A stretch of 63,782 bases of DNA, the filler included, from an uncultured Ignavibacteriales bacterium (GTDB taxonomy: Bacteria > Zixibacteria > MSB-5A5 > GN15 > JAAZOE01), in assembly GCA_964611355.1 (NCBI GenBank). It is 3 parts of 3 records of this genome, joined end to end, with 100 filler letters (N's around TTAATTAATTAA, not from the genome) between each part and the next. Parts side by side here need not be neighbours in the genome. Positions count along the whole stretch, not along the records: positions 52,951 to 63,782 come from CAZSYD010000068.1; 2 more parts are not named here. The stretch is one strand, 5' to 3'. Positions 1 through 63,782 of the stretch are shown one piece after another. The first letter of the stretch is position 1; each line of letters begins with the position of its first letter. The notes beneath the pieces are model-generated. The model had not been told where the DNA came from and searched no databases. It saw only the letters and a program-made list of their open reading frames with translations. A program made the position numbers and the translations under genes.

Positions 1-84
1 CGTGAAGGGAAGCGAATCCATAATTACAACGCCCCCGTTTGCAATCGAAGATAGCCCAAATAATAATATGATTAACTTTTTCAC
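1..84 (-). CDS. 5' end of a secreted protein, truncated by the window edge (MKKLIILLFGLSSIANGGVVIMDSLPFT...)
   Basis: GTG at 84 lies 8 nt after GGAGG (AAGGAGG); the N-terminus looks like a signal peptide; the frame is open to position 1. Confidence 0.6.
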   Translation of the reverse strand, partial: MKKLIILLFGLSSIANGGVVIMDSLPFT

Positions 85-458
85 AACCCATGCCTCCTTG
101 AACAATCTTTCAGACTTTGGTATAATCCAATTCCGTAAGGTGGGAAAGCGGCAATAGCATTTGGGTGCCGTTTCCTACCGTTCAGATTGGTTATACGCTG
201 CATATATTCCTCTCAGATAATTCTTCCGGTTGCATCTATGATACTGGCCGAACTAATCGGAAAAAAACAAGTCATTTACTACTGTGAAACTAAAATCTTT
301 AACTTCCTCGACAACAATATACAGTAGACATCTATCAAAAAGGGTGCCCCCCGCGACAATATTACAACCTCATAACTTATTGCCGGTCAAGACATTATTT
401 TGCGCTCGCTTTCCCGCAGCAGCGATTTGCTGTTCAACTATTGCACAAAGGTCAGATG

Positions 459-1598
459 TCAATCAACTCTCCATCCGTTTTTTGGAGCAAGGACAATCGC
501 TTCATAGAAGTCCATTATTTCTTTCATAATCTTATCCGGTGCAAACATCTTCGCAGCAACTTCTTTGCTTGCCAGGGAAAGCCTGTTTCTACATTCTGTA
601 TCGGACAGGATATTAATCACCTTATCGGCCATTCCGGCGATGTCTCCTTCGGGAACCAGGTAACCGCTGACGCCGTCTTTGATAACCTCTTTGTTTCCGC
701 CGGTGTCAAACGCCACCGAAGCGACACCGACACGGCAATATTCAATCAGGGTATTGGGAAGCCCCTCCGACTCTGAAGTCAAAACCCCGACATCGAACAG
801 GGAAAGATAAGGATAGATATTATCAATATGACCGAGGAAATGAATCTTTGATGCGACGCCCAAATCTTCTGCCCGACGATGCAGTCCGTCTTTATCTTCC
901 CCCTGACCCAGTATAAGAAAATGGGCGTTGGGAACCCGGCCGGCAATGAGACCGGCCACGTCGATGAACCGGTCGATTCGCTTGACCGGGCGCAGATTGG
1001 CGGCAATACCGACCACCCGGGCGTTATCGGGGAGACCTATGTCGAGAGGGCTTATCGCTCCCGACTGATCCGGGTTTTTGTCCCACATACCGTTATAAAT
1101 CACCTTAATTCGTTCGGCAGGAAAACGCTCCAGTTCAATCACCTTTCGCTTTACGGCTTCCGAGTTAACCAGGAAATAATTGGCCCGCCTGTTGACCCAG
1201 TTCAGTTTCCTTAGAATCTCATGGCTCAGCGCATACCCCATATTTCGCCGGTTGATAACGCAATTTTTAATCCCCGCCAGTTGACAGGCCGGGGCCACAA
1301 ATAGATTGGAATCATCAAAATATATAAGAACAATGTCGTACTTTTCCTTTTTCAGGCGCCATACCAGTTTGATAAATTTCATTAATGAACCGACATTGGC
1401 CAGACTACCTACCCGGAGACACTCAATCGGCCACGGGATTTCCCGCCGATGTTCGGGTCTGACTTCGTCCCTTAACGTATAGAGTTTCGCCTCGACGCGT
1501 TCCGGGTCAAGATACTGCAATACTCCTCTTAGCTGATTCTCAGTACCGGCGCCCGGCTTGTAGACGTCGATAAAATATGCCACCTTGATTTTTTTCAA
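459..1598 (-). CDS. Glycosyltransferase family 4 (GT-B)
   Basis: 'ANLRPVKRIDRF' and 'LTSESEGLPNTLIE' (E-X7-E) motifs. Confidence 0.9.
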   Translation of the reverse strand: MKKIKVAYFIDVYKPGAGTENQLRGVLQYLDPERVEAKLYTLRDEVRPEHRREIPWPIECLRVGSLANVGSLMKFIKLVWRLKKEKYDIVLIYFDDSNLFVAPACQLAGIKNCVINRRNMGYALSHEILRKLNWVNRRANYFLVNSEAVKRKVIELERFPAERIKVIYNGMWDKNPDQSGAISPLDIGLPDNARVVGIAANLRPVKRIDRFIDVAGLIAGRVPNAHFLILGQGEDKDGLHRRAEDLGVASKIHFLGHIDNIYPYLSLFDVGVLTSESEGLPNTLIEYCRVGVASVAFDTGGNKEVIKDGVSGYLVPEGDIAGMADKVINILSDTECRNRLSLASKEVAAKMFAPDKIMKEIMDFYEAIVLAPKNGWRVD

Positions 1599-1653
1599 GA
1601 TACTTTTCCGGTTAAGTTGACGGGTTCGAGGTTCTAATCATTCTAACCTTCGA

Positions 1654-2751
1654 CTAATCTTTTATGGTTTCGCTGTAGATTCGTTTCAAAATCCCGGCCT
1701 GCCGATTGTAATTGTATCTATCGCGTACCAGTTCGTATCCTCCTTCGCCGCAGGCAATCATTATTTTCGGGTTATTCAAGGCAAAAAGCAATTGTTTGGC
1801 AAGTGTTTCCGGGTCGTCAGGCGGCGCCAGCAGGCCGCTTACTTCGTGTTCGATCATTTCCGGGACGCCGCCCACGGCGGTTGATACGACTCCCAGCTTT
1901 TGGGACCAGGCTTCCAGTAGAATATTGGGCATTCCTTCCGACCGGGAAGGCAAAATGAGAAAATCGCTCTCTTGCAGAACCGGCAGGATATTATCAACAA
2001 AACCGCGAAACGATACGGCTTTTTCTATATTCAGCGCCCGGGCCATACGTTTTAATTTCTGTTCCTCGGGACCATGCCCGTAAATATCGACCTCAAAGGC
2101 CGGCGCGTCATCCTTGATTCGAGCAATCGCCTTAAGCAGAACATCGTATCCTTTTTCATAACTCAGTCGCCCGGCGGCCACCGCCTTTATCGGTTTCCGG
2201 GCATTGACGGTTCGTATAAAGTCAGCAGGAATCAGCTTTTCGGTTTCAATAGCGTTAGGTACGACTTCAATCGCTTTGGAGGGGACGCCCATTTCACGAA
2301 GGAGCGAGGCCGATTTTTCCGAGACCGCTAAAACGATCGACATGCGCCGCAGCAGCATCGCATTGATAAAATTATACAGGCGCACCTTTCGGTTTTCGGT
2401 GGTATAACCCCGGAAGTGAGCAATCTGTTTTACGCTGCTGTTTTTTAATGCCATTCGTCCGAAGAAATTCGCCTTATAATCGTGACAAACCAGAATCGCA
2501 GCCTTTTTTTGAGCCATCAGCTTTTTGATTTGGCCGACTACGCGAAAATCACCTGCAAAAGAGTCGTGGATTTTTGCCGTTTCAATCCCGACGGTTCCGG
2601 CTTCTTCCAAAAACCTGTTGGGCGCGTCCCTGCGGACAAAGGATGCACATATAAAATCGAACTCTTTAATTATCCGGCACTGCCCCAGTATGGCCCTTTC
2701 GGGGCCGCCGAAAAACTCTGCGCTCCGCAAATGAATAATAACCGGGTTCAT
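1654..2751 (-). CDS. Glycosyltransferase family 4
   Basis: 'GGPER', 'GRLSYEKG', 'PSRSEGMPNILLEA', 'VGGVPE'. Confidence 0.9.
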   Translation of the reverse strand: MNPVIIHLRSAEFFGGPERAILGQCRIIKEFDFICASFVRRDAPNRFLEEAGTVGIETAKIHDSFAGDFRVVGQIKKLMAQKKAAILVCHDYKANFFGRMALKNSSVKQIAHFRGYTTENRKVRLYNFINAMLLRRMSIVLAVSEKSASLLREMGVPSKAIEVVPNAIETEKLIPADFIRTVNARKPIKAVAAGRLSYEKGYDVLLKAIARIKDDAPAFEVDIYGHGPEEQKLKRMARALNIEKAVSFRGFVDNILPVLQESDFLILPSRSEGMPNILLEAWSQKLGVVSTAVGGVPEMIEHEVSGLLAPPDDPETLAKQLLFALNNPKIMIACGEGGYELVRDRYNYNRQAGILKRIYSETIKD

Positions 2752-3929
2752 CGGTCTTTTCTCTCCGTGCGGACCCAGCCAAGACGTTTGCGTTTGACGA
2801 GAGCCTTCAACTGAAGGATCAACAGCCAGAAACCAAAATAAGGAACGTGAAGAAGGGCCTTTAGGGCGGCTTTCTTATCGGCCACGTAAAACAGCCCGGA
2901 GACCAAATACAGAACAAGCAGGACCATCAGGGAAACGGCCCAGATTAGAAATCGAAATTTCCATGGCGAAGCGCTGAAAAATGAGAGCATTAGAGGAATA
3001 AAAGCGATAAAAATCAACATCGGACGGCTGAGGATCAGCGTGGAGAAAGCAAGCTCCAGCAGGTCGAGTCGGCCTTTGCTAAAACCAGCCCCAATAAGCG
3101 ACGGCATCTTTTCGGTTATCAGACTGAACGTTCCCGAAGCCCATCTTTCCTTTTGAGTATACGAATGGTCATAGGTCGATGTAGCCGGAGACTCCACAGC
3201 GCTTTCGGTCGAAAAGTCGATCCTGACGCCCTCTTTTATCAGCCCGACGGCATAATCTACATCTTCGGTGACGGAGTACGAATCCCAGGGATGTTTTTTC
3301 AAAACATCAGTCCTGACGGCCATTCCCGTTCCACGCAGGAGGATCGGCAAACGAAGAACCGACCGACCCCGATAGAAGAGTATGTTTTCGGCCATGTTGC
3401 CCATTTGCTGCAGACACGCCAGCGGGCTTTTCCGATCAATATAAAACCGGTTGGAAACCTGAACAGCGCCGGCGCCGCCTTCAAAGGCGCGAGCCATTGC
3501 CTTTAGCATATTTGGCTTGACGAGGGTGTCGGCATCGACAACGACCACGGCGTCGAATTCATCCAGATCATATTGTGCCATACCCCAGCGCAGTGCGTGC
3601 CCTTTCCCCCGGTTGAGCGTATCTTTTCGTTCCAGGACAGTGATGGCGGAAGCGCGCGTTACCTCGGCGGTATTGTCGTCGCAGTTATCGGCTATGACCG
3701 CGATTTCGAGGCGACCGACGGTCTCCATAAGGCCCAAGCTTTGCAGAGCGGCTTTAATACCGGCGGCCTCATTATGGGCCGGAACCAGAACCAGAAAATC
3801 GTATTTCCCGGAAAGCTCAGGATATTTCTTCCTGCCAAAAATGCCAAAAAGACCCAGAAACCAGAGATACAGCACCGCCAGTGTCAGGGCCACCAGGATA
3901 ACGAGATTTATACCGCTTATAATATTCAA
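2748..3929 (-). CDS. Glycosyltransferase family 2, membrane-bound, processive-like
   Basis: 'VPAHNE', 'DNCDD', 'DAD', 'TED', 'QKERW'; N- and C-terminal TM helices. Confidence 0.88.
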   Translation of the reverse strand: MNIISGINLVILVALTLAVLYLWFLGLFGIFGRKKYPELSGKYDFLVLVPAHNEAAGIKAALQSLGLMETVGRLEIAVIADNCDDNTAEVTRASAITVLERKDTLNRGKGHALRWGMAQYDLDEFDAVVVVDADTLVKPNMLKAMARAFEGGAGAVQVSNRFYIDRKSPLACLQQMGNMAENILFYRGRSVLRLPILLRGTGMAVRTDVLKKHPWDSYSVTEDVDYAVGLIKEGVRIDFSTESAVESPATSTYDHSYTQKERWASGTFSLITEKMPSLIGAGFSKGRLDLLELAFSTLILSRPMLIFIAFIPLMLSFFSASPWKFRFLIWAVSLMVLLVLYLVSGLFYVADKKAALKALLHVPYFGFWLLILQLKALVKRKRLGWVRTERKDR

Positions 3930-5308
3930 TGGGCAATCCCCTCGTTCTCGGGAGGTCTTTGCTTGCTGTTATCTTTGTTGATATTGCAGATGGAGAAACG
4001 GAATTTACCCTGTTTGGTCTGTTTAATACTACCGACGAAACTGACGTCGTAACGCATTTTGCTACCGAATATCTCAATCACATTGCTTTTGAGCCGGGTC
4101 ATGCTTTTTTCTGAAAATTTATCGTCTTTGACAATGTTAAAATTAAGATAGTCGTACCGGTTTTGAATTATCTGCACCTGTTTGAAACCTGGAATATGAA
4201 TCACGAACGTATCCAGAATGGATATGCCGAATACCGGTTTACCGTCGGGAGTATAGAGAAAATCGGCGGTTCGACCGGAGACCTCCTTCAGGCGTGGAAG
4301 CGTTCTTCCGCATGGACATTTCCCCGGCAAGGCAACGGCAAAGTCACCGATTTCATACCTGATAAGCGGCATCGCATAATTGACAAGGTCGGTAATGACC
4401 AGTTTTCGGGGCAGGTTTTCATCATCTCCCAAAAGCTCAAGATAAAGGCCCTCGGCGAAAATATGCATCCCCTGGTGGGCCTCGCATTCGGACGCTATTA
4501 TAGAAAGCTCCTCGCAACCGTAGCGATTAAACACCGACGATCGGAATACATCTTCAATTACTTTTCGCTCCCTGTCGGTAAGCACCATCGCGGTAGTTAT
4601 GATGCCCTTGAAGGAAATACCGCCGACACCTTTCTCCCGGACATACTTGGCCAGTCGATAAACCGAATGGGCATGACCCATCAATATCTGCGGATGAAGT
4701 GTCCGTATCTTTCCAAGGAAAGCTTCAATATGTTCTTCGTCAAACTTGAGGGTATCGAGATAGAAGGCGCGCTCGGTCAGCATGTTCCTGATGCGTTCCT
4801 TCAACGGTAACGGTTTGTCGGTATCTCCCCAGACGCAGGCTGTCCGGACGCCGGGAACAAGATCAGCCCATCCGTTATGCCTCATGGCCGCGGCTTTCTT
4901 AATAGCGGCTGCATCACGATCGATGTAAATATGAAGCGGGACGCCGGTCGATCCGCCTGTTCTTTTATGGATTGTGTTCTTGCGCGTATATCCGTCGGAA
5001 AACATCTGATCGGAAGCGTTCCTGATATCATCTTTGGTTAGAAGCGGCAGCTTTTCCATGGTTGAAATATCAGTCAAATCACCGGGATGAAAGCCGCACT
5101 GATCGAAACGCTTCCGGTAGAATCGGTTATATTTATGGCAGAAGGCGATTAGCTTCTTCAGCCTTTCCAGTTGCAATTTGTTAAGTGCATCCATAGAAAA
5201 GTACTGCGAGGAATCAAGCTCTTTTTTACGACGATTAAGGTCATACCCGTCACGCCTGATGAAATAACCGTAGGTGATATGTTTGATGATCGGCTTGAGT
5301 AAATCCAC
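3926..5308 (-). CDS. Phenylacetate-CoA ligase / CapK-family adenylate-forming enzyme
   Basis: 'LPLLTK', 'TGGSTGVP', 'RYGCEE', 'PLIRYEIGD', 'GKFR'. Confidence 0.85.
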   Translation of the reverse strand: MDLLKPIIKHITYGYFIRRDGYDLNRRKKELDSSQYFSMDALNKLQLERLKKLIAFCHKYNRFYRKRFDQCGFHPGDLTDISTMEKLPLLTKDDIRNASDQMFSDGYTRKNTIHKRTGGSTGVPLHIYIDRDAAAIKKAAAMRHNGWADLVPGVRTACVWGDTDKPLPLKERIRNMLTERAFYLDTLKFDEEHIEAFLGKIRTLHPQILMGHAHSVYRLAKYVREKGVGGISFKGIITTAMVLTDRERKVIEDVFRSSVFNRYGCEELSIIASECEAHQGMHIFAEGLYLELLGDDENLPRKLVITDLVNYAMPLIRYEIGDFAVALPGKCPCGRTLPRLKEVSGRTADFLYTPDGKPVFGISILDTFVIHIPGFKQVQIIQNRYDYLNFNIVKDDKFSEKSMTRLKSNVIEIFGSKMRYDVSFVGSIKQTKQGKFRFSICNINKDNSKQRPPENEGIAH

Positions 5309-6697
5309 CTAAGCGCCCTCTTTTTCCCGGGCCAGCAGGTTTTCGCGCGCGATAGTCAGGCCGGCCATAATATACCACGTATCCCGGAAGAGAATATGCC
5401 CGAATATCCCGGCGACCAGAAGACCGGCAATGATGGAATATATCGCCCTTACATAAACATCCGTATCAACATTCCCGATTCCCGGAGGTCTCGGCTGGCG
5501 TCTGATGGACCGTAATTTTCTCAGGAATTGATACAGGAAATAACACCAGGCAACCACGCCGGCCATACCCAAAGTGGCAAACATTTCAACGTAAAGCGAA
5601 TGGGAAGAAAGCCATACTCCTTTACGCTCGTAATAACCGGCGGCGAAAACGGTCGGGCCGACGCCAAAGAAAGGTTTTTCAAGAAACATCTCCACCCCCG
5701 CCTTCCAAGCGTCAATACGCCCCTGCGTCGATTCGTCAATCTCACCGGCGGTCATCGTGCCGTATCTGGTACGGTATTGTTCCGGCAGGACCGCCCAGAT
5801 CGACACCGCCGTTACAATAATGATTATCATGTAAACCAAACGATGACGGGAAAACCAGGCATAAGTCAAACCGACGGTCACCAGGCACAAAATGCCGCTT
5901 CGTGATCCGGTAATCATAAGGGTCAGCAGGCAACCGCCGATAAGAGCCAGACAAAACGACCAGTTGAGTAACTTCTTTCGGCGAGCCATAAGATACAGCA
6001 ATAACGGAACAGTCGTCGCCATATACATAGCCAGCCCGTTGAAATTGTGACCGTACGAGGTTTTACCTTCGGCCCGCATGATCCCCTGGTCAAAAACGTA
6101 ATTACCCGTATAGTAGTTAATCGTCGCCTCAATCCCGACAAATGACGTAAACAATACGACTAACCAGAAAGCAATCTGGAACCGTTTTTCGTTATTGAGC
6201 AGAACCACTATAAAGTAATAAAGAATAAATATTTTGATGGTTTGAATTACCGCATTATAGGATCCCGTCACCCACTCTGAGAAGACCATGCTTACCATCA
6301 TCACGCCGATAAAAATGAGCAGGGAAACACTTACTTTATCTTTGGGCAATCGGATACCGCGTCCGCGAAGCGCATCGGAAATTAAAATCATAACCAGCAA
6401 AAAGGCGCCGAATATCAACTCCAGCCTGATCGCCGCCAAACCAGGCAGGCGTTCGGCAGGGCGAAAGTAATATATAGTAAGATATATAAAAAACCCGAAG
6501 AAAGGATATTTGAGGATGACGACAATTACCGCCGCAGCCACCACACCGCCTATAATATACAGCGGATTTATCAGATGCGCTGTCGCCGCCCCGATCAAGA
6601 GCAAAAAAAGTGCATAAAATGTATAATAGGCCGCTTTCTTAGACTTTGTATCCGGGACCGCATATCGAGGGACGCTTTTATCGCCAAATGTACCCAT
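5309..6697 (-). CDS. O-antigen ligase / Wzy-like polymerase family membrane protein
   Basis: About 12 TM segments; 'TGSRSG', 'GRIDAW', 'PFFGVG', 'HSLYVE..A.LG..G'. Confidence 0.85.
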   Translation of the reverse strand: MGTFGDKSVPRYAVPDTKSKKAAYYTFYALFLLLIGAATAHLINPLYIIGGVVAAAVIVVILKYPFFGFFIYLTIYYFRPAERLPGLAAIRLELIFGAFLLVMILISDALRGRGIRLPKDKVSVSLLIFIGVMMVSMVFSEWVTGSYNAVIQTIKIFILYYFIVVLLNNEKRFQIAFWLVVLFTSFVGIEATINYYTGNYVFDQGIMRAEGKTSYGHNFNGLAMYMATTVPLLLYLMARRKKLLNWSFCLALIGGCLLTLMITGSRSGILCLVTVGLTYAWFSRHRLVYMIIIIVTAVSIWAVLPEQYRTRYGTMTAGEIDESTQGRIDAWKAGVEMFLEKPFFGVGPTVFAAGYYERKGVWLSSHSLYVEMFATLGMAGVVAWCYFLYQFLRKLRSIRRQPRPPGIGNVDTDVYVRAIYSIIAGLLVAGIFGHILFRDTWYIMAGLTIARENLLAREKEGA

Positions 6698-6720
6698 TAA
6701 TTTGCTATCCTACTCCGGTT

Positions 6721-8067
6721 TCAGCCGACCCGGTGACACAATTGGGCAAGTTTTTCAACCTGAGTGACCGTTTCCAGCTCAGGTATCGATCTCAAAGTCA
6801 GCGCGGGGTTTTTTCCGCTTCTGCTCCTGTTCCAGTCGTTATAGGTTTTATCAAGGAATTGTATGATTGGTTCCGGGCTCCGATCCGGCAGGCTGAGGCC
6901 GCACTGATACCGGTCGATCAGATCAGGGATCTCTCCCTGCGGAGCAAAGGCCAGTATCGGCCGACCGGTTATCATATATTCATAAAGCTTACGCGGAACG
7001 GCGGCCTTCAGAGCGGGGTCGAAGCCCTGGAATAAAAGCAGAAGATCGGCCGAGAAGATTTCGGTCAGAACCTCGCGCTGAGGCAGCCATTCTTTTTTTT
7101 CCACGATATCATTCAGTTGATATTTGTCGATTAGTCCGCTGTATTTGGCGGTCCAGTTGCCGATAAACATTATTCGAATCCGCGAGGCAATATCTTTCTT
7201 TTCATCGATCCACCTTCGAATCGCCGCCAGAAAAAACTCCGGATTCCGGTGCCGCCCATAGAGACTGCCCGTATAAAGCATTGTAAACCTGCTGTTCTCA
7301 TTTTGTACCGTAGCCAGGTCTTTGAAGTCGTCGGGATCAACGCCATTGGTTACGACCTCGATACGGTCATCGGACAGAAACCGGTTTTTCTCCAGAAGCT
7401 GTTTCTTAAATGTCGCTGTATTGACCGTAATACCGGCCGCCCGCCGCAATACCGTCTTTTCCATCCGGCGATCACGTCGGCGCATATATAGCGGCAGATT
7501 CCTTTCGTCATAACTGGTATTCTGTGTCCAGAGATCGCGAAAATCGGCAATATGCGGCCGACCGGTTCGAGCGGCTATCCGCGACGCCAGAATATGAACC
7601 GACTGCGGCGGCGACGAAGAAAGAATAAGGTCAATATTTTCCTTTCCGACAAGTTCTATACCGGGCTTCAGTCCGCTCCGAATCCAGAAATATCCCCGAT
7701 CGGGCACGGAAAAGAATAGTCCTATTTTCCGCCTTAACGACGATAAAAGCGAATACCCCGCCTGTTTGCCGGGTTTGCCGGATGAAGCCGACGATTGGGC
7801 TTCCGTGACGGTTTCGCTTCTCGTTAGCGGCTTTCGGTGGAACATATCATTTAACCTTGTACGACAAACCATAATCCCATCGGGCGCCTGTTTCAAAAGA
7901 CCTTCATCGCGCGCCAGAGTCCGTGGATTTTCGGGCGTCAGAATCAGCGGAGTTATCCCGAACCGACCCAAGTATTTGCAGAACTTCAGGATTCGATAGA
8001 CACCAACCGCCGCAAAGGGCGGAAACACGTAGGTGACAATAAGTATTTTCTTATTGGCTCGGTCCAT
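6721..8067 (-). CDS. Glycosyltransferase family 4
   Basis: 'YVFPP', 'SSPP', 'DFRDLW', 'YTGSLY', 'PRKLYEY'. Confidence 0.85.
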   Translation of the reverse strand: MDRANKKILIVTYVFPPFAAVGVYRILKFCKYLGRFGITPLILTPENPRTLARDEGLLKQAPDGIMVCRTRLNDMFHRKPLTRSETVTEAQSSASSGKPGKQAGYSLLSSLRRKIGLFFSVPDRGYFWIRSGLKPGIELVGKENIDLILSSSPPQSVHILASRIAARTGRPHIADFRDLWTQNTSYDERNLPLYMRRRDRRMEKTVLRRAAGITVNTATFKKQLLEKNRFLSDDRIEVVTNGVDPDDFKDLATVQNENSRFTMLYTGSLYGRHRNPEFFLAAIRRWIDEKKDIASRIRIMFIGNWTAKYSGLIDKYQLNDIVEKKEWLPQREVLTEIFSADLLLLFQGFDPALKAAVPRKLYEYMITGRPILAFAPQGEIPDLIDRYQCGLSLPDRSPEPIIQFLDKTYNDWNRSRSGKNPALTLRSIPELETVTQVEKLAQLCHRVG

Positions 8068-8231
8068 ATAACTGCCGTCGGTCTCACGTTGAAGATCGGC
8101 CGCATTGTATTATTAATACAGCTATACGCCGTTTGGGACAATAAAAATCTACTTGTATCTACCACAAGTGGCCGGTAGATTATCATGTTAACGGGCGCAA
8201 TCCGCAACTATCGACACCGCAATGGAGGCAA

Positions 8232-9797
8232 TTGGTATTGAAAATCGTTTTTGCCGGAGATGTCTCTTTTGACTGGCTGAAAAAACCGAGATCGTTTAGG
8301 CTCCTGTCATATCCTTTCCGAAAATCCTCCCTGAATAAGAGGCTGGCCGAAGAAATTCGCCGCGATGCCGGCCTTTCCCGATTAATCGGCATGTGTCGCC
8401 GGGCGCAAATGGAGCTTCAATCAAGGCAAATAGCGGCGGGCCTGCAGCCGATTCTCTCTCCCGCCAATTTCGTTTGCGCCAATCTCGAGTGCGCGCTTTC
8501 TTCACGAGGTCAGCCGCTTGATAACAAGAGGTATACGCTGCGGGCGGAACCGCTTTATATTGCCGCCTTAAAGCAACTCGGGATTACGCACGTTAACCTG
8601 GCCAATAACCATATCCTCGACTATGGCCTCGAAGCTATGGCCGACACCTGCCGTTATCTCGACCTTGCCGGTATCAATTATTTCGGTTTATGCGACGGTC
8701 AATCTTCCCAACAACCGGTTGTTGTTGATGACGGCGATAACCGGCTGGCCCTTTTTGGTTACGTCGAACCGTCTATTATCACGCCCTATACTGATTCTTT
8801 CTTCAGGCACAGCCCGTCCCCCTGCCCGCTGGAGCCGGACGGCATAATCGAGGAAATCAGGCGATACAGCGACGATCACGCGGTAATCGTTGTTCTTCAC
8901 TGGGGCGTGGAATGGAGTCACCTCGAGACCGAATCTCAGCGGCGACTTGCCCGCCAGATGATCGATGCCGGGGCCGCGGCGGTAGTCGGGCATCATACTC
9001 ACCTGGTCGGCGGCGTAGAAAAATACAAAGGCGGCATAATCGCTTACAGCCTGGGCAATCTCCTGATGGTTCTGCCTCCTTTTGCCGCCAAACGCGCTTC
9101 AACCCGGATTATGCTCCAAATGCAAATTAACGGCAACCGACTGTCGGATTTTCATCTCATTCCTTTATCAGATAACGCTGACGGTCATCCGGTCGAAGGC
9201 GATTTTAAAGTTGAATCGCTTATGCACGGATATATGCCGGAATGGCTGCCGCCCGCTTCACACGCAAAATTTGATTCTTACGTTGATCTGCCGTCTGCCC
9301 GGGTAACGCTGGAAAATCGGTCAGGAAAAACGGATTGCCGATGGTCGAATGACTATTTGGTCATCGAGGATATCGTGCCTTTATATCGAATACCGATGGG
9401 GCCGGGCTGGCGCGCGGAAGGGCCGGGCTGGGCCGGAACGGCTCGTACCCGCGAATTAATGGGACGGGAATTTCTGCCGGTCAATATCACTCATCTGGCC
9501 GCTGACGAAATCATAAAGATACGCTTCCAAATGAAAGAACCGATCTCAAAGTTGTCAGCCGTCTTCGGTTACCCCGAATCGATGCGAATTCCGAAGCAGT
9601 TCACCTGCCCAACTGTTGAAATTCGAGCCGGAGATAAAACGATTGCCGAGTTTATATTGCCTGAAAAAATGTCCGACTGGCAAAGGCGGGAGATATCGAC
9701 TGACCGGATTGGCGAGCCGTTAACGGAAATCCAGGTTATCGTTCGCGGGCAGGGAAATAAATACGGCCTCATCTGCTGGCGTCTGCTGGGAAGTTAA
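8232..9797 (+). CDS. CapA (PgsA)-family metallophosphoesterase with an extra C-terminal domain
   Basis: 'AGDV', 'NLE', 'LANNHILDYG', 'HWGVE', 'GHHTH', 'YSLGN'; GGAGG precedes the TTG start. Confidence 0.8.
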   Translation: MVLKIVFAGDVSFDWLKKPRSFRLLSYPFRKSSLNKRLAEEIRRDAGLSRLIGMCRRAQMELQSRQIAAGLQPILSPANFVCANLECALSSRGQPLDNKRYTLRAEPLYIAALKQLGITHVNLANNHILDYGLEAMADTCRYLDLAGINYFGLCDGQSSQQPVVVDDGDNRLALFGYVEPSIITPYTDSFFRHSPSPCPLEPDGIIEEIRRYSDDHAVIVVLHWGVEWSHLETESQRRLARQMIDAGAAAVVGHHTHLVGGVEKYKGGIIAYSLGNLLMVLPPFAAKRASTRIMLQMQINGNRLSDFHLIPLSDNADGHPVEGDFKVESLMHGYMPEWLPPASHAKFDSYVDLPSARVTLENRSGKTDCRWSNDYLVIEDIVPLYRIPMGPGWRAEGPGWAGTARTRELMGREFLPVNITHLAADEIIKIRFQMKEPISKLSAVFGYPESMRIPKQFTCPTVEIRAGDKTIAEFILPEKMSDWQRREISTDRIGEPLTEIQVIVRGQGNKYGLICWRLLGS

Positions 9798-9828
9798 ACC
9801 GTAACGATATTGGTTTTTGTGGTGTTGA

Positions 9829-11334
9829 TTATTGACGCTGAGTTTTCCTGAAGCGGGGAATAAATTTACCCAGGATTTCCCGGCCCATTTCAAGGCCCTT
9901 TTTAATTTCGTCTCTGGTGAAGAAACCGGTTACCAAAAGCAAAGCCGGATAGGCCAAACAAGCAGCCGATTTCAAGCTCAAATTAGCCACGGAATTCCCG
10001 ACCTCGATTTGACTGATCGGCCAGTATAGAATGCCGGCAAATGCAAAAGTCTTGACTAAACGCAATCTTTCAAAAACTATTTTCACCAGCCGGTTGCTGA
10101 AAAGATAAATCAATGACGATTTGACCATGAAGCTCAACAATGTCGCCCAGGCCGCACCCCAGATGCCTAATGGCCGAATCAGAAAATAATTTAGCGTCAG
10201 ATTTATTGCCGCCGTAATGGCATTGATATAGAGTATGTACTTGGTTTTTTTCTTTATCAGGATGCCGATGTTGAAATGCATATGGAAACTGGCAATACAA
10301 TATGACAGCACAAGTATCGGAACCACAATGTACGCGCTCCAGTACGATTTTTCGGTAATCAGGCAAAGGACATCTTTGGTCAACACCGATATTCCCAGAC
10401 CGCCAAAACAGACAAGCACGCAGAAGTAGGTAAAAATCCGGCTGAAAATCCACTCCGAGTCTTCGTGCTGAAACATCTCAAAACGGCGCGGAAGCCATAT
10501 CTGGTTAAATGGATTGGCCACGAACCTGTTTATCAGGACCCCGAACCGATACGCAATCGAATAAAGCCCGGTTACAGTCAGGCCATGAAAGGCATTAAGA
10601 AAATAGCGGTCGGAGGTGTTGACGATATACGCCATGATCTCCGACGGCACCAGGGGAAGACCAAATTGAATCATCTCCTTCATCTTGGACCAGGAATAAT
10701 GCAGGCCGGTTTCGCGCAAAGTATAAGGTATCAAAAACAGCACCTGGGCGGTGTAGGCGATAATCGTTCCCCAGAGCATAGCGCCGATACCCATATGATA
10801 CTTGACCAGAAACAGGACCGTAAAACCGATGGTCAGAATCAGTCTGCCAAGCGATACGACCATCAGGGTAAACGAACGTTTGCGGATTCGCAGATAGGTA
10901 TATCCGATCCGGTTGAACATATCCAGACCCAGCCCGATCAGGGCCAGAATCATATACCCGGCATAACGGGACTCGCTGAAGATCAGCGAGGTAAGCAGCT
11001 TGCTACCGGCCAGAAATATCATCAGAAATACCAGGGAACCGAGGCCGAAACCCAGAAAGGTGGTTGAGACGACCAGGTTGCGGTCTTCCTGCTTGTCGGA
11101 ATCGAAATAGAAACGGCTCATCGCAGCGGTAACGCCCATTTCCATGGTCATGCCGATATAGGCCGTGGTAAGATACAACAGGTCAAGGACGCCGTAGTCG
11201 GCCGGCGTCAGGTAACGGGTATAAATGGGAAGAAGTATAAAAGCGGCCAGGCGCTGCAGGATTGTCGTCAGGCCGTAAATACTGGAATGCCGTGATAAAA
11301 GTTTTAGTTCGGAGCCGACGCCTTCTTTAGCCAT
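9829..11334 (-). CDS. Wzx-type oligosaccharide flippase
   Basis: 'LLPIYTRYLTPADYG', 'SDRY', 'GLYSIA', 'GIWGAAWAT'; many TM segments. Confidence 0.88.
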   Translation of the reverse strand: MAKEGVGSELKLLSRHSSIYGLTTILQRLAAFILLPIYTRYLTPADYGVLDLLYLTTAYIGMTMEMGVTAAMSRFYFDSDKQEDRNLVVSTTFLGFGLGSLVFLMIFLAGSKLLTSLIFSESRYAGYMILALIGLGLDMFNRIGYTYLRIRKRSFTLMVVSLGRLILTIGFTVLFLVKYHMGIGAMLWGTIIAYTAQVLFLIPYTLRETGLHYSWSKMKEMIQFGLPLVPSEIMAYIVNTSDRYFLNAFHGLTVTGLYSIAYRFGVLINRFVANPFNQIWLPRRFEMFQHEDSEWIFSRIFTYFCVLVCFGGLGISVLTKDVLCLITEKSYWSAYIVVPILVLSYCIASFHMHFNIGILIKKKTKYILYINAITAAINLTLNYFLIRPLGIWGAAWATLLSFMVKSSLIYLFSNRLVKIVFERLRLVKTFAFAGILYWPISQIEVGNSVANLSLKSAACLAYPALLLVTGFFTRDEIKKGLEMGREILGKFIPRFRKTQRQ

Positions 11335-11448
11335 ACAGCCTGTTCCCCTGCGCGACGCCGGTTGTTTTTGCTTTTATATTACTCATGAATAGTCGTAAAG
11401 AGTAAATCCGTTTCATGGCAAAAACCAGAGTTTTTCGTTGTCAGGCGG

Positions 11449-11548
11449 NNNNNNNNNNNNNNNNNNNNNNNNNNNNNNNNNNNNNNNNNNNNNNNNNNNN
11501 NNNNNNNNNNNNNNNNNNNNNNNNNNNNNNNNNNNNNNNNNNNNNNNN
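11449..11548. other. Scaffold gap (100 N)
   Basis: Run of 100 N without the linker motif. Confidence 0.99.
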
Positions 11549-11638
11549 AGCTATGGCGTCAAAGAGATAATCGAAATTACCCCTTTTTATTTCTCTCCAC
11601 ATTTTGATTATCTTTTCTTTCATCTCGACTGCTTCCAA
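11549..11638 (-). CDS. 5' fragment of an EPS-locus gene interrupted by the assembly gap
   Basis: The ORF starts just after the ATP-grasp gene stop and runs into the Ns; product not determinable. Confidence 0.35.
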
Positions 11639-11656
11639 TCGTCAGTCTATATATCG

Positions 11657-12916
11657 TCAGATGGATCTATGCCTGCCGGCGGGGAAAAGCCGCCGCCTTA
11701 AAAAACCAAACCCTCGGCGGGCAAACCGCCATATGGAAAACCACCAGCACGCCAAAAGCGGCAGCGGATCGTCCCAGGCAAAAACATGAAATTCAATTTT
11801 GCCTTTATAGGCAAAAAACGATTTGAACCATTGCCACGGCGTTATTTCCCCGCGTCTCCAATAGTCCATCATCGCCTTGCGGTCGGTCCCGAACCAGAGC
11901 CAGCGACGCGGATGTCCTGTTGGTCTCATGTCCGGCAGTTCTTCGCTGATTGCCTCAAGGTACTGGAGCAGAGGCAGATTTATACCGCATTTGGCAGCGA
12001 TTATAGTCCAGATGCTGAATCGCGGGTTGATCTCGAAAATATAGTCTTTGCCCGTTTCGGCGTGACGCTTGACATCAACGTCTGCCGCGCCGGTATAGCC
12101 GATCGCGCTTAACGTATCGAGACAAAGCCCTGTGACTTTTGGCTCATCGACCGAGTGAGCATAAGCCCCCTGGCCGAAATGAATCGGATACGTGCGTATC
12201 TTTTGCCCCAGAAGAGCGCCCCGGGGCATCCCCTGCCGGTCGATGTAGGCGTGAAACTCATAAATCCGGTCGTCCCCCCCGGGAACATATTCCTGGATCA
12301 TTTCGCCTCCGTCAACGGGGGGAAGCAAATCCAGAATACTCTCCAACTCGCTTCGACCTTTTATCAGCAGGGCCTTGTGGAGGCCGATGGCATTGAGTAT
12401 TTCGGGACTGTGCCAGCGGCGCTGCCTTACAGGTTTCAAAACACATGGATATCCCAAATCATCCGCGGCCTGTGTGCATTCTTCGCTGTTCCGGGGAATA
12501 ACGGTTTTTGGAATCGGCAGGCTGTGCTTTTGGGCCAATTTATTAAATTCCGCCTTGTCGATCAGGCTGACGATTAGGTCATGAGGCGACAGCATAATCG
12601 TATAGTATTTTTCGAGTCTCTGCCTGTACTCGGAAAACAGCAAAACATCGGATTCGCCGTTAAAAAAGGCGACCGGTTTTTCATTCTGCCGCGAGCCGTA
12701 TTCTTCGAGTACTTCAACCGCTTTCTCGCGCTCGTAAACCAGGTTCGGCAGGCGGATAAATTCCCGGCAATAGCGCGAGGCTCGTTCAAACACCAGCGTC
12801 CCTTCGCGCACCAGGGTTACCGGGATGCCCTCGCGCCCCAGGCTGCGCACGATGCCACTGCGACCCAGCACGAGAGCTTTGCGCGTCCGGTTTTTTCTTA
12901 CTCTTTGCCCCGGCAC
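11657..12916 (-). CDS. ATP-grasp carboxylate-amine ligase (D-aspartate ligase-like)
   Basis: 'VRSLGREGI', 'YPCVLKP', 'IQEYVPG', 'EINPR', 'DDPLP'. Confidence 0.8.
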   Translation of the reverse strand: MPGQRVRKNRTRKALVLGRSGIVRSLGREGIPVTLVREGTLVFERASRYCREFIRLPNLVYEREKAVEVLEEYGSRQNEKPVAFFNGESDVLLFSEYRQRLEKYYTIMLSPHDLIVSLIDKAEFNKLAQKHSLPIPKTVIPRNSEECTQAADDLGYPCVLKPVRQRRWHSPEILNAIGLHKALLIKGRSELESILDLLPPVDGGEMIQEYVPGGDDRIYEFHAYIDRQGMPRGALLGQKIRTYPIHFGQGAYAHSVDEPKVTGLCLDTLSAIGYTGAADVDVKRHAETGKDYIFEINPRFSIWTIIAAKCGINLPLLQYLEAISEELPDMRPTGHPRRWLWFGTDRKAMMDYWRRGEITPWQWFKSFFAYKGKIEFHVFAWDDPLPLLACWWFSIWRFARRGFGFLRRRLFPAGRHRSI

Positions 12917-12918
12917 GA

Positions 12919-13944
12919 TTACGATTCGCCTTTCCTGCCGAGGCCGCGGCCGACAATCGTCCGCCCCAACTCGGCAATAAAACCCCAGCCCAGCCCTATA
13001 TGAATCGTCGGATAAATAACAAGAAGCAGCGGCAGGAATTTCAAGCCTTCCCGGAAAGAATAAACTATCGAAGAAACCAGTACCGCCAGAATGTACAGGC
13101 CATAGAATATCAAAAACAGGTAACCGAAAGGTTTACATACCAGCGACAATAGCGGGAGTACAATTATACCGGCGATGAAGAGAGTGGGAACAAGCGTCCC
13201 CAACGATAATGATTCGGCATGCTTGCGAGCCATCCGCATCCGTCCGATTCCGTATCGTTTCATCTGGTAAAACAACGCTTTCAGGGCGGCCCGGGGATAG
13301 TAATAAACCGCCAGCTTCAGAGAAGTAAACGCGCGGTAACCCGCTTTCGCCACCCGGTAGTTAAATTCAAGGTCTTCGCAGGCGTCGAATCGTTCGTCGA
13401 AATAACCGACCCTGTCGAATACTTCGCGCCGATAGGTCGCGCCGGAACTGGTCGGGTCGAGGTAAAACTCCCCGTCATTATAAATGGTCGAATCGAGTCC
13501 GTGTCCGATGGATGATTTTCGGGCTATCGAGACCGCCTTTTGAAAGGTGGTATTATCCGGTGTATCCAGAAACTGCGGGCGGCTGAGGATCGATACGTCT
13601 TTTTCTTCAATGAAAGAGGCGATATTTTTCAGAAGCTGATCGTTGTCGATATAAGTATGCCCGTCGATATAGGTGATGACTTCTCCGGTGGCGTTCTTTG
13701 CACCGATGTTTCGAGCCGCCGATGAGAGCCGCTTGCTGTTACCAAGCAGTTTTATACGATCGTCTTCAGCGGCTATTTCTCTTACGACATCGACGGTACG
13801 GTCATCGGAGTCGCCGTCAACGACGATTATTTCCAGCTTTTCGCGGGGATAATCCTGCTTTTGGAGAAATCGAAGTGTCTGAGCGATAAATCGTTCTTCG
13901 TTTCGGATCGGAATGACAACGGATATTTTGGGCGAATCGGTCAG
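12919..13944 (-). CDS. Glycosyltransferase family 2 (ExoA-like); probable CTG start
   Basis: 'ISVVIPIRNE', 'DGDSDDRT', 'DGH', 'EDLEFNYR'; the upstream part of the ORF overlaps wecB; TAAGGAG lies 7 nt before the CTG at 13944. Confidence 0.85.
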   Translation of the reverse strand: MTDSPKISVVIPIRNEERFIAQTLRFLQKQDYPREKLEIIVVDGDSDDRTVDVVREIAAEDDRIKLLGNSKRLSSAARNIGAKNATGEVITYIDGHTYIDNDQLLKNIASFIEEKDVSILSRPQFLDTPDNTTFQKAVSIARKSSIGHGLDSTIYNDGEFYLDPTSSGATYRREVFDRVGYFDERFDACEDLEFNYRVAKAGYRAFTSLKLAVYYYPRAALKALFYQMKRYGIGRMRMARKHAESLSLGTLVPTLFIAGIIVLPLLSLVCKPFGYLFLIFYGLYILAVLVSSIVYSFREGLKFLPLLLVIYPTIHIGLGWGFIAELGRTIVGRGLGRKGES

Positions 13945-13984
13945 CGGAGGTCTCCTTAACGCTTTGAAATTGGAACAAATGGAA

Positions 13985-15094
13985 TTATTTCGGTAGCTCC
14001 CTGTCAAGGATTTCCACGATTCGAAAGGCGGTGCGACCGTCCCAGAGATGTGGCACCTTTCCCTTTTTCCATTTGCCGTCCAGGATTCGACCGGCGGCAT
14101 CAACGATTTTATCGGGATCGGAACCGGTGATGATATTGCTGCCGACGTCAACCGTTACCGGCCTTTCGGTTGTTTCTCTTACAGTTATGCAGGGAATATC
14201 AAGATATGTCGTTTCCTCCTGAATGCCGCCCGAGTCGGTCAGGACAAAACGGCTCTCCGATTGGAGTTTCAAAAAATCCAGGTACCCGAGCGGCTCGACA
14301 ATTCTCAGGGCGTCCCCGTCAACCGATTCAAGCAGGCCGAATTTTTTCAGGTTTTTCATAGTCCGGGGATGGCAGGGAAAAACCACCGGCATTTTTTGCC
14401 CGATTTCATTGATTACTTTCAAAAGGCCGGTAAGCCTTTCTCTGCTGTCAACATTAGACGGCCGGTGAAGGGTCATGGCCGCATATTCCCGCGGTGCAAG
14501 TCCCAACCGGTTCAGAACATCGGATTTTTGAGCCGCTTCCAGATTGGTGACCAGCGAATCGATCATAATATTGCCGGTGAAAAAGATTTTTTCTTCGTCA
14601 ATTCCTTCACGACGGAGATTTTCAAGGCCCGACTGTTCGGTTACGAACAAGAGATTAGATATCCGGTCAGTCACGATTCGGTTAATTTCTTCCGGCATAG
14701 TATTATCAAAACTACGCAGGCCCGCTTCCACATGAGCAAGCCTTATATGCAGTTTGACCGCCACCAGGGCGGTGGCCATGGTGGAGTTGACGTCTCCGAA
14801 GACCACGACAAGTTCCGGTTTTTCTTTGAGCAGGACCTTTTCCATCTCAACCATGATCCGAGCGGTCTGATGAGCGTGACTGGCCGAACCGACCCCGAGA
14901 TAGACGTCGGGGCGGGGCATTTTCAGATCATCGAAAAACAGCTGGGACAGATTCTGGTCATAATGTTGCCCTGTGTGAACCAAAAGGGCTTGAAACCGCT
15001 TTTGGCGTTTCTGCAACGCCCGCATCAACGGCGCCGATTTCATGAAATTAGGACGCGCCCCCACCACGCAGACGATCTTAATCTTTTCCACCAA
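13985..15094 (-). CDS. wecB: UDP-N-acetylglucosamine 2-epimerase (non-hydrolysing)
   Basis: 'GARPNFMK', 'HTGQH', 'HVEAGLRS', 'PEEINR', 'TDSGGIQEE', 'TERP'; start may be the GTG at 15091. Confidence 0.95.
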   Translation of the reverse strand: MVEKIKIVCVVGARPNFMKSAPLMRALQKRQKRFQALLVHTGQHYDQNLSQLFFDDLKMPRPDVYLGVGSASHAHQTARIMVEMEKVLLKEKPELVVVFGDVNSTMATALVAVKLHIRLAHVEAGLRSFDNTMPEEINRIVTDRISNLLFVTEQSGLENLRREGIDEEKIFFTGNIMIDSLVTNLEAAQKSDVLNRLGLAPREYAAMTLHRPSNVDSRERLTGLLKVINEIGQKMPVVFPCHPRTMKNLKKFGLLESVDGDALRIVEPLGYLDFLKLQSESRFVLTDSGGIQEETTYLDIPCITVRETTERPVTVDVGSNIITGSDPDKIVDAAGRILDGKWKKGKVPHLWDGRTAFRIVEILDRELPK

Positions 15095-15503
15095 GCCTCC
15101 CGGCCGGTTTCGCCTGACATTCTTACGTTAATCCACTAACTGCCTTCTCGGCATTCAGGCCCTTAACTAAGCGCCGACCGACTCTTTTTATCTCAAGTCA
15201 ATATACATATACTAAATAATCGACCGCTACATTGAATTATTTTGCCCGGATTGTTTATTTCATAAGTCTGTTTGATCAGTATCGTTTTCCGGTGAATAGA
15301 CAGGCTCTTTCATCCAATAAGAGATAAATCGAACCGGATGTAAAAACGTATAATTAATATTGAAAGGCGAGTTGCGTGCGCTGTCCCGGTTTTGGCTTGA
15401 CTTTGATTCTTGATGCAGTTAAATAACCGTTAATTAATGGGAAAAGAGGTCGATTTTTAAAATCAGGGACTTTGTCGGTCGGCCCTAAATCAAGGACGAA
15501 ATT

Positions 15504-16478
15504 ATGCGGATATCATATCGGCGGTTGAGCTTTTTGACTTTTTCTCTCCTGGCCGTCATGGTTTTTTCGGTATCGGCTTCGGCGGATGAATACGTCATCG
15601 GCCCTGAAGATCTGCTCCAGATCAGTTTCTGGCAGGAGCCGACTCTCAATCAGACGGTAATGGTCCGTCAGGACGGCAAAATCACTCTGTCGATTATCGG
15701 TGAAATCACCGCCGCCGGACTGACAAGCAATGAGCTGGCGGGGAAAATAGGAAAAGACGTTGCTCTTTACAATAAGAAGATATCTCAGGCAACAGTAACG
15801 GTAATAGGCTTTAACTCCCAAAAGGTTTATGTATCCGGCCAGGTATTTTCTCCCGGCAAGTTTACCTTTGAAGTTATCCCCGACCTCTGGACAATTATCA
15901 AGGAAGCCGGCGGAGCCAACGAACAGGGAGACTTGACCCGGGTAACGATCATCCGCTCCCGGGAATCAGGCGGCGAGGTAATAATGGTCAATGTCCTTGA
16001 GGCCGTCCGCAGTGGCCAACTGGACCGGCTGCCGAAATTACGAATGGGCGACACCGTTGAAGTCCCGAAGACAGCCGGCAATGTCCCCGGGCATCAACTG
16101 GCGACCGATTATACCGACCAGAAAAACCTGTTTTACGTTCTTGGCCAGGTGCGAGTGCCGGGTCAGCATCCTTACGAGGGTAAAACCGATATTTTTGACG
16201 CCATCGGTGCCGCCGGTGGGCTGACCGAGCTTGCCAACCCGGCAAAAATAAGCATCATCACCAAGAGTTCCGAAGGAACGACCGTTATCAAGATCAATTT
16301 GAAGGAATATCAGGACGAAGGGAAAGCAAGGCGCATCCTGATTAAACCGGAAGACACGATTATCATCGGCGAAAAAAGCCGGTCGTTTTTCAGTTGGCAG
16401 ATGCTTCGCGACGTCGGCGCCATTGCCGGCGCCGTTACGACAGTAATATTGTTGATAGACAGGTTGAATAATGACTGA
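15504..16478 (+). CDS. Polysaccharide export protein (Wza-like, Poly_export plus SLBB domains)
   Basis: Signal peptide; 'YVIGPEDLL', 'VRQDGKI', 'AAGLT'; two 'V.GQV..PG' SLBB repeats. Confidence 0.85.
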   Translation: MRISYRRLSFLTFSLLAVMVFSVSASADEYVIGPEDLLQISFWQEPTLNQTVMVRQDGKITLSIIGEITAAGLTSNELAGKIGKDVALYNKKISQATVTVIGFNSQKVYVSGQVFSPGKFTFEVIPDLWTIIKEAGGANEQGDLTRVTIIRSRESGGEVIMVNVLEAVRSGQLDRLPKLRMGDTVEVPKTAGNVPGHQLATDYTDQKNLFYVLGQVRVPGQHPYEGKTDIFDAIGAAGGLTELANPAKISIITKSSEGTTVIKINLKEYQDEGKARRILIKPEDTIIIGEKSRSFFSWQMLRDVGAIAGAVTTVILLIDRLNND

Positions 16479-17991
16479 TACAACGCCGCCAAAAAAAGAA
16501 TCGGTAATTGAAGTCAGAGACATTATCTCTATTCTGTTTCGGAGAAAGTGGCTGATAATCCTGCCGGTTGTTCTGGTAACGGCAACGGCATTTGGAGGTT
16601 CCTTCCTGCTGGAGAAGCGGTACCAGTCGTCCACCATGATTGTAATTGACCAGACCGAATACCTTTCCAAGCAATTGCAGGCGCTGGTGCCCGGAGAAGA
16701 TAACCAGCGTATGACGCGGGCGGAAAGTAACAGCCGACTGATCGCTATCCGTAACGAGATAATATCGAGCGCCTACCTTTCCCGCCTGATTGACGAATTG
16801 GAGCTGACGCAGAATACCGAAGTGATTGACCGGGCGCAGAAGCTGCACTCAGGACGTCCCGATATACCGGTCAACCAGCTTGTTTATTATATCCTGATCG
16901 AAGACCTGAGAGACAATATAGACGTCAGCTTTAACGGGATAAACATTATCGAAATCACGGCCGAGTCATCAGAACCGGCCAAGGCGATGAATATCGCCTC
17001 CCGGCTGGCGGAAATATACAAGGACGAACAGCTAAGACGGGAACTCAGCGGGGTTAGGGGCGCACTCGATTTTTCGGATGAGCAATTGGCCATCTATAAG
17101 AAAAACCTTGAAGAGGCGGACAGGGAAAAAGCCGAGTTTGCAGCCGAATACCTGCGCAATCAACTGGATGAATCGGTATCAGCCGATGCCAACATTCGGA
17201 CCATCATGGCCGACGTTGATAATATCGAGCTCCTGATTGACGACAACATAAAGGAACAATCCCGGGTACGCGGCAAGCTGGCCGGTTACAAAAAGTCGCA
17301 GCTTGTCCTGAAATACGGCAATGATTTTAGGCGGTTAAAAGAAACCGTCTTCACTGAAACGCAAAGGCTGGCCGATTTCATGTCCAAATATACCTGGTCC
17401 GACCCCAAGGTCCTGAACGCCAACCTGAATATAAATAACCGGTTGCAAGAATTGAAAAGCATGATCGCGGAAAAAGTACGAAAACAGTTTGATGAAGCAT
17501 CGCCTGAAGACCGGGAATTACTTACCGAGTTTTTTGCCTTGCGATTGCGGGAAGATGTTTTCCGGCAGAAAAAGAGTGATTTCGAAGTATCGCTGTCAAC
17601 TCTTCGCAACAGGATCGCCCGCCAGCCGGAGTATGAAATCCAGATGCGAAACCTGGAAAATGAAGTCCATTCCGCCCGGGATATATACGAAAAGTTCAAG
17701 GATCAATTGACCGGTTCGGAGATTTCCCAGTCGCTGATGCGGGGCGGGGCGGAATCAAAATACCGTATTATGGAACCGGCTTCGGTGCCGCTGGCGCCGG
17801 TAAAGCCGAATCGTGAGAAAATCGTCGTGCTCGGAGCAATCCTCGGATTCATTATTGGCGGAGTTGTTACTATCCTGGCGGAATTGCTGGACAATTCCTT
17901 CAAAAAGGTCGAAGACGTGGAGGAATTTCTGGGCGTCAGGGTGCTGGCCACCATTCCCAATATCCCCTCCATGCGAAAAGCCAAGGTATAA
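16471..17991 (+). CDS. Polysaccharide co-polymerase (Wzc/GumC N-terminal type) without a fused kinase
   Basis: 'RRKW' plus TM, long coiled coil, 'P..P.KP' plus TM, ends 'LG..VLATIP'. Confidence 0.85.
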   Translation: MTDTTPPKKESVIEVRDIISILFRRKWLIILPVVLVTATAFGGSFLLEKRYQSSTMIVIDQTEYLSKQLQALVPGEDNQRMTRAESNSRLIAIRNEIISSAYLSRLIDELELTQNTEVIDRAQKLHSGRPDIPVNQLVYYILIEDLRDNIDVSFNGINIIEITAESSEPAKAMNIASRLAEIYKDEQLRRELSGVRGALDFSDEQLAIYKKNLEEADREKAEFAAEYLRNQLDESVSADANIRTIMADVDNIELLIDDNIKEQSRVRGKLAGYKKSQLVLKYGNDFRRLKETVFTETQRLADFMSKYTWSDPKVLNANLNINNRLQELKSMIAEKVRKQFDEASPEDRELLTEFFALRLREDVFRQKKSDFEVSLSTLRNRIARQPEYEIQMRNLENEVHSARDIYEKFKDQLTGSEISQSLMRGGAESKYRIMEPASVPLAPVKPNREKIVVLGAILGFIIGGVVTILAELLDNSFKKVEDVEEFLGVRVLATIPNIPSMRKAKV

Positions 17992-18069
17992 AACCGATCA
18001 TGCGCGTTAAAGAAAAGAGGTTCATACCTCAGGCTGGATTGAATAGAACCTGTTTATATTGATTATCCG

Positions 18070-18726
18070 ATGAGCAGTAGAAATCGAAAAGCGATAATTG
18101 CCATACTAATCTTGATCGTATTTGGCGGCTTTGGCGCCTATGTGCACGGTCATCAGGTTGAAATTGATCGCCCGGCGGATTTCGACCGGATACCGCTCGA
18201 AACGGAAAAATATTTCGGCGTCGAGCACCGCTTTGCGGAATACACTTACGATGTCTTGAAAGCCGACACGACCACCTTGCGGATGTACCGTGACAAAACC
18301 GGCGATGTTTTCTGGCTGTTTGTCGCCTATTTTTCCAGCCAGAAATACGGCTCGCAGATTCATTCCCCCATTACTTGTGTCCCGGGTGGCGGATATCGTA
18401 TCCTGACGATTGAACCATATGTAATCGATCTCCATAACGGAAGTAGTATAAATGTGCGAAGACTATTAATCGCCAGCCAAAGACGCAAGGAGGTTATGCT
18501 TTATTGGTTTGAAACCAGAAGCGGGGTTATCTCCGGCGAATACGGGCTGAAATTCGATCTTATGAAAAACTCGATATTCCTTCTCCCGACCGACGCCGCC
18601 ATCTGCCGGGTGACAGTCCCGTTGTCTTTGGATGCCGATTTCGAAAAAGCCTCCGGGCGAGCGGCCGAATTCGTCCGAGACATCTATCCTGCCGTCCAGG
18701 CCGCTCTGCCCTTCTACGATTCCTGA
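18070..18726 (+). CDS. epsI: EpsI family protein (exosortase-associated)
   Basis: 'LFVAYFSSQ', 'IHSP..C.PG.G', 'YWF', 'TDAA'; N-terminal TM. Confidence 0.8.
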   Translation: MSSRNRKAIIAILILIVFGGFGAYVHGHQVEIDRPADFDRIPLETEKYFGVEHRFAEYTYDVLKADTTTLRMYRDKTGDVFWLFVAYFSSQKYGSQIHSPITCVPGGGYRILTIEPYVIDLHNGSSINVRRLLIASQRRKEVMLYWFETRSGVISGEYGLKFDLMKNSIFLLPTDAAICRVTVPLSLDADFEKASGRAAEFVRDIYPAVQAALPFYDS

Positions 18727-18817
18727 AACCGGCCAATCCCAAAAAATAGCCGGAATTCAACATTTGCAATGGGTTAAAATATTCTGCCGAAAAGGAATTT
18801 ATTAAACGTAAACAGGT

Positions 18818-19885
18818 TCACTTCAGCAGTATCATTTTCTTTGTATTCATGAATTCGCCGGTCTTGAGGCAATAAAAATAAACGCCTGCGGCTGCCGGCC
18901 TTCCTTCCGAATCGTGGCCGTTCCAGGCAATTGTATAAGTTCCTGCCGGTTTGATTTCATCAACCAGCGTATTAATATACTGACCCAGAACATTATAAAT
19001 CGAAAGGCTCACGTGCATATTTTTTGACAGGGAGTATTCGATTACCGTTCCGGGATTAAACGGATTGGGATAATTTTGGGACAACTTGAATTTGACGGGC
19101 GGATTGACAACTTCGTCATCGCCGGTGTCTTCATCACTTCCCGCCACGGCGGAGGCGATATTGGATAATTCCGAGCCCTTGCCGGCGGTGTTATAGACTA
19201 TTATGGCCGCCCAGTACCCGCAGCCCGGGTTAAGGCCTGTCAGATTAAATGTTTGCTTTTCGCCGGCCGGAAGAGGATCAGGGGAGTCCGGCCATAAGTC
19301 CGCGCTTCCCAGGTTTACCTTGTCAATTGTATCACGGGAATAAATTATCTCGTAATGGTCGACGTCTGCCGGGACAGTCCAGCAAAGTATTATTTCGCAC
19401 GGGTTATCACCGGTGGATGCGACCAGATCATCGATGGCAACCGGCAAGATCTGTTTATCGTGAGTTCTTATGGCCGCAACATTGGATAACGGCGACCAAT
19501 TCATGGCATCGTCAACGGTTCGGACATCGAAAAAATAGAGAGTGCCCGGAAGCATGGCTGCGACCGTGCATGATTCAACCATGCCGGCCGGTCTCGGCGT
19601 CGGCTCGTCGACCACCTGCGTCGCCTTGTCCCAGTTGTCTTCGGTAATCATCGTTGTCAAGTAGCGAATATCATATTCCTTCGCCGTGCCGTAATTGCCG
19701 TCGTTCCCCGGAGCCGTCCAGGTCAGCGTAATCGAGACGGCCTCCACAACCGCCGCTGACACGTATTGCGGAGAAACGGCTACCCCGATAGAAAGAAAGA
19801 TAAGTAAAAGCAGACCCGTATGCGAGCGACCTGCGATCCGTGTTCTGAAACTATTGTTTTCCCGAATGCGAATGACTGCCTCCAT
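18818..19885 (-). CDS. Secreted protein: two Fn3 domains plus FlgD/Por-secretion-like C-terminal tail
   Basis: 'SITLTWTAPG', 'NWSPLSN', 'LSQNYPNPFNP...KKMILLK'. Confidence 0.85.
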   Translation of the reverse strand: MEAVIRIRENNSFRTRIAGRSHTGLLLLIFLSIGVAVSPQYVSAAVVEAVSITLTWTAPGNDGNYGTAKEYDIRYLTTMITEDNWDKATQVVDEPTPRPAGMVESCTVAAMLPGTLYFFDVRTVDDAMNWSPLSNVAAIRTHDKQILPVAIDDLVASTGDNPCEIILCWTVPADVDHYEIIYSRDTIDKVNLGSADLWPDSPDPLPAGEKQTFNLTGLNPGCGYWAAIIVYNTAGKGSELSNIASAVAGSDEDTGDDEVVNPPVKFKLSQNYPNPFNPGTVIEYSLSKNMHVSLSIYNVLGQYINTLVDEIKPAGTYTIAWNGHDSEGRPAAAGVYFYCLKTGEFMNTKKMILLK

Positions 19886-20048
19886 ACCTGCATAATCGTC
19901 CTTTCAGTGGCAAGCTTGAGTAGATTCAAAAATATGATTACCCGGAGAAAAAAAAACGGGCAGGCGGTCGTTCGCTCGGATGATATCCAAAGTACAGCTA
20001 TTGGTAAAAAACGGGCTGCGGCACGAGATACGGGAAATTGCAAATATC

Positions 20049-20089
20049 AAATAAATAAGGCGGGAGGCCGGTCAAATAAGCCTCCCGCC
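20049..20089 (-). terminator. Intrinsic terminator after the middle Fn3 gene
   Basis: 10-bp stem GGCGGGAGGC/GCCTCCCGCC followed on the minus strand by TTATTTATTT. Confidence 0.75.
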
Positions 20090-20120
20090 GGTATACGGCA
20101 GTGAGTGCATCGGCAGGCAT

Positions 20121-20999
20121 TTAGATATTAATGGATTGTCTGACTAAAATATAATGACCGCTTGTCATGACACGGCTATCGGCAATCCCGCCGGGCAGGT
20201 TAATTCTTATCGCCGCCAAGTCGTCAATTGCAGCCGGAGGAATATTATCGATAGTCGAGGCGCTGCTGACATTGGACAGGCCCGACCAGTTTGGAACTTC
20301 ATCAGCCGCCTTGATCGCAAAATAATATGTCGTATCGGGATTCAGGCCGCCAACGGTGAAACTTTCATCGCTGCCCGCTGTCTGCGGGCTTGGCTCGCCG
20401 TCAACCTGTACGGCCGTCTCCCAGTTGGCGTCGGTTATCGGCGATGTTGAACAACGAATATCATACACCGAGGCGGTGCCGCTGGAACCGTCGTCCCCGG
20501 GGGCAGTCCAGGTAAGCGTGATACTGACGGCGGTCGCATTTCCCGCCGCCAGGTCGGCGATGACCGCCGGAGGTATTTCCTCGTCGAGGGTCTGACGGGA
20601 TACGACGTTGGAAAGTGCAGACCAGTTGGGGACCTCATCCGCCGCCTTGATCGCAAAATAATAAGTAGTACCCGAAGAAAGTCCTTCAACCGTAAGCGTT
20701 TCGGCGCTTCCGGCCGGCTGTGGAGCCGGCTCGCCGTCAACCTGTACGGCCGTCTCCCAGTTGGCGTCGGTAATCGGAGAAGCTGCATAACGGATGTCGT
20801 ATTGCAGGGCCGTTCCGATCGTCCCGTCGTCACCCGGAGCCGTCCATGTAAGAGTAATCGACGTCGGCGTCGCTTCCTGAGCCATTGCCGTATCGCCGGT
20901 AATAGAAACGACAAATACGATTAATGACACTGACGTCATTAAAAAAGCGACGCGATGTCTGCGAACATCCCGCCGTAACTTTAGCGCAAGGGCTGGCAT
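20121..20999 (-). CDS. Secreted protein with two tandem Fn3 repeats and no sorting tail
   Basis: Two copies of 'SITLTWTAPGDDG...YDIR...YYFAIKAADEVPNWS.LSN'. Confidence 0.85.
   Translation of the reverse strand: MPALALKLRRDVRRHRVAFLMTSVSLIVFVVSITGDTAMAQEATPTSITLTWTAPGDDGTIGTALQYDIRYAASPITDANWETAVQVDGEPAPQPAGSAETLTVEGLSSGTTYYFAIKAADEVPNWSALSNVVSRQTLDEEIPPAVIADLAAGNATAVSITLTWTAPGDDGSSGTASVYDIRCSTSPITDANWETAVQVDGEPSPQTAGSDESFTVGGLNPDTTYYFAIKAADEVPNWSGLSNVSSASTIDNIPPAAIDDLAAIRINLPGGIADSRVMTSGHYILVRQSINI
20392..20771. repeat. 44-bp exact direct repeat (20392-20435 and 20728-20771), 336-bp period
   Basis: GGCTCGCCGTCAACCTGTACGGCCGTCTCCCAGTTGGCGTCGGT occurs twice. Confidence 0.9.
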
Positions 21000-21026
21000 G
21001 ATTTTTCTCCTTATTATTGAGGCGAA

Positions 21027-22721
21027 TTACTTCAACAAGACCATTTTCCTGGTGTCTATATCGCTGCCTGCCCAAACGCGATATGTATACACGCCGGAGA
21101 CCACCGGATTGCCGCCGGCATCGGTACCGTTCCAGGTTACTGAATAGGCACCGGCCGGTTTGATTTCATCGACTATTTTGGCAACAAGCTGCCCCAGGAC
21201 ATTGAAAATAGAAATACTCACATGCGCTTCCGACGGCAGGGAGTATTCAATCATCGTCGTTGGATTAAACGGGTTGGGATAGTTCTGAGACAGGCTGAAT
21301 TCCGTCGGCAGATTATCGGTATCATCATCAACATCGGCCCCGAAATCGAATCCGGCTATTCCATTGGCAATATTGGACAGTTTGGATGCGTTATTAACCT
21401 CGTCAAAAACGACCATCGCCACCCAGTATTCACCGGCCTGGTCAAGACCGGTTAAAGTGAAGGTTTGGATTTCTCCCGCAGGAAGAGGGACGGGCGGAGT
21501 CGGCCAGATGTCAGCCTCCTGCCGGTTCGCCTCGGTTAGAGTGTCGCGGGAATAAGCTATCTGATAATGATGAGCGTTGGTCGGTACGGTCCAGGTCAGA
21601 ATTAAATCGCCTATATTATCTCCGGTTGCGGCAATCAAGTCATTGACGGCTTCGGGAGGCGTTTGTTCAATATAATAAAATGCAACCGGGTTTGTCCAAG
21701 ATGAATAACCGCCGCCGTCAAAGGCGCGGATCCTCCAGCGGTACCAGACATCGGCGGCGAATTGATACTGGGGCGTAAACGATGTAAACGGGTCGATTCC
21801 CTGGCCAATGCCTGAAACGAACAAAAGAAGCGCCGTACCCGCCGAATCATAAAGCTCGACCTGATAAAATATCTGATCATCCTCCGGATCGGCGGCATTG
21901 TACCAAACCAGCCATAAGGGCGATAATGTTGCCGTGTCCCCGTTGGCCGGATAATACGCCACAGGTACACCGGGAGGATTATTGTTACCGGCGATATTAA
22001 CCGTAAATGACATCGGCGTCATCCACTCGCCATAGGCGGAGCCGTTAAACACCCGCGCCCGCCAGTAATAAAGCATCCCGTCCAACAGCTCGGTACTGAC
22101 CTGCCAGGAAGTATATTCGGCGCCGGCCGGAATAGCTTCCGACTGGGCCGCCAGAGTCGAAAAATCGGAATATATCGACACTTCAAAATAATAGGTTACC
22201 GGATCGCCTTCGGGATCGATCACGTTGCCGACAATCAGGTATGGCCTGAGATTTTCGGCAACTCCCTGGTCGGAGGGAGATATTCCTTCCGGCGGCGGAA
22301 GCGGTTCATCAAGAGTTCTTCCAACCATAATATTTGAAACGGTCGACCAGTTGGGAACCTCATCAGCAGTTTTAACGGCAAAATAGTAATCCGTTTCCGG
22401 TATCAGTCCGCTGACCGTAACCCTTTCGGCATGCCCGGCCGCCTGCGGTGCAGGCATATCGGCAACCTTTACCGCCTGATCCCAGTTTTCTTCCGACAAC
22501 GGGGAGGTTAAATAGCGGATATCATATTCCGTCGCGGTTCCTGACCCGCCGTCATCCCCCGGGGCCGTCCAGTTAAGGGTAATGGAAGTTGAGGTGGCGT
22601 CGCCGGCCAAGGCATTCCGGGGCACGGCAAAGATCATGAGGATCAGTCCAACGGCCAATAAAAGAACTCGGCCGAAACCTGAAATACGACTCAATATATG
22701 ATTGGAAGAAATCGACGGCAT
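21027..22721 (-). CDS. Secreted multi-Fn3/Ig protein with FlgD/Por-secretion-like C-terminal tail
   Basis: Signal peptide; Fn3; two 'DPE.D...Y...Y.WR.RA' Ig-like modules; Fn3; 'LSQNYPNPFNP...KMVLLK'. Confidence 0.85.
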   Translation of the reverse strand: MPSISSNHILSRISGFGRVLLLAVGLILMIFAVPRNALAGDATSTSITLNWTAPGDDGGSGTATEYDIRYLTSPLSEENWDQAVKVADMPAPQAAGHAERVTVSGLIPETDYYFAVKTADEVPNWSTVSNIMVGRTLDEPLPPPEGISPSDQGVAENLRPYLIVGNVIDPEGDPVTYYFEVSIYSDFSTLAAQSEAIPAGAEYTSWQVSTELLDGMLYYWRARVFNGSAYGEWMTPMSFTVNIAGNNNPPGVPVAYYPANGDTATLSPLWLVWYNAADPEDDQIFYQVELYDSAGTALLLFVSGIGQGIDPFTSFTPQYQFAADVWYRWRIRAFDGGGYSSWTNPVAFYYIEQTPPEAVNDLIAATGDNIGDLILTWTVPTNAHHYQIAYSRDTLTEANRQEADIWPTPPVPLPAGEIQTFTLTGLDQAGEYWVAMVVFDEVNNASKLSNIANGIAGFDFGADVDDDTDNLPTEFSLSQNYPNPFNPTTMIEYSLPSEAHVSISIFNVLGQLVAKIVDEIKPAGAYSVTWNGTDAGGNPVVSGVYTYRVWAGSDIDTRKMVLLK

Positions 22722-22827
22722 ACCTTTCCCCTCTTTGATCGGAGAAATATCTATTCAAATATTGAGCCGACTGAAACATATTCGCGGAATTTGTTGTTTA
22801 ACAATCGATTGCGGGAATGGCAACGTA

Positions 22828-22844
22828 CGTTTCAGACTGAAACG
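22828..22844. promoter_or_regulatory. Perfect inverted repeat, candidate operator
   Basis: CGTTTCAG-A-CTGAAACG in the divergent Fn3/thiN intergenic region. Confidence 0.45.
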
Positions 22845-22918
22845 AAAATCAAAATCATGTTGATCTTTTGGGCAGAAATCAAATAATCAACAGCAAAGGG
22901 ATACCGGAGAAAAGCGAC

Positions 22919-22948
22919 TTGACAATTTGAACTCATAAGGTGTATTTT
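22919..22948 (+). promoter_or_regulatory. Sigma70-like promoter of thiN
   Basis: TTGACA-N18-TATTTT. Confidence 0.55.
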
Positions 22949-23007
22949 TGGCCTGCGATAATGCCGATCATGTTCTTGGGATTAAGCGTGAGAGATTTTG
23001 CCCGGCC

Positions 23008-23032
23008 GGGAGTCATGGCTCCCTTTTATTTT
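23008..23032 (+). terminator. Leader terminator/attenuator upstream of thiN
   Basis: GGGAGT-CATG-GCTCCC followed by TTTTATTTT, 23 nt before the ATG. Confidence 0.55.
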
Positions 23033-23055
23033 AAGGCATAAAGCGAGTTTAAGGG

Positions 23056-23712
23056 ATGCCAAAGAAAGCCTTTTTATTCCTGAATGGCCATTACTACAAA
23101 GAGGATCGATCAATGATCCTGAGATTATACCGTCGGGCTAAACCAAAACCGCTTCTGGTGGCTGTTGACGGCGGTCTGGCTTTTATACAAAGGATCGGGC
23201 TAAAGCCCAAATACTGGCTGACCGATCTTGATTCGGCTCCAGATATCAAAAAAGGATTTCTCAAAAACACCGAGATCTTGCTTCATCAATCGCATAAAGA
23301 CAAAACCGATGCCGAACTTACTCTCGATTTCTGCACGCAGCTAAGAATTTTCGATTTTACCTTCTTTGGCTGGTACGACAGGACCGATGAAACCGACCAT
23401 CTCCTGGGTAACCTTATGCTTGCTCATCTTCTAAAAGGGACCGGGGGAAACATCAGGCTTAGATTTCTCGGCAGCCGCCAGGAAATACATTATCTCCACA
23501 ACGAAACCAAAGTCCTGAACTCAAGCAAAGAAAGGCGCATTTCCGTGATCCCGCTGGACAACTCAATCAGTCTTTCCCTGAGGGGAACCGAATACAAAGC
23601 CAGGGAACTGAATGTTCGTCAAGGCCGGACCATCGCCCTGAGAAATCGTATAACTGCCGAGCGGGCCATGGTCACCGTAAAGGGATCGGCCCTGGTGATA
23701 ATTGCCGGTTGA
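23056..23712 (+). CDS. thiN: Thiamine diphosphokinase
   Basis: 'LNG', 'AVDGG', 'DLDS', 'KDKTD.EL', 'DHLLGN', 'LRN'. Confidence 0.8.
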   Translation: MPKKAFLFLNGHYYKEDRSMILRLYRRAKPKPLLVAVDGGLAFIQRIGLKPKYWLTDLDSAPDIKKGFLKNTEILLHQSHKDKTDAELTLDFCTQLRIFDFTFFGWYDRTDETDHLLGNLMLAHLLKGTGGNIRLRFLGSRQEIHYLHNETKVLNSSKERRISVIPLDNSISLSLRGTEYKARELNVRQGRTIALRNRITAERAMVTVKGSALVIIAG

Positions 23713-23814
23713 TCCGCAAATCGGGGTATAAATTATATCTTGTAGCGGCTTTGGATTTGTCGTAATTTAGTTTAGTCAGGGAATTGGTGCCAAAAGGAGC
23801 ATGTCCATCTTTTT

Positions 23815-24801
23815 ATGAATATCCAGTCCGCCGGCAAAACCGATATCGGCCTTGTCAGGAAGCTGAACGAAGACAGCATTAGCCTTCGTGAAGACAGGCA
23901 CCTGTATATAGTCTGCGACGGGATGGGCGGTCATAATGCCGGTGAAGTAGCCTCTTCGACCGCTTGCGAACTTGTATCCGATCTGTATTGTGATTTTTAT
24001 AATCAGTTGCTGAATGACGAGCGTCTGCGTCTTCCGCGCATGCTTCCCCCTTCAACCGATGTGCTGACCAAGTCGGCTCGCATCGCCAATCACTGGATAT
24101 ATAAGAAAGCATTGGCCGACCCGGCTCTGTCAGGCATGGGGACGACCATCGTCGCCGTTGCCATCGAAGAAGATATCATCACCATATTACACGTCGGCGA
24201 CAGCCGAATTTACCGCTATCACGAAGGCGAGTTGACACCGCTGACCATCGACCACAGCTGGGCCGCTGAGCTGGAACAAACCGAAAAAATCACCGCCGAG
24301 GAAGCCCAAAAACTGGTCAATCGCAATGTCATTACCCGCGCCCTGGGCGTCAAGGATTCGGTGTCGATAGATGTGGCCGTTCGCAAGGTTATCGAAAACG
24401 ATACCTATATTCTCTGCAGCGACGGTCTTTGCGGCTTGGTCGATGATGATTCTACCCGCAGGGTTATTTCCAGCGCCAAAGGCGACGTGGGAAAAACAGC
24501 CTCACTTCTGGTTAAACTGGCCAATGAGCGGGGCGGTTCCGACAACGTCAGCGTAGCGGCGGTAAAAATCACAGGCGGGATTAATCCGTCCCGGCTACCC
24601 GAACTGGAAACGATAACCATCGACGCCGAACCGGAAGATTACTTCGCCGCCGAAGAAGAATGGGCTGAAAAAACCAAAAGCCGTATCAGTCAATCAAGCG
24701 AGAAAGAGACAGGAGAACCGGGAAATATCTTTCCCTTCGCGGCGGGTTTGCTGGTTGTGGCTGTCATTGTAATCATTTTTTATTTTATATTTAAGGGGTG
24801 A
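23815..24801 (+). CDS. PP2C-type Ser/Thr phosphatase (PrpC/Stp1) with a C-terminal TM anchor
   Basis: 'R..NED', 'DGMGGH..GEVAS', 'MGTT', 'HVGDSR', 'LCSDGL', 'GG.DN'. Confidence 0.9.
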   Translation: MNIQSAGKTDIGLVRKLNEDSISLREDRHLYIVCDGMGGHNAGEVASSTACELVSDLYCDFYNQLLNDERLRLPRMLPPSTDVLTKSARIANHWIYKKALADPALSGMGTTIVAVAIEEDIITILHVGDSRIYRYHEGELTPLTIDHSWAAELEQTEKITAEEAQKLVNRNVITRALGVKDSVSIDVAVRKVIENDTYILCSDGLCGLVDDDSTRRVISSAKGDVGKTASLLVKLANERGGSDNVSVAAVKITGGINPSRLPELETITIDAEPEDYFAAEEEWAEKTKSRISQSSEKETGEPGNIFPFAAGLLVVAVIVIIFYFIFKG

Positions 24802-24837
24802 GACTATCGGCCAGGAATACCGCCAGCCTTATTTCTA

Positions 24838-24867
24838 TTGACAAATTAACGGGGAACGATATATCTT
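24838..24867 (+). promoter_or_regulatory. Sigma70-like promoter of tRNA-Arg
   Basis: TTGACA-N18-TATCTT. Confidence 0.5.
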
Positions 24868-24892
24868 CAAAGCTGGTAAATACGATTATAAT

Positions 24893-24966
24893 GCGCCCAT
24901 AGCTCAACTGGATAGAGCGTCTGGCTACGGACCAGAAGGTTGGGGGTTCAAGTCCTCCTGGGCGTA
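24893..24966 (+). tRNA. tRNA-Arg (ACG); CCA not encoded
   Basis: Acceptor stem GCGCCCA/TGGGCGT, D-arm AGCTCAACTGGATAGAGC, anticodon arm TCTGG-CTACGGA-CCAGA, T-loop GGTTCAAGTCC. Confidence 0.97.
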
Positions 24967-25121
24967 TTTTTTATTAGTCTTTCGGTCGATTCCTCTCCGA
25001 CCCGGGTGCGCAATTTTAAGATTACATCGATAGTGGGTACTATTGCCAGTAAGCGTTCACTCATTCCACTTGATAGCATGTGAATAAACGGCTATCTTCA
25101 ATCGATATTATTCGGAAGAGA

Positions 25122-26441
25122 ATGAGCACTTCGCTGATATTATATTGCACCATCGGCACAGGGGCCGGGGTCTTGTTCGGCTTGTTTACGGTTACCTCAA
25201 TTCGTGAAAACAAACCACGAGCGGCAATAATCAGCGGCGTCCTTACCGCCGCAATCTGCATGATCTTGTCGGCCGGACTGATTTACCTTGAACCTTACGA
25301 AATGCTTTCCCTGATCCCGCCGGGATTAATCGTTTTGTTCGTTATCCTGTTTTTCATTCCGCTTGGCCGGGTAAATCCGATCAGGATCGGCAAAATCAAC
25401 CAACAGGTAGATGAACGTGATATAATGTTTGCCCGTGAGGAATATCAACCTGGCACTGAAAAGTATAAAGCCTACTACTCCCTCCGGCCGGAAAACAAAA
25501 AAACCGACGACCGAATACGCAGGTTGCCGGAGCTGCTGGAGCCTGGCGGTCGTTATTACGATTCAATCCAATCCGAACGTACCGCGGCAATCTTTCGGGT
25601 AATTGAAGACCTCCTAAAAAGTGTCGATGGCGAAATCAACCCGGAACGAACAGAAGTAAACGCATCTGAAATAACGGGTGCCATGAAGGAATTTACGCTT
25701 AATCTCGGCGCTGACGAAGTCGGCATCGCCAAACTCAATCCGTCCTTTGTTTATTCTCACGTTGGCCGCGGGCCTGAACCATGGGGTGCTCCAATCAATA
25801 ACCATCACAAGTTCGCCATTGCTTTTACATTGGAAATGGCATACAAACAGGTTGAAAAAGCTCCTCGCATCCCTATTACCGAGGAGTCGGCCCGGCAATA
25901 CTTGCGGGGAGCCATTATATCTGTCAATTTGGCGCAGCATATAAGAAGGATGGGATACCCGGCGCGAGCTCATATTACGGGAAGCAATTACCAGATAATA
26001 CTCCCCGCGGTGGCTCACGATGCCGGCCTGGGTGAATTGGGTCGCTTCGGCTATTTAATCTCGCCCAGCTTTGGCGCCAGAGTCAGGCTGGGAGCTGTAA
26101 CCACCGACCTGCCGCTGGTTCCCGATAGACCGATTACCTTTGGCGTCCAGGATTTTTGTGAAAAATGCCGGCGATGCGCCCACGTATGCCCTTCAGGGTC
26201 AATTCCAAAAGGAAGAAAAACCATCGTTCGAGGCGTCGAGAAATGGTCGCTTAACGTCGAAACCTGCCTTAATTACTGGCGTGTCATCGGCACCGATTGC
26301 GGACTTTGCATGAAAGTCTGTCCTTTCAGTCATCCGAAAAACCTGACACACGATCTGATCCGCAAAGGAATCAAATATTCCGCCTTCGCCCGATCTGTCT
26401 CTGTTCATGGTGAAAATATTTTTTACGGAAGAATATCCTAA
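25122..26441 (+). CDS. Reductive dehalogenase-like corrinoid/2x[4Fe-4S] protein with three N-terminal TM helices
   Basis: 'DERDIMFAR', 'AGLGELGR', 'TTDLPL.PD.P', 'FCEKCRRCAHVCP', 'C..YW...GTDCGLCMKVCPF'; ATG at 25122 preferred over GTG at 25080. Confidence 0.8.
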   Translation: MSTSLILYCTIGTGAGVLFGLFTVTSIRENKPRAAIISGVLTAAICMILSAGLIYLEPYEMLSLIPPGLIVLFVILFFIPLGRVNPIRIGKINQQVDERDIMFAREEYQPGTEKYKAYYSLRPENKKTDDRIRRLPELLEPGGRYYDSIQSERTAAIFRVIEDLLKSVDGEINPERTEVNASEITGAMKEFTLNLGADEVGIAKLNPSFVYSHVGRGPEPWGAPINNHHKFAIAFTLEMAYKQVEKAPRIPITEESARQYLRGAIISVNLAQHIRRMGYPARAHITGSNYQIILPAVAHDAGLGELGRFGYLISPSFGARVRLGAVTTDLPLVPDRPITFGVQDFCEKCRRCAHVCPSGSIPKGRKTIVRGVEKWSLNVETCLNYWRVIGTDCGLCMKVCPFSHPKNLTHDLIRKGIKYSAFARSVSVHGENIFYGRIS

Positions 26442-26448
26442 CATTAAT

Positions 26449-26477
26449 AAAAAGGGCCGGATGGGCCGGCCCTTTTT
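26449..26477 (+). terminator. Intrinsic, potentially bidirectional, terminator
   Basis: AAAAAGGGCCGG-ATGGG-CCGGCCCTTTTT. Confidence 0.85.
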
Positions 26478-26504
26478 GGTCATAATTTTAGTTCACGCTC
26501 TACT

Positions 26505-26604
26505 NNNNNNNNNNNNNNNNNNNNNNNNNNNNNNNNNNNNNNNNNNNNTTAATTAATTAANNNNNNNNNNNNNNNNNNNNNNNNNNNNNNNNNNNNNNNN
26601 NNNN
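26505..26604. other. Artificial contig linker
   Basis: N44-TTAATTAATTAA-N44, with stops in all six frames. Confidence 0.95.
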
Positions 26605-26610
26605 CAAAGC

Positions 26611-26643
26611 AAAACGGGGAAGCCCTCCCGGCTTCCCCGTTTT
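26611..26643 (-). terminator. Intrinsic terminator of the dockerin-tailed gene
   Basis: AAAACGGGGAAGCC-CTCCC-GGCTTCCCCGTTTT. Confidence 0.85.
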
Positions 26644-26700
26644 AGTCTTCCCGCTGAAAAATAATTTACATTTCAGCAGTAAAAGTAAAATCAGGCCTTC

Positions 26701-29700
26701 TTATTTCACAGGTCCACATTTTGGCGGACAACCAATCGGAGGATTAGTTGCACACTGTCCCGGCTTGAAGACGAAGTTGTTGATGTATGTCGCGTCACCG
26801 AGGTTGACCGCACCGTCATTGTTGGCGTCACCGGCAGAGCCGCAATCAGGCGGACAACCAATAGGAGGATTAGTTACACACTGTCCCGGTTTGAAGACGA
26901 AGTTGTTGATGTATGTTGCGTCGCCAAGGTTGCAGGCTCCATCATTATTGGCGTCGCCTGCAACTTTGCAGCAGAACAGCTTCAAGGTCTCGCTATAATC
27001 GAATGCGGCTGCCATCTGGTCCCTGTAATCGAGGCCTTTGGCGCCGCTTTCAATAGAAGTGATAAGGGCAAAAACATAGTCGTAGTGTTGGCCGCGAACC
27101 ATGTCAACAGTTTCAAAGGTAACGCCCGCGTGCAGATCAATCAATGAATCCCGATCCGGCTGTGTCCACTTGTTAAAACCGGTTTTGATCATTTCATCGT
27201 AAAGGAAGCCTCTCCTGAACGAAGATCCCTGTTGAACCGGCGAATTATGGGATGTCCAACCGTTCTTGAACTGGCCGTTAAGGAAAACAATACCGCCGAA
27301 GCGATCATTCTCGGCAATATCGCAGATGCCTTCATTGTCGACATGATACTCGGCGCCGTAATTCCATAGGGTGCTGATGTATGAAGTATCGTTGCCTCGA
27401 ATCATCATGGTATCAAGATAACCGGAACCGTTGTCGACGTTCGAGTCAGCCGGAATATCCCAGTCCGTTATAAAGCCGATGTTGACGTCTTCGACTATGT
27501 CAACCGGGCAAGCATCCCACAGGTAGAAGTTCATCTTGCCGACGACAAAGTCATTGCCGTCGTTCGGGAACCAGAGCCGCACGTCACAGCCAAAGATGGA
27601 ATCGGACGTACAGACGGTGTAGCTTGCAAATGTATGATTGGTCTCGTAATCGACACTGAGGTCGGTCTGAGGCCGCCAGGTGCGGTCCTCCGTGAAGATC
27701 TGTGTCCAGATGGTGGTGTAATCCATTTTATCGGTGCCGTCCAGCCAGCTTATCATCGGCGAAGCATCGTAGAGCCAGCAAGAAGTGTTAGGATACTGAT
27801 CCACAGTATCGCAGTCGCCGTCAGGCGGTGCGCCTTTGGGGAAACCAAGGGTAGCGTAATCCTCGTCACCTCCCAAGCGGCCGGTGTTGAAGACCTTCAG
27901 GTTTTTGATGGTAGTGTTCAAAATGGCGTCCTGCGGCATATCGAAATCAGACGCAACCGTCAGGTGGACCGGAATGGAGTCGGGGGTGGATTGGGCGTCG
28001 GTCGCAGCGATAATATAAGCATCCCAACCCGAGGGATTGGTTGTGAGGACGCCACCAAGGTTGAGCGTTAGAGCGACCATCTGCGTGTTGCTGGCGCCGG
28101 AGGGGATGCTCAGAGCGGCCGTCTGGGCTCCTCCTTCGAAACCTATCCATCCGCTGCCGTCAACGTATCCGATTTGCAACTCTCCTGTCAGCAGAGAGTT
28201 CCCGATATTGATTATGGTCATATCGGTATTGAGCGGCACTCCGGGTTGGGTATGTGTCGGATCTACGTAGCTGCTGACTTCAAAGGCGATTTTCGGGGCC
28301 AGGTTGATGAGACGACATGGAGTTCTCAGGTGCATAACCGGGTTGGTGCACCAGATACCCTCGCCCTGCGGAATACCGCCGGCGCTCTTGTCGTTGACGT
28401 AAAGTATATCAAGCGTATCGTAGCCCGTATAAATCATTCCGTAACGGGCCATCGATGACCAGTGGTCGCTTTCGCAACTGGAGTCGGTGCAATTGGGAGT
28501 CGGGGAGTCGGTCAGGTTGGTCGGATTATCCCAGGTCAGGCCGTTGTCATTGGAGACCGCCAGCATCAGTTCGCCGTTGGCGTAGCCGAGGTTGGAGCAG
28601 TCATTGAGAGTGTACCGGGTGCCAAACTGCGTCCACAAGGAATACAGCTTATCATCGCACCAGGAGATTGACGGCTTGGCGATATACATGTTCCAGACGC
28701 CCGCGTCGCAGATCATATTCTGACCGATTTTCATGGTGTGACGAGCCTCGGCGATAATACGGGCATTAGGAATATCGGTAGACCAGTGAATCAGACGAGA
28801 CTTGTAATTTTCGTAGGTGTTTTTGTCGATAAGCTCGCGTGCCGGCCAGATGATATGCAGGTTGCCGTCAGGGCTCCAGCAGGCCGAAAGGTCGCTGTAG
28901 GCGCGCCAGAGAGAATCCTCATCTGGAGGTGTGTTTATCTGGTACTTGGAAACGCAATAGCGGCCGGCCGTGTTGGTTAGCGGCCCCTCGTCAGTCCGGT
29001 CGGTTTGGTCCCACGTAGCTCCCTGGTTGGTGGAAAGCATGTACCAGACATCAAGATCGGTCTGCGAACCGGAGCCTTCCTCCTCGCCCCGGCGGTCATC
29101 GGTATAAACGATGGCAACCCGATCGGAATTGGGATCGGCGACAACGGTATAAGACAGGTCGGTTACGGTTTCGATATAAGTGCCGTTGTCGAACTGGTTT
29201 GGCATATTGTATTCATCTTCTCCGACCGACCGGTAGAGAATCATATCCTCACTGGCTTCATAGACGTGGGTCAGCATATAGACAACCGTTTCGGTCGGTC
29301 CTTTGCCTCCGGCATGATGTACATCAACGATCGGCCAGATGGTTTCCATGTCGTCGATGTACCATTCGGCTTCAGGATCCGGCTGAGCGACCCGAATATC
29401 CGAAAAAAGGCATGCGGCGGGAGTATAATCGACATACAGCCAGCAGTTGTAATGGCCGGCCTCGGGATCGGTGTGAGCCCCAACTGCACCGAGTCCGTAA
29501 TCCCAGACGGCAATCGAAGTATAACCGGAATAGTAATTTGTGATCATCGCGCCACCCTGTGCAGCAGCGTAGGCGCCCTGAGCCACAATCCAAGCATTCC
29601 ACTTGATGCCGCGGTCGCCGGGGATAGTCTTGTTGTCCTGGGCCATCCAGCAAAACTGAATAATCTGATTAACCGGGTCGGTTACCAGTTGCCGGCCCAT

Positions 29701-29967
29701 GCTGCCATTGTGCTGATAGTCATAGGTGCTGTAACCGGCAATATTACCGGCAGCCTGAACATCTTTCAGGCCAAGAGGTATTTGCGGGGCAGTCATATTG
29801 GGTTTCTGCCCCATTGGCCGTTCAAACGGAATCATGTACTTGGGCGCACGATCCTGCTTGAACCATGTCCGTTGAGACGGATCATCGGCCGCACCGTACA
29901 GACTGGCCGCCAAAAATACGCCAATCAGTAGGGTGCATAATAAAACAACGGAAAGCTTGTTGCGCAT
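26701..29967 (-). CDS. Large secreted protein: probable beta-propeller with Asp-boxes, Ig-like domain, C-terminal twin dockerin-like Ca-binding repeat
   Basis: Signal peptide; SD TAGGAGG; 'STNQGATW' and 'SNDNGLTW'; two copies of 'GDANNDGAxNLGDATYINNFVFK'. Confidence 0.8.
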   Translation of the reverse strand: MRNKLSVVLLCTLLIGVFLAASLYGAADDPSQRTWFKQDRAPKYMIPFERPMGQKPNMTAPQIPLGLKDVQAAGNIAGYSTYDYQHNGSMGRQLVTDPVNQIIQFCWMAQDNKTIPGDRGIKWNAWIVAQGAYAAAQGGAMITNYYSGYTSIAVWDYGLGAVGAHTDPEAGHYNCWLYVDYTPAACLFSDIRVAQPDPEAEWYIDDMETIWPIVDVHHAGGKGPTETVVYMLTHVYEASEDMILYRSVGEDEYNMPNQFDNGTYIETVTDLSYTVVADPNSDRVAIVYTDDRRGEEEGSGSQTDLDVWYMLSTNQGATWDQTDRTDEGPLTNTAGRYCVSKYQINTPPDEDSLWRAYSDLSACWSPDGNLHIIWPARELIDKNTYENYKSRLIHWSTDIPNARIIAEARHTMKIGQNMICDAGVWNMYIAKPSISWCDDKLYSLWTQFGTRYTLNDCSNLGYANGELMLAVSNDNGLTWDNPTNLTDSPTPNCTDSSCESDHWSSMARYGMIYTGYDTLDILYVNDKSAGGIPQGEGIWCTNPVMHLRTPCRLINLAPKIAFEVSSYVDPTHTQPGVPLNTDMTIINIGNSLLTGELQIGYVDGSGWIGFEGGAQTAALSIPSGASNTQMVALTLNLGGVLTTNPSGWDAYIIAATDAQSTPDSIPVHLTVASDFDMPQDAILNTTIKNLKVFNTGRLGGDEDYATLGFPKGAPPDGDCDTVDQYPNTSCWLYDASPMISWLDGTDKMDYTTIWTQIFTEDRTWRPQTDLSVDYETNHTFASYTVCTSDSIFGCDVRLWFPNDGNDFVVGKMNFYLWDACPVDIVEDVNIGFITDWDIPADSNVDNGSGYLDTMMIRGNDTSYISTLWNYGAEYHVDNEGICDIAENDRFGGIVFLNGQFKNGWTSHNSPVQQGSSFRRGFLYDEMIKTGFNKWTQPDRDSLIDLHAGVTFETVDMVRGQHYDYVFALITSIESGAKGLDYRDQMAAAFDYSETLKLFCCKVAGDANNDGACNLGDATYINNFVFKPGQCVTNPPIGCPPDCGSAGDANNDGAVNLGDATYINNFVFKPGQCATNPPIGCPPKCGPVK

Positions 29968-30057
29968 TGCCCATCCTCCTAAGCGTTTAAGGTACCATGC
30001 AGTTAAGATTTAACGTGCAGTAAAGGGTTTTAAGCCTAAACCTACTACTATAGAATA

Positions 30058-30085
30058 AATATACTTATTCGGCAGCGGATGTCAA
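30058..30085 (-). promoter_or_regulatory. Sigma70-like promoter of the dockerin-tailed gene
   Basis: TTGACA-N16-TATATT on the minus strand. Confidence 0.55.
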
Positions 30086-30384
30086 GATATTATTCCCGAA
30101 TTGCCTTGGGATTTCCTCACAAAAAAGGTAACCGAAAGCAGGCTGTCAGAGGCGCCAAGCCGGGACTTGAAGCGATAGCCTGCGTTTTCAAACTTCTCCG
30201 TTCCGATTACGACAGCGACGATCTGGAACGGGAAATAGAGGCCGAAGCCGAAAAACCGGAAGCCAAGGCCGAGAAATTGGAAATCAAGCCGGAAAAAATC
30301 GAAGAAATGGCCGAGAATCTGCAGGATCTACATAAAGATTTAATCGACGAGATCCCGGAGTTGGCCGAGTTGGACTGGTATTAA
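30079..30384 (+). pseudogene. Probable 5'-truncated remnant of a coiled-coil protein (resembles the YggN/DUF2884 C-terminus)
   Basis: The protein-like 3' part reads 'LEREIEAEAEK...AENLQDLH..L..EIPEL'; the ATG sits inside the opposite-strand -35 box and has no SD. Confidence 0.35.
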
Positions 30385-30460
30385 GTCAAATCTCAGTGAC
30401 CCCTTTCTTATATCCCGGCAAGGCTTCCCTGTTCTTTTGTAGCCGGATGAAATAAGCAAC

Positions 30461-31009
30461 CTACAATCCCAATACGTCGCTTATCCGCAGCATACTTTCT
30501 CTTATCAGACCCAGAAATTCGGGCAGTTCAAGGCCCAAATTCGAGCAGGCGGCGATGTTTTCCCGCGACGCTCCGGCGGCGAACCGTTTCTCCTTGAATC
30601 GCCGCAACATAAAATCGGTATCGACCCCGGCCAGTTTTTTCCCGGGATGCATCAGGGCGCAGGCGACGATAAAACCGGTCGTCGGATCGGTAGCGAAGAG
30701 CGCCCAGTCAAGCCGCGTCCGGCAGGGAGTATGCCCCGGATGACAGCGGATGGCGTCTATTATCTCCTGCGGCAGATTGTAAGGCTTGAGCCACTCTTCG
30801 GTTATAAAAGTATGCTTGCTCGGTTCTTTGACCGTTTTGTCGTAGTCAAGATCATGCAAAAGCCCGGTCAGCCCCCACAATTCGACGTCTTCGTCGAAAT
30901 ATTCCGCCAGACGGATCATCCCCGCCTCGACGGCATAGATATGCTTGCGGAGATTAATATTTTTGACCTTGCTTTCGACAAGTTCGACAGCTTCTTTGCG
31001 CGAAATCAT
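30461..31009 (-). CDS. HD-domain (HDIG-like) phosphohydrolase
   Basis: 'NLRKH..AVE', 'GLLHDLDY', 'FAAGASRE'; GAGG precedes the ATG at 31009. Confidence 0.85.
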   Translation of the reverse strand: MISRKEAVELVESKVKNINLRKHIYAVEAGMIRLAEYFDEDVELWGLTGLLHDLDYDKTVKEPSKHTFITEEWLKPYNLPQEIIDAIRCHPGHTPCRTRLDWALFATDPTTGFIVACALMHPGKKLAGVDTDFMLRRFKEKRFAAGASRENIAACSNLGLELPEFLGLIRESMLRISDVLGL

Positions 31010-31016
31010 GATAACC

Positions 31017-33056
31017 TCAATCAAGAAACTTCCAGTTAAATCCCCAGCTATAAAACCAGCCCGAATAACCGTAACCTTCCGGCTGAAGATGAACCTGGTT
31101 GAGTAAATTATGAATCATGTAATAAAACGTCAGCGCCTTGAGCGATGCGTTAAATCCGCCGGTTACAACGGCGCCGGTCTCCAGTTCGGCCAGTTTATAC
31201 GATAAGGGTTTTTCGGCATATGTTACATCGCCGAAAAGGCGCAGATGAACCTGATATTTTTCGACGTAATGCCTTACCCCTAATTGACTGTAAACCTGCC
31301 AGCGGGGGGAATACGGCGGGCGGTTGCCGTAGCGGTCGGAATCGACTCGGCGACCGGTAAGCGATGCTTTGAAGAAAAACGGCCCGATTTCGTTTATCGA
31401 ACCGCTCAGGTTCAGATCGGCGAATTTGGTATTGTCGTTATCTGGAAAAACCTCGCCGGCCGGATACTTGTCAAAGCGCCGATCATAATAAATAATATCA
31501 TCCGCCATTCCGGTATTAAGCGAAACGGAAACCGCGGCGTTGCCGTTATCATACGAAATCGCCGCGTTGCCGGTCAGTTTTTTCTCCGAGACCAAATCCG
31601 GGTTGCCGCGTTCGCAATAGTTCCCCGCTATCTGCGAGGTTCCGATAGCGCCGATTTTCTCGGGAGCAAAGCGGTCGGTCAGATCAGGCCAGCGGGTTAA
31701 AAATCCGACCGAAAGGATCGTCCGCCATCGACCGACAATACTTTTGGCCAGCCCGGCCGCGCCTTCAATGCCGATGTCCTCACCTTTTGCTTTTCGCAGG
31801 CGGCTAAAGAAAAAAAGCCTGCCGCCAAAACGGTCGATTATGCCCGCAAGAAACGCGCACCCGTAATTCCGGCTGTGATAAAGATGGTCGATATCGCATT
31901 GCTGTTTACCGGCTTTGATTGTCAGTTGATAGAGTCCTCGCTCTCGCGGCAGAAGATACGACAGTTCAAAATCGGTAAAGCGCGGTTTGATGTTCCGGTA
32001 AACCGGCGAAGTGTAAGCCGAGTAGGCTGATTTGGATGACCCGTATTCAAAACGGCTGATTAACTGTCCGCCATAAAATTCCTGTCGGGTTACCGAGGCG
32101 ATAAACTGCCGGTCGCGCCGCAGGCGGCGAAAGTCATAACCACCTAGGACAGGTTGTACGGGAAAACCACCCTTGCGCCGATGCACGTTTACATAGAAAT
32201 CAAGAGTTGTTCTGCGGCCATACTTTTTAAGCAGGTGAGTCTTAACATAATAGCTGTCATCGTCAGCTGAAGTGATAAGTCCATCCCCCTTGCGATAATC
32301 GGTCGCAAACGAAAAGCCGAATCCGTGGGCAAACATCCGCGCGATACGGGCTCGCGTATAAGCGTAACCGTAAGCGCCCCGCTCCACTGTGAATTCCGAT
32401 TCGGGAACCTCCGGCGGTATCTGAGACGGCTCCAGATACAGCATGGAAATCCCACCATCAAGAGAAGCGAAAGCCGACAGCGGACCTTCGATAATACTTG
32501 CCGAGGCGACATCAGCGGTGGGAATATCATCAAAATCAAGCCGTCCGTCAGCCGGAATTATACGATCAAAGGGACGCATCCGGTTTGCCCCCGATTGGAT
32601 ATTTATTTGACCGGCAGGCAATCCGAACGGCGAAACTGTCGTCCGAAGCGGCGTTTCGTGACAGGTCATGGTAAAATAGGATGCTTCGTGGTATAAAAAG
32701 CCGGCCCCGTTGCGCGGATAAAGATCAAGATATTTGACGTCATATTTGTACGCATGTTGCCCAAAATACCGAGCAAGGCTATCGACCAGACGGGCGGGAG
32801 GCGGAAGCGGCTCTTCCGGTTCTTTAACCGATACTTCCGGCAAACCCAGTGTGTCGATCGCCGCCTGGGCGCTGTCGGTCAACAAGGTGTCAGATTCGCG
32901 CAACGGCAGTGAAAGAGCCGTTGTATCCGCCGAAGTTGAATCGGTACTCATACTGTCAGCGGGCGCGGATATTTCATCATCGGACAAAGCGGCGCCGGCC
33001 AAAAGAATAACCATTGCCGGAATCAGAGTCAAACATATATGCCTTATCGTTATCAA
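31017..33056 (-). CDS. Outer-membrane beta-barrel protein, TonB-dependent receptor-like (divergent plug)
   Basis: Signal peptide; 'IIEGP.S' plug-like motif; 'GNPDL..E'; 'NLLN'; terminal 'WGFNWKF'. Confidence 0.6.
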   Translation of the reverse strand: MITIRHICLTLIPAMVILLAGAALSDDEISAPADSMSTDSTSADTTALSLPLRESDTLLTDSAQAAIDTLGLPEVSVKEPEEPLPPPARLVDSLARYFGQHAYKYDVKYLDLYPRNGAGFLYHEASYFTMTCHETPLRTTVSPFGLPAGQINIQSGANRMRPFDRIIPADGRLDFDDIPTADVASASIIEGPLSAFASLDGGISMLYLEPSQIPPEVPESEFTVERGAYGYAYTRARIARMFAHGFGFSFATDYRKGDGLITSADDDSYYVKTHLLKKYGRRTTLDFYVNVHRRKGGFPVQPVLGGYDFRRLRRDRQFIASVTRQEFYGGQLISRFEYGSSKSAYSAYTSPVYRNIKPRFTDFELSYLLPRERGLYQLTIKAGKQQCDIDHLYHSRNYGCAFLAGIIDRFGGRLFFFSRLRKAKGEDIGIEGAAGLAKSIVGRWRTILSVGFLTRWPDLTDRFAPEKIGAIGTSQIAGNYCERGNPDLVSEKKLTGNAAISYDNGNAAVSVSLNTGMADDIIYYDRRFDKYPAGEVFPDNDNTKFADLNLSGSINEIGPFFFKASLTGRRVDSDRYGNRPPYSPRWQVYSQLGVRHYVEKYQVHLRLFGDVTYAEKPLSYKLAELETGAVVTGGFNASLKALTFYYMIHNLLNQVHLQPEGYGYSGWFYSWGFNWKFLD

Positions 33057-33577
33057 TACCTTCGCTCCCGGTTCTCAAGCCTGACCAGCAGAGGATAACA
33101 AACGGGAAAGATAATCGCGTTGGAAAGAATAGTCAAAAGCGCAAACGATAAATTGGACAAAATCGACGGCCAGAAAGGGCCATATAACCAAGCCAGTACA
33201 AGGCTGACAATGATCTGAAAGACCAGACCGGCCGCCAGCCCCAAAAGACCGAAAATAAAAAAACCATGTGATACGACTTTTCTTACAACCGACGAACCGG
33301 CCATTGTCGCCCCCAAGCCGCCCACCAGCATCATCCCGACAATTTGGGAAATAGTAGTCGGCACAGAAGCCATGCCGTATGGATTAAAAACCGTCCAGAG
33401 AAACATGCCAAGGCCGCCGACGGTTAGTCCGGCGGTCAGGCCGAAAAGCGCCCCGGCGGTAAAAACGACAATAAAGATAAGACTGACATTGGGAATATAG
33501 ACGCTGACCAGAGCCGAAACATACGCCAGGGCGGAAAATAATGCCACCCTGGCGGCAAACTTCCCATCAGTTTTCAT
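33053..33577 (-). CDS. ECF transporter S-component
   Basis: 174 aa, 5-6 TM; 'A..A...AL' in helix 1; 'IPNV', 'G..FG...G..VG', 'FNPYG'. Confidence 0.7.
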   Translation of the reverse strand: MKTDGKFAARVALFSALAYVSALVSVYIPNVSLIFIVVFTAGALFGLTAGLTVGGLGMFLWTVFNPYGMASVPTTISQIVGMMLVGGLGATMAGSSVVRKVVSHGFFIFGLLGLAAGLVFQIIVSLVLAWLYGPFWPSILSNLSFALLTILSNAIIFPVCYPLLVRLENRERRY

Positions 33578-35679
33578 CGCAGGACAACGAACTTTTTAAC
33601 CTCGGTTTTCCCCGCAAACTCAATAATCGCCAGATAAGCTCCCGCCGCCACCGTTTTGCCTTCTTCGTTGGTAAAATCCCATTCAACGACCGCCGCGCCG
33701 GCCTCAACCGATTGCGGATCGAAATCTTTTACTTTTTCCCCGGCAATGTTGAAAATCGTAACTGTCATAACATCATTCTCGCCGGCCGATTCGGTCGCCT
33801 GCTCGGCTTTGAAAGTAATAAATTCGACGTTTTGCACCCAGGCCGGATTGGGATAAGGCTCCCGGATTCTATCTTCACCTACCGAGAGGATAGAAAAAAC
33901 AGAATCGGATACATCATACTGCGAAGCGTTATCGGCGTCGGAAATACGGATCAGACAGGAGTCGGACGGGCTGTCCGGAACCGTCCAATCATAGACGAAA
34001 TCATTTTCGGTGGTATCCTGCGTGAACCACGTCTGTCCATTATCCGGCGACAATTCGATCACGACTGTCGATACTGAATCGCCATAATACCACGCGATTT
34101 GATAGGACGTGCCGGAATATATGTTCTCACCGCCGTTCGGCTGAAAAACCCCCTCTTCCAGAGGGGTGATGTTCATCGTATAGCCAGCTTCCCATTCGTC
34201 GCCTCCCAGTACTGACGGTATCAGCACAATTTTGTCAAACTCAGATGTATTCGAAATAAAAACGCTTCTGGTTGACGAATCGTAAACCGTCGTGTCGACA
34301 AACACCGGCTGGCAAGTATCGGAGACGTCAACAGGCAGGCCAACCACGGTAAGTCCCCAGGGTTGGGTAGAGTCAGGCTGGAAGACAAGTACCAGACTGG
34401 ACGGTACTGATGAAAGGTTAGTAAGCAAGATATAATTGGCGCCGAGGTTATCAGGAAGCACGCTGTCGGGGACGGAAACCACCGCAGGGTAACTGTTTAC
34501 CTGAGCGGCATATGTTATTCGTGCGTAGTTTATCGCCTCAGGGAAGTAGCTCCCGGTGCGCGCCCATGTTCCGGTAAAGAGATTCCAGAGGGTAAACCTG
34601 CGATACATTTCCCGCATATTAAGCGAATCATCCGATGCCGCTCGAATCGCTTCGTCGGTGGCCTGCCACCAGTTGGGGCCGGGCACGTCGCCGCAGATTT
34701 CCCAGATATTTCTTATTATTTTCACCCCGAAATGCTCCTTCAGAAAAAGCGGCCAGACCACCGATCCGTACATATGCAGGTTTTGCCAGTTCTGAAGCGT
34801 ATTGAATGGCTTCTGGTAGCCGGTTCGCAGCGACCACTGAGGAACGGCGTAATAATAAAGCAAATAATTGTAATAATCATTGACGCTGGTGTAATGTTCC
34901 TCTTCCATGAATACAGCCGACATTTCAATCCAGGCGGAGCTCATGGAATTACCGGATCCTTCCGTTTCGGTAATATCAATGGCAAATTGCACCGAATGGG
35001 AAAATTCGTGAGCACAGGTCACCCGAAGGGCGAGGATATTCAGATCGCCCTCATACCCCAGAAAACCATTATAGTCATTTTCCAGCAGAATATAGGTGGT
35101 GGCGGTCAGGGGAAGCGTCGCCTGCACCTCATCAATCACCGTGGCGCCATAGTAGGACATATTAACAAAATATACATCCATGCGGCCGTCGCCGCCGCCG
35201 CTGTAGTAACCGTCCGAGAGCGGCGGGTCAAACCCCAGATCGCCTATGAGCGTATCGCCGGTCTGATGCTGATAAACGTATTCAAGAATCTGTCCGCCGC
35301 GGACGATATAATCGGGCGTCCCCGGCTCCAGTGTCTGTTGACTAAAGTGATAGACGGCATAAGACCCGTTATCCGTATAATGCAGCAGGAAATGATCGGT
35401 GCCATAAGTATAAGACAGGCTGTCGTGACGATCAAAAAGCTCTGTCGGTAAAGCGGCTCCGGCAGGCCGATTCATGACGAGATATTGCATCAGGGGCGTG
35501 CCCGATTTAATCGGCGCCGCCTGACCGGCCGCCACAAGTTCGGCATATTCCGCGTAATACGCGGTCAATTCGGCCGTCATTTGCTCCCACTCCTCGACTG
35601 TCATTTCTCCGGCCAAAGAGAAACCGCTCAGAAGCAGTAATATCAAAAGAAAGACTGTCTTTTTCACGTCAAACTCCAA
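33574..35679 (-). CDS. Secreted zinc metalloprotease (MXAN_6640-like) with Ig domain and FlgD-like tail
   Basis: 'HF.LHY', 'AHEFSHSVQ', 'W.E..A.FMEE', 'PNGGE', 'PYPNP...KKFVVLR'. Confidence 0.75.
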   Translation of the reverse strand: MEFDVKKTVFLLILLLLSGFSLAGEMTVEEWEQMTAELTAYYAEYAELVAAGQAAPIKSGTPLMQYLVMNRPAGAALPTELFDRHDSLSYTYGTDHFLLHYTDNGSYAVYHFSQQTLEPGTPDYIVRGGQILEYVYQHQTGDTLIGDLGFDPPLSDGYYSGGGDGRMDVYFVNMSYYGATVIDEVQATLPLTATTYILLENDYNGFLGYEGDLNILALRVTCAHEFSHSVQFAIDITETEGSGNSMSSAWIEMSAVFMEEEHYTSVNDYYNYLLYYYAVPQWSLRTGYQKPFNTLQNWQNLHMYGSVVWPLFLKEHFGVKIIRNIWEICGDVPGPNWWQATDEAIRAASDDSLNMREMYRRFTLWNLFTGTWARTGSYFPEAINYARITYAAQVNSYPAVVSVPDSVLPDNLGANYILLTNLSSVPSSLVLVFQPDSTQPWGLTVVGLPVDVSDTCQPVFVDTTVYDSSTRSVFISNTSEFDKIVLIPSVLGGDEWEAGYTMNITPLEEGVFQPNGGENIYSGTSYQIAWYYGDSVSTVVIELSPDNGQTWFTQDTTENDFVYDWTVPDSPSDSCLIRISDADNASQYDVSDSVFSILSVGEDRIREPYPNPAWVQNVEFITFKAEQATESAGENDVMTVTIFNIAGEKVKDFDPQSVEAGAAVVEWDFTNEEGKTVAAGAYLAIIEFAGKTEVKKFVVLR

Positions 35680-35693
35680 TCGTAACTTCGCTC

Positions 35694-36521
35694 TCAGGCA
35701 TATCGTCGGTGCCTGGTCTTTATTTCCGCCAGGTAGTCGAAGGGAACTTTTTCTTCACCGATATCCCCGTATCTTCCCTTTCGGTTATGCGAATCGGAAC
35801 CGCCGCTGAGAAACAGGCCAAATCTTTCGGCCGTCTTTCGATACCTTTTCCGGTCGGCCGCATTATGAACCGGATGAAAAATCTCAAGACCGTCCAGACC
35901 GCAACGCACCAACTCTTCAATTATCTCATCCCGTCCGATCAGGCCCGGGTGGGCCATTACCGCCACGCCACCTGCACCGTGAATAAGATCGATCGCCTCG
36001 GTTGGCGTCAGCTTGGCCTTGGGCACATAAACCGGGCCGCCGGTAAACAGGTATTTCTCAAAGGCTTCGTTATAGGACGAAACCAGACCGCTTTTGACCA
36101 TCGCCTCGGCCACGTGCGGCCGGCCCACCGGGGCATGCCCGGCGGCTTTGAGAACTTCGTCGAAGTCAACAACCATGCCTATTTCGGCCAAGCGTTCCGT
36201 CATCTTTTTTCCCCGCTCAAGCCTGATGCGCCGAAACTTCTCCAGCATTTCCAGAAGCCGCGCGTCATCCGAGCGAAACAGGTACCCGAGGATATGAATA
36301 TCTTCGTCCGACCTGGTTGCCGAAAGCTCCACGCCTGAAATCAGTTCAATGTTCTTTCCCTGAACATACACAATCGCCTCCTCATAACCGGAAACGGCAT
36401 CATGATCGGTAATCGATATCGCCTTCAAGCCAAGTTCAATGGCCCGGTCAACTATTTCCCGGGGCGATTGTCGACCATCGGAATGGTCGCTGTGTATGTG
36501 CAGGTCAATATAGTCAGGCAT
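35694..36521 (-). CDS. PHP-domain phosphoesterase (YciV/TrpH-like)
   Basis: 'DLHIHS..SDG', 'TDHD', 'GRPH', 'AHPG', 'GGSDSH'. Confidence 0.9.
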   Translation of the reverse strand: MPDYIDLHIHSDHSDGRQSPREIVDRAIELGLKAISITDHDAVSGYEEAIVYVQGKNIELISGVELSATRSDEDIHILGYLFRSDDARLLEMLEKFRRIRLERGKKMTERLAEIGMVVDFDEVLKAAGHAPVGRPHVAEAMVKSGLVSSYNEAFEKYLFTGGPVYVPKAKLTPTEAIDLIHGAGGVAVMAHPGLIGRDEIIEELVRCGLDGLEIFHPVHNAADRKRYRKTAERFGLFLSGGSDSHNRKGRYGDIGEEKVPFDYLAEIKTRHRRYA

Positions 36522-38052
36522 TTATTATTTTCCGATCGACAATCCGGAGCACTTCTTCGGCCAACGCTTCCCCTCTGGCCTTATAACCCTCGATTTCGCC
36601 GGTAAGCTTGGCCACGAAATCTTTATCCTCAAGACCGCTGAGGTTGATCCTGACGTTAAGGATAGCGCCGTCCATACCGGCTTTGGCCATCAGCGCCCCG
36701 ACGCCGGCGTCGGTAATCGAATTAGCGTTTCCTTTTTCAGCCACCACCTTGGTCAGCGAGAGCACCTCCAGCGATTTTTCGGCCACCTTGAGGGGAACCA
36801 GTGCGGCCCCCTTGTTGGCGTCCTCAATCTGGGCAGCTCGTTTCTTGACTTCCTGCTCGGTATCTTTGGGCAGTTTGAAGGCGGCCATGACACGGTCAAA
36901 AGCCTCCTTGTCCCTGATAATCAGATCGGCCAATTCCTGACGGAGCGTTTCGGAGCGGGTTAGGATGGCTCCGATTTCGTCATGAACCTCCTTGTATTTT
37001 TTCTTTGAGACGGTCAGGCGGCTGACCATCGACGTTAAAGCGGCTCCCACCGCTCCGGCCGCGGAAGCTACCGAACCTCCGCCGGGAGCCGGTGTCGATG
37101 ACGCCACATCGTTGAAGAAATCGTTTATCCCCGGTTTCTTCTGCGCTTCGCCGGCGCTTTTGAGTTTTTCCTCAAGAATCTGTTCCTTTGAGAAATTCTC
37201 CAGCCGGAGAAAATAATCGGCCGCCTTTATCAAAGCATCGTTGGGAATAAGGCCTACGACCTCGGACGAGGTGACATTGACGCCGTACCGGGCCGCTTCC
37301 AGCTTTATCGTTTCGAAGACCCGGTGAATCGGTGTCTTTTTGTAATTGACCAGGTTCATCGAGACCTGAACGCAGTTGCGATCCTCAATCGCAAAGCCGA
37401 GCGCCTTGCAATACATAAAACCGCCGGAGCGGAATCGGATCGCTTTGGCCACCGCCTTGGCGACTTTGATATTGCTGGTATCGAGGTAAACGTTATAGGC
37501 CACCAGCGGCAGGCGAACACCGATGGCAGTCGCGCCCGCCTTGAGATTCATTTTCTCCGGGCCGTAATCCGGTTTCCGTTTGGGGTCTTTGCCGATCGCT
37601 TCCCGCATACCTTCGTATTCACCCGTGCGGACACTCGCCAGGTTTTGCCTTTCCGGCGTCGTGGCCGATTCCTCGTACATAAATACGGGAATCTCAAGCT
37701 TATTGCCGACATCCTGAGCCAGCTCCCTGGCCAGTTGTTTACATTCCGCCACGGTAATATCGGAAATCGGAACAAACGGACAGACATCGGTAGCCCCCAT
37801 GCGGGGATGCTCGCCCGTATGCTCACGCATATCGATCAGTTCCGCAGCCTTCTTGTATGCGCGAAAAGCGGCTTCTTTGGCCTCCATCGGCGGCCCTACA
37901 AAGGTAACGACCGCCCTATTATGGCTGGCATCCATCTCATGGTCAAGAAGCGTTATTCCACTAACCGATGTTATTTCCCTGAGAATCTCATCAATTACTT
38001 CCGGCCGTCGTCCCTCGGAAAAATTAGGGACACATTCTACCAACTGCGCCAT
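36514..38052 (-). CDS. ftcd: Bifunctional glutamate formiminotransferase / formiminotetrahydrofolate cyclodeaminase
   Basis: 'ECVPNFSEGR', 'HNR', 'GEHPRMGA.DV.PF', 'QVSMN'; C-terminal 'PAPGGGS' and 'NVRINL'. Confidence 0.92.
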   Translation of the reverse strand: MAQLVECVPNFSEGRRPEVIDEILREITSVSGITLLDHEMDASHNRAVVTFVGPPMEAKEAAFRAYKKAAELIDMREHTGEHPRMGATDVCPFVPISDITVAECKQLARELAQDVGNKLEIPVFMYEESATTPERQNLASVRTGEYEGMREAIGKDPKRKPDYGPEKMNLKAGATAIGVRLPLVAYNVYLDTSNIKVAKAVAKAIRFRSGGFMYCKALGFAIEDRNCVQVSMNLVNYKKTPIHRVFETIKLEAARYGVNVTSSEVVGLIPNDALIKAADYFLRLENFSKEQILEEKLKSAGEAQKKPGINDFFNDVASSTPAPGGGSVASAAGAVGAALTSMVSRLTVSKKKYKEVHDEIGAILTRSETLRQELADLIIRDKEAFDRVMAAFKLPKDTEQEVKKRAAQIEDANKGAALVPLKVAEKSLEVLSLTKVVAEKGNANSITDAGVGALMAKAGMDGAILNVRINLSGLEDKDFVAKLTGEIEGYKARGEALAEEVLRIVDRKIINA

Positions 38053-38055
38053 TTT

Positions 38056-39045
38056 TTATCTCCGTGGTTTATGAGACCTGATTACTTGTTTTTCTTCTTC
38101 CTTTAACATTCCCTTGATTCCCCAGGCAAGCAGGGGAATCATTATCTCATGATGGCCCGCAAAATTATAACCTTTCCCGCCGTGCAGAGTAGGCCGGTTG
38201 ACTACGTTGGTGACGGGACGATAATGACTAATCATATCGAAGTTGGCGGTGACGATTTTGTGCGGCTTGCCATAGATGTTCCTCGCCACCGTCAGCGCCT
38301 TGAGAAAAACCTCCGGCAGAATCACGGCCGAACCGATATTGATAAACACGCCGCCGTTTTCGCCGCGCGAAATCTCCCGGGCCAGGATTTTGAAATCATG
38401 GTGGCTCGCCCGCGCCGCCGCCGCCGGGTCGAAACCCGGATGCTGGCAAACGATATCGGTATCGACGGCGATACTGATTATGGCTGGAATGCGTTTCCGT
38501 CGGCAGGCCGCAAGTAGAGAATATTTACGATATCGAACTTTCCGTTCTTCGAGGACAATACCGGCCGCCTCGCCCAAACCTGTCTTTTGCTCTTCGGCGA
38601 AGGCGGTTACCGCGGCAAACAGTTCAGCCGTCTCACGAGACATGCCAAAACTGCCGTCGGCAATGCCGGCGACAACATCTTCAGACGTTCGACCTGCCAG
38701 AGCTATTTCGCTGTCATGAATCAGTCCGGCCCCGTTTAGGCACAAATCGGTTATCATATCGGATTGAATCAGATCAATAATCACCGGGTTGAGTCCGACT
38801 TTAATCAGATGTCCGCCGGCCATGACAACAACCGGCTTGTTTTTTCGCCGGGCCGAGATTATGGCCCTTATTAAAGCCTTCAGATCATCAGCTTTTAGAA
38901 AACCGGGGAGTGAGTCGAAGAAACGGGCGGCACCGGAACCGTCCATAACCTTTGCCATCTTTTTGAAGGAGGTAAGGGATTTCCGCCGCTTCAGCGATAC
39001 CGTTTTGACACGGGCCAGGTCGACTGTCTTAAAAGAGCTCTTCAA
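38056..39045 (-). CDS. Uncharacterised deoxyhypusine-synthase-like fold protein
   Basis: 'GGHLIK.G', 'NGAG.IHD.E.A..G.TSEDV', 'GSAVILPEVFLKAL', 'GHHE.M.P'. Confidence 0.6.
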   Translation of the reverse strand: MKSSFKTVDLARVKTVSLKRRKSLTSFKKMAKVMDGSGAARFFDSLPGFLKADDLKALIRAIISARRKNKPVVVMAGGHLIKVGLNPVIIDLIQSDMITDLCLNGAGLIHDSEIALAGRTSEDVVAGIADGSFGMSRETAELFAAVTAFAEEQKTGLGEAAGIVLEERKVRYRKYSLLAACRRKRIPAIISIAVDTDIVCQHPGFDPAAAARASHHDFKILAREISRGENGGVFINIGSAVILPEVFLKALTVARNIYGKPHKIVTANFDMISHYRPVTNVVNRPTLHGGKGYNFAGHHEIMIPLLAWGIKGMLKEEEKQVIRSHKPRR

Positions 39046-39887
39046 AACTCCTCCAGTTGTCCCAGCCGATAGTCGGTCAACTCGGCGGTTATGGAACCGA
39101 CCACCACTTTCGACTTCATCATCACCGGCAAACGTAAACGATCGTCGGTCAGCCAGACGGTCAGCTTGCCTTCGTGCTTGAAAACTCCGGCCGTCCTGAG
39201 CAGCGGCTCGACCACCAGGCAGTTAAAATCGCCCGCCTTGGTCCTGATCTGTTCCTTTCGGTGAACCTTTACTTCCACCGGATTATGCCTTCCGTCGGTG
39301 AAATTATCGACGAAGACCGATTTACCCACCTCCAGCGGCTGAGTACGAACATAGTAAAGCATCGAAAGGGCGTCCTGAACGTAAGGGGCAATCTTCGTGG
39401 TGTCGCCTTTGTACACGACTTCGTGATTGATCTGGTCGAAACCATACATGCGATGCGAGCGGTATTTACCTTCGCACAGCTTTTTATCGAAATACCATGA
39501 AAACAGTCCGATGGCATCTGTGATCGACTCCACTCGATCCCTGACCGGATAAAACGACGAGAAAAATTTGTTCGACTGGGCTGTAGAGACAATCCGATAT
39601 GCCGGTCGTCCATCGTATTCAATAAGCTCGACAACCTCCATGACAGCCGAACCGGCATTGATAAAGCCGTACCCGATATCAAAGTGCAGTCGTTCGCCAA
39701 TGCCAAAAGCCAGGTTCTCGACATAGCGGCTGATTTCCGGATGCGAAGATTCGAGCGGGTTTCCCGAATGTGGAATCAACTCTTCCTGCGCGGCGCCGTA
39801 CTGCACTCGGACAAAATAGACAAGCGGCACTACGCCGCAGGAGATGAGCAGTATTACCAGGATATCCCGTGCGACGGTCCTAATCAT
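39042..39887 (-). CDS. DUF3108-like periplasmic beta-rich protein
   Basis: 'GE.L....YG', 'D.LS..Y..R', 'W.TDD..RLPV'. Confidence 0.7.
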   Translation of the reverse strand: MIRTVARDILVILLISCGVVPLVYFVRVQYGAAQEELIPHSGNPLESSHPEISRYVENLAFGIGERLHFDIGYGFINAGSAVMEVVELIEYDGRPAYRIVSTAQSNKFFSSFYPVRDRVESITDAIGLFSWYFDKKLCEGKYRSHRMYGFDQINHEVVYKGDTTKIAPYVQDALSMLYYVRTQPLEVGKSVFVDNFTDGRHNPVEVKVHRKEQIRTKAGDFNCLVVEPLLRTAGVFKHEGKLTVWLTDDRLRLPVMMKSKVVVGSITAELTDYRLGQLEEF

Positions 39888-40380
39888 CGCCCTCCTCGTC
39901 CGCTTTTTTCTCCGCCATGGCGATTATATCGGGAAGTATCCGCCCCAGTTCCTCGCCGATCTCCAGAAATGTACGATTATACATATCGAGAGAACCGCCG
40001 ATCGGGTCCTCGATACCTTCACCATAACCTCCCGGTTCGGGGAATTTCCTGATCAGAAATGTCTTTTCTTCCGCTTCCGGACACATAGCCATAACGTCGC
40101 GATAATGCGATGATGTCATCACCAGAATCAGGTCGGCTTCCTCCAATAATTCACTGGCCATCGGCCGTGAATGATGGTTCGAAATATCGGCATTCCAGGT
40201 CTTGGCCGCTTCCCGCGCATAATGGGTCGCGGAACATCCCGGCGGAGCGACGGTGCCGGCCGATATTACCTCGATGTTTTCCACACCCCGTTCTTTTAAC
40301 AGAACACGCAGAGCGCCCTCAGCCATCGGCGACCGGCAGGTATTTCCAGTGCAAACAAACAAAACCCTGAACCTACCCAT
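39880..40380 (-). CDS. ywlE: Low-molecular-weight protein arginine phosphatase (YwlE-like)
   Basis: P-loop 'CTGNTCRS' (Thr variant) and 'DP.G'; ATG at 40380 overlaps the sua5 stop. Confidence 0.75.
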   Translation of the reverse strand: MGRFRVLFVCTGNTCRSPMAEGALRVLLKERGVENIEVISAGTVAPPGCSATHYAREAAKTWNADISNHHSRPMASELLEEADLILVMTSSHYRDVMAMCPEAEEKTFLIRKFPEPGGYGEGIEDPIGGSLDMYNRTFLEIGEELGRILPDIIAMAEKKADEEGDD

Positions 40381-41023
40381 GCGACTTTTCGCCTTCCAAA
40401 AACCGCCTGATCTCCGCCTCAGGTATCTGCCCGTGCCGTAAAATATCCGCTCCACCGTTCAGTTTCAGCACCGTCGACGGCGTCGTCGCCCGACACTGCC
40501 CGCCGTCAATGTATAGATCGACCTCATCACCCATTATTTGCGATATCTCTTTGACCGACGAAGGCGTTAACTGCCTGCTGATATTGGCCGAAGTCGCAAT
40601 AACGGGGAACACTACCCGTTCCATTACTCCGGCTATCACCTGGGACGAAGATACCCTGATGCCGAAACCGTAGCCGGATAAAAAATCCGTCGACACAGCC
40701 GATTGATCTTTTTTCCCCGGCACAACCAGCGTCATGGGGCCGGGAAGATATTTTGCGGCCAGTTTTTCGGCGACCGCATTTATCTCGCAAAATCTTTTGG
40801 CCATCTCCAGGTCTTCTACAAACATCGCCGGCATCAGCGATTTATCACGCTTCTTAATCCTGCAGATTCTTTCCAGCATGCCGTCTATGTCAGCCCGGAC
40901 AGACAACGAATACTGCGTCTCCGTCGGCAAAACCACTACCGAACCGGCAGACAGAGCTTCCACAACTGCGTTGAGAACTGCTTTTCCCGGTCTGGCCGGG
41001 TTGCACCTGAGGATCCGGCTCAA
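40373..41023 (-). CDS. tsaC: L-threonylcarbamoyladenylate synthase (Sua5/TsaC)
   Basis: 'PTET.Y', 'K.R', 'PGP.T', 'TSANIS', 'PST', 'R.G'. Confidence 0.88.
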   Translation of the reverse strand: MSRILRCNPARPGKAVLNAVVEALSAGSVVVLPTETQYSLSVRADIDGMLERICRIKKRDKSLMPAMFVEDLEMAKRFCEINAVAEKLAAKYLPGPMTLVVPGKKDQSAVSTDFLSGYGFGIRVSSSQVIAGVMERVVFPVIATSANISRQLTPSSVKEISQIMGDEVDLYIDGGQCRATTPSTVLKLNGGADILRHGQIPEAEIRRFLEGEKSHG

Positions 41024-41637
41024 CGATCCTCTCCGTAATCATCCTGCGACGCAGAATCAGGCTTTACCGGTGAAAAACCGGTTGAATCAAGCGGCAGGAC
41101 CGGTTCATCGATCAAATTATACGCCGGCGCTTCCCGAACCCGCCTGATTACGCGAGCCACCCAGGCGCCGTGATACCCGATCGCCCTGATCTCCGAGAGC
41201 ATATCCTCCGCCTCGGCCCGCGTATGGAAGTCGCCCACTCGGAGTTTATAATAGGGCACTTCGTAATCGAGATGGATCGGGAAATTGAAAATCTCTTCCG
41301 CCAGCGCCAGCTCCCGATTAGCCTCAGTATAGAGGCGCGATGTAAAAATCTGCACTCGATAAAGTTCTCTCGGACCGACCACGGATGACGTGGAGTCAAA
41401 CTCGTCGTACGAAATATCCAGCGGCTCAACAAGCGAGTCGCTGTTTTCGGGAATATAGGCCACCTGAACCGGGTAAACCTCGGGTACCACCTCACGATCA
41501 GCGGAAGAGGCCAGCGGATCAAACAACGGCCCGGCCGGGGATGGCTCCTCTTCCGAAGCCCCGCGGCCGCCTTCGCGCACGCTGCAGGAAACGGTCAGCA
41601 GAGCAGTCATTATTATGAAAATAAGCCGCCTGAACAT
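41020..41637 (-). CDS. SPOR-domain lipoprotein
   Basis: Lipobox-like 'LTVSC'; 'YRVQI' and 'PYYKLRVGDF.TR.EA'. Confidence 0.8.
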   Translation of the reverse strand: MFRRLIFIIMTALLTVSCSVREGGRGASEEEPSPAGPLFDPLASSADREVVPEVYPVQVAYIPENSDSLVEPLDISYDEFDSTSSVVGPRELYRVQIFTSRLYTEANRELALAEEIFNFPIHLDYEVPYYKLRVGDFHTRAEAEDMLSEIRAIGYHGAWVARVIRRVREAPAYNLIDEPVLPLDSTGFSPVKPDSASQDDYGEDR

Positions 41638-42717
41638 TTACAGATACTTTTTCAAATCTTCTTCGTCGGCCATTACGGTTAGCAGGTTTTTCAAGCGATC
41701 AAGCATCGTCTTGTGGGCAACCATGACAACGTCGCCGTTTTTCACGATGACCAGATCGGAAACGCCAAGGGTGGCGATGACGCCATCATCGTTGTTATAA
41801 ATGGTTGATTCGAAGGTGCCCACCGTCACCGCCCGGCCCACTACCACGTTATTTTCCTTGTCGGTATCTTTGAATCGCTGGAGTGACAGCCAGCTTCCAA
41901 TGTCGTCCCAGGTGAAATCGCCTTTCAGAGTCAGGACATTATCGGCCTCCTCCAGCACCGCATAGTCAATCGAAATCGGTTCCGCTTCTTTATACAGCTT
42001 CAACCGCGCCTGATCTTCATCTTTCTCGCCGATTTTTTTTGAATACTCGAACAGAAGTTGATACATTTCCGGCTGGTACCTTTTCAGCGCCTCGAGTATA
42101 GCCTTGACACTCCATATAAACATGCCGGAATTCCAGAGGTGCTTACCGCCGTAATAATACTGCTGGGCCACGGTGGGGCGCGGTTTTTCCTTGAAGCCCG
42201 ACACCTTGCAGACGGTTACGCCGTCAACCTCCCGCTGCTCGTCGCCCAGTTCGATGTAGCCATACCCCGTCTCTGCCCGCGTAGGAACGATACCGATGGT
42301 TATCAATTGATTATCTTCCGCCGCTATCTTTATGCCGGCTTTGATAACTTTTATCAACTTTGTGACCGGACTGATCAGATGGTCAGCCGAAAGAACCACC
42401 ATGACTGCCTCGGGGTCTTTCTTCTGAAGATGAACGGCAGCGTATGCGATGGCAAGGCAGGTATTGCGTCCAAGCGGTTCGGCCAGGATGTTTTCCGGCT
42501 TAACCCTTGGGCAGCTTTTGAGGATAGCTTCCCCTATATTTCCCCCGGCCACGATGACGGTCCGCTCCATGGAGATAAAAGCTGAAACACGGTCGATGGT
42601 AACTTGGAGCATGCTCCGTTCGTCGGTAATTGATAGCAGTTGTTTGGGGCAGGACTCATTCGAAAGCGGCCAGAACCTCTCGCCTTTTCCGCCTGCCATA
42701 ATTACGCTGTATATCAC
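41638..42717 (-). CDS. manC: Mannose-1-phosphate guanylyltransferase
   Basis: 'MAGG.G.RFWPLS', 'PKQ', 'EP.GRNT', 'TGYGYI', 'WNSG', 'SIDYA', 'W.D.G.W'; GGAGG lies 7 nt before the GTG at 42717. Confidence 0.92.
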   Translation of the reverse strand: MIYSVIMAGGKGERFWPLSNESCPKQLLSITDERSMLQVTIDRVSAFISMERTVIVAGGNIGEAILKSCPRVKPENILAEPLGRNTCLAIAYAAVHLQKKDPEAVMVVLSADHLISPVTKLIKVIKAGIKIAAEDNQLITIGIVPTRAETGYGYIELGDEQREVDGVTVCKVSGFKEKPRPTVAQQYYYGGKHLWNSGMFIWSVKAILEALKRYQPEMYQLLFEYSKKIGEKDEDQARLKLYKEAEPISIDYAVLEEADNVLTLKGDFTWDDIGSWLSLQRFKDTDKENNVVVGRAVTVGTFESTIYNNDDGVIATLGVSDLVIVKNGDVVMVAHKTMLDRLKNLLTVMADEEDLKKYL

Positions 42718-42763
42718 GGGCAAGCCTCCCTAAACGGCCATATAGCACGCAATTCAGACCTTG

Positions 42764-42792
42764 ATAATAAGGTCGCTTGATACTTAAGTCAA
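42764..42792 (-). promoter_or_regulatory. Sigma70 promoter of the manC-to-HD operon
   Basis: TTGACT-N17-TATTAT. Confidence 0.7.
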
Positions 42793-42924
42793 GCAACTTT
42801 ATTTTACGGCGGGGTTTGAGGTTACGGCATTTCCCTTCCTCCTGAGATAGAAAAAAATCTTATAAATGGAGGAAGTATGCGTTTGGCGTCAGAAAAGGGA
42901 TTATTTTTTGCCGGTGAGTGGTTG

Positions 42925-44478
42925 CTATTCGAACGAATTCTCCAGCGCACTAAACGCCCGACTGAGGTAATTAATTAAATCACCGGCAATAAGCGATCGG
43001 GGATTGATTTTGCCCACGGCCAGATCACCAGCCAGCCCGTGAATATAAACGCCGCAGACGGCCGCATCGAGAGGCGATAATTGCTGCCCCAGAAGCGCCA
43101 CGATGATGCCGGTCAAAACGTCACCCGACCCGCCGGTAGCCATCCCCCAGTTACCGGTCGGATTGAGATAGATATCGCCTTCGGGTGATGCTATAAGCGT
43201 CGGCGAGCCTTTAAGGACAATTACGCTGTCAAACTTATCCGCAAATTCCGCAATCAGATCGTAGTTGTTGATCGGGTTAGGATCAGGTTTTTTGCCCGTC
43301 AGACGAGCAAACTCTCCGGGGTGCGGCGTCAGAATCAGCGGCCCGTGATCGGACAGAAGCGGCGAATCGCTGCCGGAAAGAGCAAAAAGCCCGTCGGCGT
43401 CAATCACAGCCGGTATTTCAAGATCGGAGATCAACCGCCTGACCAGTTCGCCGGTTTCATGATGCCGGCCAAGACCCGGCCCGATGGCGGCGGCGTCGCG
43501 TTCCTTAAGTTGCCTTCTTATTTCCCCGCGGCCGCGAAGGGAAAGAACCGACCTTTTTTTAATCTCCGGCAACGGCGCCGTCATCACTTCGGTCAGTTTC
43601 ATCTCTAATATAAGATTAAGAGATGCCGGCGCTCCAATCGTAACCAATCCGGAACCTGACCTGGCTGCGGCCATTCCGGCCAGCGCAGCCGCGCCGGTCA
43701 GTCCGGGCGAACCGGCCAGGATAAAGACCTTGCCGAAATCACCCTTATGCCCGTCGGCGCGTGGTGAAGGCAATATAAAGGCTGCTTCTTCACCGGTAAT
43801 TAGGTTGATTTTCAGGTTGAAATTACCGATTACGTCGTCCGGTACGCCGATCGGGATAACCGCTACGGTTCCCGCCAGCTCACGCCCGGGTGAAACAAAA
43901 AGCCCCGGCTTGGGAAGCGCCATCGTGGTGGTGCAGTCGGCGGCAACTGCCGGGCCCTGCGCCTGCCCGGTGGAAACGTCAAGTCCGGACGGCGCGTCCA
44001 CAGCAACGATGAAACCGCCCGATTCATTGATCCTGTCGATGACCGCAGCCGAGATGCCTCTCGGTGCGCCGGAAAAACCTATCCCGAAGATAGCGTCAAT
44101 TATAATATCATAGCCGGACAGATCAGGCGGATCGGAATCTTCCAATATGTGATTTACCTTGCGCCCGGCCTGGCGTACTTTGTCGTAGTTGACCCGGCAA
44201 TCAGCGGACAGTTTTTCATCGTTTCCGGCCAGGAAAAAGCTGACGTGGTATCCGGCCTTGATGAGATACCGGCCGACAACAAAGCCGTCACCGCCGTTGT
44301 TGCCGCGACCGCAGATAACGGCTATTTGAGGATTTTCAAATTGCGGAAAGATATTATCTTTTATGTAAAGAAAAATCCCGCGCCCGGCGTTTTCCATAAG
44401 CTCAAGCGAGGGGATTTTTTCGATGTTTATGGCGTGGCCGTCAATGGCCCGCATCTGTTCAGCGTTAGCCAGTTTCAT
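42925..44478 (-). CDS. nnr: Bifunctional NAD(P)H-hydrate epimerase/dehydratase
   Basis: 'LMENAG', 'GNNGGDG', 'HKGDFG', 'GPGLG', 'TPHPGE', 'GGSGDVL'. Confidence 0.95.
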   Translation of the reverse strand: MKLANAEQMRAIDGHAINIEKIPSLELMENAGRGIFLYIKDNIFPQFENPQIAVICGRGNNGGDGFVVGRYLIKAGYHVSFFLAGNDEKLSADCRVNYDKVRQAGRKVNHILEDSDPPDLSGYDIIIDAIFGIGFSGAPRGISAAVIDRINESGGFIVAVDAPSGLDVSTGQAQGPAVAADCTTTMALPKPGLFVSPGRELAGTVAVIPIGVPDDVIGNFNLKINLITGEEAAFILPSPRADGHKGDFGKVFILAGSPGLTGAAALAGMAAARSGSGLVTIGAPASLNLILEMKLTEVMTAPLPEIKKRSVLSLRGRGEIRRQLKERDAAAIGPGLGRHHETGELVRRLISDLEIPAVIDADGLFALSGSDSPLLSDHGPLILTPHPGEFARLTGKKPDPNPINNYDLIAEFADKFDSVIVLKGSPTLIASPEGDIYLNPTGNWGMATGGSGDVLTGIIVALLGQQLSPLDAAVCGVYIHGLAGDLAVGKINPRSLIAGDLINYLSRAFSALENSFE

Positions 44479-46832
44479 TTACGGTTTTTTTTCGGCTCCA
44501 GGGAATACCGGATTACATCATATGCGTTATCATAGAATCTGAACGACATGGCTTTCTTAATCTCCGGCGGGATATCGACCATATCCTTCTTGTTGTCCTT
44601 CGGCAGAATGACGGTCTTGATATTATAACGATAGGCGGCCAGGAGTTTTTCTTTGACGCCGCCGATCGGCAGGATCAGTCCGCGAAGCGTGATTTCGCCC
44701 GTCATGGCGAGTTTTTCTTTTACGCGCCTCCCGGTCGCCAGCGACGCAATCGCCACCGCCATGGTAATGCCTGCTGACGGCCCGTCTTTGGGCGTCGCAC
44801 CTGACGGGACATGGATATGAAGCTCGTTGGAGTAAAAAAATTGGGCGTCAATCCCTAACCTGTCGGAAATGGATCGGACAAACGAGAGAGCCGCCTGGAC
44901 TGATTCTTTCATGACCTCACCCAAATGACCGGTAAGAGTCAGCGCCTTTTTCCCCCGCATCGCGGTAACTTCCACTTTTAGAACCTCACCGCCATAAGCC
45001 GTCCAAGCCAAACCGGCCACCTCGCCGATCCGTTCCTTGCTGAATCTGGCATCCGAGGTGTATCTGGGCGGACCCAGCAGTTTGGGCAGATCACGCGCCG
45101 TCAGGACGATCTTTTTGCGGCTGCCGGCGGCGACCTTGGTAGCCACTTTCCGGCAGATACCGGCCAATTCTCTCTCCAGATTTCGCAGTCCCGATTCCTG
45201 CGTGTACTCCTCGATGATCCTCTGGACGGCATCCTTTCGGATAACCAGGTTGGAGGAAGTCAGTCCATGATTATCTGTCTGCTTGGGAAGCAGGTGCCGG
45301 CGGCTAATCTCGAATTTCTCCAGATCAGTATACCCCGGCATCCGAATAACCTCCATCCGGTCGCGAAGCACCGGCGGGATCGGTTCAAGCATATTGGCGG
45401 TGGTAATAAACATCACCCTGGAAAGGTCGAAATCAACATCAAGGTAATGATCCGAAAAGCTGTTATTTTGCTCAGGGTCAAGCACCTCCAGAAGCGCCGA
45501 CGCCGGATCGCCGCGAAAATCAGAACCCAGCTTGTCAATCTCATCGAGCATATAGACGGGATTGTTGGCGCTGACCCGTTTTATGCCCTGGATGATTCTC
45601 CCCGGCATAGCGCCGATATATGTGCGTCGATGGCCCCTGATTTCGGCTTCGTCTCGCAGGCCGCCGAGCGATATGCGATAGAATTCACGACCCATGGCAC
45701 GGGCGATGGAACGCCCCAGCGACGTCTTCCCGACCCCGGGCGGCCCGACAAAACAGAGAATCGGCCCCTTGATATTCGGGTTCAGCCGCCTTACCGCCAG
45801 AAATTCAATGATTCGATCCTTGACTTTATCGAGATCGTAATGATCCTCATCGAGAATTTTTCGAGCTTTTTTGACGTCGATAACATCTTTGGTGGACTTC
45901 TGCCATGGCAGCGACACCAGCCAGTCGAGATAAGTTCGGCTGACCGTATATTCGGCCGACGACGGATTCATTTCGACCAACCGCTCCAACTCCTTGTCGG
46001 CTGCCGCTCGCGCCTGTTCGGGCATTCCGGCTTCTTCGATCTTTTTCTTCAAATCGGCAAGTTCCGGCCGCAATTCGCCGTCGCCCAGCTCCCGTTGAAT
46101 CGCCTTTATCTGCTCGCGCAGGATATATTCCCGCTGCATCTTGCCCAGCTCGCTGGCGGCCTCGGTCTGAATCTTTTTGGAAAGCTCCAGGACTTCCCGC
46201 TCCCGCGTCAGATGAGATAAGAGAATTTCCATGCGCCTTTTGACATCGGCCTGAGCGATCAGTTTCTGCTTTTCCTCGATCGACAGGTTCATATTGGAGG
46301 CGACCAAATCGGTCAACTGGCCGGGCGTATCCTGATTTATGGCGGAAACGTAGAATTCCTCGGAGAGATATGGCGCCAGGTCCACCAGTTCCTTAAGCTG
46401 TTCCAGGAGGTTTCGCTCCAGCGCCTCGGTCTCGACCGAAACCTCACATTTTTCCCTGACCTCTTCGACTTGGGCAATCAGGAATGGTTCGGTGGCCAGA
46501 TTCTTCTTTATCCTGATTCGTGCCAGGCCCTGTACCAAAAAACGCACCGAACCGTCGGGGAAACGAAGCATCTTCAAAATATTACCGGCGGTGCCGAGCC
46601 TGTAAATGTCGTTAAAACCGGGCGACTCAACATTGGGATCTTTGGTGCAGAAAATGCCGATTGTTTTCCCTTGCGTCAGGGCTTCATCAACCAGCCGGGT
46701 CTGTTTCTTCTGGGTAATTATCAGGGGAATGACAAGAAACGGAAAAACCACGATTCCTTTGACCGGCAGAATCGGCATCTCGGTCGGTAGGATGGTAGAA
46801 TCCCGTTTTTCCTGTGTTATGGTGATTTCCAA
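44475..46832 (-). CDS. lon: ATP-dependent protease La
   Basis: 'GPPGVGKTS', '[12 protein letters not shown]', 'PKDGPSAG', 'TGEITL.G'. Confidence 0.97.
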
Positions 46833-46878
46833 CGACGCTCCTTTTCCCGCCCATCACACATTGAGCGATCTCATGGGC

Positions 46879-46907
46879 ATTTTAACACAATCGCAGACGT
46901 AAAGCAA
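46879..46907 (-). promoter_or_regulatory. Sigma70 promoter of lon-nnr (extended -10)
   Basis: TTGCTT-N17-TAAAAT with TGn. Confidence 0.6.
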
Positions 46908-47078
46908 ATTCAAAAACCCCTCGGCGCTTCAATATACATAAACGGCTGGCCATCCCGGGTCGAATGCGAACAACACCCTGATACGGTATATTTATCGGTC
47001 AATAGCCGCCCCTGTTTACGCTTGCTCTAAAATATAAAAAACCGGTAGATTGCCGCGTTATTGTAACCCGAACCGTTT

Positions 47079-48224
47079 ATGAATAATAGATTATTAAACT
47101 GGATTGAAATTGACCGGGCGGCGATTCTAAAGAATATCAAAAACCTAAATCGCCTGGCCGGATCCGGGGTTGAAATCGCCGCCGCTCTCAAGGCCAACGC
47201 TTATGGGCACGGCCTGCGGGAGACGATCTCCATCCTTAAAGATTCGTCCGTTTCTTACTTGGCTCTTCATTCCGCCGCTGAAGCCGAGATCGCCCGCGCC
47301 GCCGGGTGGAACCGAAAGATTATGCTGGTTGGAGGCATCGCTCCAGCCAATATCGACGCCGTTATCCGTCTTGATCTGGAACCAACCGTTTTCGAAGTAT
47401 CTTTTATCAGCCAACTTGGGCGTCTTCTGCGAAAGTCGAAGTTGACGGCCCGGATTCATATAAAAATGGAAACCGGCACCCATCGCCAGGGATTAGTTCC
47501 GAAAGAACTCGACCGCGCGGCCAAAGCTCTTAAAAAATACCCCGAAATCACAGTAGCCGGAGTCTCTACCCATTTCGCCAACATAGAAGACACTACCGAT
47601 CACAGCTACGCCAAAGGACAGTTGCAGCAGTTCAAAAGGATGGCGGGGCATCTGAAGCAACTCGGCATAAATCCCGTGACCCGACATACGGCCTGTTCCG
47701 CGGCCCTGCTTCTGTTCAAGGATACATACTTTAATCTTGTCCGTCCGGGCATCGCCGTTTACGGTTACTGGCCCTCGAAGGAAACCTATGTTTCCTACCG
47801 GCTGGGAGGCGGCAGGAATTCGATACTCAAACCGGCCCTGTCGTTCTATTCGCGCATCACTCAAATAAAGACAGTCGCGCCGGACAGCTTTATCGGTTAC
47901 GGCTGCACTTATCGCGCAAGCTCCCGATCCCGCGTTGCGGTTCTGCCGGTCGGTTATTCCGACGGAATCGACCGCCGCCTGTCAAATATAGGGTATGTTC
48001 TCATCAAAGGCCGCCGCGCGCCTATTCGTGGTCGGGTTTGCATGAATTTAATCATGGTTGATATAACCGACATTCCCGGCGTTAGACTCTATGATACCGC
48101 TACGATAATCGGCCGCGACGGCGATGAGCAAATCACCGCCGACACGCATGCTGGCTGGAGCCAGACGATTAATTACGAAATCCTGGCCCGTCTTTCTCCC
48201 GTGTTGCCCCGGTTTGTGATCTGA
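47079..48224 (+). CDS. alr: Alanine racemase
   Basis: 'KANAYGHG', 'VRPGI', 'GY', 'VGYSDG', 'GRVCM', 'TINYE'. Confidence 0.95.
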   Translation: MNNRLLNWIEIDRAAILKNIKNLNRLAGSGVEIAAALKANAYGHGLRETISILKDSSVSYLALHSAAEAEIARAAGWNRKIMLVGGIAPANIDAVIRLDLEPTVFEVSFISQLGRLLRKSKLTARIHIKMETGTHRQGLVPKELDRAAKALKKYPEITVAGVSTHFANIEDTTDHSYAKGQLQQFKRMAGHLKQLGINPVTRHTACSAALLLFKDTYFNLVRPGIAVYGYWPSKETYVSYRLGGGRNSILKPALSFYSRITQIKTVAPDSFIGYGCTYRASSRSRVAVLPVGYSDGIDRRLSNIGYVLIKGRRAPIRGRVCMNLIMVDITDIPGVRLYDTATIIGRDGDEQITADTHAGWSQTINYEILARLSPVLPRFVI

Positions 48225-48254
48225 AAGGTCTGACCGCCTGATAAAGCAAGAATA

Positions 48255-49820
48255 TTATATCGATGAATCATCGATCCGGCTGCTGTCGGATGAACTGCTG
48301 ACCCGATAGATAACGCCGTCGGCCAATCGCGCCTGTTCCTCAAGCTTGAAATGCAACTGTAACTCCTCTACACCATAGAGATAATCGCGCTTCAGGTGAT
48401 TAAACCAGACGAGATACCATTCTCCGTCTGAAGCAGATTTCAGGAATTTATCGAGATTATCGGCCTCGCTACGCGGCGAATTGCAGAGAAACTTCTGCGG
48501 GCTTTCACCGGCACGGATACCGGCATAATAATAGAGCGCTTCGGGACCGTTGGAATAGACCGGCACCGGAACGGGATGAGTCCTGAGATGCCCGATAAGC
48601 TTTGACTCATGCCAGCTTTTCTTTCCGAAGAACCCGATTCCATTGCGATAGATATCCACCGCTTTCGGGATTACCCGAACCGCCGGATAGGTCGCCGCCA
48701 TACAAAACACCAGCAGCAAAATCAAAACCGGATACCGTCCCGACAACCAACCCGGCCGACGGGAAATAACAGTATCTAATCCGAAGAATATAACGATAAT
48801 CAACGGTACGAAAATCGGAGTCAGAAGCCGTGAATTGGGCATGTCAATCGTGGTCGCCGTCGCGATGACGATTATAAGGCCGATATAGATTACCAAAAAA
48901 AGGGATGACAATACAACAATGGCCGGCAGGCCTTCGCGACGGTTACGCCTGATGATAAAGATATAGATTCCGCCCAAAATAGTCACGGCCAGAGCGAAAA
49001 TCAGAATTTGCACGGGGGGTGATATCCGCGACGGCAAAAACCATCCCGCGATCACTTGACCGGCGGCATAAACATTGCTCCACAGCGAATTCCGTGACGC
49101 CTCGCGCCCGCCGCCCGGCGACCCGATAATCAGTATATTACGAATGATCCAGAGACAGATTGGCACTACCGCTATACTCGCAAACAGGATGGCATGCCGC
49201 AACCTTTTGGCAAGGCGATCTCGTTGCCGGAAAAGCAACCAGATTATTCCGGTTAGAACCATGGACAGCCCGATATAGCGTGTCAGAAACGCCAGGGCGA
49301 CAATCACGGCCGATACGGCGAGCGTGCTCGTTTTTTGGTTTCGCGCAAAACAATCAAGTGAAAACAGGAATAATATTGCAAGAAAAGAAAACAGAAAATC
49401 AGTCAGAACATACATCGCCATTCGAAAAACCGCCGGTGACAGCAGAACGACCATGCTGCCGATTATCACCAACACCGGCATCCGAAGATATCGCCGCAGC
49501 ATGCTTCCGGTCAGATATATCAATAATCCAAACAAAAGCGCGTTTATAATCCGGATCGACCCGACCGGTGGTAAACAGATCAAATCCAGGAATGCCAAAA
49601 GCAGTGGGAAAAAAGGCGGCCAGTAATAGTAAAAGGAACCGTCGTATGTCCGGAACCCGTTCCCCGCAGCCAGATTTTCTCCCGCCGCAAGGTAGGTAAT
49701 CGAATCGGAAGATAAGCCGGGACCGTAGGCCGAAGTACTTGCCAGCAACAAAATCGTGCCCAGCAGACCCATAAGGGCGACCGGCCATAATATATTTCCT
49801 CTTGAAGAAATAGCTTTCAT
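48255..49820 (-). CDS. GT-C (ArnT/PMT-like) membrane glycosyltransferase
   Basis: 'DS..Y...A', 'WPP.FP', 'TRYIG', 'W..RN'; many TM segments. Confidence 0.7.
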   Translation of the reverse strand: MKAISSRGNILWPVALMGLLGTILLLASTSAYGPGLSSDSITYLAAGENLAAGNGFRTYDGSFYYYWPPFFPLLLAFLDLICLPPVGSIRIINALLFGLLIYLTGSMLRRYLRMPVLVIIGSMVVLLSPAVFRMAMYVLTDFLFSFLAILFLFSLDCFARNQKTSTLAVSAVIVALAFLTRYIGLSMVLTGIIWLLFRQRDRLAKRLRHAILFASIAVVPICLWIIRNILIIGSPGGGREASRNSLWSNVYAAGQVIAGWFLPSRISPPVQILIFALAVTILGGIYIFIIRRNRREGLPAIVVLSSLFLVIYIGLIIVIATATTIDMPNSRLLTPIFVPLIIVIFFGLDTVISRRPGWLSGRYPVLILLLVFCMAATYPAVRVIPKAVDIYRNGIGFFGKKSWHESKLIGHLRTHPVPVPVYSNGPEALYYYAGIRAGESPQKFLCNSPRSEADNLDKFLKSASDGEWYLVWFNHLKRDYLYGVEELQLHFKLEEQARLADGVIYRVSSSSDSSRIDDSSI

Positions 49821-50056
49821 CTATACCGGCATTATTCCTCAAAAAGCTCGATCATTGGCATCGGTTATTACGGATATCTCGCATTTCTCTCCGCAGGGAG
49901 CAGACGTTGCATAACGCCGGATGAATTAAATCAGCCATCCGGCAGGAAATCAATCCCATAATAATGCAATTTTTCGTAAAGTTGAGCGAAAAACCGTTTA
50001 TTTATTCCTTTCAGGCAAAAAACCACTTGACGTATAAAAACGATTTCCGTTCTTTA

Positions 50057-50074
50057 TTGTGAAACAATTCACAT
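50057..50074 (+). promoter_or_regulatory. Rex operator
   Basis: TTGTGAA-ACAA-TTCACAT matches the consensus TTGTGAA-N4-TTCACAA and lies directly upstream of rex. Confidence 0.8.
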
Positions 50075-50111
50075 GCTGGCCGGTAAACAACAATTTCAGT
50101 CTGAGATAACA

Positions 50112-50765
50112 ATGGCCAAACTGCACGACGGAGAAAAGAAAATTTCGGAATCAACCATACGGCGCCTGTCGCTGTATTACCGGACTCTGTCGATTCTGGA
50201 AAAGGAAAATCACGAAACCATCTCGTCAAAACAACTGGCCCGCCGGGAAAAATTGACGCCGGCTCAGGTTCGAAAAGACCTTTCCTTTTTCGGTTCCTTC
50301 GGTACCCGCGGTTTGGGATATCCCGTGTCGGAACTGAAGAGCCGGATCGCCAGGATACTCGGTATCGACCGGCAGTGGAACGTGGCCATGATCGGAGTCG
50401 GCAACATCGGTTCGGCCCTGGTTTCGTACAAGGAATTCCAGAAACAGGGTTTTATCATCAAGGTGATTTTCGACAACGATCAGCGCAAGATCGGTTCCAA
50501 TCACAAGGGGTTGATCGTATCCGACATCAAGGATATGCGCCGGCTGTTGCGCGAGCATAATATCGAGATGGTTATTCTGGCGGTTCCCGCTATTGTCGCC
50601 CAGTACATCGTTGACGATGTTGTCGCGGCAGGGATCAAGGCGATATTGAATTTTGCGCCGATTAATCTTGTCGTTCCCGACGATGTCTTCCTGCGCAACG
50701 AAAACATGGCAATGGAGTTGGAATACCTGTCATTCGCCATGTCGAATAAGTATTTCCCCAGCTAA
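50112..50765 (+). CDS. rex: Redox-sensing transcriptional repressor Rex
   Basis: 'T.RRL..Y.R', 'QVRKDLS.FG.FG.RG.GY', 'G.GN.G.AL', 'ILNFAP'. Confidence 0.95.
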   Translation: MAKLHDGEKKISESTIRRLSLYYRTLSILEKENHETISSKQLARREKLTPAQVRKDLSFFGSFGTRGLGYPVSELKSRIARILGIDRQWNVAMIGVGNIGSALVSYKEFQKQGFIIKVIFDNDQRKIGSNHKGLIVSDIKDMRRLLREHNIEMVILAVPAIVAQYIVDDVVAAGIKAILNFAPINLVVPDDVFLRNENMAMELEYLSFAMSNKYFPS

Positions 50766-50889
50766 TCGTCGATTGCCCAATCAAGGCGTTAAATTCATCT
50801 AAAGAATGTCGCAGTGTTCATATATCCTATTATCCCTTGCCTCTGTCCGTTTTTGAGATATATTTCCGTTACTGAAGGAGGCTTTCCGT

Positions 50890-51750
50890 ATGCTCCTCGG
50901 CGCTCATGTTTCGATATCCGGCGGTGTCTATAATGCACCGTATAATGGCAAGGAAGCCACCTGCGATGTGGTGCAGATATTCACCAAATCATCCAACCAG
51001 TGGCGGGCAAAGATACTGACCGATGAAGATGCCCAAAAATTCGGACAAGCCCAGCAAGAGACCGGCGTCAAAGTCGCCTGTGCCCATGACAGCTACCTTA
51101 TCAACCTCGCCTCGCCGGACAAGAATCTGTTCAAAAAATCATACGATGCCTTTTTCGAGGAAATGAAACGCTGCGATTTTCTGGGCATCGAAAATCTGGT
51201 TATGCATCCCGGCTCGCACGTCGGCAGCGGCGAAGAAGCGGGTCTAAAACGTATTGCCGATGCTTTTAACCGGATACTCGACGCCGATCCCGACGGAAAA
51301 GTGACCATCTGCCTCGAAACCACCGCCGGACAGGGGACCAACCTCGGTTACCGGTTCGAACATCTGGCGCAGATAATCGACATGGCCGAAAACAAGGATC
51401 GTTTCGGCGTCTGCCTTGACACCTGCCATATCTTCGCCGCCGGATACGCTGTCAAGACCGAAAAGGAATACAAGGCGACTATTAAGGAATTCAATAATGT
51501 TCTGGGACTGGATCGCTTGAAAATTATTCATTTCAACGATTCCAAAAAAGATTTCGCCAGCCGTGTCGATCGGCACGAGTATATCGGCAAAGGTTATATC
51601 GGGAAAGAACCGTTCGGATTTTTCCTAAACGACAAACGGCTATCCGAAATTCCGATGATCCTGGAAACGCCCAAGAAATCGGCTGACGACGATATCGTCA
51701 ATCTCAGAATTCTGCGTTCGCTCATCAAAAAAAAGAAAGGCAAGCGGTGA
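50890..51750 (+). CDS. nfo: Endonuclease IV
   Basis: 'GAHVS', 'H.SYLINL', 'HPG', 'ETTAGQG', 'CLDTCH', 'H.NDS', 'DRH', 'LETP'. Confidence 0.95.
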   Translation: MLLGAHVSISGGVYNAPYNGKEATCDVVQIFTKSSNQWRAKILTDEDAQKFGQAQQETGVKVACAHDSYLINLASPDKNLFKKSYDAFFEEMKRCDFLGIENLVMHPGSHVGSGEEAGLKRIADAFNRILDADPDGKVTICLETTAGQGTNLGYRFEHLAQIIDMAENKDRFGVCLDTCHIFAAGYAVKTEKEYKATIKEFNNVLGLDRLKIIHFNDSKKDFASRVDRHEYIGKGYIGKEPFGFFLNDKRLSEIPMILETPKKSADDDIVNLRILRSLIKKKKGKR

Positions 51751-52805
51751 AAATCGGTATAATCGGCCTCCCGCAATCGGGCAAGACGACTATTTTCAAC
51801 GCCGCTTCCGGCAAATCGGAAACGGTCGGCGATTATTCAAAGGCATCACACCGGGCGATTATAAAAGTTCCCGACCTGCGCCTTGACCGCCTTTCCGAAC
51901 TGGTCGAGCCGGAAAAAACCACACACGCCGAAATCGACTATCTCGACATCTGCGCCTTTACCGGCAAGGGCAAACAAACTGACGCTTCGAGCATAAGCAT
52001 TCCCGAAGACCTGCATTACACCGATGCCCTGATGGTGGTCGTCAATTGCTTTGCGCAGGAAGCCGCGCCGGAACGCGATTTGAATCTATTCACCGAAGAA
52101 CTAATTTTATCCGACCAGATTGTCGTCGAACGCAATCTCGAAAAGCGGCAGCGGGTCGCCCAACTTGCCGCCGACAAGGAAGCCCTTCGCGAAACCGAAA
52201 TCTTAAAAAAATGTTTAAGCAGTCTTGAAAAAGCAAGGCCGCTATCTATGGCCGAACTTGATGACAGCGAAATCAAACTGCTAAAAAATTACAACTTCCT
52301 TTCCCTCAAACCGTTTCTGGTGGTGCTTAACATCGCCGAGGATGATCTCGGTCAGGAAAATAAATGGATGGATAAATTCAAAGACCATCACATTCCCGGT
52401 GTGCGTGAATTCGTCGCCCTCTGCGGCAAAATCGAAATGGAACTGGCGCAGCTTGGAGAAAACGACCGCGCGGCGTTTCTGGATGACCTTGGCATCGAAC
52501 GTCCGGCCATGGAAATTTTAATTCAGAAATCGTACGGTCTTTTGGGATTGGTCTCGTTTTTTACCGTCATCGGCCCGGAAGTGCGCGCCTGGACAATCAG
52601 GGCCGGAGCCAACGCCCGCAAAGCCGCCGGCGCTGTCCACACAGATATGGAACGCGGCTTCATTCGAGCCGAGGTGGTCAAATTCGAGGACTTCGACAAT
52701 TACGGCTCCATGCACGCCGCCAAGGAAGCAGGCAAATATAAACTCGAAGGAAAAGATTATGTTGTTGCTGATGGGGATGTGATTCTATTTCGATTCAATG
52801 TATAA
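51747..52805 (+). CDS. ychF: YchF-family NTPase (divergent G-domain)
   Basis: 'GLPQSGKTT', 'VPD.RL', C-terminal 'EVRAWTI...AAG.VH.D..RGFIRAEV...DGDV..FRFNV'. Confidence 0.8.
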   Translation: MKIGIIGLPQSGKTTIFNAASGKSETVGDYSKASHRAIIKVPDLRLDRLSELVEPEKTTHAEIDYLDICAFTGKGKQTDASSISIPEDLHYTDALMVVVNCFAQEAAPERDLNLFTEELILSDQIVVERNLEKRQRVAQLAADKEALRETEILKKCLSSLEKARPLSMAELDDSEIKLLKNYNFLSLKPFLVVLNIAEDDLGQENKWMDKFKDHHIPGVREFVALCGKIEMELAQLGENDRAAFLDDLGIERPAMEILIQKSYGLLGLVSFFTVIGPEVRAWTIRAGANARKAAGAVHTDMERGFIRAEVVKFEDFDNYGSMHAAKEAGKYKLEGKDYVVADGDVILFRFNV

Positions 52806-52850
52806 GTATCTCAAAATCTGAATATATAAATCCAATCCCTTGCATCATAT

Positions 52851-52950
52851 NNNNNNNNNNNNNNNNNNNNNNNNNNNNNNNNNNNNNNNNNNNNTTAATT
52901 AATTAANNNNNNNNNNNNNNNNNNNNNNNNNNNNNNNNNNNNNNNNNNNN
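52851..52950. other. Artificial contig linker
   Basis: N44-TTAATTAATTAA-N44. Confidence 0.95.
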
Positions 52951-53154
52951 CAATTCGGTTGACCATCCCCGCCTTTCAGTTCCCGACCAAGAAGAGATTC
53001 TGATTTCATAAAAGGATTCCTGTCTTCTATCTCGCTTGAAACGAAACGCTTTGAAAAGCTTCTACAAACCAGGGATATTATCACCAAAAAATTTCCATAT
53101 AACTACTTTTCCCGCTTGATTTTTCTTGATTTGCGATTATATTTACCGGCTGCT

Positions 53155-53865
53155 ATGGCGGTATCGATTAAGCTGTCTGCTTTCAAGGGGAAAATTATCG
53201 CCATCGACGGCCCCGCCGGGTCGGGCAAATCGACGACGGCGAAAACCTTGGCCGAGCGGCTGGGGTTTACCTACCTTGATACCGGCGCGATGTACCGTGC
53301 GGTGGCTCTTTTTGCCCTCAGGCATGGCGTCTCTTTTGAAGACGCCAACGCCCTTGAGCAGATTGTGGCCAGGGTAAGAATTAGGTTCAGGCAGGATAAA
53401 AAGAAAGGGCAGTTGATTTATCTTAACGGCAAAAACGTCACCGAAGCCATCCGGTTGCCGGAAGTAACCCGTGGATCGTCGGCGGTGGCTGTGCATCCCG
53501 GAGTTCGCCGGGAACTGGTGAAAAGGCAGCAGAAGATGGCCAGAAAAGGGAGCGTCGTCGCCGAGGGGCGCGATACGACTTCGGTTGTTTTTCCGCGGGC
53601 TGATTTGAAGATTTATCTTACTGCTGACCTGGAAAAGCGGGCGCAAAGGAGGTTTCTGGAAGCGATGCACATGGGAGAATCGACTACGGTTGAGCAACAG
53701 GAGAAACTTCTGAGAGAACGAGACAAAAACGATTCGGGTCGCAAAGATTCGCCGCTCAAACAGGTCGGGGATGCGATCATGGTCGATACTTCGTCGCTGA
53801 CGATTGAAGAACAGGTGGAGACGATTATACAACATGCCCGAAAGGCTTTTGTACTGAAGAGATGA
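53155..53865 (+). CDS. cmk: Cytidylate kinase
   Basis: 'IAIDGPAGSGKST', 'LDTGAMYR', 'EGRD', 'RD..D..R..SPL'. Confidence 0.95.
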   Translation: MAVSIKLSAFKGKIIAIDGPAGSGKSTTAKTLAERLGFTYLDTGAMYRAVALFALRHGVSFEDANALEQIVARVRIRFRQDKKKGQLIYLNGKNVTEAIRLPEVTRGSSAVAVHPGVRRELVKRQQKMARKGSVVAEGRDTTSVVFPRADLKIYLTADLEKRAQRRFLEAMHMGESTTVEQQEKLLRERDKNDSGRKDSPLKQVGDAIMVDTSSLTIEEQVETIIQHARKAFVLKR

Positions 53866-54482
53866 GATGGCTTGCGTATTGGATAATTTGGTGCCTGGTC
53901 AGATCGTCGATCCGGATTCTGTTCGGCTTCAAGATAATCGGCAGCGAAAATATCCCAAAGGAGGAGCCATTTATTCTGGCAGTTAACCACCAATCATACG
54001 TGGATCCTCCGGTGGTGGCCGTAGCGGTACCAAGAATTATGCACTTTTTCGCTAAAGACGAACTTTTCGATAAATTTTTTCTGGGGCGCTTGATTACCTT
54101 GTTAAACGCTATACCGGTTCACCGCGGAGCTTACGATCCGCAGGCGATAAACCGCAGTCTGGAGGTTCTTTCGGGCGGCGGCGGGCTTATATTTTTCCCC
54201 GAGGGGACGCGGGGTAACGGTCGGGAGTTTTTGAAACCGAAACCGGGCATAGGCCTTATCGCCAAGCTGGCGGAAGTCCCGGTGGTCCCGGCCTTTTTGT
54301 ATCGAACAGATCGTTTGCTAAGGGCGTTTTTTGCGCGGAAGCGAGTGAAAATATTTTTCGGCCCGGCCATTCCCACTGAAAAAATTGAAAAGTTTTCGAA
54401 CGACAAAGACGGTTATCGCTTGCTGGCGGAGTATGTGATGGAGCAGATCGGCCAGTTGAGAAAGCTGGCTTTGGCGAGTTAA
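53862..54482 (+). CDS. plsC: 1-acyl-sn-glycerol-3-phosphate acyltransferase
   Basis: 'NHQSYVDP', 'FFAK', 'FPEGTR'. Confidence 0.9.
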   Translation: MRWLAYWIIWCLVRSSIRILFGFKIIGSENIPKEEPFILAVNHQSYVDPPVVAVAVPRIMHFFAKDELFDKFFLGRLITLLNAIPVHRGAYDPQAINRSLEVLSGGGGLIFFPEGTRGNGREFLKPKPGIGLIAKLAEVPVVPAFLYRTDRLLRAFFARKRVKIFFGPAIPTEKIEKFSNDKDGYRLLAEYVMEQIGQLRKLALAS

Positions 54483-54616
54483 CAGGGCAGGAAGAAAACG
54501 GGTGACATAATTTGAATTGAAACGTTCTTAACAATACGGACCGCAACGCCGACAATTAGAATAATACCTCCGGCTGCGACCGGAGAGTAAATAGAGATAA
54601 AGGAGGACTTCTTAAC

Positions 54617-56860
54617 ATGGCTGATGCCAAAACGAAAACAAAATTGACTGCCGGAAAGACTGGAGGTGAAAAGGCAAAAAAGAGTAAAACCAAAACCTCG
54701 AGAGCCAAAAAGACCAAAACGGCCAAGGCCAAAATGGTAAAAACCAGGGCGGTTGAAGAAAAGAAAAAGACCACCAGAAAAACAACGGAGATTGAGAGGG
54801 TTATTACCGAGCGGAAACGCCGCATAGCGGAAAAGGCGACTCAACGGGCGAAGATGGTTGTCGAGCCGAAATATGAGCCGGAGCCGATTCAATCGATGAA
54901 GCTGACGGAGCTTGATGCGGCTGAATATGACGCCGATGAATACGAGCAAATGATGGCGATGTACGACGGTACTATCCAGGATATCAAGGAAGGTGAAATC
55001 GTTCCTGGTACGGTAATCGGCATAACCCGAGAGGATATTATTGTCGATGTCGGTTTCAAATCCGAAGGTATCATCCCGATAGGCGAATTTACCGGCGATG
55101 TCAATATCAAGATCGGCGACAAGATTGACGTTTACCTCGATGCGGTTGAGGATCAGAATGGACAGCTTGTGCTTTCCAAGCAAAAAGCGGATTTCATGAT
55201 GGTCTGGGATAGGATCCGCGTCTCGCATGACGCAGGCGAACTGGTCCGGGGCAGGGTCAAACGGCGTATCAAGGGCGGTGTTGTGGTTGATGTCATGGGC
55301 GTGGATGCCTTTTTGCCGGGCTCGCAGATCGCTCTTCGTCAGGTGCCTGATTTTGACGCCCTCATCGGCCAGGAGATGGACGTCAAGATCATCAAGCTGA
55401 ATAAAAGCCGGCGTAATATCGTTATCTCGCGACGTGTGGTTCTTGAGGAGGAACGCAACCAGTTGCGCGATCAGCTTCTCAGCGAGATTGAAATCGGGCA
55501 GTTGCGCGAGGGTGTGATCAAGAATATTACCGACTTCGGCGTGTTCATTGATCTTGGTGGCGTGGACGGGCTGTTGCATATCACCGATATGTCCTGGGGG
55601 AGGATGCGGCATCCGTCTGAGATGGTTCAGTTGGGCGACAAGCTGAAGGTTAAAATCCTCGATTTTGATGAAAAGACGTCCCGCATTTCGCTCGGCATGA
55701 AGCAGTTGACGCCGTATCCGTGGGAAAACATCGAAGAAAAGTACCCTATCAATAAGAGAGTCAAGGGAAAGGTAGTTTCCATTACCGATTACGGCGCTTT
55801 CGTGGAGTTGGAGAAAGGCATTGAGGGTCTGATCCATATATCGGAGATGTCCTGGACTCAGCATATCAAGCACCCTTCCAAGATTATGAGTCTTGGCGAT
55901 ACGGTTGAAGCGGTGGTGCTGTCGGTCGACAAGGAAAACGAAAAGATTTCGCTCGGCATCAAGCAGATGGAACCCGATCCGTGGATCGCTGTCCATGAGA
56001 AATACCCGGTTGGCTCGGTTGTCAGAGGTAAAGTGCGGAATTTGACCGCTTTTGGAGCCTTTATTGAGATTGAAGAAGGGATCGACGGCCTGGTCCATAT
56101 CTCCGATATGTCCTGGACCAGGCGCATACAACATCCTTCGGAAATCATGAAGAAGGGTGCGGCCATTGACGTCAAGGTTCTCCGGATTGATTCCGAGAAC
56201 CGGCGGGTTTCCCTGGGGATTAAGCAGCTTAAGGAAGATCCATGGCCGGCATACGCCAAAAAGTATGGCGTTGGTAATGAAGTCCTCGGGGTTATTACGC
56301 GCGTTATGGATCGTGGCCTGATGGTTGAGCTCGACGGCGAGGTGGAAGGATTTGTGCCGGCCAACCAGCTTGGCAAGGAAGGTATGAACAAACCGACTGA
56401 GACTTTCAAAGACGGCGAGCAGATTCCTCTGAAGGTGGTCGAATTCGATCGCGCCGCCCGTAAGATCGTCGTGTCGCTTTCGGCCTATTTTGAAAAGCGC
56501 GACCGCGAGGAGTACGAGGCTTTTCTGGCCAAACGGCTGACTCAAAGCGTCAGCATGGCCGACGTTGCAGGCGACAGCATTTTTGCAGTCCCGACCGGAA
56601 CTGCTGAACCGAAGGAAACCCCCGCCGAACAAGAGCCCATAGAACAAACTCCGCCTGAACCGGCTCTCGATAATGAGGCTCCGAAGGCTGAAGCTTCTGT
56701 GCCTGAATCCTCTACTGATCCCGAAGGATCTGCAGAGACTGAACCCGAACCGGAAGAAAGCGGGCCTGAGGCTTTGGCCGATCAACCGGCGGATGAGAAA
56801 CCTTCCGAGGAAACTCCTTCGCAGGAAACCGCATCCGGAGAGGAAATGACCGACGAATAA
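54617..56860 (+). CDS. rpsA: 30S ribosomal protein S1 with a basic N-terminal and an acidic C-terminal extension
   Basis: Six S1 repeats ('DVGFKSEG', 'AFLPGSQ', 'DGLLHI.D.SW' etc.); SD AAGGAGG. Confidence 0.96.
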   Translation: MADAKTKTKLTAGKTGGEKAKKSKTKTSRAKKTKTAKAKMVKTRAVEEKKKTTRKTTEIERVITERKRRIAEKATQRAKMVVEPKYEPEPIQSMKLTELDAAEYDADEYEQMMAMYDGTIQDIKEGEIVPGTVIGITREDIIVDVGFKSEGIIPIGEFTGDVNIKIGDKIDVYLDAVEDQNGQLVLSKQKADFMMVWDRIRVSHDAGELVRGRVKRRIKGGVVVDVMGVDAFLPGSQIALRQVPDFDALIGQEMDVKIIKLNKSRRNIVISRRVVLEEERNQLRDQLLSEIEIGQLREGVIKNITDFGVFIDLGGVDGLLHITDMSWGRMRHPSEMVQLGDKLKVKILDFDEKTSRISLGMKQLTPYPWENIEEKYPINKRVKGKVVSITDYGAFVELEKGIEGLIHISEMSWTQHIKHPSKIMSLGDTVEAVVLSVDKENEKISLGIKQMEPDPWIAVHEKYPVGSVVRGKVRNLTAFGAFIEIEEGIDGLVHISDMSWTRRIQHPSEIMKKGAAIDVKVLRIDSENRRVSLGIKQLKEDPWPAYAKKYGVGNEVLGVITRVMDRGLMVELDGEVEGFVPANQLGKEGMNKPTETFKDGEQIPLKVVEFDRAARKIVVSLSAYFEKRDREEYEAFLAKRLTQSVSMADVAGDSIFAVPTGTAEPKETPAEQEPIEQTPPEPALDNEAPKAEASVPESSTDPEGSAETEPEPEESGPEALADQPADEKPSEETPSQETASGEEMTDE

Positions 56861-56886
56861 TTCGGCACAGCCATGTTTATTCAGAT

Positions 56887-56913
56887 AAAGGCCCGATCTC
56901 CCGGGCCTTTTTT
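56887..56913 (+). terminator. Intrinsic terminator after rpsA
   Basis: AAAGGCCCG-ATCTCC-CGGGCCTTTTTT. Confidence 0.85.
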
Positions 56914-56959
56914 ATTCATAAAATAGCGGATTGAAGCATGCCGATAGTTAAAACCGAGG

Positions 56960-56989
56960 TTGACATTAACACCCAAACCCTTTATTAAT
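56960..56989 (+). promoter_or_regulatory. Sigma70-like promoter of the four-gene membrane operon
   Basis: TTGACA-N17-TATTAA(T), ending 5-6 nt before the GTG at 56995. Confidence 0.5.
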
Positions 56990-56994
56990 GGGCC

Positions 56995-57984
56995 GTGAAC
57001 GGCATCAACAATACCATTCGGCAGTTCTGTTTTGGTCTGATCTTTCTGGTATTGACAGTATCATTTATTCAAGCCGATTCAACTGATACTTCAATAGATT
57101 CAACGGTCGCTAAAGAAGCCAAAACCGATTCGGTTACCGTATCAGCCGCCTCACCCGGAATTCCGGAAGAACCTCCAGACGTCTCGGGAACGCAGTCCGA
57201 CTCGGGGTCTCTTTTTCAGACTAAGCGGATTAACGCCTTGGTTTTAATGACAATTTTCTCGGTTGTTATTCTTCTTTATACGAAATGGGCCAAAGCCGGA
57301 AAGCCGCTTTTCGTCAGGAAAATAAGCGGCCTTGATCAGGTTGAAGAAGCGGTGGGACGCGCCACCGAAATGGGCAAGCCGGTGCTGTTTATTCCCGGAT
57401 TACAGGAAATCGACGAGATCGAAACAATCGCCGGTATTTCGATTTTGGGCCAGGTGGCCCGCATCACCGCCCGTTATGATACGCCGCTTATGGTTCCGGT
57501 TCGGTATCCGATGGTTCTGGCCGCCGGGCAGGAGGTAGTTGAGCAAGCGTATATCGAAGAGGGCAAGCCGGACGCCTGCGATAAGGATACCGTTCGTTAC
57601 GTGGCCGGCGAGCAATTCGCCTTTACCGCTACCGTCAACGGCCTGATGATGCGGGAACGTCCCGCCACAAATATTTATATGGGCGCTTTTTTCGCCGAGT
57701 CGCTTCTTCTGGCCGAGACCGGTAACGCCGCCGGATCGATTCAGATCGCCGGCACCGCCCAGCCGGCGCAGTTGCCCTTTTTTATCGCCGCCTGTGATTA
57801 TACCCTGATGGGCGAGGAGTTGTATGCCGCTTCGGCTTACCTGTCGCGCGAACCGCTTCTCCTGGGCGGTTTGAAAGGCCAGGACTGGATGAAGCTGCTT
57901 TTTGTCGTCCTGATTTTGCTGGGCGTTCTCCTGGCCGGTCTCAGTATGGGCGATTGGTACCTGTCCCTTTTTGAGAGTGTGTAA
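56995..57984 (+). CDS. Uncharacterised membrane protein (DUF6754-like; subunit A)
   Basis: Signal peptide, S/T/D-rich linker, TM, 'GL....EAVGRATEMGKP', 'AESL..AE', 'DY.L.GEE.YAA.AYL', C-terminal TM. Confidence 0.75.
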   Translation: MNGINNTIRQFCFGLIFLVLTVSFIQADSTDTSIDSTVAKEAKTDSVTVSAASPGIPEEPPDVSGTQSDSGSLFQTKRINALVLMTIFSVVILLYTKWAKAGKPLFVRKISGLDQVEEAVGRATEMGKPVLFIPGLQEIDEIETIAGISILGQVARITARYDTPLMVPVRYPMVLAAGQEVVEQAYIEEGKPDACDKDTVRYVAGEQFAFTATVNGLMMRERPATNIYMGAFFAESLLLAETGNAAGSIQIAGTAQPAQLPFFIAACDYTLMGEELYAASAYLSREPLLLGGLKGQDWMKLLFVVLILLGVLLAGLSMGDWYLSLFESV

Positions 57985-58644
57985 ATGAAAACGACGTTTC
58001 CGGCTGTAATCGCTTTCTTTTCAGGATTGGTGATGATTGTGGCTTTCTTTTTCAATCCGGAAAGAAGTTTTGTCGGCGGACTGGAGTCGGAAGTGTTGAG
58101 TTGGGTAACGATCGTCGGCGGTTTTACCCTGCTTCTGGGCGTGGTTTCGCTGGTAAGAGTCAACTATTCGGCGGTCAAAAGGAAAAGCGAAGACTGGATA
58201 TTCAAGCTGGCGACGTTGATTTCCGTATTTGTCATGGCTATTCCGGCCATACTCCCGAAAAATGTGTCGTCTCTTTTCGGGCGGGACGTCGGCTCCATTT
58301 ACGACTGGCTGTTTAATTATGTCGATGCGCCCATGATGTCGACCATGTTCGCCATGCTGGCCTTTTATATCGCCTCGGCCGCCTTTCGGGCTTTCCGGGC
58401 GCGCAACGCCGAAGCGACCCTGCTTTTGGTAACCGCCACGCTGGTCATGCTGTGGCGGGTGCCGATGGGTGAGATAGCCTTAAAGAGTATCCATGCGAAC
58501 CTGCCATATCTGATTAACACCTACATCATGAACGGCGCCAACCTGGCGGTCCAGCGCGGAATAATTATCGGCGCCGCCCTGGGAGCGGCGGCCATGTCGC
58601 TGCGGATTATGCTCGGCATTGAACGAACCTACATGGGGAAATAA
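57985..58644 (+). CDS. Uncharacterised ~6-TM membrane protein (subunit B)
   Basis: Abuts the previous stop; 'FYIASAAFRAFRARN.EA' and 'RGIIIGAALG'. Confidence 0.75.
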   Translation: MKTTFPAVIAFFSGLVMIVAFFFNPERSFVGGLESEVLSWVTIVGGFTLLLGVVSLVRVNYSAVKRKSEDWIFKLATLISVFVMAIPAILPKNVSSLFGRDVGSIYDWLFNYVDAPMMSTMFAMLAFYIASAAFRAFRARNAEATLLLVTATLVMLWRVPMGEIALKSIHANLPYLINTYIMNGANLAVQRGIIIGAALGAAAMSLRIMLGIERTYMGK

Positions 58645-58649
58645 AACCA

Positions 58650-59537
58650 ATGCAGATATGGCTGATACCGGCATATATCCTTTTAATTCTTACCGGCGTT
58701 TTTCTGCTTTACCTGGCCTTTAAGACCGAAGACCGCCGATATATCTATCTGGCAGTGGCTTTCTACGTTATTTTCCCCGTGCTGATAACACTTAAGCTTC
58801 CGATCGATATTTCTCCCGAAGCGAGGCAATTATATGATGCCGTAGAATCGCTTCCCGATTCATCAACCGTGCTTCTGACCTTTGATTATTATCCTTCGAC
58901 AGTGGCAGAAACCGAACCGATGTCGCGGGCGGCGCTGCGTCACCTTTTCGGCAAAGACTGCCGAGTGTTGACTTTGACTACTGTTCCGCTGGGCGGGCCG
59001 TCTATCGCCGAAAGAGTAACTCGTGAGATAGCCAAAGAATTCGGCAAGGTATACGGAGTTGACTATGCCAATCTGGGGTTCAAGTACAATTATGTTGCGG
59101 TACTGAAAGGTATGGGCAATTCCATCGAGGCTATCTATCCGGCCGATAATTCCGGGACTCCGTTGTCCGAAATACCGATGATGGCAGATATTAAAAACTA
59201 CAATGATATAGACTTCATTTTTCTGGTATCCGACAACGGCGTGGTCGATTACTGGATATCGATTGTCAATGCCCAGTATGGTATTCGGGTCGGATCGGGC
59301 GTAACCGCGGTGATGGCTCCCAAGTTTTACGCTTATATCGGATCGGGACAGATGACCGGACTTCTGGGCGGCATGAAAGGAGCGGCGGAATATGAATTGC
59401 TGGTTCATAAGCCGGATACGGCGGTCAAAGGCATGACTGCGCAGTCGCTGGTGCACCTGTTTATTATCCTGTCGGTGATAGCGGGCAATATCGTTTTCCT
59501 GAGCGGTAAAAGGCGGCGCAAGAGGGGGGCGGCGTGA
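58650..59537 (+). CDS. Uncharacterised membrane protein (subunit A')
   Basis: Two N-terminal TMs, alpha/beta domain with 'FDY.P...E..PM', 'YG.DY.NLG', 'GLLGG.KGAAEYE', C-terminal TM then KRRRKR. Confidence 0.75.
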   Translation: MQIWLIPAYILLILTGVFLLYLAFKTEDRRYIYLAVAFYVIFPVLITLKLPIDISPEARQLYDAVESLPDSSTVLLTFDYYPSTVAETEPMSRAALRHLFGKDCRVLTLTTVPLGGPSIAERVTREIAKEFGKVYGVDYANLGFKYNYVAVLKGMGNSIEAIYPADNSGTPLSEIPMMADIKNYNDIDFIFLVSDNGVVDYWISIVNAQYGIRVGSGVTAVMAPKFYAYIGSGQMTGLLGGMKGAAEYELLVHKPDTAVKGMTAQSLVHLFIILSVIAGNIVFLSGKRRRKRGAA

Positions 59538-60175
59538 ACCTGGTTGATTTCCTGCAAATCTGGATTATTGCCTTTTTTACTCTGTCGCTTTTCTCGTTTC
59601 TTTACCGCGATAACCCATTTTACAAGCTGGCGGAACATATCTTTGCCGGTCTTTCGGCCGGTTATTACGTCGGTCTGATCTGGCATTCGATCATCCTGCA
59701 GCAGATGATTAACCCGATGTTCGACAATGGGAAATGGTACCTGGTTTTTCCGGGTCTTCTGGGTGTTTTAATGTTTTCCCGCTTTTTCAAAAAATATCAC
59801 TGGATCAGCCGCATTTCACTGGCCTTCGTAATGGGCAATACCGCCGGGATATTTTTGCTTTCCGAACTGCACGGCAAGGTGCTTCCTCAAATGCAATCCA
59901 CGATGAACTCGCTTGTCCCGGGGCGCGGGGTCGGCGGTTATATTCTCGGACTGATTGTCGTGGTAGGGGTGCTGTCAACTTTACTCTATTTTTACTTTTC
60001 CAGGGAGCACAAAGGACTGCTGGGCGGAACGGCTAAAGTCGGTATCTGGTTTATTATGGTCTCTTTTGGAGCGCACTTTGGTTATACCGTCATGGCGCGA
60101 ATTTCGCTTCTTATCGGTCGCGTTCAGTTTCTCATTAATGATTGGTGCGGAAGTATCATCGGGCTTTTTTCCTGA
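59534..60175 (+). CDS. Uncharacterised ~6-TM membrane protein (subunit B')
   Basis: GTGA overlap with the previous gene; 'SFLY.DNP.YK.AEH.F.G...G' and 'FGA.FG.TVM.R.SLL..R'. Confidence 0.75.
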   Translation: MNLVDFLQIWIIAFFTLSLFSFLYRDNPFYKLAEHIFAGLSAGYYVGLIWHSIILQQMINPMFDNGKWYLVFPGLLGVLMFSRFFKKYHWISRISLAFVMGNTAGIFLLSELHGKVLPQMQSTMNSLVPGRGVGGYILGLIVVVGVLSTLLYFYFSREHKGLLGGTAKVGIWFIMVSFGAHFGYTVMARISLLIGRVQFLINDWCGSIIGLFS

Positions 60176-60311
60176 TTTCGGCTTATCTCGCGAGCGGCAA
60201 AATGCGAATTGCCCGGCAGGAAGTAACGCCCCTTGATAAGTTTTATATTGGCGATTGTATTTATTCTTTGCTATATTTTAAGATTAATTAAACGAACGGG
60301 AAGACGACCTG

Positions 60312-61286
60312 ATGAAAGTGATAATTCCTGCGGCGGGAGTGGGAACCCGTCTAAGGCCGCATACGCATACCATTCCAAAAGCCCTGCTGCACGTTGCCGG
60401 TAAGCCGATCCTGGCCTATATTCTGGATTCCGTCGCCCGGTTGTCGCCGGAGGAAGTGATCATCGTTACCGGTTTTTTGGGTGATAAAATTCAGAAATAC
60501 GTCTCGAAGCATTATGACCTTAACGCCAGATACGTGAAGCAGGAGAAATTGCTGGGGCTGGGCCATGCCGTTTATACGGCGCTTAACGGTTTTGATGGCG
60601 GCCCGACGTTGATAATGCTGGGCGATACCATCGTCGAAACCGATATTAAGGCATTTATCTCCAAAGGAGAAAATGTCCTGGGACTGACGCCGGTTGATGA
60701 CCCACAGCGGTTTGGCATAGCCGAAGTCGAGAATGGCCATGTTGTCGAACTGGTCGAAAAGCCTGCCAAGCCGAAATCGAACCTGGCCATTATCGGCCTG
60801 TACTATGTCAACGACGGCGCCGTTTTGAAAGAGCATCTCGACCGGTTGATTACCAGCGACAGAAAAACAAAGGAGGAATATCAGTTGACCGACGCCCTGC
60901 AATCAATGATTGATGCCGGAGTCAAATTTAACGCTTTCTCCGTTGACGGTTGGTTTGACTGCGGCAAAAAAGAAACGCTGATTGCCACGAACCGTCACCT
61001 CCTTGAAAAGCTGCAATTGCCGGTTCCCATAGAAGGTTCGGTGATTATTCCGCCCGCATTTATCGCGCCTACGGCGGTGATTGAGTCGTCGGTTATTGGT
61101 CCTTATGTTTCGGTTTCCGATAAGGCGGTGATCAAAAAGTCGATAATTCAAAATTCCATTATCGATTACGGCGCGCGGGTGGAAAACGCCTTACTGCATG
61201 ATTCGCTTATCGGACACAAGGCCATTGTCTCCTGCGATTTCAGGGCGTTGAACGTGGGCGATTCGTCGGAAATAGAGCATTTTTAA
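60312..61286 (+). CDS. Sugar-phosphate nucleotidyltransferase (long form with left-handed beta-helix)
   Basis: 'AAG.GTRLRP.T...PK', 'LGD', 'EKP', 'W.D.G', C-terminal hexapeptide repeats. Confidence 0.88.
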   Translation: MKVIIPAAGVGTRLRPHTHTIPKALLHVAGKPILAYILDSVARLSPEEVIIVTGFLGDKIQKYVSKHYDLNARYVKQEKLLGLGHAVYTALNGFDGGPTLIMLGDTIVETDIKAFISKGENVLGLTPVDDPQRFGIAEVENGHVVELVEKPAKPKSNLAIIGLYYVNDGAVLKEHLDRLITSDRKTKEEYQLTDALQSMIDAGVKFNAFSVDGWFDCGKKETLIATNRHLLEKLQLPVPIEGSVIIPPAFIAPTAVIESSVIGPYVSVSDKAVIKKSIIQNSIIDYGARVENALLHDSLIGHKAIVSCDFRALNVGDSSEIEHF

Positions 61287-61310
61287 CCGTAAAACGTTGG
61301 GGGTAATATC

Positions 61311-62474
61311 ATGAGTCCCGGTAATTTTCTTTTCACGTCCGAATCGGTGACGGAGGGGCATCCCGACAAGGTATGCGATCAGATTTCCGATGCCGTGCTT
61401 GACGCCGTTTTAATGCAGGACAAACACGGGCGGGTGGCCTGCGAAGCGTTCGTGAGCGTGGGGCTGGTAATAATCGGTGGGGAGATCACTACTTCGGCTT
61501 ACGTGGATATACACAACCTCTCCAGAAACCTCCTGAAAGAAATCGGGTATACCAATTCGAAGCACGGTTTTTCCGCCGAGGGCTGCGCCATCCTTAATGC
61601 GATCGGTTCCCAGTCGCCTGATATCGCGCAGGGGGTTAATATCGGCGGTGCGGGAGATCAGGGACTCATGTCCGGATACGCCTGCCGGGAAACGGAAGAG
61701 TTGATGCCGATGCCGATTATGCTGGCGCACAAGCTGACTATGCGACTGGCGGAAGTGCGCAAGAAAGGCATCCTGGGTTATCTTGGACCCGACGGCAAAT
61801 CGCAGGTGACCGTACGCTATATCGATAACAAACCGGTTTTAGTCGATACGGTGGTGATCTCGACACAGCATACTGAGGATATTCTTGACGATACCGGCGA
61901 TAAAATTACCGAAAAGGCGCGCCGGGAAATAATCGATCAGGTCGTTAAGCATGTCGTCCCGGATTCGATGCTTGACGATAACACCAAGTATTATATCAAT
62001 CCAACCGGCAAGTTTGTCGTTGGCGGCCCACAGGCTGATACCGGCATGACAGGGCGAAAAATTATTGTCGATACTTACGGCGGAATGGCATCGCATGGCG
62101 GCGGGGCGTTCTCCGGCAAAGATCCGACCAAGGTGGACCGTTCGGCATCATATATGACCCGTTATATCGCCAAGAACGTGGTTGCAGCGGGACTGGCCGA
62201 CAAGTGTAATATTCAGTTAGCCTATGCCATTGGAATTGCCGAACCGGTATCGATTATGGTATGGGCAGATCGAACCAATAAGATCGAGGAATCGCGGATA
62301 TCGGAGTTGATCCGTAAGCATTTTGACCTTACGCCACAGGGCATGATTGAATCGCTTGATCTCTTGCGGCCGATTTATTGCAAGACGGCTGCTTATGGTC
62401 ATTTTGGGCGGGAAGGACCTGAATTTACCTGGGAGAAAACCGACAAGGCCAAGGATTTGGCCCGTGACGCATAA
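61311..62474 (+). CDS. metK: S-adenosylmethionine synthetase
   Basis: '[13 protein letters not shown]', 'GAGDQG', '[15 protein letters not shown]', 'AAYGHFGR'. Confidence 0.98.
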
Positions 62475-62483
62475 AGCGCATAA

Positions 62484-63782
<1,299 letters not shown>

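Follow-up and report, generated by a model that had tools for sequence, protein, structure and literature searches.

Three neighbouring minus-strand open reading frames of an uncultured Zixibacterium, here called genes A, B and C, raise the question of whether a fibronectin type III (Fn3) protein that ends in the opening segment of a further, missing domain could lend that segment to its neighbour. The genes lie in the window, a stretch of 63,782 nucleotides (filler included), and the initial annotation had proposed that the middle protein might polymerise by donor-strand complementation, with the flanking paralogues as caps or anchors. B starts 27 nt downstream of A and encodes a signal peptide, two Fn3 domains, a spare segment and a tail. 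A possible reading, favoured tentatively below, is docking of the spare segment into a neighbouring protein.

The initial annotation had placed three Fn3 reading frames here, and the ORF calls and Pfam fn3 matches of A, B and C bore this out at the same coordinates (Table 1). The PF00041 scores were 59 bits for A, 67.1 bits (in two stretches) for B and 57.8 bits for C, against a cut-off of 25. Its description of the flanking paralogues as ending in a complete Fn3 domain and a Por/FlgD-like tail also held, since A and C both exceeded the TIGR04183 cut-off and both matched FlgD_ig in Pfam. The profile search with B gave Fn3 matches only and none to TIGR04183; when its model was submitted to Foldseek, the top PDB matches were tandem Fn3 structures (E about 1e-8). 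The cluster does stand beside an EPS locus, as had been stated: EpsI is the last gene of an export block (Wza, Wzz/GNVR, EpsI), and many glycosyltransferase genes also adjoin. The hairpin after B (centroid fold -24.1 kcal/mol, z = -2.1) was absent from a consensus terminator scan with a loop limit of 8, compared to its own 9-nt loop.

Table 1. Positions in the window of genes A, B and C, their parts and adjoining features.
Feature	Position	Strand	Residues	Remarks
Wza	15504-16478			EPS export block beside the trio
Wzz/GNVR	16471-17991			EPS export block beside the trio
EpsI (exosortase-associated protein)	18070..18726	+		DUF3485 4.1e-40; TIGR02914 99.5 bits vs 42.8
Gene C	18818..19885	-	355 aa	ORF; Pfam fn3 1.3e-15
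C, T9SS type A sorting domain	18830-19072	-	272-352	TIGR04183 39.6 bits, cut-off 23
C, second Fn3-like domain		-		carries lead-in
C, first Fn3		-	from A45	without lead-in or strand A
C, signal peptide		-	1-44	cleavage read by eye
Promoter-like site near gene C	19980-20008			motif match
Intrinsic-terminator-like hairpin after B	20048..20089	-		11-bp G+C-rich stem, 9-nt loop, T-rich run
Gene B	20121..20999	-	292 aa	Pfam fn3 1.6e-18, 2 stretches
B, C-terminal tail	20124..20210	-	I264-I292	29 residues; predicted disordered
B, spare lead-in and strand-A segment	20211..20255	-	T249-A263	no domain after
B, internal lead-in and strand A of second Fn3	20541..20573	-	P143-G153	reference copy for the spare segment
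B, signal peptide	20880-20999	-	1-40	cleavage read by eye
Gene A	21027..22721	-	564 aa	ORF; Pfam fn3 5.5e-16, FlgD_ig 1.6e-11
A, T9SS type A sorting domain	21039-21281	-	481-561	TIGR04183 37 bits, cut-off 23
A, complete Fn3-like domain		-	about 372-465	with its own lead-in
A, two beta modules		-	about 145-370	roughly 100 aa each
A, first Fn3		-	from G40	without lead-in or strand A
A, signal peptide	22605-22721	-	1-39	cleavage read by eye

Application by eye of the small-residue (-3,-1) rule placed the predicted mature N-termini at G40 in A, Q41 in B and A45 in C, in all three proteins exactly 6 residues upstream of the Ser that opens strand B. A complete seven-strand Fn3 sandwich including strand A was found in none of the three first domains: the Pfam fn3 match of B's first domain began at model position 9 of 84, and in A and C model positions 2-8 landed on the end of the signal peptide. 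The internal repeat of B does carry a lead-in before strand B, as the initial annotation had noted for internal Fn3 repeats. Its claim that the first domains begin almost at strand B stood, but its equation of the PPxxIxDL stretch with strand A did not; in the AlphaFold2 models this stretch is a lead-in with no DSSP strand, and DSSP strand A is the 3-5 residues right after it. A, B and C are without both lead-in and strand A. Many relatives are without the lead-in alone, with an L-x-A stretch still present after the likeliest cleavage site. Within the window's genome, such lead-in-less first domains were found in A, B and C only, with B as the sole donor. From these positions we infer that the signal-peptidase cut falls at the point where a lead-in and strand A, had the first domain possessed them, would be complete.

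Conservation of the spare segment was scored in an alignment (A1) of 63 spare-ended proteins, chosen for having the motif. Among these motif-selected sequences D251, P255 and L261 (mature D211, P215 and L221) were invariant (63/63), and at other positions P214 was conserved at 90% and D220 at 89%; in the internal copy of the same proteins the values were 57% for P103, 48% for D109 and 94% for L110. The terminal linker was one residue shorter than the internal linkers and had D, compared to the invariant E of the internal ones. By this comparison the spare segment appears to be conserved at least as well as the internal copies, with a signature of its own. Conservation dropped below 45% directly after L221, and the first residue of predicted mature A, B and C falls just past the end of this conserved part. 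Each complete spare segment read by eye kept 3 or more residues past the L, the length of strand A by DSSP. The spare and internal segments of B differed by 3 synonymous and 2 non-synonymous codon changes, with P, P, I, D and L kept, and the two repeat units by 38 synonymous and 35 non-synonymous changes (221 of 336 nt identical). Gene conversion between the repeats was considered and rejected, given 38 synonymous differences between the units and 3 between the segments. The spare segment appears to be under selection.

Searches with B gave 3048 matches at E <= 0.001 among 7148 candidates scored. When the N-terminal lead-in was scored against the C-terminal end type in the 120 best homologues, with correction by hand, 70 of the 120 had no lead-in and a spare end, and 18 had a lead-in and stopped at strand G; neither mixed class, lead-in-less proteins that stop at strand G or proteins with both a lead-in and a spare end, had a member (0/120 each). 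All of the normal-register relatives (18/18) ended 12-14 residues past the NWS motif, and the consensus of the spare segment was T-x-D-x-x-P-P-x-x-I-x-D-L. B is a member of a large family in which the Fn3 register is shifted by one segment, and the feature is not special to the trio but marks this family, whose members are now annotated as 'fibronectin type III domain-containing protein' alone. In the first-domain tree the link between lead-in and end type sat on one branch (92/87); it may be the record of a single event and does not count as independent evidence. The first domains of A and C clustered with B's clade in the same tree (8 rows, 95/87).

The middle protein does not end with the orphan segment, as had been thought, because 29 more residues follow PPAAIDDLAA before the stop. 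This tail was whole in two 292-aa orthologues (P0008 and P0010, 87-89% identity) and was likened to the ends of longer tails in 407-415-aa relatives; its strain variants comprised two synonymous changes and one R265G. Among relatives, the spare segment was followed by no tail, by about 13 hydrophobic residues or by 30-50 residues.

The AlphaFold2 monomer model of B had a mean pLDDT of 89 and two confident Fn3 domains, with values that fell from 90 to 77 along the spare segment and from 52 to 40 along the tail. A DSSP strand was present in the internal copy at mature residues 111-113, directly past the lead-in. The spare segment had none, either in the model of B (two domains) or in that of a relative with four domains (P0025), nor was the intramolecular fold-back that the initial annotation had listed as counter-evidence seen in the secondary structure of these two monomer models. 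In P0025 the L-x-A stretch after the likeliest cleavage site contributed a 5-residue strand (E43-47), and the first half of the spare segment had a local pLDDT of 85 beside the last domain. The first domain was modelled confidently without the segment in these monomers, a result that says nothing of its stability.

Partner genes were defined as having no lead-in and a T9SS-sorting or FlgD-Ig-like end. An adjacent partner on the same strand stood beside a spare-ended gene in a related genus (G006) and at ten metagenome or genome loci (L049, L059, L093, L094, L101 on both sides, L107, L110, L115, L116 and L150); several of the spare-ended genes concerned were just 45-50% identical to B, and the pairing reaches a distant lineage. 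At least 10 spare-ended genes with at least 1.3 kb of flank had no partner adjoining. The G006 gene had the same architecture and the same syntenic position, and directly adjoined the exosortase gene EpsH and EpsI. The search for T9SS machinery covered PorU and SprA; in the window's genome PorU scored 625.8 bits against a cut-off of 420, SprA matches totalled 555.7 bits in a single 2008-aa frame and 41 TIGR04183 matches exceeded their cut-off. The host has a T9SS, and A and C are T9SS cargo. Judging from family membership, both should end up attached to the cell surface by way of these domains. The suggestion that the tailed paralogues are caps or anchors fits the sorting domains, the presence of PorU and SprA and the adjacency of the genes, but adjacency of paralogues can also result from tandem duplication alone.

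The reading that we favour, tentatively and as a possibility with less than even chances, is docking in trans, with chains that form on T9SS-anchored paralogues. Signal-peptide cleavage would leave a first domain with a vacant site, and the spare segment of B would fill that site in A, C or another B. In its geometry the product would match a normal tandem array of Fn3 domains, except for a nick at every A-B connection. B units would in this way form a non-covalent chain, and the last of them would occupy the first domain of an A or C that is anchored to the surface with this domain pointing outward; the chain would lie in the layer of exopolysaccharide that the adjacent locus produces. The docking, the chains, their place at the surface and a role in the matrix are steps that we infer. 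Counted for trans docking were the matching register of the mature N-termini and the spare segment; the selection on that segment, together with the rejection of gene conversion and truncation; and the recurrence of lead-in-less partners, the T9SS machinery and the precedent of type V pili. Against docking, the monomer models suggest a spare segment that is strandless and a first domain that is confident alone, and since strand A is just 3-5 residues long and PPxxIxDL is a lead-in, the vacant site may be shallow. A donor strand would be redundant in relatives like P0025 because a 5-residue strand of their own was modelled there. The variable tails beyond the spare segment are not demanded by simple strand donation, and, as B has no sorting domain, its passage through the outer membrane is left unaccounted for.

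Doubtful in our estimate, although a serious contender, is an explanation in which nothing assembles in trans: the register shift would be a quirk inherited from the way in which the repeat array was cut in the past, the segment would stabilise or cap its own last domain or act as a spacer, and B would be a soluble, RbmA-like, polysaccharide-binding protein of the matrix or periplasm. The single branch that carries the shift in the first-domain tree agrees with this, as do the confident first domain modelled without the segment, the short strand A kept in many relatives and the high confidence of the first half of the spare segment beside the last domain, at a pLDDT of 90 for B and 85 for P0025; B would also resemble RbmA as a secreted protein of two Fn3 domains encoded in an EPS locus. 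A cap is nonetheless not needed by the normal-register relatives, 18 of 18 of which end 12-14 residues past NWS, and I, D and L, which in the internal copies plug into the following domain, are conserved as well. The quirk also leaves the recurrent adjacency to lead-in-less paralogues with sorting domains without a reason. Truncation is hardly tenable, and its rejection removed an outcome that the initial annotation had listed against its own proposal: B would have arisen from a longer paralogue with a sorting domain, by recent truncation or through decay of a copy, as the start of the tail (I-R-I-N-L-P-G-G), read by eye as a degraded strand B and P-G motif, and a similar gene that is split over two frames (locus L169) could suggest. 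The same-length orthologues keep the tail, the architecture recurs in 70 of the 120 best homologues, the related genus has the architecture at the same syntenic position, B is followed by a terminator-like hairpin of its own and two of the three strain variants in the tail are synonymous.

It is improbable that the spare segment, with or without the tail, is a targeting or attachment signal for the T9SS, an outer-membrane protein or exosortase/EpsI, with no strand donation. The segment is exposed at the C-terminus only, the usual place of sorting signals, tail classes vary by clade as sorting tags do, some tails read by eye show the hydrophobic/polar alternation of a terminal beta-strand, and the G006 gene lies directly beside EpsH and EpsI. 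However, the tail of B had no transmembrane stretch, hydrophobic helix or basic cluster of the kind found in a PEP-CTERM signal, all seven PEP-CTERM (TIGR02595) matches of the genome were on other contigs, and B had no TIGR04183 match; moreover, the motif is that of the internal lead-ins, which suggests an Fn3 domain as its natural binding site. The segment could also bind the first domain of its own chain, since every spare-ended family member holds donor and acceptor in one polypeptide, but a closed ring of this kind, with no polymer, is very improbable: in a two-domain rod such as B the C-terminus and the base of domain 1 would be separated by about two domain lengths, judging from tandem Fn3 geometry, and the segment is strandless in the B and P0025 monomer models.

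If docking in trans does occur, Fn3, among the commonest of extracellular folds, would join the builders of strand-complementation fibres, with an acceptor site made by signal-peptide cleavage alone. For the uncultured Zixibacteria and their relatives docking would mean a simple filament at the surface or in the matrix, and it would suggest a display route via the T9SS for proteins with no sorting domain. An undescribed strand-complemented fibre of the FCB group, composed of Sec-exported Fn3 proteins made sticky by the signal-peptidase cut and joined head to tail via the C-terminal spare segment, free of chaperone, usher and dedicated protease, and hung on or carried by T9SS paralogues, is an unlikely outcome in our judgement; were it true, a CTD-less protein would need to dock to T9SS cargo in order to be exported. 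The register rule (no N-terminal lead-in together with a terminal T-x-D-x-x-P-P-x-x-I-x-D-L) is a sequence-level marker. If there is no docking, the shift is a conserved yet ordinary quirk of a repeat protein family.

In chaperone-usher pili (Pap/Fim) subunits with an incomplete Ig-like fold receive the strand that they lack from a neighbour. There the C-terminal G strand is missing, the N-terminal extension is the donor, a PapD-type chaperone and an usher are needed, and terminal subunits are without either donor or acceptor function. The trio has the opposite arrangement, with the N-terminal segment missing and a spare one at the C-terminus, and neither usher (PF00577) nor chaperone (PF00345) was matched in the window's genome (96.4% complete). 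TasA, archaeal threads and cannulae likewise consist of Ig-like subunits linked by a donated strand. The CPR Pam pili also have Ig-like subunits joined in this way, with no usher in some such fibres, according to PMC13278184. These other donor-strand fibres are unrelated in fold and family to the trio, and their donated strand is located elsewhere. We know of none built of register-shifted Fn3 repeats. RbmA of the Vibrio cholerae biofilm matrix, as described in PMC5605196 and PMC13278184, is secreted, has two Fn3 domains in tandem, is encoded in an exopolysaccharide locus and links cells and polysaccharide. B showed no sequence relation specific to RbmA: in Pfam it matched Fn3-type families and further Ig-like beta-sandwich ones, none of them an RbmA-specific model. 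To our knowledge, RbmA has no spare lead-in at its terminus. Among T9SS type A cargo, A and C share the TIGR04183 sorting domain, which B and its whole subfamily lack, and a literature search found no CTD-less protein that rides on or attaches to T9SS cargo via a shared Fn3 site. By mechanism, the closest analogue of the proposed docking appears to be the type V pili (FimA/Mfa1) of the Bacteroidota, whose hosts belong to the same superphylum (FCB group). According to PMC13655056, one or more C-terminal donor strands replace the N-terminal strand of the acceptor, freed by proteolysis, and polymerisation proceeds head to tail without chaperone or usher. Type V pilins are lipoproteins that have two transthyretin-like domains and undergo cleavage by a secreted arginine protease; A, B and C have no Cys, lipobox or other, within or beyond their signal peptides, and the FimA family (PF06321) had no match in the window's genome. 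The trio differs in its Fn3 fold and in a proposed cut by signal peptidase only, and its predicted anatomy is compatible with C-terminal donation.

The coordinates that the initial annotation had given for the three fibronectin type III (Fn3) surface-protein genes, here called A, B and C, were upheld, each being an open reading frame on the minus strand (see table). Positions 1-26504 of the window correspond to contig C30 of a 2.57 Mb genome (110 contigs, 96% complete), for which candidate division Zixibacteria is the stated source of the close protein relatives. Because only 27 nt separate A from B, a hairpin follows B and C has its own promoter-like site, A and B appear to form one transcription unit, separate from that of C; the 19 public runs listed as carrying the sequence included no RNA runs. 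On the far side of C were EpsI, Wzz/GNVR, Wza and then an extended series of genes encoding glycosyltransferases, Wzy and flippases; thiamine diphosphokinase and PP2C phosphatase genes were found on the far side of A.

All three proteins matched Pfam fn3. Proteins A and C also matched FlgD_ig and exceeded the curated cut-off of 23 bits for the T9SS type A sorting domain (A, 37; C, 39.6), and the Pfam matches of B were of the Fn3 type only. The genome encodes T9SS components, namely PorU (625.8 bits) and a SprA frame of 2008 aa, and contains 41 sorting-domain matches over the cut-off. The middle of A (approximately 21612-22287, residues ~145-370) consists of two beta modules of about 100 aa and like pattern, for which Ig_Rha78A_N was the sole, weak match (9.8e-05, below cut-off). 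No exosortase gene lies beside the Fn3 genes in the window, where EpsI occupies 18070-18726; the only exosortase EpsH match of the genome was on another contig (C13, 23838-24599). Window positions 26505-63782 lie outside contig C30, and genes there, such as that of a 701-aa FlgD_ig protein (33574-35679), do not count as neighbours of the trio.

Coordinates of the Fn3 genes, the hairpin after B and the small genes with dockerin-like ends
Feature	Location	Positions	Strand	Description
Gene A	window	21027-22721	minus	ORF, 564 aa
Gene B	window	20121-20999	minus	ORF, 292 aa
Gene C	window	18818-19885	minus	ORF, 355 aa
Hairpin after B	window	20048-20089		11-bp G+C-rich stem and T-rich run; z = -2.1
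Small gene	locus L139	2066-2689		dockerin-like end
Small gene	locus L154	1915-2691		dockerin-like end
Small gene	locus L158	1871-2668		dockerin-like end
Small gene	locus L161	2095-2697		dockerin-like end
Small gene	locus L173	1683-2318		dockerin-like end
Small gene	locus L177	1826-2578		dockerin-like end

The claim that the first domains of A, B and C lack strand A was confirmed; both the lead-in, a PPxxIxDL stretch ahead of strand A, and nearly all of strand A itself are missing. Signal-peptide cuts were read by eye using the small-residue (-3,-1) rule, which gave predicted mature N-termini of G40 (A), Q41 (B) and A45 (C), and the strand-B serine lies exactly six residues past each of these. 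Of the 84 positions of the Pfam fn3 model, the first domain of B matches from position 9 onward, and in A and C positions 2-8 coincide with the end of the signal peptide. Glutamine very often comes first after the likeliest cut (A-x-A before it, Q after it), as at Q41 of B (20877-20879) and in many homologues. This residue is reminiscent of the N-terminal pyroglutamate that has been reported in proteins secreted by Bacteroidota, and its frequency supports the assumed cleavage positions.

Two details of the initial description had to be revised. The protein had been taken to finish with an orphan copy of the segment; 29 more residues (I264-I292) come after this copy, here called the spare segment, and they are disordered in the AlphaFold2 model (pLDDT 52 down to 40). 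Nor is PPxxIxDL strand A, as had been proposed: in the AlphaFold2 models of B and of a four-domain homologue, P0025, it is a lead-in to which DSSP assigns no strand, and strand A comprises the 3-5 residues that directly follow (mature residues 111-113 in B; E155-157, E269-271 and E381-385 in P0025). The repeat units of B are identical at 77/112 aa and 221/336 nt. Recent gene conversion was ruled out as the cause of the likeness between spare and internal segments, since there are 38 synonymous codon differences between the units and 3 between the segments; two further codons of the segments differ non-synonymously, with P, P, I, D and L kept. Strain variants in the spare segment and tail were few, only three being found in contigs of four runs (two synonymous, one R265G), and the closest relatives of B from the metagenome scan were approximately 69% identical. 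Contigs of public runs X5 and X6 join position 20727 back to 20392, a 336-nt step equal to one Fn3 repeat unit of B, with 44 letters at the junction matching both sides; either some strains have a B with three repeats, or the assemblies were led across the internal repeat.

Of 7148 candidates from a search of 5.8 billion proteins, 3048 matched at E <= 0.001. The best 120 of these matches were classed by regular expressions and then curated by hand, nine proteins being reassigned by eye (P0025, P0073, P0017, P0094, P0096, P0099, P0065, P0118 and P0028). They included two 292-aa orthologues of B (89% and 87% identity) with the entire tail. Seventy of the 120 lacked the first lead-in and carried a spare T-x-D-x-x-P-P-x-x-I-x-D-L end with no further domain; 14 lacked the lead-in and ended in a sorting domain, and none lacked it and ended at strand G. 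A full lead-in was combined with an end 12-14 residues past the NWS motif in 18 proteins, many with a lipobox-like N-terminus, and with a spare segment in none. The remaining 18 were cut by contig ends or had another architecture. On one-genome-per-species contigs (79 loci), another 14 complete ORFs with a spare end were read, almost all from Zixibacteria-titled records. The feature is a family trait rather than a local accident. In one of these loci, L169, an ORF ending inside a strand-B motif (2902-3744) overlaps another in a different frame that runs on to a sorting domain (3593-4654), the result of either a frameshift in the gene or misassembly.

Conservation was measured in an alignment of 63 spare-ended proteins, picked for having the motif, so that its presence is circular. 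In mature B numbering, D211, P215 and L221 were found in 63/63, P214 in 90%, D220 in 89% and I218 in 71%; the equivalent internal positions were A/P103 (57%), P104 (63/63), I107 (75%), D109 (48%) and L110 (94%). Directly past L221 conservation fell below 45%. At least three residues, which equals the length of strand A, follow the L in every complete spare segment read by eye. The spare segments are orthologous to one another and have their own signature, because the terminal linker has one residue fewer than the internal linkers and an invariant D where those have an invariant E.

Motif scans of the window's genome found first domains of the lead-in-less kind in A, B and C only and a spare end in B only. 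In a first-domain tree (100 rows, 98 columns), A and C grouped with B and its nearest spare-ended relatives (8 members, support 95/87), apart from other sorting-domain proteins. Genome G006, of the same taxonomic family, has the window's arrangement: EpsI and exosortase EpsH come first, followed by a gene of 269 aa with a spare end, one of 576 aa with a sorting domain, thiamine diphosphokinase and finally PP2C. Its 576-aa protein is an orthologue in the same length class as A, and its EpsH and EpsI pair (L026 4942-6487) directly adjoins the spare-ended gene. Spare-ended and sorting-domain genes were 8-15 kb apart in G001, G002, G010 and G011, with gene neighbours annotated for G010. At ten loci (L049, L059, L093, L094, L101, L107, L110, L115, L116 and L150) the adjacent same-strand gene was lead-in-less with a T9SS-sorting or FlgD-Ig-like end, and L101 had such partners on both sides, like the window. 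Several of the partnered spare-ended genes were only 45-50% identical to B, and their partners scored 20-21.6 bits, just under the TIGR04183 cut-off of 23. No such partner adjoined at least ten spare-ended genes with at least 1.3 kb of flank, and adjacent paralogues can arise by duplication alone.

A third class of gene with a lead-in-less first domain was seen at six Zixibacteria loci, where a small gene encodes a signal peptide, one such Fn3 domain and a dockerin-like repeat end. A family Fn3 gene follows just downstream of it; this gene is sorting-domain-ended in four loci, cut by the locus end in L139 and spare-ended in L177. At L028, a gene (18944-19672) just downstream of the sorting-domain Fn3 gene matched Dockerin_1 (3.1e-07), with no fn3 match at 1e-6.

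The observation is real and stronger than in the initial annotation, since the register shift is conserved family-wide, the spare segment is selected and partner genes recur. The polymerisation mechanism inferred from it is attractive and has identifiable weaknesses. The spare lead-in and strand A of B would occupy the gap at the foot of a lead-in-less first domain, whether in A, C or a further copy of B, and the product would have the geometry of an ordinary tandem Fn3 array bearing a nick. Proteins A and C would be chain ends, because they have the acceptor and no donor; T9SS would fix them to the cell, with B units reaching outward from these ends. Such docking in trans is the preferred reading, and we regard it as tentative. 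Only slightly less probable is an inherited quirk as the origin of the register shift, with the segment of use to the last domain of its own chain, or of little use at all, and B a soluble RbmA-like matrix protein. It counts against docking that one tree branch separates the lead-in/plain-end and no-lead-in/spare-end types (1 change, 92/87, 90% of bootstrap trees), a contrast that may go back to one event. Inside the clade without the lead-in, proteins with spare ends and with sorting domains are intermixed (parsimony gives 10 changes, of which supported branches force at least 3). The quirk explanation is weakened by the normal-register relatives, which need no cap.

The route of B to the surface counts against docking, as B has no sorting domain. 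Many relatives (for example P0007, P0009, P0021, P0076, P0079 and P0084) keep an L-x-A stretch past the likeliest cut, which forms a five-residue strand (E43-47) in the AlphaFold2 model of P0025; in such proteins the lead-in alone would be vacant, and a donor strand would be redundant or would need to push out the strand already there. Modelled by AlphaFold2 as a monomer, mature B had two confident Fn3 domains (mean pLDDT 89), the first well modelled without the segment, and the spare segment was strandless (pLDDT 90 down to 77); the four-domain P0025 gave the same picture. An uncontrolled complex prediction for two copies of mature B gave scores of 0.00 and 0.28 (mark, 0.42), which by the rule of the method count neither for nor against binding. 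Another point against docking is that the sequence past the segment depends on the clade: some proteins have none, others about 13 hydrophobic residues, and others 30-50 residues that end in a strand-like stretch, to which the tail of B looks related. Proteins without L-x-A, like B, mostly have the extra hydrophobic or long tails and those that keep it mostly bare, short ends, a pairing that may follow clades (exceptions, P0015 and P0082). That the spare segment is a targeting or attachment signal for another component is improbable. Closure in cis is very unlikely; P0025 showed no sign of it, its spare segment forming no strand in the AlphaFold2 secondary structure. Least credible is a recent truncation of B, one of the outcomes the initial annotation had set against its own proposal, which the full-tailed orthologues and the 70 proteins of like architecture contradict.

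Outside subscription journals, no description of this Fn3 architecture was found in the literature. Searches combining donor strand complementation with fibronectin type III filaments returned only the CPR Pam pili, a different system; none linked Zixibacteria with fibronectin, and the items listed for type IX secretion, strand and polymerization included no such architecture. PEP-CTERM sorting was checked and excluded. The T9SS type A cargo class includes A and C but not B. The folds of the Pam pili (PMC13278184) and of other donor-strand fibres are unrelated to those of the trio. Chaperone-usher pili share the principle with the trio but have the opposite polarity; a profile search of the 96%-complete genome found no usher or PapD-like genes, and this reading was rejected. 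Membership of the type V pili fails, as the trio has no lipobox, no FimA-family gene was found in the genome and the fold differs. By mechanism, type V pili are the nearest system; their N-terminal strand is freed by proteolysis and then replaced by C-terminal donor strands (PMC13655056).

Follow-up and report, generated by a model that had tools for sequence, protein, structure and literature searches.

Which kind of membrane system is encoded by four adjacent genes downstream of rpsA in a genome of the Zixibacteria (GCA_964611355.1)? The genes occupy positions 56995..60175 of the window, i.e., of the whole stretch of 63,782 nucleotides (filler included) which was analysed; all of them are membrane genes, read in one direction (+) and tightly packed. 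A sequence-only reading had proposed a transporter or channel with two pairs of subunits of inverted topology, A-B-A'-B', which had arisen by an ancient duplication. The analysis reported here retains the gene unit and the predicted topology; the duplication was not borne out by profile comparisons. The genes would appear to encode a heteromeric inner-membrane complex whose cytoplasmic face is conserved and whose outer face varies; it is probably a translocator linked to an ATPase. This reading is tentative, and its probability is estimated at about 0.45.

Gene organization and upstream signals

The four genes are designated g1 to g4 and their products subunits A to D: g1 (56995..57984, +; 329 aa, GTG start) encodes a DUF6754 protein without ectodomain, followed by g2 (57985..58644, +; 219 aa), g3 (58650..59537, +; 295 aa) and g4 (59534..60175, +; 213 aa). 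The tight coupling which had been described, with gaps of 0, 5 and -4 nt, is exact on the sequence at all junctions: the TAA of g1 is directly followed by the ATG of g2 (gap 0), AACCA separates the TAA of g2 from the ATG of g3 (gap 5 nt), and g3 and g4 share the 4-nt overlap GTGA. The unit is bounded upstream by an intrinsic terminator of rpsA (56887..56910, +), which had also been claimed and is real (dG -16 kcal/mol, z -3.9, then a U run).

A separate promoter behind this terminator had likewise been suggested. Inspection of the sequence and alignment of upstream regions showed a promoter-like TTGACA-17-TATTAA (56960..56988, +), with TTGACA at 56960-65, a spacer of 17 nt and TATTAA at 56983-88. 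The pair TTGAC...TAT..A could be aligned in 9 of 13 upstream regions (the window and its 12 closest orthologs), which speaks for the suggestion, although a generic promoter scan upstream of g1 flagged nothing. Since the pair ends 6 nt 5' of the GTG, the mRNA may be leaderless, judging from this spacing.

Conservation and distribution of the module

Subunit A is a member of Pfam family DUF6754 (PF20539); its match runs end to end (model positions 4-249 of 257) with 390.9 bits and an E value of 2.8e-117, the gathering score of the family being 27 bits. The order g1-g2-g3-g4, i.e., the A-B-C-D order of DUF6754 modules, was kept in 67 of 67 orthologous loci of Zixibacteria spanning 3.3 kb or more. 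In 27 further loci, including one contig from outside the Zixibacteria, 61 complete paralogous modules were present; the 65 DUF6754 genes of these loci comprised 61 which head a full module, 3 truncated at a locus end, and 1 orphan. The co-conservation of the four genes in other genomes, on which the original proposal depended, was thus found.

Median identities to orthologs were 76% for g1 (range of orthologs 65-85%), 68% for g2, 64% for g3 and 68% for g4, compared with 74% for MetK. A relative with about 95% identity differed at 145 positions overall, and 29 of 40 listed differences were at third codon positions. When the distance matrices of the genes were compared across 62 modules, they were correlated with r values of 0.87-0.94 (permuted maximum, 0.12), and array positions 1, 2 and 3 formed separate clades with a support of 1.0. 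The four genes co-duplicate as one unit.

DUF6754 occurred in 121 of 121 genomes of Zixibacteria, mostly in 4-6 copies, and in none of 14 control genomes; at E<=1e-3, 2539 clusters were obtained. Contig L087 carries a full module, and its second, orphan DUF6754 protein is labelled Brocadiia by NCBI. Homologs of g2 are present in the cultured Planctomycetes Rubinisphaera brasiliensis, Caulifigura coniformis and Thalassoroseus pseudoceratinae, and atlas clusters originated from Cloacimonadota, Eiseniibacteriota, Poribacteria, Fidelibacterota and WOR-3. The flanks of paralogous modules are heterogeneous and show no common pathway.

Subunits A and C

For g1 and g3, an alpha/beta domain of some 200 aa had been placed between transmembrane (TM) helices, and the AlphaFold2 models of both proteins show it. 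Subunit A begins with a signal-peptide-like stretch (aa 1-27, ending in SFIQA before DS; 56995..57075, +), as judged by translation, charge pattern and the position of paralog domains, and an acidic linker rich in Ser and Thr extends from there to aa 75. Paralogs carry an exported FN3-like or propeller domain at the position of this N-terminal region. The first TM helix (aa 76-100; 57220..57294, +), predicted to run from outside to inside, corresponds to the helix of residues 7-31 in the model, whose first residue is aa 70. It is followed by a Rossmann-like domain (aa 101-286; 57295..57852, +; defined by model and conservation), which is the most conserved part of the module (mean top-residue frequency 0.70), and by a C-terminal TM helix in the model (aa 287-315; 57853..57939, +). 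The model (pLDDT 92.6) consists of TM helix, helix, six beta-alpha units and TM helix; Foldseek matches had E values of about 7e-4 at best and included the SIS sugar-phosphate domains of MurQ, MurR and GmhA. A cytoplasmic position of the domain, as originally proposed, is predicted from the signal-like N-terminus, the exported domains of paralogs at that end and the K+R bias.

Subunit C has the layout TM, predicted periplasmic Rossmann-like domain, TM and basic cytoplasmic tail. According to the AlphaFold2 model (pLDDT 94.3; TM, helix, six strand-helix units, TM), the domain comprises aa 46-256 (58785..59417, +); model and alignment place the C-terminal TM helix at aa 257-294, with KRRRKR behind it (59418..59531, +). 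H269 and N280 within this helix are invariant in the alignment. The best Foldseek E value was about 1.3e-3, and the matches included GT-B halves, OtsA and other glycosyltransferases. A TM hairpin ahead of the periplasmic domain had been assumed for g3; the periplasmic orientation is supported by prediction, but the orthologs are mostly of 278 aa, starting near DRRWIYL, and thus without TM1. A protein homology search with g3 yielded only close relatives of the Zixibacteria type. One fused g3-g4 protein (P0293, a single contig) was noticed; it may be a frameshift artefact and was left out of the evidence.

Subunits B and D, and the two faces of the membrane

Both subunits possess six TM helices. 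Subunit B is predicted to be N-in and contains the conserved motifs ASAA(F/Y)RAFRAR, on the cytoplasmic side, and GIERTYxGK at the C-terminus; in a g2 paralog an FG-GAP domain is inserted in the loop between TM3 and TM4. Subunit D, which ends in an amphipathic segment, is probably oriented N-out; its long homologs have ectodomain insertions in the loop TM4-TM5. An internal repeat in g4 was detected by hhalign, with one copy in the TM2 region (aa 34-64; 59633..59725, +) and another in the TM4 region (aa 96-126; 59819..59911, +); the score was 25.2 vs. 11.6 +/- 1.7 in 40 shuffles (maximum 15.9).

Mean conservation of loops was 0.62 on the predicted inner vs. 0.37 on the predicted outer side in g2, and 0.71 vs. 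0.35 in g4. Insertions of exported domains, which occur naturally, fall on the predicted outer side (loop 3 of g2, loop 4 of g4, N-terminus of g1). From these two patterns and the K+R bias, opposite orientations within the pairs g1/g3 and g2/g4 are most likely, with g2 N-in and g4 probably N-out; the topology of the sequence-only reading is in so far supported by prediction.

Relationship between the subunits

A duplicated A-B pair with inverted copies would yield a transporter or channel of pseudo-two-fold symmetry, in which either membrane face carries a homologous domain. In favour of this idea, the secondary structure elements follow one another in identical order in the AlphaFold2 models of g1 and g3 (TM, helix, six strand-helix units, TM). 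Among the top 50 fold matches of both are the CODH/ACDS epsilon subunit and 4-phosphopantoate-beta-alanine ligase, LLGG(L/M)KG precedes the last TM by about 10-25 residues in both, g2 and g4 have six TM helices each and comparable lengths, and the inverse orientations are supported by prediction. However, the fold in question is the very common Rossmann-like sandwich, the commonest alpha/beta fold, so that its likeness does not prove common descent. Profile comparison of the pairs by hhalign revealed no homology: g1/g3 reached 8.8% (TM only) and 0.6%, g2/g4 reached 0.3% and 0.4%, and cross-controls were equally high (g1/g4, 0.7%; g2/g3, 10.7%). The domains of g1 and g3 scored 18.2 when compared on their own, against 14.5 +/- 3.2 (maximum 24) for shuffles, and g2/g4 scored 15.2 against 13.7 +/- 2.9; the resemblance which had been noted between the final helices of g2 and g4 is therefore at chance level. 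BLASTP among subunit pairs found no similarity, the TM2/TM4 repeat of g4 was looked for in g2 and not found, and no DUF6754 cluster occurred among 30 feature neighbours listed for a homolog of g3. A duplication origin of A-B-A'-B' is thus unproven, and the pseudo-symmetric complex as a whole appears unlikely; what stands of it is the joint inheritance of the four genes, the shared layout of g1 and g3, and the probable opposite orientations within each pair.

Searches for known families and a candidate ATPase

No family was matched by g2, g3 or g4 in Pfam, NCBIfam, PADLOC and PDB, and no recurrent family emerged when all members of their alignments were scanned with Pfam. Searching PDB sequences with profiles of the four cores returned nothing meaningful. 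At E<=0.1, none of g1-g4 matched any PADLOC model of known anti-phage defence systems. No nucleotide-binding, ion-binding or transporter motifs were recognised in the four subunits by Pfam and NCBIfam; g1-g4 also contained no ABC ATPase or cognate permease families, as would be expected of ABC or ECF systems, and no MotA_ExbB or ExbD/MotB domains as in stator units, although the same profile library does recognise the real TolQ and TolR genes of Zixibacteria. Rfam riboswitches were absent from the window and 29 related loci, and no riboswitch or regulator hinting at a substrate was found in about 400 kb searched. Pfam describes no function for DUF6754, and no paper was found under DUF6754, PF20539 or PF13941, in agreement with the initial statement that such clusters are without assigned function.

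A candidate for an energising partner is a gene for a MutL/GlmL-like actin-fold ATPase (PF13941), which was detected in 120 of the 121 Zixibacteria genomes, usually as a single copy; in the one genome lacking a match, the C-terminal 77-81 residues of the gene are found in a locus with a run of 100 N. Within the Zixibacteria, where adjacency was checked, the gene lay within 3 kb of a DUF6754 match, among the matches listed, in 40 or more of the 121 genomes, and it was seen directly beside a module in locus L081. In some genomes the two are not adjacent (distance about 414 kb in genome G050), and the window does not contain the gene. Since DUF6754 and PF13941 are both near-universal in the phylum, their co-occurrence within it is uninformative. 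The PF13941 gene precedes two genes of unknown function and tolQ-tolR-tolA-tolB-pal, an arrangement ahead of tolQRAB-pal which was found in 4 of 5 loci read, and might therefore serve those genes instead of the DUF6754 module.

Possible functions

We infer that the four proteins assemble into one complex. The window would then contain one copy, of the kind without an outer domain on A, of a conserved inner-membrane complex with four subunits. Subunit A would have an exported N-terminus, one TM helix, the conserved Rossmann-like domain in the cytoplasm and a second TM helix; C would have the same layout with its domain in the periplasm, and B and D would each contribute six TM helices, B with N-in and D probably with N-out orientation. 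The cytoplasmic face, formed by the domain of A and by those loops of B and D which are conserved, could be the working or docking side. The outer face, with the domain of C and the additional domains (FN3, propeller, FG-GAP) which paralogs carry on A, B or D, could meet varied outside partners or substrates. Several modules per genome might share one cytoplasmic MutL/GlmL-like ATPase, and the complex would use ATP for moving something across the membrane or for coupling events across it. Translocation of a substrate, probably uptake, is the likeliest task. A fuller version, in which the module would be the membrane part of a novel class of machine, with one ASKHA ATPase docking on the Rossmann-like domain of A and powering translocation for several paralogous modules that each have outer binding domains of their own, and with A and C as ancient duplicates of inverted topology, seems improbable.

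The outer domains could also belong to an envelope or signalling machine which anchors or moves surface domains, or relays outside events inward, possibly together with Tol-Pal. Domains of the adhesion type lie on the outer side, an OmpA-family coiled-coil gene is located directly 3' of the module in L087, the MutL-like gene stands ahead of tol-pal, and the conserved part is cytoplasmic, as with receptors. Yet the window copy lacks an ectodomain and is nevertheless of the best-conserved type, no signalling output domain was found in any subunit, and the Tol-Pal neighbourhood was observed within one phylum only; such a machine is considered rather unlikely. The Rossmann-like domains might instead bind nucleotide or sugar phosphate in a membrane-bound enzyme complex, e.g., for synthesis of a lipid-linked glycan or an envelope polymer. 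The SIS domains among the fold matches of g1, the GT-B halves among those of g3, and a gene for a sugar-phosphate nucleotidyltransferase 3' of the module in the window, which is present in 46 of 80 orthologous loci, would fit. These matches are, however, weak (E about 1e-3, TM-scores 0.2-0.5) and scattered among numerous Rossmann families without mutual relationship, the subunits showed no recognisable catalytic motif, the neighbours of paralogous modules are heterogeneous, and the periplasmic domain of g3, if dependent on nucleotides, would be without a supply of cofactor. The enzyme complex is accordingly the least probable of these readings, and the ATPase-linked translocator is preferred.

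This four-protein membrane module, as conserved as MetK and usually in 4-6 diverged copies, is present in all 121 Zixibacteria genomes sampled as well as in Planctomycetota, Cloacimonadota and other phyla; it has no assigned function, and no solved relative or paper was found. If an actin-fold ATPase did power translocation by this module, a new principle of energy coupling in membrane transport would result; if A and C were truly duplicates, the same soluble fold would serve on either side of a membrane, which is unusual. The homologs in cultured Planctomycetes make the question accessible to experiments.

Comparison with known systems

The DUF6754 (PF20539) four-gene cassette has the same gene order in every module examined, and nothing separates the window copy from it; within the family this copy represents the type whose subunit A has no FN3-like outer domain. 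The models of g1 and g3 belong to the same fold class as the three-layer alpha/beta/alpha Rossmann-like domains of SIS proteins, CODH epsilon, the Moco carrier protein and GT-B halves; TM-scores were 0.2-0.55 at identities of 8-19%, no family stands out, and no solved chain was matched in sequence by either domain. With SMR/EmrE and Fluc the module has in common two side-by-side pairs of similar-looking subunits of opposite predicted orientation. It differs from them in that hhalign and BLASTP detected no sequence relation between the partners, in its large soluble domains, and in the size of g2 and g4 (213-219 aa, six TM helices), subunits of the SMR/Fluc type being built of about 100-130 aa with four TM helices.

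We know of no MutL/GlmL-like actin-fold protein which drives a transporter. A resemblance to ECF-type transporters may nevertheless be drawn, since 4-6 diverged membrane modules per genome would be combined with one candidate cytoplasmic ATPase. This would be a functional analogy and not membership, as g1-g4 include no ABC ATPase, EcfT or S component and the candidate energiser is an actin-fold (ASKHA) protein of the MutL/GlmL-like type.

Gene organization and conservation

The genes g1 to g4, coding for subunits A to D, were read in the window as four ORFs on the plus strand: g1 (56995-57984, 329 aa), g2 (57985-58644, 219 aa), g3 (58650-59537, 295 aa) and g4 (59534-60175, 213 aa). Direct reading of the junctions (g1/g2, TAA followed at once by ATG; g2/g3, TAA-AACCA-ATG; g3/g4, overlap GTGA) reproduced the spacings of 0, 5 and -4 nt claimed earlier. 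An acyltransferase gene and rpsA, which encodes six S1 domains, lie 5' of the module; a sugar-phosphate nucleotidyltransferase gene, metK and an adenosylhomocysteinase gene lie 3'. In the rpsA product (54617-56860, 747 aa) the S1 domains are flanked by an N-terminal extension of low complexity, rich in Lys and ~70-110 residues in length, and by a long acidic C-terminal tail rich in Pro and Glu.

The g1 product belongs to Pfam DUF6754 (E 2.8e-117). For g2, g3 and g4 there were no matches in Pfam, NCBIfam or PADLOC, none in Pfam when each member of the diverse alignments was scanned, and none of their profiles against PDB sequences. Among the best 80 related loci, all from Zixibacteria-type MAGs, the order g1-g2-g3-g4 was kept in all 67 orthologous loci long enough to judge. 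Median ortholog identities were 76% (g1), 68% (g2), 64% (g3) and 68% (g4); the corresponding values were 74% in MetK and 52% in the nucleotidyltransferase. Identical contigs were present in three further salt-marsh runs; a ~95% identical relative from a sediment run differed at 145 positions, with an in-frame GGC as the sole indel and 29 of the 40 listed differences in third codon positions (hand count). We estimate the probability that the unit is a genuine member of a conserved four-subunit DUF6754 module at about 0.85.

Paralogy and distribution

All 121 Zixibacteria genomes sampled contained DUF6754, in most cases 4-6 times; the 14 control genomes had no match. The 27 retrieved loci contained 65 DUF6754 genes, 61 of which head a complete module, three being cut at the end of the locus and one being an orphan; many genomes have tandem runs of three modules. 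Distance matrices of g1 to g4 from 62 modules were correlated with r of 0.87-0.94 (permuted maximum 0.12), a value to which common ancestry contributes, and in the concatenated tree the three array positions formed separate clades with support of 1.0, with the module type of the window on its own long branch. The matrix correlation and the separate clades thus mean that the module is duplicated and inherited as one unit, and that the paralog groups are old. In three orthologous loci (L048:1349-3140, L037:5052-6789, L066:3659-5435) two tandem DUF6754 genes precede a single g2-g3-g4 set. One Zixibacteria contig encodes a 571-aa protein (P0293) with full-length g3 and g4 parts, which may have arisen by natural fusion or may reflect a frameshift where the two genes overlap at a GTGA-type junction.

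When 1.84 billion representatives were searched with a profile, 2539 DUF6754 clusters reached E<=1e-3, of which 1169 also reached E<=1e-30. Among the best 150 of the 2539 matches the domain was C-terminal, preceded by 0 to about 1000 residues; the extra residues of long forms include fn3 and PQQ-type propellers. On contig L087, from outside the Zixibacteria, the first DUF6754 gene encodes 1277 aa and is at the head of a complete four-gene module. The second, labelled Candidatus Brocadiia by NCBI, is an orphan (1276 aa), with no g2-g4 behind it. A coiled-coil OmpA-family gene lies directly 3' of that module (L087:6101-6865), and the stretch L087:7001-15483 contains the orphan and, behind it, genes for three family-less proteins of 450-490 aa. 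Three cultured Planctomycetes, Rubinisphaera brasiliensis, Thalassoroseus pseudoceratinae and Caulifigura coniformis, encode long g2 homologs. In the atlas, a g1 homolog had as neighbours DUF6754 clusters of Cloacimonadota, Eiseniibacteriota, Planctomycetota and Poribacteria, and a g3 homolog had clusters of Fidelibacterota, WOR-3 and Zixibacteria that belong to no family.

Transcription signals

The terminator postulated behind rpsA is present at 56887-56910 on the plus strand (-16 kcal/mol, z -3.9). Since no comparable structure occurs 3' of g4 (z +0.77), transcription may continue into the gene that follows. As to the proposed promoter of the module, a generic scan flagged none ahead of g1, but a promoter-like pair, TTGACA-17 nt-TATTAA, is located at 56960-56988 (plus strand). 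When the upstream regions of the window and its 12 closest orthologs were aligned, 9 of the 13 shared a TTGAC/TAT..A pair spaced by 17 or 18 nt. The distance from the -10 box to the GTG start is 4-6 nt in the window (56960-56997), L011 and L006; because the pair ends 6 nt short of the GTG in the window, a leaderless mRNA beginning at GUG appears possible. Among 62 orthologous loci that extend 3 kb or more 5' of the module, none has rpsA there; the module is therefore independent of this neighbour.

Membrane topology

The N-terminus of g1 has a signal-peptide-like segment (...SFIQA/DS) and then an acidic linker; paralogs carry a signal peptide and an FN3-like domain of about 100 aa at this site, whose profile matches titin Fn3 (E 0.0015). 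From this start and the exported domain of the paralogs, the N-terminus is predicted to lie outside and the domain behind the first TM helix in the cytoplasm, as the sequence-only reading had it. For g3 the periplasmic domain and the basic tail, which ends the protein in all orthologs, were retained, but not the TM hairpin, since in most orthologs, at 278 aa, the first helix of the window's protein is missing and the N-terminus is a basic segment, DRRWIYL; this start and the tail give a predicted topology of N-in, domain out, C-in.

The claim of opposite orientations, g2 N-in and g4 N-out, held up as a prediction in charge bias, alternating loop conservation and domain insertions. Family-averaged K+R was about 10.7 on the N-in side of g2 versus about 3 opposite; for g4 it was about 7 versus 5, favouring N-out less clearly. 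Conservation was high in loop 4 (0.79) and the C-tail (0.78) of g2 and in loops 1, 3 and 5 of g4 (0.79, 0.61, 0.75), and low (0.32-0.41) in the predicted outward-facing loops of both. FN3 and FG-GAP domains are extracytoplasmic. In a g2 paralog about 390 aa of FG-GAP sequence, with zero TM segments, are inserted between TM3 and TM4, and three g4 homologs have inserts of 250-330 aa between TM4 and TM5, one including HHH_3 and a CheB-like domain; natural exported-type insertions thus sit in the low-conservation loops. Loop conservation and insertion sites agree with these predicted orientations. The FG-GAP-bearing subunit B belongs to the third tandem module of one genome (L095:1749-3524), and several more g2 homologs with such a domain occur in the protein database (P0312, P0318-P0320, P0325).

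Relationship of the subunits

AlphaFold2 models of g1 (aa 70-329; pLDDT 92.6, pTM 0.84) and g3 (pLDDT 94.3, pTM 0.89) are alike: in both, a TM helix and one further helix precede six strand-helix units, and a long C-terminal TM helix follows, so that the elements are equal in order and number. Foldseek searches of the PDB gave weak generic Rossmann-like matches only: for g1 SIS domains (MurQ, MurR, GmhA), Moco carrier protein and CODH epsilon subunit (best E 6.9e-4); for g3 OtsA and other GT-B halves, eIF2B, short-chain dehydrogenases and CODH epsilon subunit (best E 1.3e-3). The CODH/ACDS epsilon subunit and 4-phosphopantoate-beta-alanine ligase were in both lists.

The sequence-only reading proposed duplication of an ancestral A-B pair. 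Homology within the pairs did not emerge: BLASTP of g1 against g3 and g2 against g4 was blank, and hhalign gave 8.8% (TM helix only) and 0.3%, respectively, with the first alignments and 0.6% and 0.4% with more diverse ones, versus 0.7% and 10.7% for the cross-controls g1/g4 and g2/g3. The g1/g3 domains alone scored 18.2 versus 14.5 +/- 3.2 (maximum 24.0) in 30 column shuffles, and g2/g4 15.2 versus 13.7 +/- 2.9 in 25 shuffles. The sole motif common to g1 and g3 is LLGG(L/M)KG, shortly ahead of the last helix. Thus likeness of layout and fold on opposite membrane faces is supported and common descent of g1 and g3 is not shown by these comparisons; for g2 and g4 nothing beyond the TM count would favour it, and the duplication appears quite unlikely. 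An internal repeat was detected in g4, TM2 (59633-59725, aa 34-64, EHIFAGLSAGY...) resembling TM4 (59819-59911, aa 96-126, LAFVMGNTAGI...), both on the plus strand, with an hhalign score of 25.2 versus 11.6 +/- 1.7 (maximum 15.9, 40 shuffles); since two helices separate the copies, their orientation is the same. The N- and C-terminal halves of g2, compared with each other, gave 0.9%.

Candidate partner and proposed function

PF13941 was found in 120 of 121 Zixibacteria genomes, nearly always in single copy; the product (about 616 aa) is a MutL/GlmL-like actin-fold protein, with weak Hydantoinase_A and MreB-like matches. In the remaining genome (G001) the absence is probably due to an assembly gap or masked stretch, since the last 77-81 residues of the protein lie in a locus with a run of 100 N (L113, G001:C1:1104188-1107427). 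As both genes are universal within the phylum, their co-occurrence says little; the real signal, from one phylum only, is adjacency. In at least 40 of 121 genomes, a lower bound tallied over 150 of 579 DUF6754 matches, no more than 3 kb separates the PF13941 gene from such a match, and the gene is usually divergent from the first module of a tandem array (e.g., L081); elsewhere it is distant (about 414 kb in G050), and the window contains none. Behind the PF13941 gene follow genes for two family-less proteins, one of 256 aa, exported and C-tail-anchored, the other of 374 aa and soluble, and then tolQ in 4 of 5 loci read (L108-L112), with tolR-tolA-tolB-pal in the one locus scanned with Pfam (L110:1689-9799). 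Many genomes have this block in divergent orientation to a triple DUF6754 array.

Architecture, folds, inheritance as a unit and a conserved inner versus variable outer face can be regarded as established for the module. The four products could assemble into one complex, whose invariant cytoplasmic surface, formed by the g1 domain and conserved motifs of g2 (ASAAYRAFRAR, GIERTY) and g4 (KDNPFYK, FSKEHKG, basic loop 3), would be the working or docking side, the outer side carrying interchangeable binding domains; one actin-fold ATPase, the PF13941 product, might serve all 4-6 modules of a genome. An ATPase-linked translocator is our tentative preference, at somewhat less than even odds. An envelope or signalling machine seems unlikely, though a little less so than the A-B duplication, and a membrane enzyme complex is the least probable.

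Comparison with known systems

In the literature, as far as the sources were accessible, DUF6754, PF20539 and PF13941 were unmentioned, other searches being blank or irrelevant; DUF6754 is entered in Pfam only as a DUF. As far as can be seen, new points are three separate kinds of evidence that g2 and g4 are oppositely oriented, the pattern of a conserved inner and a variable outer face, the internal repeat of g4, a conserved promoter whose transcript may be leaderless, the neighbourhood of MutL-like gene, two family-less genes and tol-pal, and the naming of cultured Planctomycetes as carriers.
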